From Hormiphora californensis (Eukaryota > Animalia > Ctenophora): a DNA stretch of 64,000 nucleotides. The notes under the pieces were generated by a model that saw nothing but the letters and a program-made list of their open reading frames with translations, made no database searches and was not told where the DNA came from. Shown piece after piece: positions 1 to 64,000 of this stretch (its first letter is position 1; each line of letters starts with the position of its first letter). A program made the translations under genes and the position numbers. The DNA lies in assembly GCA_020137815.1 (NCBI GenBank), contig CM035356.1, positions 5,022,001-5,086,000 on the forward strand, written 5' to 3'.

Positions 1-254
1 AAGCAGGGAATTTTTGGGTTTTTTTTTTTGGGGGGGAAACCGTCCCAAAAAATAAAAAAAAATTTTTTTTAAAAACAAAAAAAGTTGGTACCCCCCCACC
101 CCATTTACAGGCCTAGATTATTTATAAAAAAAAAAAAAATATAAACTTGCTGGTTGGATCAGCTTTAATATTTATTTATTTAGTATATAATAGATTATAT
201 AAAGGTAAAATGGGTTAGAAAACATCAACAAGTTTAAATTTGAAAAATTTGCGT

Positions 255-401
255 CTACTTCGTGCCCCGGGTTCTGTACACGTGTAGTAGTTGTTGGCAG
301 TTCGCCTGAAGAAAGCTATCGACAGTTAGAAGCGTTCGTCTTCCAACTAAGCTGAGAAGAGAGAATAGGATAAAAAAAGGGGGAGGGAAAAGGGGAAAAA
401 G

Positions 402-441
<40 letters not shown>

Positions 442-1150
442 AGAGAGAGATCAGAGATAGAGGAATGAACCTGAAGTCTACATTGCTTGCAGTGCAGCTC
501 CATATTATTTTGCAGTATAATCCCAGTTTCATCATGGTTCTGATGCGTGGTTTACACAGTTTTGAAATTTGTAAAATTTTTCTCTCCCCCTTAATGGCAA
601 GTTTCACACCCCTTTTACTCACAGCCACGCAAAACCTTTTTTGGTTTAAAATATTTCCATTAGTTCCACCCACAAAAGTCAGTACATCCCAGTGGCACAG
701 GCTTCAAAACCGGATTGGAAGATTTGAACTTCTGTGCCACTGGACACTGAATAGTGTGTTTGTGTGTGTATTGTGAGTTTAGTGTATCTTCAGAAAGTGC
801 TCGACAGTGTTACCTGAACTAATCAGTATCTCTTCATCGTAAAATGTTATAATGATTTCTAAGTACTTGCTTTGCTATGCTGTAGTTCAGTTTTACGACA
901 TGTTATGATATCATCCAACTTTATAAGCTGTGTGGTTTTAATAGATCACCACCACATAATATGTATATAGTTCATGGTATACCTATATCTGCCCCCCCCC
1001 CCGGCCCATTCAGTAACAAGTGATTACTGATTATATATTCTCACACTACTACGCTCATCAGACACCTGTGTGTGTGTTGTGTGATACTCTTTGCAAGTAC
1101 GGTTTTTGACTTTGCCCACCACTGCTTGTTGTTGAGGTCCTCTCTCTCTC

Positions 1151-1231
<81 letters not shown>

Positions 1232-1381
1232 CTCTGTTATTGATCGTTCTTTGATTTTTCTCACTTCTTTTCTCTCATCTCGCACACGTTCTATCCCATA
1301 CATTGCTTGTTGTTCTCTCAGTGTTGAATAAGATATTCCAAGATATACAAGATATAACACGATGTATTGTACATCATCCAT
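255..1381 (-). CDS. Possible spliced gene of unknown function in low-quality sequence
   Basis: ATG at 1381 opens a hydrophobic leader (MDDVQYIVLYLVYLGISYS). Exon-like open stretches with plausible GT/AG ends at about 471-747 and 255-351. Frames do not join cleanly and I recognise no domain. Confidence 0.25.
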
Positions 1382-1678
1382 TACCTCTCTGTTTTAAATT
1401 GTTGTACAATTGTTATAGTGCTGAATGACAACACTTTACATGGACACACTGTTTGGAGGTAAGATAAAACTACAAAATTTTAGTTTTTTACATTGAAATC
1501 TCGAGTAGAAATTTAAAAGAATATATTGTCACCCTCTCTCTCGATTACTACATTGAGCTTGGCAAGCATAATATTACTGATTGAAGTCCGATCATCAATT
1601 CTTCCTCAAGTATGTATGTCGTGTGAGGGAAAGAGGGAGAGACAGGGAGAGACAGAGAGAGAGAGACAGAGAGAGAGA

Positions 1679-1777
<99 letters not shown>

Positions 1778-1778
1778 C

Positions 1779-1817
<39 letters not shown>

Positions 1818-1819
1818 CT

Positions 1820-2813
1820 TCAAAGCCATGCTCCACTCCTATATGATCTGCCCCTCTTCCACCTCACGCACCAGTAATACCACCCTTCAGCCTTAGCCCT
1901 CACTACCACAGTAATGGCTCCAACAATACAAATAACCAGTGCAGCAATAGGGGTTATCACCAGCAGGTGCCTTGATATACTTTCAATGAGTTCAAATTTA
2001 GGATGCTGGTTAAATGCTCGAAACGGTGTGAAGGTTGGGGGTAGAGTTGGTATTGTGTAGACTTCCATTCCCCATAGTGTATGTGGTGCGTTGCAGAGAT
2101 CACCCTTACACTGCCTGCAGTTCCCCTCCTCTATCACATCTTCCTCCTCGTGCTGAGTGAGATTGTTATGTTAACTAGAGAGAGAGAGAGTTGTGAGTTT
2201 GTTATATCAACTAGAGAGAGAGAGTTGTGAGATTGTTATGTTAACTAGAGAGAGAGTTGTGAGATTGTTATATTAACTAGAGAGAGACAGTCTCCTATTA
2301 TTATACCTGGTGGGTAGGTTCGTGATCGTTGCAGTGTCCACACCCATAGAGATAGTCCACATCTCCCCACCACATTACAACACGACGTGAGTAGCACACC
2401 TCTTCGGTGTCATCGTGCATATCATCACACGTCGATACATCTGAAAGTGGGGGGAGGGGGGTTCTATTTGTTGAAAAGTGTATGATAATGCTTTAGAGAA
2501 GTGAGGACACATGCCTGGGTCACTAAATCAAGCCCGCCGCCCCTTGCCCCTCCCTTTGCATCTACTGAGTGCGGAAAAAAGATTTCGGAAAAGGTTGAGC
2601 CACAAAATCCCCCCTCGCCATAGAGTCGATTTAGCTTACCTAGATCTTTAAGGGTGTGTAAGTCAGTACTTACCGAGATCTTTAAGGGTGTGTAAGTCAG
2701 TACTTACCCAGATCTTTAAGGGTGTGCGAGTCAGTACTCTGTCCTAGAGCACACCTGGATATTTGGAGGGTTTGAAGCGGCAAATGAAGGAGAAGAAAGC
2801 ACTCGAATAACAT
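1820..2813 (-). CDS. 3-exon type I membrane protein with a Ly6/uPAR (three-finger)-like cysteine ectodomain
   Basis: Exons about 2813-2708, 2440-2307 and 2153-1820 join in frame with GT-AG introns: MLFECFLLLHLPLQTLQISRCALGQ...TCDD...EVCYSRR...YGCGHC...NCRQCKGDLCN. A TM helix (LLVITPIAALVICIVGAITVVV) and short basic tail follow. The terminal CxxDLCN motif is typical of the LU/three-finger fold. Confidence 0.7.
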
Positions 2814-3079
2814 GGTTCCTTAACTAGAGAGAGAAAGAGAGAATTGAGCAAACATGAACAAGTTTAGTTATGAAAACGAGTGCAAGGTAACGTGCCACAA
2901 AATAGTTGTTGAATTAACGGAAATTATGTTAATTATCACAATATAGCAATACCACAAACTTAACAGAAATTATTTTCAAATACCACAAACTTATAAATAG
3001 GATGAACATATATAGGACCATTTATCAATGTGTAAAATGCAAATCCTGACGGATTAGACATCTCGCAGTAAGTTTAGCT

Positions 3080-3237
3080 AGCTAAATAGTATAGGAGCCG
3101 GGAACATACATTATGAGCATTTATTACTACTAAGCAGTATAGGAGCGGGGAACATACATTATGAGCATTTATTACTACTAAGCAGTATAGGAGCGGGGAA
3201 CATACATTATGAGCATTTATTACTACTAAGCAGTAGA
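3080..3237. repeat. Minisatellite, about 51-52 bp x3
   Basis: Repeated agtataggagc(g)gggaacatacattatgagcatttattactactaagc. Confidence 0.85.
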
Positions 3238-4672
3238 GGAGGAATTCTCACGTACACGTATGTGTATGTGATCACTAACATACTAATGAGAGTACTCTAG
3301 TAGTAGCTGTACTACACATGTATATACTGATTTGTACTGATGATGTACTGATGTCTGATTACTATAAAACTGAAGCTATCAGTATTTATAACAGAAATAA
3401 TGTATATTCAGAGAGCTATGTGCCAGCACCGATAGAAAATTAAAGCGAAATTACGAAGAAAAGAAACGTTGAGCCGTTTTGTAATTATTCCGCCACAAGT
3501 TGTGGTCAAGGGAGAGAGAGAGAGGTGGTGGGGCCGGATAAGAGTTTAGAGCTATGTTAAAAGAGTGGAAGTATAAAAAGTGAGCTATATAAAGAAACAC
3601 ATGCTAAAAGTTAGGAACAGATTATTAAAATATTGGCACAACACACATATATTATTACACGAATTACACAACTACACACGTGATCTGCACGAATCTGCTG
3701 CATTTCCTTCCAATTAGATCTCTGTGAAATCTTTCTTAATGAAATACTGATATATCTGTACCGGACTTGCAGTCCTGGCAACTAACTGTGGTAATTAGTT
3801 TATTAATTAATTGTATCTAATTGTACTAGAAGAATTAATCAATCCACATCGTGGGAACTGGAAATTGCACTGAGATTTACATCTAACTCTGCTATATAAT
3901 GAAACTTAAATTACCCTGATATTAAACCTATACTATTAGACTATCAGCTGATTTAATATTTGAACTCATGAAACCAAATATACATTCTTGTCCATGTTGG
4001 GTTGTAGTTTCCAGTGCTCTATACCGTCCCCCCTGCCCTTGACCGTTGTGTTGGGAGCTTAAAATGGACGAGTACGAAATATATGTTGCTCGGTAAACCA
4101 TTGTCTGGGATCATCTTTATGTGTCTGGGATCAATTAACCCCCATCCTACATGGGGGGAGGCCGATTGTGTGATGCAAGAGAGTACTGCAACTATGGGAC
4201 TTGTGTGATGCAAGAAAGTAGTACTGCAACCATGGGACCCTTTTACGGTAACTAATAATCAGTGCATAATGCTGCAGCTGTTGTGCAACTGCTTTATAGT
4301 TCTCTCTGCCTGCTGCAGGTAGTGGATTAGTTACTTCCTGTTTCATTGCTACTGCATTGCCCCGTCATATGTTAGTGTGGTGACGTAATTTGGGGAAGGG
4401 GGTGAAAAATGGGATTAGCGCATTAGCATAATATTGTAGACAACATTCTAGAAGTTCTGATGTGTCGCAGCTCTCTTCTTTTCTATCCTGCACTCCCTTC
4501 CTGTCAGTGCCTTGTGCCTGTAGGCACTGCCACTACACTACTACAGTATATAATGCACCACTGGTGCAGCCAGAGAGAGAGAGAGATTCGTAGTGCAGTA
4601 AGCAAATTATACACATGCTCCCTTTCCCTGCGTGGTGTTTTAGTTGTGTGAGTTATGCTGTGTCATGTTGGA

Positions 4673-14423
<9,751 letters not shown>

Positions 14424-15813
14424 AGAATACAGTAGATTGGATGAAATTGAATACTGTCGAGAAAGGATTTATTAAAATTGTGTTACAGAGGGGTTGAAGC
14501 TGTTTTTGGGGAATTTTTTATTTACTAATACCGGATGATATATATCAGGGATTTATTTACTCCGCGTTTTAAAAGATTAATGTTCAATAAACTGGCTTAT
14601 TAATTTGTTAATTTATCTTCTGTTAACACCCGTACAAAAACACCGTCTTTATTTTGGTATTATCTTGATAAACGTAAAACACCTGTACCTACCAGTAAAA
14701 TAGGGAGAGGAAGGGCTTTTGGGAAGCGTTCAACATGCTAACATTGTGGGAGCCGTATCGCCTGCAGAGAGTGAGATGTAACGCGCGACTCGCTAATCTT
14801 GTGGCGCGCAATGAAAGCAAGACATCGTAGGCCAAAGTTAAATGCGCGCCCCCCGCTTTTTTGCTCCAGGATCTTGGCATGGGCAAAAGTTCAAAATTGA
14901 CATGTGGCATGTTCCCAGTCGGTGACTGGTGAGAATCTCACACGTCACAGTGAGGGTGTGGTTGACATGAAAAGAATTAAAAGGCATAGTGCAACTGCTC
15001 ATTGTTCTCCCTATTATATCGAAAAATCGGGTTTTTAAACACTATCTGCCCCTGTTTTGTGCGCGGCGTTGTATTTGCGCGTGCCAAGTAAATACTCGCG
15101 CGCGGCAATAATGGCCTGGATTCTATTTATTCATATCACGCCGCGTTTTTTAGTGCTGGGTGTTGAAACTCGAAAGGGAAGGTTCCGCCTTTGAAAGGCG
15201 GCCTTTCGCTTCACACCCTTACACCACACCGAAGCTGCAGGATGACATTCATTTCAATATACATCAAGTGTGATACCCCTACATAGCGCCCCATCGGTGA
15301 TACCAGTTCTGGCCGAATGCCGATCATCACTTCCACAGCTCAGTTCCCGCTTTAGGTAACTGCTGAAGCTCTAAGCCTCTCAGCCTTGTAGGATATATAC
15401 ATAATAATAATAATAATAATAATAACTATGTTTATATTCCGCCCATATCCGACAGGGACAGAGCAGCGGAACTGCTGCTGTCACTGAAGGATGATCTGAA
15501 CGGTTAATATACTGGTAAGACCTCGCAAACTTATCCCTAATAGAACAAAAAATAATAAAGAAAAAAATACACCGGCTCACATTACTATCGGCTCACATAA
15601 CTATCGGTGACTGAATACATAACAGACTGAGTTAGAGTCCTGGAACTCTAAAAAATGATATAAAAGTCCGTAGATTGGAAACACAGAAAAACACTCGTGC
15701 TATGAAAAACCCCAATTTATGCTTCACTCTTCTGCTCGCCACGAGCTATAATACAGAAAAACAATTAAAAACGGGTACCAGCCAGAGCACATACCTCAGC
15801 AAGAAGGAGAGTG

Positions 15814-18789
15814 TTAAGAGGACAGTCCAGTCTCACCAAAAGCCTCAGTGAAAAGACTAGTCTTGAGCTTAGACTTGAAAGATTCCACAGACTCAACAGC
15901 TCTCAGATCAAGGGGAAGCCTATTCCAGACTTCAGGTAGGTAAACCGACGGGCGTCTTCTTCTCAACTTGGAAGTCGCATTGACACTTGATAGCTTAGGG
16001 TACTTCAGCTTGAGGCCATCAGGCCAAGCATTTCCTCTAGTAGCCCGGATCACATGAAGTCCATCATCAACAGGGACCTGATCTTGCAGGTAGTCAGGGG
16101 CCAATCCATGTACAATCTTGTACGCCATGAGGCATGCTTTGAACGTGACTCGTTGTTCCACAGGAAGAACATGCAACTCTTTCAAGTATGGCATGTAGGT
16201 GTCTTGGTGACCGTATAGGCCATAAACAAATCTGACACACGAGTTCAAGACTCTCTGAAGGCTGTTGAGAAGCTTATTAGGTAAGCCATGGTAAAGGACA
16301 TTACAATAATCCAATCTTGAAATGATGAGCTGCTTAACAAGGAGTATCTTGGTCGATTTATCCAGACATCGGTTTACCTGCCATAGATTCTTCAAAAGCA
16401 AACCACATTGTTTCTTAACACTGTTGATTTGTCTCTCCATTGAGAGGTTGCTATCAAGGAACACTCCTAGTGTTTTTCCTGCATTACCCGTAAAGTCCAC
16501 TGGGCTTATCTCCACTCCACCAAAGTCCACAGTGGGCTGATACACCATCTTATCCAGGGCACTGTTTTTGCCTAACAGCAGGAATTCAGTCTTTGCCTCA
16601 TTGAACTTTAGCCAGTGCTCACTCATCCACTCTTTCACACTTGACAAGCATTCCTCAGTCCTCTCCTTTGCCAGGTTCCAGTTTTCCTCATCAGTTGGTA
16701 CAAAGCTGATGTACAATTGCGAGTCATCAGCATAAAGTTTAATCCTCAAGCCATAAGGTTTGACCAAATCTTGCAATTCCTCCACATACAGTAAAAACAA
16801 CACAGGTCCAAGCAGTGAACCCTGCGGAACTCCACAAATCAGAGAGACAATCCTCGAAAGTTCCCCTTCCACGTTTACCCGATAAGTCCTCATTTGTAGA
16901 TAGTTGGCGAACCAATCCAAGACAGAACCCCTCACTCCAAACCGTTCTTCAAGAACTTCTAGCAGCTTTCCATGGTCCACTGTGTCAAAAGCGGCGCTCA
17001 TATCTAATAGAAAGAGGCCTGCGACCTTTCCTTCATCCATATCCCGAAGGAGATCATCAAACATACCCATCAGTAGGGTTTCACAGCTATGATTCACCCT
17101 GTAACCTGATTGATGCTTATTTAGTAACTCGTTCTCATTTAGATACGAGTTGAGCTGCTCTAGAACTATCTTTTCCAGAAGTTTGGAGACAAAAGATAGG
17201 TTGGAGACTGGCCGATAATTGGTCAAAGTGTCTTTATCGCCATAAGGGTTCTTAATCGTGGGAAACACCAAAGCTTGCTGGAGAAGTTCAGGAACACTGG
17301 AACATCCAAGAGATAGGTTAATAAACCTGCACAAGACTGGAGCTAGCTCATGCATACACCCCTTCACTAACCAAGTCGGTATAGGGTCAAGATCACATGT
17401 CTTGTCTGGCATGTCTTTGATTATCCTCTTTAGTTTCTCTGGGGAAACTTCCTCAAATTCCTCAAAACAACAGACGGGTGTCTGATGAATAGGGTTCCTC
17501 TTGGTCCTCAGATTCTTCTCTCCAATAACAGTAGACCGGATCTTATCAACTTTTCCAACAAAGAAGTCCGCAAAGTCATCCGCTAACCTCTGCTTATCTG
17601 TGGTTTCAGGCATAAAGGTCTCAGTATTACCAAGTAGACGGTTCAGTTTCCTTTGAAGGGCTTTAGGGTCATCTCTGGACTCCTCCAAGTCTTCCTTGAC
17701 GTATTTCGTCCTCGCTTCCTTGTCAACACGCCCAAACTGCCTCTTGAGTTCATTGAACTGCTTCTTCGTGACGCTGGTTTTATTGTTCTCCCAGGCTCGC
17801 TCAGCATTCCGCCGCTGACGAAGAACTTGACGCACCTCTGGATTATCTCTCCATGGCCTCAGCTTAGCTCCTCTCTTCTTTCTCCTCTTCAACGGGACAG
17901 TCCTATCCACAAGTTCCTCAAGTTTCCTCATATAAATACACAAGACCTCCTCAGCTGATCCAGATTCCATCGCTTCACTCCAATCCACACTCCTAAAAGC
18001 ACATCGAAGTATTTCAATATCAACAGCCTTGAAATCTCTGTACATGTCCACTTTTTCACGAGTCTTGTATTCACTTGCAACAGTTTCAATACACAGCTCC
18101 GCCAATACAAGAAAATGATCAGAGGTCGTTCCGCCAGGAAATACTTCAACTGATTGAACCTTAGAATATCTGTCTTTTTGGCAGAGAAGCAGATCCAAAG
18201 TACCACCACGAACATGAGTAGGTTGTAGTGGGACCCGCTGATCAAATCCAAGAGAGTCAAGTAGTCCAAGCAACTTCTTCGCATAGAAGTTCTGAGTATC
18301 TTGAACCTGGAAGTTAAAGTCCCCCATCAGGATAGGGTTCCCCGTTTTGCAGACCAACTCTGACAAATAATCAGTAAACTCATCCAAGAACTGGGCTTCC
18401 GTAAACCGTGCCTTGCCAGTATACGGAGGTCTATAGATATTGCACAGCCTCGTGACATCTTTTCCTCCTCCAATAAGGGCTTCCTGGACTTGAAACGATT
18501 TAAACTTGGCTTTTACCGGAGTGTATTTCAACTTGACACCATCCCTGTACAAGATTCCAATTCCACCTCCTGAACGTTCCGCTCTAGGCGAGGAGAAGAT
18601 ATTCCAACCATAGTCTCTGATCTCCTGAAGTTTAGCTGTGTCACTCTGTTTCAGATAAGTCTCCTGTACCAAGCAGATGTCGCATCCTTTTTCCTCCAAG
18701 TGTGTAATTACACCTGACGTTTTATTCATAATAGAATGGACGTTTAGTGTGCCAATCCTCCAAGACGTTTTCCTCTCAGATCCTCCCAT
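15814..18789 (-). CDS. LINE ORF2: AP endonuclease + reverse transcriptase (991 aa, intact)
   Basis: APE motifs LNV, VQET, IYRPP, MGDFN, TLDL, SDH. RT motifs NYRPVSNL, HQSGYR, LDMSAAFDTV, GVPQGSLLGP, YADDSQLY. Confidence 0.95.
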   Translation of the reverse strand: MGGSERKTSWRIGTLNVHSIMNKTSGVITHLEEKGCDICLVQETYLKQSDTAKLQEIRDYGWNIFSSPRAERSGGGIGILYRDGVKLKYTPVKAKFKSFQVQEALIGGGKDVTRLCNIYRPPYTGKARFTEAQFLDEFTDYLSELVCKTGNPILMGDFNFQVQDTQNFYAKKLLGLLDSLGFDQRVPLQPTHVRGGTLDLLLCQKDRYSKVQSVEVFPGGTTSDHFLVLAELCIETVASEYKTREKVDMYRDFKAVDIEILRCAFRSVDWSEAMESGSAEEVLCIYMRKLEELVDRTVPLKRRKKRGAKLRPWRDNPEVRQVLRQRRNAERAWENNKTSVTKKQFNELKRQFGRVDKEARTKYVKEDLEESRDDPKALQRKLNRLLGNTETFMPETTDKQRLADDFADFFVGKVDKIRSTVIGEKNLRTKRNPIHQTPVCCFEEFEEVSPEKLKRIIKDMPDKTCDLDPIPTWLVKGCMHELAPVLCRFINLSLGCSSVPELLQQALVFPTIKNPYGDKDTLTNYRPVSNLSFVSKLLEKIVLEQLNSYLNENELLNKHQSGYRVNHSCETLLMGMFDDLLRDMDEGKVAGLFLLDMSAAFDTVDHGKLLEVLEERFGVRGSVLDWFANYLQMRTYRVNVEGELSRIVSLICGVPQGSLLGPVLFLLYVEELQDLVKPYGLRIKLYADDSQLYISFVPTDEENWNLAKERTEECLSSVKEWMSEHWLKFNEAKTEFLLLGKNSALDKMVYQPTVDFGGVEISPVDFTGNAGKTLGVFLDSNLSMERQINSVKKQCGLLLKNLWQVNRCLDKSTKILLVKQLIISRLDYCNVLYHGLPNKLLNSLQRVLNSCVRFVYGLYGHQDTYMPYLKELHVLPVEQRVTFKACLMAYKIVHGLAPDYLQDQVPVDDGLHVIRATRGNAWPDGLKLKYPKLSSVNATSKLRRRRPSVYLPEVWNRLPLDLRAVESVESFKSKLKTSLFTEAFGETGLSS

Positions 18790-20033
18790 GCCCTCGTCAG
18801 GTACACGTTTTTTTTCTGCTTTGTTACTCCACTGGTACTCTCCATGAGTCTTCCTTTAGCATTTACATAGAATGGACACATACTGCTGGAGGCTGGGTGA
18901 CTTTGAGCATGGCGCTTATCCTCTCTGCTTCCTCCATGATCACAGTTGACACATTTCATCCTGCTCACTACATTTTCCTTCTTGGCATGGCAACTCCTCG
19001 TGTCATGATCTCCCGTACAGAAGGCACAAACCGGAGATTTATCCTTGTTTGGGCAGTAGATGGATCCTGCTACATGGCCAAAGCGCTGACAGTGGAAACA
19101 CTGCGTGACATAAAACCTGTTCCTCACTGAATGCTGTCGAAGTTTCAAGAATAGCTTGTCCTTCCTTTCTGATATCGCCTTCCTCACTTCCGGAGAGACC
19201 TGAAACACTGCATATCTTCCTGTTCTGTTTACATGGACCACCTTCACCAGGTGACCCTCCTAAACTAGTCTCTTCACAGATTCATTCTTATCACTGACAA
19301 TCTCTGACAGAAGGCGATCTTTTTCCAGCAGGTCTTGGTCAAGATCATTGATCATGATGCGAGGATCTCTTTTCTTCTCCTTCTCTACTACAGGAGAAAC
19401 ATCAAGGAACGGTGAAAGAACTTCTTTCGCCTGTTCCAACTGTTCATCGGTCTCAAACATAAGATTTGTCCTCCTCTTGGTGACTGAAAGATCTAGGACT
19501 GGAATCTTATTCAATGCTTTCTCCACCTTTGTCTTCACGACAGTAGTCCACTTCTTCTCACACATAGGTCCTTCCTCACCTTTATCCTTGATAGTCAGAT
19601 ACCTCTTAATTGGAGTCACAGGTGTCACAGTTTCCTGTGCTGAGCCAATGCGATTCACAGCGTGAATAGCCAATTGGTCGCTGCCAGGAGCTAAGATCTT
19701 GCTAACCTTGGGGGCAACCAGATCCGGTAGTGTGCTCAGAAGATCCTCTTTCAGCTTATCCAGTGTATCCTTCAAGTCTTCAGCTGTGAATGATGTCACA
19801 GATTCAGATGAGTGGGTAGAGATGCGTCGTGTTTCTGGTAACAATCCATATAGTTCCTTGACCATCGTCCATAAAACCGCTTTGGAAGCTCCAGTTGGAG
19901 GTTCCACTGCGTCATCCTTAATGCTCTGCAAAATACTGGCACCCTTACATCTATCAGAGTAGCTCGTGGCGAGCAACTTACCCTCCATATCGTTCCTGCA
20001 CATTATAACATCATGGGTAGCCACACCCGACAT
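18744..20033 (-). CDS. LINE ORF1 (gag-like, three CCHC knuckles) interrupted by one in-frame TAG at 19262-19260
   Basis: Track ORFs 19260-20033 and 18744-19247 are in the same frame (KRLV*EGHLVKVVH). Knuckles: CFHCQRFGHVAGSIYC, CAFCTGDHDTRSC, CVNC...H...C. Overlaps ORF2 by 46 nt. Confidence 0.85.
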
Positions 20034-20220
20034 CCTGTCCTGTAAATAGAGGCGCGAGGAACCGTTCCTTGCAAGTCTTGGCGTCCTTGGTTATAACCCA
20101 ACGAGGTCCTCTGAGATCTGTTTACTTAGAAAAACCAGACACGTCTTCTCTTGTCTTTTCTTTAAGGAGAGGGATAAACAGAAGTCTCAGAAGGATTAGC
20201 GAGGGGCAGCAAAACGGATC

Positions 20221-20248
20221 CTCAAATTAATTTGTTTAAAGTAGTGTT
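20221..20248 (-). other. Spliced-leader exon sequence AACACTACTTTAAACAAATTAATTTGAG at the LINE 5' end
   Basis: Read directly from the minus strand. Matches the 3' 28 nt of the ctenophore SL as I recall it. Followed by GATCCG, not a GT donor, so this is not an SL RNA gene. Confidence 0.8.
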
Positions 20249-20471
20249 AGTCATATGACTAATGACTAATTTATATATGTCTATAGTGTGAGAGCGGGAA
20301 GAGTTACTTATATAACTCTATTATAAATGTTGAAGTTCATTTTCATTTTCATTTCTATTCCAGTATTTTCGATACCTAATTATCAACATTTTTCTCAATA
20401 TGTAGGTGCTAAGATATCTTAGGAAACTGTTCTTCAGTACCTCAGTTAAGCAAGTGCACCATAAAAAGACA

Positions 20472-20664
20472 AAAGTTCAAAAGTGCAACACATCCAAGAG
20501 CGCACCACATCCAGAAGATAGCACATTCAAGAGCGCACCACATCCAGAAAAGACCACTCTAAGGGAGTTCCCCTCCCAAAAGGTACCGCTCTTAGAGTAG
20601 TCTCTTCTGGGTATGGTTTGTTCTTTGATTTGGTCTCTTCTGGATGTGGTGCTCTTTGAACTTT
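20472..20664. mobile_element. Small MITE-like inverted repeat with subterminal repeats
   Basis: aaagttcaaa...agagcgcaccacatccagaa versus ttctggatgtggtgctctttgaacttt. Confidence 0.45.
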
Positions 20665-21737
20665 ACCATGGTTCATCCTAAAACACCTGGCTCACACCTT
20701 AATCCTGTAAATTTTATTGCATTACCCAAACACAGCTTTCGCATATTTCATTAATGCATTCATATATTATGAACGTGCGTCATGCAGTGCTGAAACGCTA
20801 TTCAAGTATTCCGTTTTCCAATTAGTCAGAACATCTAAATTAAAAATTCCCTCGGATCAGATCCAAAAATTAAAATACTTGATTTTATAGGGTCCACAGC
20901 TAGGAAAACTAGCCTTGCTCGACCCTGTTTACAAGTGTAAACTATCTGGCATCTGCTATATAACATTACCCCAATTGGCCAATAAGAGGTCACGCCTATC
21001 CGGCTGTTAGTTGTGAATTGTGATGCTAATATAATATTAATATATCGATTCAGCAATGTAATCTGTCATCCAATCAGAGCTCTCACTGGCTCCTATCCTC
21101 CCATTATGTGTCATGATCTTTCATGGCTCTACGCGTTTAGTGAGACAGACCGCATGTCAAATTGCGAAATTCCTTCTTTCGTGTTCATGTCTGTTCCTCT
21201 CTCAGAGTAAGACTGCAGTACGCTGTGCTTCTTAGAACACGCGGTCCCTTCGTAATTTGTTTAGACTCTCTGATTATGACTCCTTTGGCATGAACATGTA
21301 CTATTGTGTTCTGTAATAATCTCTCTATGTGTATATACAAATCAAACAATTCCCCCAGCAATTATCACGCTTTTATAATTATCTTGGGTGGGGAAATTAT
21401 GTGTAATCTTTTTATTTCCTGTAATTAGGTATCCCTGTTTCATTGTTGTAGTATAATATTAGTAAATTAGTATTATCATACGTACGCGTTTTCATCAAAA
21501 CAAGCTAGAATATTTCTGTATCATTTAGTCATGATCAGTTGTTAATTGCAGGGCAGTTGTTTGTTGATCGGTTTTGTCATATAATTAGTAAACAGCCGCA
21601 ATTTCTGTGTTGAAGATGATCACGATCTATTAATTATTTTGATATTTTTCGTTTATATACCTCTCTCTCTTTCTCCTTCTTTTGAATGACGGTGTATGCC
21701 ATTATTTATGTTCCCATTTCTGTTTGTTTTATAGTTA

Positions 21738-22010
21738 CCTAGTAACACCCTCTAGTACGTAACACCCTAGTAACACCCTAGTACGTAACACCCTAGTAAC
21801 ACCCTAGTACGTAACACCCTAGTAACACCCTAGTAAATCCCTAGTAACACCCTAGTAAACCCCTAGTAACGCCCTAGTAACACCCTAGTAACACCCTAGT
21901 AACACCCTAGTAACATCCTAGTAACACCCTAGTAACATCCTAGTAACACCCTAGTAACACCCTAGTAACATCCTAGTAACACCCTAGTAACACCCTAGTA
22001 ACACCCTAGG
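21738..22010. repeat. 11-bp minisatellite (taacaccctag)n
   Basis: More than 20 tandem copies with variants. Confidence 0.9.
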
Positions 22011-22219
22011 ATCACTCTATAGTAAGAGGTATCACTGCATCTAAATAATTGCACTATTATAGGTAGTAGCCTAGTTGAATCTAAATTACTAACATTGTTA
22101 TAACATTGAATATAGGATAGAAGGATGGGCTACAACATACACAATGGACATTGCAACATTACTGGAAGTTATCCCCTATCTGACCTGTGCCTAACAGACA
22201 TTATTAGTGTAAGTAGCTG

Positions 22220-25200
22220 TACAATATCCAAGTTAATAGTCAGGATGGACTCGTTAGAGAAGAGAGTCGAGGAGATACCCCGAGAGAGGATGCCGAGTTC
22301 GGAATCGATAAATCCATCCCAATTCCAAAAGGTACCTATCCCTCAACCTCAACCGTTCCTGAATCCGTGGCAGGCGTGGAATGCCCCACGCCAGTTCGCT
22401 CAACCTGCATGTTACTAAATGCCGGCGGCTTTAATCCAGGAGCAAACAGTAACACTAGGTGGAAAAGAGATGTCCTATGTCAGGAGTTAATCAGCCTCAA
22501 TGAGAAGGGTGTTAATGTGCCCTTTATTGGTATCACTGAGTCCTGGCTAAAGGATTTCCATCTAGATGCCCAAGTTGCTATTCCTGGGTATGCTGTTGTA
22601 CGTGCAGACAGGTCAAACCGGCAGGGTGGTGGGGCGCTACTCTATGTAGATGAGGGTATCCCAATGGAATGGTCATCTAGCTTTGATGACGGGAGGTGTC
22701 AAGCACTGTTTTGCAGATTTTCCTCGTGTTCTATGAGCGTTGCTGTGATCTACCGACCCCCTGATACACCATCCTCAAGTTTTATTAACTCCCTCGATTT
22801 CTTGAAAAAACAGATAGAGAGAATAGACCCAGGTGACGATTTAGTTATCATGGGTGACTTTAATCTTCCGGTCATCAACTGGGATACTATACATATAGGT
22901 GGTAGGTCTGCTGAGAATACCCGGTCGGCTCAGGCGTTGCTAGAGTTTATGGGATCTAATTTTCTAGAACAGTTTGTTAACCTACCTACTAGGGGTTCAA
23001 AATATACTCGACCTGTTCTGTCTAAACCGGGAGAGTTGAGTGGAAACTGTGAGGGTAGTGGTGACCACATCGATCGATTTCTGATCAATAAGTTGGTATT
23101 ATAGTATGATCACTTTCCATTCCAGTCTGCCCGAAACGAAACAGAGAAGGAGAGGAGAATCAAGCCAAGAGTCTTTTCGATATGGATCTTTCATAACGCG
23201 ATTTTGATACTTCTCCGTGAGGAAACTCTAGTGAGTGAAGGAGTATGATTGGGTTGGTCTAAGAAAGGACTACTGATTTTTTGAATCATTTCCCTACGGT
23301 TTTTTCAAGGATACGATTTACAAGTATGCTGTTGGTGGTCTTCCCGAAGGTGAAGTTCCTCGTGGAGACCAATTGTTTTAACAAGTACGAGACGAATAAG
23401 AAAAGAAAAAATAAGATGTCGGATACGTGCTATGTTAGGAAGGGTAGATTGCCACGGAGCTGAGGAGTTATCAGATGAGCTCTCCAGGTGTGATTAGAAA
23501 TCGAGAACGAGTCTTGGCCAGAAAGGGACCAGCATGAGAGGCGGGAGTGGGACAAGATTAAAATTGACCCCACTGATTCTTTACTCCTTTGCGAAAATGT
23601 TTGCAAAAAGGTTGATCCAGTATCCCTGTTATCACGGATATTCACTGGAAAAAACAACCATCTGACACTAACGAAGAAATTGCCCGAATCTCGTTCAAAA
23701 TCAATTCTGCAGTGTGTCAGTAACCCAGCAACCCCATACCCAGGATCCGGCTTTGAATGCCCGGTTAGTAAATTGGAAGACTGGGGGAATCAACGCTGAG
23801 GAGACGACATTATCAAAGCGTGTAAGGATCTGGTGACAACCTCCTCTCCAGGACCTGATGGTGTTCCTGCAAAGATCCTGAAAGAGGCTGCGGAGGCTCT
23901 GTCAGTACCCATTGGCCTTATTTGGAGAGAATCTATGGACCTGAGAGTAGTGCCCGAGTTTTACAAGATGGGCTATGTAGTCCCCCTGTTTAAGAAAGGC
24001 GATAGATCTTCTCTGAAAAATTACAGACCTTGTACTGACAAGCCCATGTGATCAAGATTCACGAGCGAATCATGAGGGAAAACATTTGGTGTAATTATGC
24101 GAGCGTAAGGGGATCATAATCCAAAGAGTCAGCACGCTTCAGAGCGGGGAGGGTCCACACTGACCCAATTATTGGGACCACTTCGGACGGGTGATTAAAA
24201 CGACCTATGTGATGGGAAACGACACAGACACAGGTCTACCTGGACGATTCCCTGGCCTTCGACAAGGTTAGAAATAACGGCTCCTCTCTCAGATCAGAAG
24301 ATATGGAGTTGCATTCCACAGATTGTGGATGGGCTGGAGGTCTGCTGTCTGGCCGGAAACAAACGGTGTGTTAGAAGGGTTTCATCAGTAATAGCAGTAA
24401 TCATCCGCGGGTCCTCAGGGCCGGTGATGGGCCCCTCTTGATTTCTTGATATTTCTGAATTGATTTGAAGGGTGAAGTGCGTGATGCCCTTCGAAGCTTC
24501 TTTGCGGATGGACTCCAGCAGTGGGCATGGAAATCTATGATAAGAGGAGTGATCGCGAGAAGTTACAGAAAGACTTGGATCGTGTGCATCATTGGGCTGA
24601 AAGAATAGATATTGAAGCTCAATAAGAGAAATATGAGTTAATGTGCATCAGTCACAATCGCTCATCTCTCATGAAACACATTGCGGTGTCTGCGGGGTTG
24701 GTGTACTAATGACACTAGTGGTGGGAGAGAGCCTTCTACCAATTCATGATAGCTCAGAGACTGGGGCCGTTACAGTCTGAAGATCTCTCCTGGAGGCCGC
24801 ATTATGTCAATTCTGACCCACAAGAGGCAGAAGAATTTCCCAGGGATACCAGCGTTTTTAGTGCAGAGATACAGTCCTCATGATACACTCTCTATAAGAA
24901 GCCTAGGGAGCAAAATGGGAGTATTGCTCTCCGCTGTGTGCCCCCAATTGGGCGGTGACATTAAAGCTCCTTGAATCGGTCAAAGAAGTTTACTGCCAAG
25001 ATTTCTGGTCTTCAGGACAGTGACTACTGGGAAACGCCTAATAAAATCTTGGACTCATGTCATGTACAAAGGAGCGTGAAAGGTCACTCCATCTGAACAT
25101 GCACAATATTCGACAGTGAAGCAGTACCAAATGATGTCAATGTGCCTTTCTACCGACATACGACGGAATGGGGAAGGCGGTTGGATACCTGATATGCAAG

Positions 25201-25480
25201 GGTCAAGAGCAAGAGCATACTCCCTGCCTCTATAGCTCATTCATTTGGCTCAGTGGGTCCTAGGCTGTGGGGGAATTCATTGCCAAATCGACATTCGAAG
25301 AAATTGCAATCAGGCTGGCTGAATTTAAGGCGCGACCGGATAGCTTTCCTTAGTGAAGTGCCGGACCTACCGCCCTACACCCGGGTACTCATCACAGAAG
25401 AAAACTCACTGAGAGAGTGGTGCTTGGATATCCGGAACGATAAATGTGGAGGGTCAGTGGAAGGAATGGCCCTCTGAGTG
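22220..25480 (+). mobile_element. Frameshifted CR1/L2-group LINE (ORF1 tail + APE-RT remnants)
   Basis: APE motifs GITESWL, RADR..RQGGG, IYRPP, MGDFN. RT-linked SPGPDGVP and KKGDRSSLKNYRP. Broken AFDKV, PQG and FAD motifs further on. Confidence 0.85.
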
Positions 25481-26943
25481 ATAGCGAAACAGCAAAAGGA
25501 GGAAGAGAGATATATATCTAGTAGAGAGCGGAGGAGAGAGGCGAGAGAGAGGAGAGCAGAGAGAGAGAGAGCGCACACAGCGAGAGCAGAGAGAGCGGGG
25601 CGGTAGAGCGAAGAGAGGAGAGAGGAGAGGACGACGAGAAGAGAAGAGAGCGAGAGAGAGAGAGAGAGAGAGGAGAGACGGGGGAGAGAGACGGAAAAGT
25701 TAGAGAGAGGAGAGAGACGAGAAGGCAGACAGAGCAGAGAGCAGCGACTTGAGGAGTGATAAGTGATCTCGCGAGATCGATCGCGATGAGCTATGAACCG
25801 GGCGCGCTCTGCAGTCTCTTCGCTCCTATCTAGATATCTCTCTCTTCTCTCTCTCTCTCTCTCTCTGTCTCTCTATCCCTGATCTCTCGATCTCTCTCTC
25901 TCTCATCCCGTGAACCGTGACCTGAAGAACGCACACTGCTTGTCTGAATTCCGACTCAGAAGACAGGGGAATGAATTCCTCCTGTGAGAGCCTATAATAT
26001 GTCTCACAGATCCTAGTTTCATGGGAGCCACTAGGTTTCCAGCAGTAGGAGTCATATATATAGAGCCATGTGTCTATATCCTGTAGGAATATTCGCACGG
26101 TTCAGTACTGTGTGTGTTTGTCATGTGAATAAATAAAACCTGTTAGGCTAATGTTCTGACAGATTAAAACAAACACGTTTCTAAATGACAGCTTACAAAC
26201 TACTTTTTTCGCTTCAGGGTTCTCTCATGCATGTGTATCATTATTCAACTGCGGTAACAGAGTTGTACTGAATCTGTGTCACCTAGAATCTAGATGGTAA
26301 CAATGTGTGATTCATTGAATTTACACTTTCATAATTTAGAATATGAACATGAACCTACATATATACAGGGATATTTTAATCAAATCCTTGGGGCTGTTAA
26401 TTTCCCCGTTAAAATATTTGATAGATGTGTCCTATTTTTGGACAGAAAAACATCTAGGTATTGCTTAGATAATTTAGGTGAAATGAAGTTCTTAGTTAAA
26501 TTTCTGAATGATAAGATAGTAGAGGCCTCTAGAGGGAAAGAAAAAGAGCTAATTGGTGAAGTTAGAAACGATAGTACGATCTATCTAGATAATGTGTCTT
26601 CCCTCATTTAAAAAGGGAAAGAAGATACACTCATTAATAGAGCCTGAAAATCTTGGAACAATTCATCTACACGCGGCGCTCTCCCACGCTCTTTCTCCAA
26701 TTGGCACGTGTAATAAAAACGTGTAATGACCCGTTCTCTTCCGCCAATGTTTCAATTTCTCTCTCTCTACAGCCATGCACATTATGCGTGTTAGACAGAC
26801 ACAAGTTGGTGAAAGCTGAAAATGTAGCGTTCAGCAAATTTCAGATCAAATATCGCTGATACAAAGTACATTTTGAAATACCGACCAAACACTTCCAATT
26901 TCTTATTCAATAAACCATGCTAAAAATATCTCTATCCCTTCAG

Positions 26944-29900
26944 AAATACTTTATCCTAAACCTGGCTATAGCGGATTGTCTACTGTCTCTTGCGGGGATA
27001 CAACGTGGGCTAGGACTTATCTCACCCTCACTCCTACTAGGCGGGCCCCGATCTTCCCCTTTCTGTGTCACCTTCGCCCTCCTTCTTAACTTTGTAGGGT
27101 GAGTTGTTGAGAAAAGGGGGCCCTTACGAACCCTCGAACCCCTCACCCCTTACTAAGGGTTAAGGGGCTTGATGTTTCATGAAATTCAGGAACTGATCTC
27201 CTGTTAGATTCCACCTTGTGCCCGCCCAAATATCCCAAAGTCTCCAACCCTCCCACTGCCAAAGTCTCCAATTCCCCCCAAAAACCCAAAGTCTCCAACT
27301 CCCCAAATATCCCAAAGTCTCAAACCCACTGTCCTACAGGTACCCTCCCACTATCACTGCACTGGCAAGTGCCCCGTGGCCTAATGGGGGTCTGGGGGCA
27401 AAGCCCCCAGCAATGAAAAACCACCCCACCCCTTCTAAGGTCATCCTAGAACATTATAAGATCAAATCTGAAAGGATAAACTCAGGCGCGGAAAATTTAA
27501 TTTCGCCCGATTCGGGGCCAGTGCAGTATACCATACGGATGTGACTTTCGCCCTTTTCGAGCGTCTATTTAACCATGTTCCCGACAAGCTAGCACGCTGA
27601 AATTTTGTATGTAAAGCTACCTCAATGATATCTAATAGTGTTTAAAATTTCAAGTGGATCGATGGTTTCGTTCAAAAGTTACGAGGGGGGTCCCAAACGC
27701 TTGCTCTGTATACATACATACATACATACATACATACGCACCACCTTTTTACAAACCAAACTGAGCAAAAACGGCTGGATTTAGAGCTTTTTGTCCCGGG
27801 GAAGACCCCCCATAAATCGACTATTCTACATGTCGTAGGCTATGTAAAATTTTGATTTGAGCATGGGAAGTCATTAATTATGCATAATTTATGTATAATT
27901 TTATGATTATCTCGGTATTGGTTGTTGTAAGGACATTTCAAAGGACATATTTCGACGCAGAAGAGTCGATTTATGGGGGGTCGTCCCCGGGACAAAAAGT
28001 CGTATCTCGCACCGTTTAGCCGTTATTTGCATATTTATGCGCAGATTCATGATTTAATGCATATTCTGAATATTTCCACTTCAGATGGTCCTAGAACGTT
28101 TTCATGGACATATTTCGACGCAGAAAAGTCGATTTATGGGGGGTCGTCCCCCGGACAAAAAGTCGTATCTCGCACCTTTTAGCCTTCATATGCATATTTA
28201 TGCACTGATTCATGATTTAATGTATATTCTGAATATTTCCACTTCAGCTGGTCCTAGAATGTTTTCATGGACATATTTCGACGTAGAATAGTCGATTTAT
28301 GGGGGGTCGTCCCCCGGACAAAAAGTCGTATCTCGCACCGTTTAGCCTTTATTTGCATATTTATGCGCAGATTCATGATTTAATGCATATTCTGAATATT
28401 TCCACTTCAAATGGTCCTAGAACGTTTTCATGGACATATTTCGACGCAGAAGAGTCGATTTATGGGGGGTCGTCCCCCGGACAAAAAGTCGTATCTCGCA
28501 CCGTTTAGCCGTTATATGCATATTTATGCACTGATTCATGATTTAATGCATATTCTTAATATTTCCACTTCAGCTGGTCCTAGAATGTTTTCATGGACAT
28601 ATTTCGACGTAGAATAGTCGATTTATGGGGGGTCGTCCCCCGGACAAAAAGTCGTATCTCGCACCGTTTAGCCGTTATTTGCATATTTATGTTACCTGTT
28701 TACAAAAACCCTGAGAAACTAGACCAAAAAACAAAGGAAATTTGTTTGGAACACCCGTGGCCTTTTCCGATACTTGACGCTGCGGGAAATGCACCCTTCG
28801 TCAGAGCAAGACGCGAGGAAGAGTGAGAGAAAGTGTGCGTATGTTTGAACTTGGAGAGATGGCACAACGATACCTAGTAGTATAGCTCAGATTATGGGTG
28901 CATTTCCCGCAGCGTCAAGTATCGGAAAAGGCCACGGGTGTTCCAAACAAATTTCCTTTGTTTTTTGGTCTAGTTAATGTTATATTTCCAATGCCCTGAT
29001 GCCCTGCTATATATGTTATATTTCAGGTACATTAACAGTTGTGCCCTGATCCCCATAACGATTGAGAGATTTGTTGCTATAGTAACACCCTTCAAAGTAC
29101 GAAGGGTCCTCTGCAAAAGGAACTGCATTCTAATATGTTTGGTAGTGTGGATACCTAACATTTCTGGCCTCATTTTTGAGAGTATATCCTATCTTTCCAA
29201 TGACCCTTACTCTTTAAATGTAAGTATACATGATATCTTTTTTCCAAGCCACTAATTCATTTCGTATATAATGAGTGTCATGAGTCTAGCTATGAACTCA
29301 TATAAAACGCGTTTAAATCATGCCGCATAAAATAGTAGTTTGAAAATGATTTAGGGGTGGGAGAAAATATGAATTAGAGGTACACACTGGGAAACAAAGA
29401 CATAATTGTTAGCCTAATTATGTGGGCTGAGACCGGTATGTATAACTAGGATAATTATCTAGAGAAAGAATTATAGGAATGAAAGAATTGTTTCTCGTAA
29501 AATCCTCACAAAATATACCGGTATCACTACTCAACTCTATTATTTGGGCATTAACCGGAAACCCCATGACCCCCACCGGAAATTATTCGAGAAGTGCTAA
29601 ACTAACGTGTTGGGCAAAAAAATGTCCCCCCTAGACTAGCATAGTTCCAGATATCGTAGAGCTCTAAAATTTTACACAGTTACTCTATGGGACAAATAAA
29701 TAAGTTCCACAAAATTTCAGACTTTTAGCTCAAAGTTCATTTTTTTGATCGGAATGAACATTGTTATTCATTCCAAAAAAACATGATTTTTCGGTCCAGA
29801 AGCCAAGCAATTGTCTTTGGCTCTCGATTTTCTTTCAAATGCGACCAAGAAAAGCCAAAACGGACAACCACAAGGCACACAGTGGTCATGTTTCTGACAG

Positions 29901-31939
29901 TTAGTCAGGTCATGTGATCCCCATCGAATCATGAGTTGCTAATCAGGCTTAGTGGGGAAGAATCACGTATCACAGTCGCTAATGAGGGATGTGTATCGAA
30001 AAAGCGACATGTGATTCGGGAGCACTTGGGTAAAGATTCCACTTGTTAATGAGCTTCGGATCTCATGACCAATAGTCATCGTCATCCCTCATTAGCAGCT
30101 GTGATACGTGATTCTCCACCATTAAGCCTGATTAGCAATTCTGAATAAATTACACGATTCGGTGGGGATCACATGACCTGACTAACTGTCAGAAACATGA
30201 CCACTGTGTGCCTTGTGGTTGTCCGTTTTGGCTTTTCTTGGTCGCATTTGAAAGAAAATCGAGAGCCAAAGACAATTGCTTGGCTTCTGGACCGAAAAAT
30301 CATGTTTTTTGGAATGAATAACAATGTTCATTCTGATCAAAAAAATGAACTTTGAGCTAAAGGTCTGAAATTTTGTGGAACTTATTTATTTGTCCCATAG
30401 AGTAACTGTGTAAAATTTTAGAGCTCTACGATATCTGGAACTATGCTAGTCTAGGGGGGACATTTTTTTTGCCCAACTATCATACTATTATTAAAGCAAA
30501 TAGGGAAATGATGGGTGATGGTTTTTTTACCAAATATGGCACAAAATTCCTGGAAATGGCCTTTTGCACGTGTTGTCCCTAGAGGGACCCTGGCAACCTG
30601 CCAGCTTGAGCCTTAAACTGCACGTGCATCCTTGATTCATCTGTCTGCCGGTTGTGTGATTGATCGTTTGCTCGATTTGATCTGTTCACCCCCTGTTCAC
30701 CACGTTTCGTGAACATGACTACTCAACTTCAACACAATCGCCAGCGAGTTTGGAGGAGCCATATGTCCCAAACTGGCGCTGACGCCTATAGACTACGTGA
30801 TAGAATCCTACAAAAGAGGTGATTATTATTCAAAAAATGTTATCAACACACGTAATGACAAAGTATCAATGGCACTAATAAGAAATGGCAGTAATACGTG
30901 AAAGTATTTTGCAAATGTGCTCCTTCATAAAATACTTCAGGACCTGGCAAAAGAGGACCCGTGGTTTTTCTGTCGAAAGAATCGCTGTGGTTAATTTACC
31001 TGATAAATTTACTGATTTTAAAAATTTCAAATGATACTACACTATTTGCTTAGTTTACTGTATGACTATTGACCATCCCCGACATTCGCCCGTAGGGCGA
31101 GCGGGCTTACTAGTAGACTATAAAGAAATTGTGCATAAATCAGGTTTCCTATTTCTTAACCCCCCCCCCCTATTTCAGATATCATATTCTCCCTCCTACG
31201 GGCGGTGTACCTATACAGCCCCATTCTCCGATAACTATGTGTTCAGTAAGGGGCTCCTCTGTTTCATTCTTCCTCTTCTGATCATCCTAACCTGCTATGG
31301 AGTGATATTCACCATCATGACTAAACGTGGGATCAAAACAAAACGAATCCTCGCTATATCTACCATCATCATAGCAACAGGTAGGTAACCTATAGATGAT
31401 CTTGATCTACTCTGTGACCCACACAAATATTCCCTAATTCTTGTTGTGTGTTTTTGGTTGGTTTGTGTTTTAAGGGTTTCGTGTGTCTTTAGGGTGTGGT
31501 TTGTTGTTTGAAGGTCAGGTAAGTTGTTCTATTCAGAATAATTGTCTTGAAGCGCCCGTTGTTGGTGACAACGGCTCGTTAAACTCAGCAACGATACACT
31601 AAATGTGTCTGACTAACTACCCCATAACAGCAATAGTGTGAATAGTTAGAGGATCCTGCTAATCATAGCGGACCGCTATTTATATTAGCCGCCTCGTCCT
31701 CGCTCCCTTGGCTTGATACGTCAAGTCTGGTTTTGTTGTCTCCGGTGTTTGTCGTTGGTTGGATGGACCACTCAATATAAATATTAAACCTGCCAAAAAG
31801 GGTGGTTCTGTGTGTGTGTGTGTGTGTGTGTCGAACAAATGTGTAATGTCTCTGTCCCTTAGAGAGAGACTTTGTGGGGGGATGTGGAGAGAGAAGAGAG
31901 AGGAGAGGAAGAGAGGAGAGGAGTAGATGATGAGAGCGA

Positions 31940-31970
<31 letters not shown>

Positions 31971-32177
31971 CAGAGGAGAGAGAGAGACTCTCTAGCTGCA
32001 TATAGAGAGAAGAGAGCAGAGCGATAGAGAGAGCGAGCGAGAGAGAAGGAGATCTAGGTATCTCGCGAGGATTAGCGGGAGAGAGAGAGAGAGCAGAGTA
32101 GAGAGGAGAGGTACGCAATGCCGTATATATATCTCTCGCTCTCCACAGAGAGATAGGAGCTCTGCTCTCTCTCTCTC

Positions 32178-32216
<39 letters not shown>

Positions 32217-33884
32217 GCAAACGAGTGCCTTCCTCCACGATTATCAGAGCTGTCTAGTTTATTAAGGAGAAATAAATACCATCGATTCAGAGAGATAAAC
32301 ATACGATTATTAACATTTCGATACTGAAATGTCTGGATTTCATATGCTCACGATCCTCCCTATTCAGCCAAAATAACTCGTGTTTTCCTTATTTTCTCCC
32401 TTTTCAGGAGTGTTTGCCTGGTTACCAACTGTTATAGTTCACTTCAGCGGAATAAAAATCACCAAAACAATGTCCCATATCTTTACCATAATTCTCTTCT
32501 ACAGTGTAGGTAAGTTCAATTTAGTCAAGACTACTATTTAGTAGAGTCGATAACTACATCGACCTCTCCCAATTGTTCCAGTTTTTGTCACATCTGTTTG
32601 GAGCCTCGACACGACCTCTAAACAGGTGTTACTTTTTTCACAAACTGTTTTCATCTTGGTGTAATCAGCATTTGAAATGTTGCTGATCATAACAAAAACC
32701 TAACTATTTTTTTTCAACTTGGGGTAAAACCATGGGTTTCAAAAGTTAGCTCTAGGTCCCCTGAGTAACCATCCGGAGACTCTAAGAGATATTTCAAGCC
32801 GTTCTCCTGTAATCATTAATCCCGGTAGAGCACATATTTGAGTATGGACGTACGTGCAATTGCCTACAACCTCAACTTTAATGTATAACGTTAATGTGCG
32901 TCTCTCTCTTTTCTCCCCCCTTGAGAAAGAGTTATCTCGCGCGGCGCAACCGCACGTGCGGTTTTTCCAGAGAGAGTGAGAGACATACAATAACATGTAA
33001 ACAGCCTGCCAGCGCTCACGTACGTCCGCGTTGTATTTTTTTCTCCACCGGGATTAATGATAACGGGAGAACGGCTTGAAATATCTCTTAGAGTCTCCGG
33101 ATGGTTACTCAGGGGACCTAGAGCTAACTTTTGACACCCATGGTTTTACCCCAAGTTGAAAAAAAATAGTTAGGTTTTTGTTATGATCAGCAACATTTCA
33201 AATGCTGATTACACCAAGATGAAAACAGTTTGTGAAAAAGTAACACCTGTTTAGAGGTCGTGTCGAGGCTCCAAACAGATGTGACAAAAACTGGAACAAT
33301 TGGGAGAGGTCGATGTAGTTATCGACTCTACTAATTGGTGCGCTAGTACGTGCTGACACATGAACTTTTTGTCGCACGTTATGCAAATTGTCTGCGTCTT
33401 ATTACTGTAATTCCATTACGGTAATGCCACTACAAGCGGCAGAGTCAAGACCACTATTGGTGGTCAGTGGTAGAATAGTTGATATCTTTGCACGGACACA
33501 GTCAACAGTGTCAGTGGGACGTGGTAATGGTGGGGTTAGAATCCTATAGGTTCAAACTTCAAGAGGGTGGACTTTGATAGGGCTAGGAAGTTGCCATGCT
33601 ACACAGGACGTTCTGATTTAGACAGCTCCTATTTCATAAAGGGCAACTATAAATTAAACCCCTCCCCTCCCCTCCTTTGATAAAACATCAAAATCTCCCC
33701 AGGTTTCTTCGACCCTCTTATCTTCATTTTTGGGTACAAATCTCTCCGTGGATTTTTCCGGGGGAAGACCTATTATCGGGAGCTGAGGAGGAGTCAAATC
33801 AGTGGAATGAGTGTAAGCGAATTGAGAGCTTGCGAAAGGGACCGTTTGAAACAAAACAATAAACTTGACCAGATTTCAGAGTGA
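26944..33884 (+). CDS. Class A (rhodopsin-like) GPCR, TM2-TM7 exons; TM1 exon not resolved
   Basis: Exons about 26944-27099 (FILNLAIADCL, TM2), 29028-29220 (ITIERFVAIVTP, TM3/4), 31179-31380 (CFILPLLIILTCY, TM5), 32408-32508 (FAWLP, TM6) and 33703-33884 (FFDPLIF, TM7/H8), joined in frame by GT-AG introns. Confidence 0.8.
27530..28692. mobile_element. DINE-1/HINE-like element: (TACA)n microsatellite, inverted block and ~163-bp tandem array
   Basis: (taca)n at 27710-27737. About 4.6 copies of a 163-bp unit at 27942-28692. An inverted partial copy of the unit lies at 27788-27830. Family assignment is inferred from architecture only. Confidence 0.5.
28717..28975. mobile_element. MITE with ~80-bp perfect terminal inverted repeats
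   Basis: aactagaccaaaaaacaaagg...gaaatgcaccc / gggtgcatttc...cctttgttttttggtctagtt. Confidence 0.85.
29609..30477. mobile_element. Foldback/palindromic element (~870 bp)
   Basis: Arms gttgggcaaaaaaatgtccccc... / ...ggggggacattttttttgcccaac are near-identical over about 320 bp, then imperfect toward the centre. Confidence 0.9.
30480..31113 (+). mobile_element. Non-autonomous Helitron with the same termini as 11264-12450
   Basis: A|TCATACTATTATTAAAGCAAAT start; ttcgcccgtagggcgagcgggcttaCTAG|T end. Confidence 0.75.
32539..33333. mobile_element. Foldback MITE (~795 bp, arms ~290 bp)
   Basis: tagtagagtcgataactacatcg... / ...cgatgtagttatcgactctacta. Flanks fit either an ATT or a TA target duplication. 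Confidence 0.9.
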
Positions 33885-35254
33885 TATATCGACATTTTAT
33901 GTTCTTGACAATTTTACCCTCATTAATTACACTAAATAACAATCGATTAAATGTGTTAAATATCATTTTTAAGTGTGTCATGCTTTTATTTTGTCAATTC
34001 ACTGAAACTAAACTTTGAAACGAAACTTTTTTGAAATCGATGTTTATTTTATATGTTATATGGTTGAAAGTGGTTCGGTACCGGAAAACACGACTGTTTT
34101 TTATCTATCTCATTGCGAGCCCTGATGATGAATTTCGGTTGTGGTTTGTGATTCATGTCATGATCACCTCCTGTCAGTGACTAAGAATTGGAAGTTAGAT
34201 CACGCGCCGTCGCCGAACGTCTCAGGTGTGGACAACTTCGCGCAATTCTGAGCCATATGGGGTGAATTGTTGCGCGCGCGTTTGTTGTTCAAGAATTGTT
34301 CTGCAGCTGCAGGTTCCCAGAGAACATGCAGTTCAGACATTGCTATACTAGGCAGTCTGTCCATTCGGGCTCGTGTAAGCCGTAAGCTCACATCGGGCCT
34401 TCGGCCCGGTGTGAGAGCCGACAGACAAGGAACATGTCAATACAGACAGGACTTTAGGACTTGCTCGACTCACTGAATATCACGGTCGGACTCTCAGTCT
34501 CAGTCTTAGTATCCAGAAATGAAAATGAAGAAATAAAACACTGCAGCTCATAACCTGGACATGAAAAGTGAAATACATTCGCAAAATGGGAAATAAAACA
34601 TTAGGGAAACTTATGGCAATATGACGATGAGTTTCTATGTTTTAGTAAAAGTAACACTAACAAATATATGATAAACGTGCTAAATAGATATGTTTTTTAG
34701 TTAATTATTTGAAGAGTTTGAACATCTTGCCGTTTAGACGGGTTGCAGGTCGAGCTGCACCATGAGAGGGTTCCACACAGCTGCATCTCGCCCCACAAAA
34801 CAGATAATTTCTAAACCTCTCTCAATATCTCAACAGACACCTGACACATGCAGCTAACTAACACTCACACATAAAACTATTTAAAATTATAACACTGAGA
34901 ATTACCCCATTAGCCCATTATCACACGGTTTGTCTGGTTTCGCCGACTCGATCTGATTCCACTGTTCAACACACAGTTAAATTTCCAAAAATATGCTGTG
35001 ACACTAAAAAATCCAGGGGTAATTGCCCCTCCCCCTCCCTGTCTGGCGCCGCCGACACCATCTGAGCGCACTGAGAATCAAATTGGGGTATGGGCGCCGC
35101 CATACAGCCCCCTCCCGATTAGTTGCGAGGGGTTGATACTCGACCAAGTGCTAAAACAGTCTAGCATCTTTCCAACCTTTGTCGTCTGACAAACCCAACC
35201 TCTGATAGTAACAACACTCTGTCCGATTGTATACAATGTATGCCCCCTCCCCTC

Positions 35255-46497
<11,243 letters not shown>

Positions 46498-46659
46498 CTT
46501 TTTGTTGCGTCAGAAAACATGTTTTGTGCTAACAAGAATAAATCAATCAATCAATCGCTATCAGTTCATAGCACCAAACACCCCTGCCTACACCTTGTGA
46601 TCAATGATGATCAAAGTGTGTCATGGAGACAGCACAGTTCCGGTATACGGTGCTGGACC

Positions 46660-49600
46660 GTTTAAGTTTAAGTTTAAGTTTAAGTTTAAGTTTACGCACA
46701 ATTTATCACAAAGTCACTCAAATAAGATATAACTTCGTCCCGCTCTTACACCATACACCAATAAAAGTGATACAAGGCTGAGAGGTGAAACTATAAAACA
46801 GTTCACATCAGCGGTTTCCTAAAGCGGTTTAAACAATACTTAGAGACAGTGATACACATCCTAGTAGCATAAGATGCACAAAATACGAGGAACAAGGGGT
46901 TATAGAAAACAAGGTAATGAACTAACAAAACAAGCAGACAAACATAAAAACAGATTAAACAGAATACACAAAGTCACAGACGCAAAACACAACATAAACA
47001 TTCAATACAAAACGGTTAATACAAAAACATGCTAACACACTTACAAACACATTCACAGACAAACAAACAATCACAAACACATACACACAGATTCGGTAAT
47101 AAATAATAAATTAGCAGTCCTTCAAACACACACTCACTGAAGAGTCCTTGACTAGTTTTTTATCGAGAAAAACGTTTAAAACGGTGTGTATGGGTCTTCT
47201 TTCTTCATTCTTCGGCATAAAACTCAGCCAGTCTGGAACCTCAGCTACTCAAACTCTGCTAAACAACTCAGAGGCCAGAAAATGTTAACAATTCACACAA
47301 AAAATTCACACAAAATGCACACTTGAAAATATTAACTCATTGACTCAGTCATGGGTGGTCCCTCTACTAAGTCTCAGGTAGATGTAGGAAGGAATGGTGT
47401 AGAAAGTAGGAAGGGATGTAGGAAGGAATATAGGAAGGAATGGTGCAGGATAGAGACAGTAGGTCATAGGTGGGATGTAAGGGAGCTGGAGAGAGGGTCT
47501 GGAAAAAGAGACAGCACCCAGGACACGGGAAACCCAGGTAAGGACAGGGAGGCAGACTATTTAGTTCCAGGAAGAAATGATGTAGGATTGAGAAAGCAGG
47601 TCGTAGGTGGGATATAGGGGAGCTGGAGTGTGGGTCTGGAAGTAGGGCGTGTGTGTGTGTGTGTGTTTTGCACCGCCCGTCATTCCTCCCACTTTACTGC
47701 CCCACAATGGTCGGCAGACAACCTATATTAATATCACTCTTCGCCACCGTCCCCCACACGTAGGGATAATGTTGATGTTGTTCCGGTTTGGGTCCTGGTA
47801 TTTTGTTGAGCAAGCTCAACATTTCCCTCGAACCTTCGCCGGCATCACAAGAAGAGTATTTGATACAGTGAATCTAATATTAGACTGACATACCTATATT
47901 GTCAGGACAATGGATGGAATTTACCTGTCTCACAGACTGGTCTTTGGTTACTACTGCTCCAGGGAGCTGTAGAGGTAGGTGGGTTGCCGGATATGACAAT
48001 ACCGTGGGTTCACCATCTAATCGGTGACGGCTGAAATATCTTATCACACCTCAGGTCTTTGGTCAAAACCGCTAGCAGTACTTATCAGCATGCAACCTGG
48101 GGGTCCGGACAGCTAATTTCTTAGCAAGCACAGATAAGCATGAAAAACGCTTATGTAAACTTCTGGTGAGCATTTGGCAAATTATCAGCTCCCAGGGGTT
48201 GCACTATTGCGGGGTAATTACTTGCCATACGGCGGAGGTGGCCCTTTGTTATGGCCCAGAACTGCCCTACCTTAATAGTGGGACCCTTATGATGTGGTTT
48301 TGTGGAATTCCCCGGCCGTAGCGATTCTTGCCCTGTGGTTTGCTACTTCTTTCAGATCGGGATGGTTGGGGATGGTTTATTCGAATAGGTTACTTCTGTA
48401 TACTAATTTGGAGAATTTGTGCAGATCCAGTGTGTTGCTGGGAGTGAGAATGTTGTTGATGATATCTTGGTAGTCGAGTTTGTATCGTAGCTCATCTAGG
48501 TCTGGGCAGTGGAGGAGCTGCAAAGGTAGTATGTGGCAAAAATTTGGGCAGAGGTTCCCCAGGGGAATAACCCCTATTTTTGCGAGAGAAGGTAACCTCC
48601 GTCCGACCAATATGGGATGTTGGACAGGAGGGCTGTTTTAAAGGCTACAGCTGCCGGGTGATTACAAATCATGGGTTGCCATAATTGAGGGAGGCTAGTT
48701 CTCTGGCGTAGAATTTACCCCCATAATTAAATGGGAGACAGCCGAAGGGTCATCAGGCATGCCTAGTAGGCAGAGGCCCTCGCTGATTACAAATCATGGG
48801 TTGCCATGTGTAACAAGGTTACTGGCTGGGGTGAGATTATCAGTTCAACCGGGATCCTCACTAAGACTCAGCCCGACGACCGACCGACAAATGATCGATC
48901 AACGACTGATATCAATCGTCAACCAACCGCTCATCAATCGACCGCCGAACCAAATCCCAGCAGGGACCAGCCGCACTGCAAGAGCTCGGTGCCATAGTTG
49001 AGTTCGGCAAGGTCTCTGGCAAAGTTTACTCCTCAAGATTGGGGAGAGAGCCGGTGTGATTTGACCGTAATCACTGGACCATCAGCCAACCAGGTCCACG
49101 GCGGGGTAATTACTTGCCATACGGCGGAGGTGGCCATTTGTTTGGCCCAGACCTGCCCTACCACTTTTGGGTCCCTTATTGCGTTGTTATAGAAGAAAAA
49201 TCCCCCATAAGTAGCGTTGCCCTATAGTTTGCCACTTGTTCCAGGTCGGGATAGTTAGGGATGGTTTAATCGAATAGGTTACTTTTGGCTATTAGTTTGG
49301 AGAATTTTACCAAATCAAGTGTGTTGCTTGATCTGTTTGTTAGTGAGAAGGATTGTTCTAGATATATTGCAAAGGTAGTATGTGGCAAAAATTTGGGCAG
49401 AGGTTCCCCAGGGGAAAAACCCCTATTTTTGCGAGAGAAGGTAACCTCCGTCCGACCAATATGGGATGTTGGACAGGAGGGCTGTTTTAAAGGCTACAGC
49501 TGACGGGTGATTACAAATCATGGGTTGCCATAATTGAGGGAGGCTAGTTCTCTGGCGTAGAATTTACCCCCATAATTAAATGGGAGACAGCCGAAGGGTC

Positions 49601-49965
49601 ATCAGGCATGCCTAGTAGGCAGAGGCCCTCGGTGATTACGAATCATGGGTTGCCATGTGTAACAAGGTTACTGGCTGGGGTGAGATTATCAGTTCAACCG
49701 GGATCCTCACTAAGACTCAGCCCGACGACCGACCGACAAACGATCGATTAACGACTGATATCAATCGTCAACCAACCGCTCATCAATCGACCGCCGAACC
49801 AAATCCCAGCAGGGACCAGCCGCACTGCAAGTAGGGCGTGGTGGCAATGGTAGCGAGAGACAGCAGACAGGACGACTCGACCCGACCATTTGAAATCCCA
49901 AGCCAGAGCGTAACGAACGGCCCTAACCCGTCTCATAGCGTAGAGAGAGCCTCTCTATGCTAACA
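46660..49965 (-). mobile_element. Composite non-autonomous retroelement-like region: two ~463-bp direct repeats, each fused to a related ORF tail/3' UTR, ending in a (TAAACT)n tail
   Basis: 48519-48981 is nearly identical to 49368-49830. ORF tails ...SNTLDLHKFSKLVYRSNLFE* and ...SNTLDLVKFSKLIAKSNLFD*. Hexamer tail at 46660-46693. Confidence 0.55.
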
Positions 49966-50330
49966 TGGGGTTGACATACACTACATGCCCCTCTACGTTG
50001 GTGCATGCGGGGCCGGGGCTGCAGCGCTTTCCAATTTCCAGGATGGCCGAGGTGGGGCAAAGGTGTACAGTTGAAAAATGGATGAAAGCAAAAGTTTCAA
50101 AAACGAACACCAACACCGATTGGCGTTTGAAATCACTTTTCAACAACCGAAGAGAAGGCAGAAGCTGCCGACGAGAGAAAGAAAACTGAAAAGCGAAGAG
50201 AGAAAGCAAAGCAAAATTTTAGATTTAAAAAAAAAAAGTATTTAGATGGCACGATGCGCGCGCTGCGTTAAACGTAGCGCGCTTAAAATCTTTGCGATGC
50301 GATGCATGGATGAAAAATAGACACAGCACA

Positions 50331-51719
50331 CAAGACACAGCACACAAGAAATCTGAAGTTCAAATGGGGATATGTTCAGAGAACAGTTCCAGACATTGGA
50401 ACGCTCTTCAAGCCCCTGGAGGACATTATTAGACACGAGCTGATCCCGGTTCTACTAGGCACCCACGTAAATGATCAGCAACGCTGCTTGTTGGCTCTAC
50501 CGGTCAGAATGGGCGGACTAGGTTTGGACAACCCTGTCGAAACTGCGAACCATGCTTACACCCACTCCAGATTTTGCACAGAACCGTTGGTCAACCACTT
50601 ACTGTCTGAAGAAATCCATGATCATGCAGTTGTCGCTCGACTAGACAAAGCCGTTTCTGAGAAGATTACAGAGTGTGAGCTAGCCACCAAAACCAGACAT
50701 CAAGCAAACTTCAAGATCATCCACACAATGATGGATAGTTACGGCCAGCGTCTTCTAGCTCTCAACACTGAACCAGGAGCATCCTCATGGCTAACAGCTC
50801 GGCCAATCGATAGTCTTGGTTACGAACTCACGAAGCAGGAATTCCATGACGCTATGCGCCTAAGATTCGGACTTCACTTCCCTGATCTTAACCTCCGATG
50901 TGCATGCGGTAAGGACAACGATGTAAACCACGCCCTCAGTTGTGCCAAAGGAGGATACACTATCATGAGACACGACAAGATCCGAGACGCTACAGCTGAA
51001 ATTCTCAGCTATGCAGGTGTGAAAGGAGTAGAGACTGAACGACTCCTGCAACCTTGTGATGACTTTGCCGAAAGGCTCCCACATTGGACAAATCAAGATA
51101 GGGATGCCCGTATGGACATTGTCGGAACCGGATTGTGGCAGCCCGAACAACTGAACTTCTTCGATGTCAGAGTTGTCCATGCCAATTCTGCATCATATCT
51201 CTCAACACCTCCAACATCTCTGTACAGAGACCATGAACAGAGGAAGAAGAGAAGCTACATGAGGAGAGTACAGATGGTGGAAGGGGGCTCATTCACCCCT
51301 CTGATAATGTCAACTACAGGAGGACTCGGAGACGAATTCATGAAAACCCTGAAGAAAGCTGCCTCAAGGATTGAGGAAAAACACGGAGAAAGATATCCAG
51401 AGGTAATGGCTACAATAAAGCAAAAGTTGAGATTCTCCATCCTTAGGTCAACTTTGAGGAGCTTGAGAGGTTGTAGGGTACCCATAAGAACACCAACACT
51501 GGACAATTTTGACTTCAACCTTTGAAATGTCATTAGTGATGAGAGACTATTTTTATATTATTTATCAATTTTTTAGTGTGTAGGCGTTTGATTAAGTTTT
51601 TTTTCTGCACAACCCACACAGGGACCATATGATGACTTGATTCACACCTCACCGTGTCTAGTGGCTGCTCTGCACCGTTTCACCCCTGAGGTCCCTAGTG
51701 GGTTGTGTTTATATAAATC
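50331..51719 (+). mobile_element. 5'-truncated CRE-clade non-LTR retrotransposon (RT thumb + CCHC + restriction-like endonuclease)
   Basis: Frame is open from about 50345 (KWGYVQRTVPDI...LPVRMGGLG) to 51525. Motifs GASSWL, EFHDAMRLRFG, CACG..NHALSC.KGG...RHD, RMDI...FFDVRV and EQRKKRSY. Candidate 11-bp TSD gacacagcaca at 50320-50330 and 51720-51730. Confidence 0.88.
51620..51696 (+). ncRNA. Box C/D snoRNA-like module in the CRE 3' UTR
   Basis: Terminal stem AGGGACC/GGTCCCT. Box C ATGATGA at 51629-51635, two nt after the stem. Box D CTGA at 51686-51689, abutting the stem. Outer 10-bp stem cacaacccac/gtgggttgtg. Confidence 0.6.
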
Positions 51720-51978
51720 GACACAGCACAGACGTTTTTTGGATTTCATTTGTATTTTTGAAATTTAGGCTCTTCTTCGCCGTTCGCGCCCTCACGTCCT
51801 CTAACCTCCTCTAGTCGTCTATGACTAATGGCATAGGCCATGCAAACTATTTGGTACAAATAAGTTTACAACTTTTTCAGTTTTTAACTTTTTTCCAGGG
51901 TTTCGACGCTCAACGGAGTGCGGTTTCCCCGTCTTGGGTACCCATTCTAAACATAAAATGTTTCCTTTAGGATGCTCA

Positions 51979-53784
51979 ATGGTTGAATATGTTCTTTGTT
52001 TGTTCCTGAGCCTCACATCACTCGCCCTCACCTCCGAACTCTACCCCTATCTTGACCGGGATGCAATACCAACCCATGAGGCCCCAGGAGGCTATGAGTC
52101 ATTTGAGGTTGCCCAACAAAACAGTGCAACTTCTCCCCCAACTGTCAAGATATTTACTGACGATGTAGCTGGTTCAAATCCACACCGGTTCGCTTATGGC
52201 CACATGGCAGTGATATCCAACCCTCGTGATACACTCTCAATCTATGAACCGAGTGGTAACGACTCGTGCACTGCTCAACCTTGGACGAAACAGCGACTGT
52301 TGACGAAAACCGCTGCTACTCATAACTGTATTTACGCTACGAACGGCGGATTTTTCAACACTACAACGGGAAACTGTCTTGGTAACATGGTCAGCGAGGG
52401 GAGGTTGGTTGTGAATGGACAAGGAATCATGAATCCAAATTTTGGTGTTCTGAAAAATGGGACGATAGTTGTAGGATACCTGTCTGAAGAACATGTCCTG
52501 GGCTGGGATTTCCAAACTCTCGTCCAAGGAATTATTTGGTTGGTTCGAGATAGCAGGAACCATGTTGAAGAGTCGATTGAAATAGAGAGCGGGGACATGC
52601 AGACAACTGGCAATCTAGAGGGTTTTGTGAGTGTCGTCTCTGCTCGAACCGCTATCGGCCACGATAAGGATGGCAATGTGCTATTGTTACATGTGGAGGG
52701 CAAGACTTGGTCCCGGGGAATTAACTTGCGTGAATTCGCTGATTTGTTGGTTGTGCACGGGTTTGTTAATGCTGTTAATCTGGATGGTGGGAGCAGTGCT
52801 ACAGTTGCATATAACACTACCCTGATCAACTACCCCTCGGAGCATTGTCCAACAGAGGGAGGTGCGTACAGGTGTGAGCGGGCTCTCTCCTCCATCCTAT
52901 GTGTGCACGCTGAGTGTGAGTGTGAACATGGGACATGTGTACATAACGTGTGTGAGTGTGATGAAGGGTGGCAGGGAACTAGTTGTTCAGACCCCATAAC
53001 ATGTCCTCTAGACTGCTCTGAACACGGGGTGTGTACTACCCAGGGATGTTTGTGTAACCCTGGTTACCTCGGATCAGGATGCCAGGTCACCTGCCCAGAA
53101 GGATCCTTTGGGGAAGAGTGTGGCAGGGAGTGTAACTGCGTGTACGGGAGTTGTGATGCTGTCCACGGAGCCTGCACCTGTTTTGCGGGTTGGACGGGTG
53201 TTAACTGTAACTCAGCGTGCCCCAATAATACCTGGGGCCGGGAGTGCAAGCAGGCGTGTACAGCGTGCAGTGAGCACGGTGTATGCGACCCTAAGACAGG
53301 AGAGTGCCTGTGTGCAGCAAGCTGGCAGGGCAAGATCTGCCAAGTATACCGGGGAACATATCACTTTATAAACGGGTTACCATCGCGGGATTTCGGGATT
53401 CTAGCTGTTCTCATTGCTCTGGTTGCCATTGTGCTAGTGTCCATGAGCGTTAATGTGTATTACTGCCTCAAGTACAAGAACTATAAAAAATCCCGGAGAT
53501 CTCGGGGAGGGGCCAGCAGTAGAAACCACAACACTAACTCAACCTCCCGCTCCCCTAAACTACCATCCGTGTCATTGTCCCCTTTGGAACACACCAAGCG
53601 GCAGATACCGATCTTTAGAGAGCTGCAGAATGGGGGACAGCACGCAGGTAGGGAGGTGATGGAATCTGCTAATGGGGGTCAACACACAGGGAGGGAGGTG
53701 CTGGAAATGATTGAGAGAGTACAAAATGAACAAGATAGTGAGGGGAGTGATGCTGCAGATACTACGGCACTTCTTAAAACTTAA
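51979..53784 (+). CDS. NAGPA: N-acetylglucosamine-1-phosphodiester alpha-N-acetylglucosaminidase (uncovering enzyme), single coding exon
   Basis: Signal peptide MVEYVLCLFLSLTSLA (ATG at 51958 is an alternative start). Motifs ATNGGFF, CLGNMVSEG, SARTAIGHD, RGINLREFA and NAVNLDGGSS. EGF repeats, a TM helix and a cytosolic tail follow. Confidence 0.92.
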   Translation: MVEYVLCLFLSLTSLALTSELYPYLDRDAIPTHEAPGGYESFEVAQQNSATSPPTVKIFTDDVAGSNPHRFAYGHMAVISNPRDTLSIYEPSGNDSCTAQPWTKQRLLTKTAATHNCIYATNGGFFNTTTGNCLGNMVSEGRLVVNGQGIMNPNFGVLKNGTIVVGYLSEEHVLGWDFQTLVQGIIWLVRDSRNHVEESIEIESGDMQTTGNLEGFVSVVSARTAIGHDKDGNVLLLHVEGKTWSRGINLREFADLLVVHGFVNAVNLDGGSSATVAYNTTLINYPSEHCPTEGGAYRCERALSSILCVHAECECEHGTCVHNVCECDEGWQGTSCSDPITCPLDCSEHGVCTTQGCLCNPGYLGSGCQVTCPEGSFGEECGRECNCVYGSCDAVHGACTCFAGWTGVNCNSACPNNTWGRECKQACTACSEHGVCDPKTGECLCAASWQGKICQVYRGTYHFINGLPSRDFGILAVLIALVAIVLVSMSVNVYYCLKYKNYKKSRRSRGGASSRNHNTNSTSRSPKLPSVSLSPLEHTKRQIPIFRELQNGGQHAGREVMESANGGQHTGREVLEMIERVQNEQDSEGSDAADTTALLKT

Positions 53785-53809
53785 AACTTGTTGAAACATT
53801 GCAGGGGGT

Positions 53810-54038
53810 AAAGTCGGATTTTTTAATCAAGGGACAGGGGGGTCTTATTGACCTTATTTCAAACGCACATATCTCCGGTTTCTGATGAGATAGAGACTTG
53901 ACTTGGTTGGGAAGATCATGCCAAGTTCTTTATAACCTCCAAATTTCAAATCTTTATCTTATCAGGAACTGGAGATATGCAAGTTTGAAATAACGTCAAA
54001 AAGACCCCCCCTGTCCCTTGATTAAAAAATTCGACTTT
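53810..54038. mobile_element. Small MITE with ~70-bp imperfect TIRs just after the NAGPA stop
   Basis: aaagtcggattttttaatcaagggacaggggggtctt / aagacccccctgtcccttgattaaaaaattcgacttt. Confidence 0.75.
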
Positions 54039-54342
54039 GGATCAAGGGAGGGTCGATCAAGTGAAAACTGAAGTGTTTTATGTGTTTTATGTGATTGTTT
54101 TTGTGACCTAACTTGTGACTTGTGATGTGTATTTCGTGAGATCAGAGTGCCCCAAAATTTAATAATTTGATGTTTCTCTAATTCGAGTTTTATCGGCGAT
54201 ATAGTTATCAAACGAGACTCTACTGTGAGTTGTCTCATATATCTGCAATCTCTACACTCCCCCGAATTGTCTACATATTCCCTGCGTGTAGATCTGGTTT
54301 GCATTATAGAGAAAGAGTGAGTGAGAGAGAGAGTGAGAGAGA

Positions 54343-54410
<68 letters not shown>

Positions 54411-54984
54411 TAGAAACAGAAACAGAGACAGAGACAGAGACAATCAAGATGGTCACCCTTCGTTGAAATTTCTCCTCAACATATGCAACGTGTGTTGTAT
54501 CATGTGATGTGTGTGTAACGTGATAGCACTAAGCACTGAGAAGTATAGTACACAAGCTCAGCTGACTCAATTGACTGCCCATATTCCTCAAATATTTCAA
54601 GAAGAAGTCCTTCTGTTAGAGAGGGGAGTCACTGAGGGAGAAGAGAGGGGGACACAATCCCTTCCAGCCTGAGAAGAGAGGGGGACAGAATCCCTTCCAG
54701 CCAGAGAAAAGACCACACATGTATGAGTGTCTTTGGAATTTTTACCTCTAAATTATTACAGAGAGATTGTTGATGAACTCCATGATTGTAGACGTGTGTT
54801 TCTCTTTATGGCAAAACTTTTTGTTTTATTATACAGCTCCAACATCTCCCACATTGTATTGTTCATACTACTGCAACAGCACAACTCCCACACCGGCCTC
54901 TCCTTTTCACAACATTCTCCCCTCATTCCCTCTCACTTCTTGTCTCCCCCTTTATCATTCTCCCCTCTATTTATCTGTAGCACC

Positions 54985-57900
54985 ATGGAGAACGGTACAG
55001 CCCCACCACCGCGGCCACCCCACCCGATTCTACAATCCCTCAGTCAGCCCCATCACGTCCAGGCACTGGACAGGTTCTTGGATATCTCTAGACTTCTCTC
55101 TGAGGTTGAAACTGTGATGGGGGACCCCATACCTACCTTCAGATATACATGGTAATGTATAGCGGGGGGACAGTTATATTAGTTTGGAAAACATCTGGCT
55201 ATACAGGGTGTCCCATATATTCTGTGGGTCGGTTGGCGAGCTGTCACGCAAAAACGGTGATAGTTGTGTGAAAACAAACTACGGGAGTGTGCTGGATTAA
55301 TTCCTTCCTAACTGATGGCTTTGTTTTTAAATTAAATTTCAAAAGTTCATTTTTCATGAATGAACATTCCTGTCATTCATTCGTGAATTCAGAAATATTG
55401 TTTACCTTGAGTAAAAAACTTTTCTTTGGCTCGAAATTATCTTTCCAATGAGCACCATAAAAATCAAATTGAAGCACCGGATCGCATTGCAGGTGAGAAA
55501 TGCAAATGCATGATTTTGGCCATTCCTGCGACTTTCAATCAGCTGTATCACCGCTACTTTCAGTTCAATCCTTTTAAAAGTTTGGGTGAACATTGGTGAA
55601 GATAAGATCTTTGCTCACAAGAAAAATCAAGGTCAAAACTCAAAGTTCATTTTTCATTTTTGGTAGTTCATTCCACTCATTCAGGAAAAAACATCCCTAA
55701 AGTGACGAAAAGGTTTGGGTTTTGTATGGCCCATGTCCTGAAACGACAGAGAGGTGTAAAAACGTGTGTCCGGGCTAGTTAGTGGGTGTCCATGTGATCA
55801 TTATGATATATGACACCTTCGCTGAGCCATAATTAAGAGATTTTCTCAAATTCAAACATGGGATACGAGTATTCTGCGATTGGTATCGTGCACCAATAAC
55901 AAGAGATCCCATAGCACCTCAAAAATTATGATTAGCTAAATGAAATGAGTTGATTTACGATTGAAAAGATTAAAACCAATGTAAAGTCGGACTAAGCGAA
56001 CATTTTCAAGCGTGAATCAACTCATTTCATTTAGCTAATCATAATTTTTGAGGTGCTATGGGATCTCTTGTTATTGGTGCACGATACCAATCGCAGAATA
56101 CTCGTACCCCATGTTTGAATTTGAGAAAATCTCTTAATTATGGCTCAGCAAAGGTGTCAGATATCATAATGATCACATGGACACCCAATAACTAGCCCGG
56201 AAACACGTTTTTACACCTCTCTGTCGTTTCAGGACATGGGCCATACAAAACCCAAACCTTTTCGTCACTTTAGGGATGTTTTTTCCTGAATGAGTGGAAT
56301 GAACTACCAAAAATGAAAAATGAACTTTGAGTTTTGACCTTGATTTTTCTTGTGAGCAAAGATCTTATCTTCACCAATGTTCACCCAAACTTTTAAAAGG
56401 ATTGAACAAAAAGTAGCGGTGATACAGCTGATTGAAAGTCGCAGGAATGGCCAAAATCATGCATTTGCATTTTCTCACCTGCAATGCGATCCGGTGCTTC
56501 AATTTGATTTTTATGGTGCTCATTGAAAAGGTAATTTCGAGCCAAAGAAAAGTTTTTTACTCAAGGTAAACAATATTTCTGAATTCACGAATGAATGACA
56601 GGAATGTTCATTCATGAAAAATGAACTTTTGAAATTTAATTTAAAAACAAAGCCATCAGTTAGGAAGGAATTAATCCAGCACACTCCCGTAGTTTGTTTT
56701 CACACAACTATCACCGTTTTTGCGTGACAGCTCGCCAACCGACCCACAGAATATATGGGACACCCTGTATGTAGCGGCAAAATATCATAAAGCTGTCATT
56801 TTCTACGTCCCAATTTTCCCAGGAATTCTGAAGCTACAAGTATACCGGGGGAAGATGCTGTACTAATTGACCGGGGTTAGTATTGCTGTGACACAAAGTA
56901 CTTGACCTCTTAGCTATCCCGTATATATTGAGTTGCGGCCGAAATATAATATATATACCACGCCCCAAGGAGCTCCTTTCCCCCGAAGGCCGAAACTGGC
57001 CAAATTTGGCCACCCTGTTGGATGACTTAAAAACTAGAAATATTAGTAACAACACTTCTCGATTGCTATAAAACTTTGTATTTAGATTACAAGTTGGAGG
57101 AGAAGCACATCTATGATACCAGTGAACTGACAGAGGATAATATGTGGTTAAAAGACATAGTACTCTCTGACAGGTAATTTATGGAGGAACAGGGACACAC
57201 ACAGGTAACAGGAACCGACCGAAACAAGTAAACAACCAATCAGAACTCGTTATTTAGGTCACGTGACTGGTTATCAGCCAATCAGGGACCAGTATTTCCT
57301 GATTCGGTCGGTTCCTGTAAGGTAACATGGAGCTGGAGGGAGGGGTGGTCCCAGCACTCCAGGAGCTGGGGGAGTGACGGAGGGAGGTTTCTAGTCTAGC
57401 TCTCTTTCCCCCCTCTCTCATCCTCTCCAAGTTATCTCCATTTGTTCTCCAACAACAACAGTACAATCTGTACAAGCTAGAGCTCTCCTGCACTAATGTA
57501 CATCACACTAAGGACTATAATGTCGGGGCAATTCAGAATACCCCTATTCTCTCAACTATTCCAGTTTTCTATGACCTTGGTCGACCCCCTCACCCCGTCC
57601 CCCTCTAACTCCCTCTGACCCCCCCCCCTCTTACCTCACCCCTCTCTTTTTAACAGTTCGGATAGCTCTGACGAGGAAGAAATGAATCACGACGAGATGA
57701 GGAGGATGTTAAGAAAGTACAAACAAATGAAGAAGATAAGAGAGAAGACGAGACATCAACCTGTTTCCTACACAGGATATAGTACCTCAATTCTAGCATA
57801 CAGTGATACCCCCTTCCAGCTAGGTGAGAATCAGGAACCGACCAAATCAGGAAATACTGGTCCCTGATTGGCTGATAACCAGTCACGTGACCTAAATAAC

Positions 57901-60581
57901 GAGTTCTGATTGGTTATTTACTTGTTTCGGTCAGTTCCTGGTGAGAATAATATTAATTATATTATGGGGACAATATGATCACTGTGTAAATAGCTAGTGT
58001 GTACCAACATATATTACACTACCATATCATTACTCTCTATTCCTGGCAGATTGCCCGTCCCTTGACTACTCTAACAAAGCAAGGAGAGAGAAGAAGCCAG
58101 TAACTAGGAAACGGAAAGCAGAGCCAATGATACCCCTTTCTATTGGAGATATGATCAGTGCTCTAGCGTCAGAATGTGTAAGTTATAAAATATTATTATT
58201 CTTTGTGAGCTACAGTCACATATAAATACCCCACAATTCCTCTCTTAGCACATGCCTGGTTAGCTCAGTCGGTAGAGCATCAGACTTTTAATCTGAGGGT
58301 CACGGGTTCGAGTCCCGTATCAGGCTGTGTGACCTTTTGCTAAAACTATCAACTAAGTTTTTAAAAAACTTCTGCACACTTTTTGAAGGATTTTTATAAA
58401 AAAAAAACCAACAAATAAATGTTTCCCTCTCTTGGAATTAACAGATGTAATCTCAAAACTATCCATTACAATCACACATTTAGAATTCTATTCGGCCCTC
58501 CGCAACACATGTCAGTCCCCTTCCCTGTTGTTTGATTCTAGTGTGTTACTCCTCCCCATCCCTTTTACACCACTCAGTAGCCTCAAATATGTGCCCCAAT
58601 GTGGGCGGGAAGTGGGCCTATACTGTTTTCCCTAAATTTATCTGCCGGATTAGACAGACATATATTTTAAACTCAGAGGGTTGTATTATGCGCGGGTGGC
58701 TAGCCCAGCACATATAAATACCCCACAATTCCTCTCTCAGCACATGCCTGGTTAGCTCAGTCGGTAGAGCATCAGACTTTTAATCTGAGGGTCACGGGTT
58801 CGAGTCCCGTATCAGGCTGTGTGACCTTTTGCCAAAGTTCCAGGCAACTGTCTATGTTGGTCTGCTTCATATGTTAATCAAATCTTGAAAGAAGGGCTAC
58901 CAAAGTTTACAACTGATAAACGTGTCTAGTTGGTAACAAAATTACCCCAGTGGCATAACTTGCAGGCACCTGCTATTTCTAACCCTATTTTACGGTGAAA
59001 CAGGGTCTAGCAAACTACCGCGTTAACTCTGCGAGTAATTTCGTGACCAAATAAAAGTGCTGATTCAAGTAAATAAAGGTCCTTTATCAATCAATCAATC
59101 AATCAAAACTGCCGCTGGCAGTGGCATTGCGCCGAAATAAACATATAATAGCAAGCAAACCAGCCACACGGACCAAACTGAGTGAGGATTCAGGGTCGTT
59201 AGCACGAAGACGGTTAGGTCTTTTGTGTGCCTTGAACCTGCTACCCCACCCTGGTCCCCACTATGTCCTTACAATTCTGAAAACTATAAAAGGGTATAAA
59301 TAATAAGTATACAACATACATCCCCATCCCCATTAGCTAAGCTCTCAATAATTCAGATTAATCAACTCTCTCAATTTACTATCACTTTGCTTCTCACGTC
59401 TCACTCTCTACAATAGAACCTCTTCTAATCCTCCAAGCTACTACATCATGAAGCTTTATATTATGTCATATTACTGTTTCTTCACTCTACAGTTCCTTTG
59501 GTTTGGAGAGAGCTTTTGTGAGACAACTTTTCTGTAACAAAGGTCGGTCGTGTTATTTTAAACGTCATTGTCACGCGCGGGTGGTCAGCCCAGCACATAT
59601 AAAAACCTCACAATTCCTCTCTTAGCACATGCCTGGTTAGCTCAGTCGGTAGAGCATCAGACTTTTAATCTGAGGGTCACGGGTTCGAGTCCCGTATCAG
59701 GCTGTGTGACCTTTTTGCTAAGATTTACTCGCCTGGGGTGCATTTCTTTTAAACGCCCGATCGTATGAGCTGATTTTTTAAACCCCCCCCCTCCAGATCT
59801 TACCAACTAAAACATCGCCCCATTATCCCACATGACCGATCATAAACCTTGAACCGAACTTGATGTAACGCGCGTAGTTTGAATTGGGGGGTTCTGTGCG
59901 CGGGTTATGTGAGTGGCAGTGAATTTCCCCTGACATACTGATCCCCCCCACACACAGTTATACACACACACACACACACACACACATCTTGAATCTCCCT
60001 CTAGCTAGCTCTCACTCGCATATTCAGGATATTGTATATTATTACATGCTGCACCTGGGTAGTAGCTCAAATGAATATGTTTTACATTCTGCCCTTATTT
60101 TCAGGTTCCAAGAGAGAAGGCACCCCACCAACTGTAAGTGCTGCAATTCTGTCAGAGCATTGGTCTGATTCTATTCTCATTTCTTGAGGACCGCGGTCAG
60201 AGCATTGGCTTGACCTAATTCAGGTTTTGAAAGTGGTTCTAATTCCTCAACATTTACAATGGTCCCTCAATTAATAATTGTCTGCAGGTTGATAGAGCCA
60301 GTTAACAGTGATAAATCGAAGAGACTCCGACGGCGAACATTAGATGAAATTTGGAGTGATGCCTCTCGACAGGCCATAGCAGCAGCACAGACACGATCGT
60401 CCCGATTAGAATATCTGAACTCCAGCAGAACAAAGGTAATAAGAGATTTGTAGATTTGTTTGCTGAAATCTATACCATCTCTCTAACTGTTTCAAATCCA
60501 ATAATACAGGTGTGTGCTGAGTTGAACTCAACTGAAGATATAAAGGGGCTGCTGAAACCTATCAGAAAGAAGAACGGGTGA
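54985..60581 (+). CDS. INO80 N-terminus-like protein (283 aa, 8 exons) with no Snf2 ATPase in this locus
   Basis: Exons 54985-55151, 56823-56875, 57086-57173, 57657-57823, 58050-58177, 60105-60133, 60288-60435 and 60510-60581 are all phase-compatible GT-AG. LSQPHHVQALDRFLDI, IYDTSELTEDNMWLKDIVLSDSSD and DEMRRMLRKYK...YTGYSTSIL resemble the metazoan INO80 N-terminus as I recall it. AATAAA at 60723. Confidence 0.7.
55204..56767. mobile_element. 1.56-kb palindromic Tc1/mariner-type foldback element
   Basis: TA|CAGGGTGTCCC...GGGACACCCTG|TA, with arms of about 760 bp, few mismatches and a ~35-bp spacer (about 55968-56002). Confidence 0.93.
57209..57317 (+). mobile_element. 109-bp hAT-like MITE, copy 1
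   Basis: TIR caggaaccgacc/ggtcggttcctg. Degenerate 8-bp TSD acaggtaa/taaggtaa. Confidence 0.8.
57832..57940 (-). mobile_element. 109-bp hAT-like MITE, copy 2 (inverted relative to copy 1)
   Basis: Reverse complement of 57209-57317. Perfect 8-bp TSD gtgagaat at 57824-57831 and 57941-57948. Confidence 0.88.
58254..58326 (+). tRNA. tRNA-Lys (anticodon TTT)
   Basis: 73-nt cloverleaf GCCTGGTTAGCTCAGTCGGTAGAGCATCAGACTTTTAATCTGAGGGTCACGGGTTCGAGTCCCGTATCAGGCT with A and B boxes and a downstream T4. Confidence 0.93.
58746..58818 (+). tRNA. tRNA-Lys (anticodon TTT)
   Basis: Identical to 58254-58326, with a T4 terminator. Confidence 0.93.
59631..59703 (+). tRNA. tRNA-Lys (anticodon TTT)
   Basis: Identical to 58254-58326, with a T5 terminator. 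Confidence 0.93.
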
Positions 60582-61485
60582 ACACTCAACTTAACTCGAC
60601 CCCCCCCCCCTTACAAATGTAAAGGAGGATTAGAAAATAACAACACTCAACTAGAAGAGCTGTCATTGGACTGACAGGATCAACTAGGATGGACCGTAGC
60701 AGATATCTATATATTGTCTGGAAATAAACACTGGGAAATTGAAAATGAAGCAGTCGATGATACTAGTAGATATTGTTGGAAATATTTGTGTTCGTTTATT
60801 TCAGACTATTGTCGACCCTTATCTGAGCGTTTAACTTATCGACTATATAACCACTTGTGGAGTTGACAGGCTGTCCCTCATTGTTTTGTTCAAACCTTTT
60901 TATTTTATTTTAGGGGAGGGAGGGTCGAACAAGGCAAGTCCCTCACTGTTCTGGACATGGGTCTAGGAGACAGCTGTCTGCTGTATACTACTGTGAAGTG
61001 TGAGATGTACCTGGTACCATTTTGAGTTGACCAGCTATAACACAGTGTAGTCACTCAGTGTAGTGTGGCTCGGAACAGGAATAGGTCATGACCTAGATAC
61101 GTTGGGTCCTGGTTTAGTTAGGACGTGCCGGTGTAAAAAACCTGAAACCGGAGAAGGGGATTCCGTTTATTGCGCCGCGCGCACCACTATGCTGACATGA
61201 TAACTTTCACTGTACGAGAGGTCTCGCGCGTCCCAGTATTAGACGAGACAAACAGAGTGTTTATAAGGAAAATAAACTCTAAATAAAGTTACATATAAAA
61301 CTATGTCAATATATTCAAGCGATAAATAATGATGTCTTGGTCAAGTTAAAATAGTTTTAAATATTAAACACTTTTTACACGTTTTGTAAATAATTTAAAT
61401 ATTAGGGTTCTTGTCCACAAATCCGTCCATCTTTACATCTTTACATCACACACCTTTAAACACATATCTCTACATCATCTCTACA

Positions 61486-64000
<2,515 letters not shown>

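Follow-up and report, generated by a model that had tools for sequence, protein, structure and literature searches.

A clade of ctenophore LINE retrotransposons appears to be copied from RNA whose 5′ end was supplied by spliced-leader (SL) trans-splicing, with the leader likely re-added over successive rounds of copying; we place the probability of this reading at roughly 70%. The element on which the analysis centers lies in a 64,000-nt stretch of Hormiphora californensis DNA, referred to here as the window, and its first bases are the 3′ part of the host's spliced leader. Retroposition of SL-spliced transposon RNA is an idea already in print for flatworms. Added here are an empty insertion site that lacks the leader, clade-wide evidence that the leader is renewed, a YAG triplet ahead of the ORF1 start codon in 23 of 23 elements, and a predicted, covarying helix between ORF1 and the 3′ UTR.

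Architecture and classification of the window element

The element is a non-LTR retrotransposon of 4.85 kb that runs along the minus strand from position 20248 to approximately 15401. Its 5′ end, which we call the head, consists of the 3′-terminal 28 nt of the 44-nt spliced-leader exon (20221–20248). The placement of this 28-mer in the initial annotation is confirmed: it reads from 20248 to 20221, abuts GATCCG with no GT behind it, and stands 187 nt ahead of the ORF1 ATG at 20033. The intervening 5′ UTR (20034–20220) contains no upstream ATG and no Sm-like motif, and its fold is unremarkable (z = −1.13). ORF1 (18744–20033) comprises 429 codons and is predicted to encode two RRM-like domains of the ferredoxin fold together with CCHC zinc knuckles. 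ORF2 (15814–18789), which overlaps ORF1 by 46 nt, is intact and encodes a 991-residue protein with an APE endonuclease and a reverse transcriptase (RT). The 3′ UTR (15401–15813) terminates in a (TTA)8 tail (15425–15401). The element had been described as a full-length LINE, and it is indeed complete, but codon 258 of ORF1 is a stop in the window copy (19262–19260). All aligned contigs of sequencing runs X3, X5, and X8 have a different letter at position 19262; either the ORF1 of this copy is broken or the assembly is in error at the stop.

The zinc knuckle of ORF1 is recognized by Pfam (zf-CCHC_6, E = 8e-5), and 34 homologs of the protein were found. A structure model of an ORF1 relative with 66% identity (mean pLDDT 72.7) contains the two RRM-like domains, and Foldseek matched the model to tandem-RRM and ferredoxin-fold proteins with low TM-scores. 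Comparison of the ORF1 profile with PDB sequences returned nonsignificant matches only, nucleocapsid knuckles among them. In ORF2, Pfam identifies RVT_1 (E = 8e-30) and an N-terminal APE domain (Exo_endo_phos, E = 7e-13) and matches no RNase H family; a homologous ORF2 is found in Pleurobrachia bachei.

As a rule, LINEs of the CR1 group have tandem repeats at their 3′ end. Two traits of this group are present in the window element, namely an ORF2 with APE endonuclease and RT and a 3′ end of short tandem repeats instead of poly(A), and the RT motifs have what we take to be an L2-like look. The earlier placement in the L2/CR1 group fits the domain content of ORF2 and the (TTA)8 tail, and it is an assignment by features rather than by an RT tree. 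In its passages on the CR1 group, PMC13343379 includes L2, Crack, Daphne, and Kiri and describes poly(A) as unique to Zenon; the window element shares with these LINEs the APE and RT domains of ORF2, the upstream ORF1, and a tail other than poly(A). The vertebrate CR1-group ORF1 described there is of the esterase type, whereas the window ORF1 is predicted to combine RRM-like domains with CCHC knuckles.

The window also holds a second LINE on the plus strand at about 22116–25470. This copy is decayed, with an APE domain and frameshifts, and a scan of the window detected no leader-like head on it. An uninterrupted 608-residue ORF at 51958–53784 (plus strand) encodes NAGPA (phosphodiester glycosidase) and EGF domains, and a 338-residue ORF at 50509–51525 (plus strand), without a Pfam match at E 0.01, is possibly a fragment of a mobile element.

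The head is the 3′ part of the ctenophore spliced leader

The 44-nt leader of H. californensis is printed in PMC8527503, and the head of the window element matches its last 28 nt exactly. When up to three mismatches are allowed, the 64 kb contain a single occurrence of a 24-nt part of the head, against an expectation of zero from 100 shuffles. Run X22, which is taken as RNA (a guess), carries organism label A, and runs with this label hold most of the window. One contig of X22 supplies the 16 nt missing from the head, plus one G. In total, 470 contigs of this run aligned, with depth almost solely in the leader bin and with differing sequences downstream, so that the leader is found on the 5′ ends of many unrelated host RNAs. 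The identification of the head as the 3′ part of the ctenophore SL is thereby borne out by both the printed leader and the X22 RNA contig. The accompanying proposal that the template had been reverse-transcribed to its cap fails for the window copy, whose leader is 5′-truncated to 28 of 44 nt: because the first 16 nt are absent, copying of this element ended 16 nt before the cap.

The head does not belong to an SL RNA gene, in agreement with the initial annotation, given that GA follows the exon, that no Sm-like motif is present, and that no SL family matches in Rfam. Among the 23 elements considered below, the window element included, GT follows the head in only 5, and an Sm-like motif (RAT4-6GR) is absent in all 22 heads tested. 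Rfam, searched at E values up to 5, returned six weak matches (miRNA and lncRNA), with no ribozyme or SL family among them. Release by HDV-type ribozymes is known for LINEs such as R2 and L1Tc. No HDV-like ribozyme was found at the 5′ end by Rfam or by fold z score, a search that a divergent ribozyme could escape.

The leader arrived with the element

An empty-site allele is represented in DNA run X5 by a contig in which 15378 and 20262 are connected through 14 intervening letters (depth 297), and flank contigs of the same run have a similar depth (181–268). This allele contains neither the leader nor an SL gene, and the target of the insertion is a short AT repeat. Because the leader is missing from the empty site, it must have arrived with the element, and the window element was not inserted into an SL RNA gene. 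When the filled allele is set against the empty-site joint (15378→20262), a scar is apparent at the 5′ junction (20247–20270, no strand assigned). It is composed of a perfect 16-nt palindrome (20247–20262), in which target sequence recurs in inverted orientation, and of 7 nt that are directly duplicated. The insertion has no obvious target-site duplication, at most about 1 nt of the AT repeat. Joints at 15084→20632/3 in run X3 were considered as insertion-related and are read as unrelated repeat matches.

Two further observations concern the upstream flank. Approximately 250 nt upstream of the leader, 20499–20655 forms an imperfect palindrome with 74-nt arms that resembles a MITE and recurs at other places in the read sets. 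At 20672–20697 (minus strand), a 26-nt stretch exactly repeats the sequence across the boundary between 5′ UTR and ORF1 in the sister family L004; the match extends over 24 nt in L006 and L007 and stands alone in the flank.

CRE and SLACS elements also target SL genes. NeSL-type elements, which carry a restriction-like endonuclease, insert into the SL gene according to the relevant passage of PMC4640811, and in all three groups, as here, a non-LTR element lies beside a leader exon. Insertion targeted to the exon end of SL RNA genes would have the geometry that we observe at the joint. It is refuted for the window copy by the leaderless empty site and is barely credible for the clade, given that the length of the leader varies from 28 to 43 nt, that 12 upstream flanks are mutually unrelated (top z 2.5 among 66 pairs) with no Sm-like motif, and that the endonuclease is of the APE type. 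The distinction from NeSL and CRE elements drawn in the initial annotation holds, because the ctenophore LINE has an N-terminal APE domain, no restriction-like endonuclease, and an empty site without the leader.

The leader joint is the standard 5′ end of the family

In run X3, a single 144-nt contig (record 11) spans the UTR and the leader with 0 differences at a depth of 1486. Flank contigs in this run have depths of 52–57 and element-body contigs depths of 776–963, so that the junction contig has about twice the depth of the adjoining UTR/ORF1 contig (1486 versus 776). In run X8, which has another organism label, record 31 covers the same joint with 0 differences at a depth of 2256 versus about 30. 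Contig depth is not copy number, and contigs drop rare forms, so that a leaderless source copy could be missed; within this limit the depths suggest tens of copies with a common leader–UTR joint. The joint is the majority, or standard, 5′ end of the family. Sister forms in X3 (records 10, 12, and 13; depth 452–580) have the leader joined to other UTRs, and none of the 13 loose ends listed, out of 19, has another sequence at the joint.

A rare X5 contig (depth 12) has the leader joined after a different AG of the same UTR (20076→20221), which is a weak hint of AG-directed joining. An oligo-dT RNA contig from run X18 (depth 9) covers the leader, the UTR, and the start of ORF1 and may be DNA carry-over. 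Run X22 contains no element-body contigs, and neither an unspliced precursor nor a branched intermediate was seen in the read sets.

Leader-like heads occur on every 5′-complete relative

An ORF1 profile built from 27 proteins led to 35 metagenome loci, of which 33 are true relatives, L034 and L035 having been excluded ahead of this count as short, knuckle-only matches. A match in prokaryote genomes (L036) is a spurious zinc-knuckle match rather than a relative, and viral contigs gave no match to the joint, the leader, or ORF2. Of the 33 relatives, 22 have a leader-like head that ends in TGAG and lies 98–210 nt ahead of the ORF1 ATG; these are all of the relatives that reach the start of the UTR. 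None of these 22 has a non-leader 5′ extension. The 11 headless loci comprise seven contigs that begin inside ORF1 or the UTR and four 5′-truncated insertions, which have no leader. Taken with the majority contigs, these 22 heads support a leader that is family-wide and clade-wide and not the one-off event that had been considered as an alternative.

Six of the 22 heads are identical to that of the window element, 15 are variants, and one (L018) consists of 6 nt at a contig edge. The heads were chosen by eye and tested afterwards against that of L002 (43 nt). In 20 of 23 rows, the window included, the highest-scoring local alignment to L002 ends where the joint had been placed. In comparisons with 500 shuffles, 10 variant heads beat all shuffles, 1 was matched by 2 shuffles, and 4 scored weakly, being matched by 6–23; the 6-nt head of L018 was not significant. 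G directly follows the joint in 18 of the 23 elements, as in the consensus at a splice acceptor. The leader carries a TGAG motif in both Hormiphora and Mnemiopsis (PMC8527503), and the 15 variant heads, which end in this motif, are candidate leaders of their hosts. Seven copies have a Hormiphora-type leader, five of them with 40–43 nt and two with 28 nt. In these last two, the window element (20221–20248) and L007 (85–112), which are unrelated copies, the leader is cut off after exactly 28 of its 44 bases, and reverse transcription may pause at this site.

The initial annotation had raised the prospect that full-length copies start at the SL with different SL variants or with stacked relics of older leaders. 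Variant heads are seen, but stacked relics are not: the UTR contains no second relic in any of 22 elements (best score 20 of 40; L018 excluded), and none was found in upstream flanks, which were testable in 16 of 22.

U6–L1 chimeras provide a precedent for joining at integration. The leader could likewise have been added at that step, either by a switch of template or by ligation of RNA, with a free leader exon or the 5′ end of another mRNA as the partner, and the templated filler at the 5′ junction lends this account some support, as it implies that strand transfers occur at that end. We nevertheless consider it highly improbable. In the majority contigs the joint does not vary on the element side, the best alignments end exactly at the exon end in 20 of 23 cases, and the four 5′-truncated copies lack a leader altogether. 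The RNA that served as template for reverse transcription was very probably SL trans-spliced.

The leader is probably renewed from the host

Several comparisons bear on whether the leader is renewed or inherited. Between the window element and L004–L008, the leader is identical at 25 of 25 positions, whereas UTR identity (0.46–0.51) is at the shuffle baseline (0.49 ± 0.035) and ORF1 is 44–48% identical. Similarly, L025, L031, and L033 have 46–49 nt of the head exactly in common at an ORF1 identity of 24–34%. The sister elements L012 and L014 present the reverse pattern: their UTRs agree at 168 of 176 positions and their heads at only 20 of 26 (Fisher p = 0.004, uncorrected), with the TGAG joint as the point of change. 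A significant excess of head change is found in only one of four close pairs; L018 was left out of pairwise counts.

Head types, which were named before the trees were viewed, fail to group as clades in trees of ORF1 or of the endonuclease. In AU tests, a single clade for elements with a common head type was rejected for three groups (p = 6e-59, 4e-6, and 0.007); the endonuclease trees omit L004 and L007, whose ORF2 is short, and the AU tests omit L001 as well. One clade of L014, L017, and L019 is also rejected (p = 2e-65), a result that we set aside because L019 looks recombinant or chimeric. In this element, the UTR and first codons (L019:70–360) are ~90% like those of L012, L014, and L017, and ORF1 and the endonuclease group with L011, so that L019 represents either 5′-end recombination between families or a chimeric contig. 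The seven Hormiphora-type elements form a single clade (100/100) and by themselves are no proof of head exchange.

Identical heads beside UTRs at shuffle level, together with head types that do not follow the trees, point to repeated renewal by trans-splicing, and we judge it probable that the leader has been renewed from host SL RNA repeatedly. A leader captured once or a few times could instead be inherited by elements that have an internal promoter, with selection, or exchange of 5′ ends through recombination, holding the head similar to the host leader. The monophyly of the Hormiphora-type heads would be in line with such inheritance, UTRs can outdo ORF1 in conservation, and 5′ ends seem mobile, as in L019 and in L025 and L031, where the UTRs are 79% alike at 27% ORF1 identity. 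If 5′ ends move as blocks, or if these contigs are chimeric, a head could also spread in that way. Inheritance is nonetheless quite improbable, for it has to accommodate perfect identity over 28–42 nt next to UTRs at shuffle level, near-identical UTRs with different heads (L012/L014, p = 0.004), a change of partner at the TGAG joint, and the rejection of head-type clades by the AU tests.

A putative acceptor at the joint and a proposed cycle

All 23 elements have a YAG triplet no more than 15 nt ahead of the ORF1 ATG, versus 8.0 expected, a comparison without a formal probability because the rows are related. In the window it is part of TTTACAG (20040–20046, minus strand), 6 nt ahead of the ATG. 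This second acceptor-like site had been pointed out before; the site is present and its YAG is conserved, but no integrated copy has the leader joined there, the shortest distance from head to ATG being 98 nt. The pre-ATG YAG was therefore ruled out as the acceptor of the integrated form. A 5′ UTR of 98–210 nt is always retained, and since no joint occurs at the YAG, the UTR likely holds something needed in cis. This function is possibly that of a promoter, and we doubt that the element lacks a promoter altogether.

A renewed leader, a fixed joint, and the absence of stacking together place the acceptor exactly at the joint, which in a leader-headed parent is the final AG of the relic itself. 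On the strength of the fixed joint, the lack of stacking, and the exchange of heads between near-identical elements, we lean toward the relic's final AG as the putative next acceptor. In most eukaryotes, GAG is seldom used as an acceptor triplet. This rarity and a possible hidden source copy without the leader are the weak points of this assignment.

In the cycle that we propose, the precursor would start upstream of the integrated relic, either as a read-through transcript or through a promoter within the UTR. The spliceosome would then exchange everything up to the relic's final AG for a new capped leader, which would rebuild the same joint and leave no stacked relic. Target-primed reverse transcription of the leader-spliced RNA by ORF2p would follow and would often end only a few bases from the cap; among the Hormiphora-type copies, copying would have extended to 40–43 of 44 nt in five of seven and stopped at 28 nt in two of seven.

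Hidden source copies might have a native promoter, an outron, and an ordinary acceptor, with the leader-headed copies as dead ends made from their trans-spliced RNA and with rare unspliced RNA seeding new sources. Such sources would explain the exact joint, the host-matched leaders, and the lack of stacking equally well; they require no GAG acceptor, and as rare forms they would be dropped by contigs. We regard them as improbable, because a non-leader 5′ extension is found in 0 of 22 5′-complete relatives and other sequence at the joint in none of the 13 loose ends listed among 19. Moreover, an element that yields almost only dead copies would be expected to lose its acceptor.

A predicted helix between ORF1 and the 3′ UTR

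In the window element, an early segment of ORF1 (+58 to +74; 19960–19976, minus strand) is complementary over 17 bp to the start of the 3′ UTR (15732–15748, minus strand), which predicts a long-range helix. A helix of 12–23 bp is found in all five full-length elements of the clade (the window element, L001, L002, L006, and L008) and is in each case stronger than any of 32–35 other search segments of the same element, the segments having been picked after the match in the window was known. Between the window element and L002, four helix pairs have changed on both sides in a compensatory manner. Outside the clade, an equally clear helix is present in only 1 of 12 elements. Our guess is that this predicted helix closes the RNA from 5′ to 3′.

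In its most far-reaching form, the proposal is that the clade gives 5′-end formation to the spliceosome: there would be no promoter and no ribozyme, the relic would serve as acceptor, read-through transcripts would release capped RNA, and the helix would check both ends. As one joint claim, this version is tentative and unlikely to hold in all its parts.

Relation to known systems

Among the passages most pertinent to our reading, PMC12582326 describes 597 flatworm loci with partial leaders near LTR or LINE elements and suggests retroposed trans-spliced RNA, and PMC5832876 makes the same suggestion for six loci in S. mansoni, leaving misassembly or chimeric assembly open. The flatworm loci likewise have genomic partial leaders beside retrotransposons. 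In these passages the suggestion is made in passing, whereas the ctenophore clade offers an empty site, a fixed family-wide joint, heads on 22 of 22 relatives, and evidence of renewal.

The dinoflagellate retrogenes of PMC12014239 carry leader relics and are described there as having passed from RNA to DNA, been re-expressed, and been trans-spliced again. Retrocopies whose 5′ end carries a leader encoded in the DNA are found here as well. The dinoflagellate cases, as presented in that text, are host genes copied in trans in which a new leader joins inside the relic, so that relics stack; the ctenophore element, in contrast, is an autonomous LINE with a stacked relic in 0 of 22. Transposon RNAs are also SL trans-splicing substrates in Hydra, where about 30% of TE Iso-Seq reads have leaders (PMC12220107), and in Caenorhabditis elegans, where the Cer1 element has SL1 on a short 2.4-kb message and its 8-kb RNA is not trans-spliced at that site (PMC3315495). 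In the passages on Hydra and Cer1, the leader is observed on RNA, whereas in the ctenophore LINE it stands on integrated full-length copies.

Dispersed copies of the leader number 718 in H. californensis and 491 in M. leidyi (PMC8527503). The leader sequence is the same as that studied here, and the passage in question draws no link to retroelements; some of these copies are likely the 5′ ends of LINEs. The passages of PMC7986045 and PMC4558846 bearing on the subject hold nothing further on leader-headed LINEs. Neither leader-headed ctenophore LINEs nor an ORF1–3′ UTR helix in LINEs was found in the literature titles and abstracts searched, a scope outside which subscription journals and Repbase lie.

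Implications

LINEs must rebuild their own 5′ end in every copy, and the solutions known to us are an internal promoter and a self-cleaving ribozyme. If the most far-reaching form of the proposal were true, host trans-splicing would be a third route by which a LINE can obtain its 5′ end. The fixed joint makes reuse of the GAG relic as an acceptor a testable proposition. For ctenophore genomics, dispersed leader copies, present in the hundreds, confound gene annotation, and the clade would likely explain part of them; the heads of these LINEs would in turn document which leader variants occur in ctenophore hosts that have yet to be sequenced. Finally, if the reading is true, the survival of a transposon is tied to the SL machinery, which brings a selfish-DNA angle to the persistence of trans-splicing.
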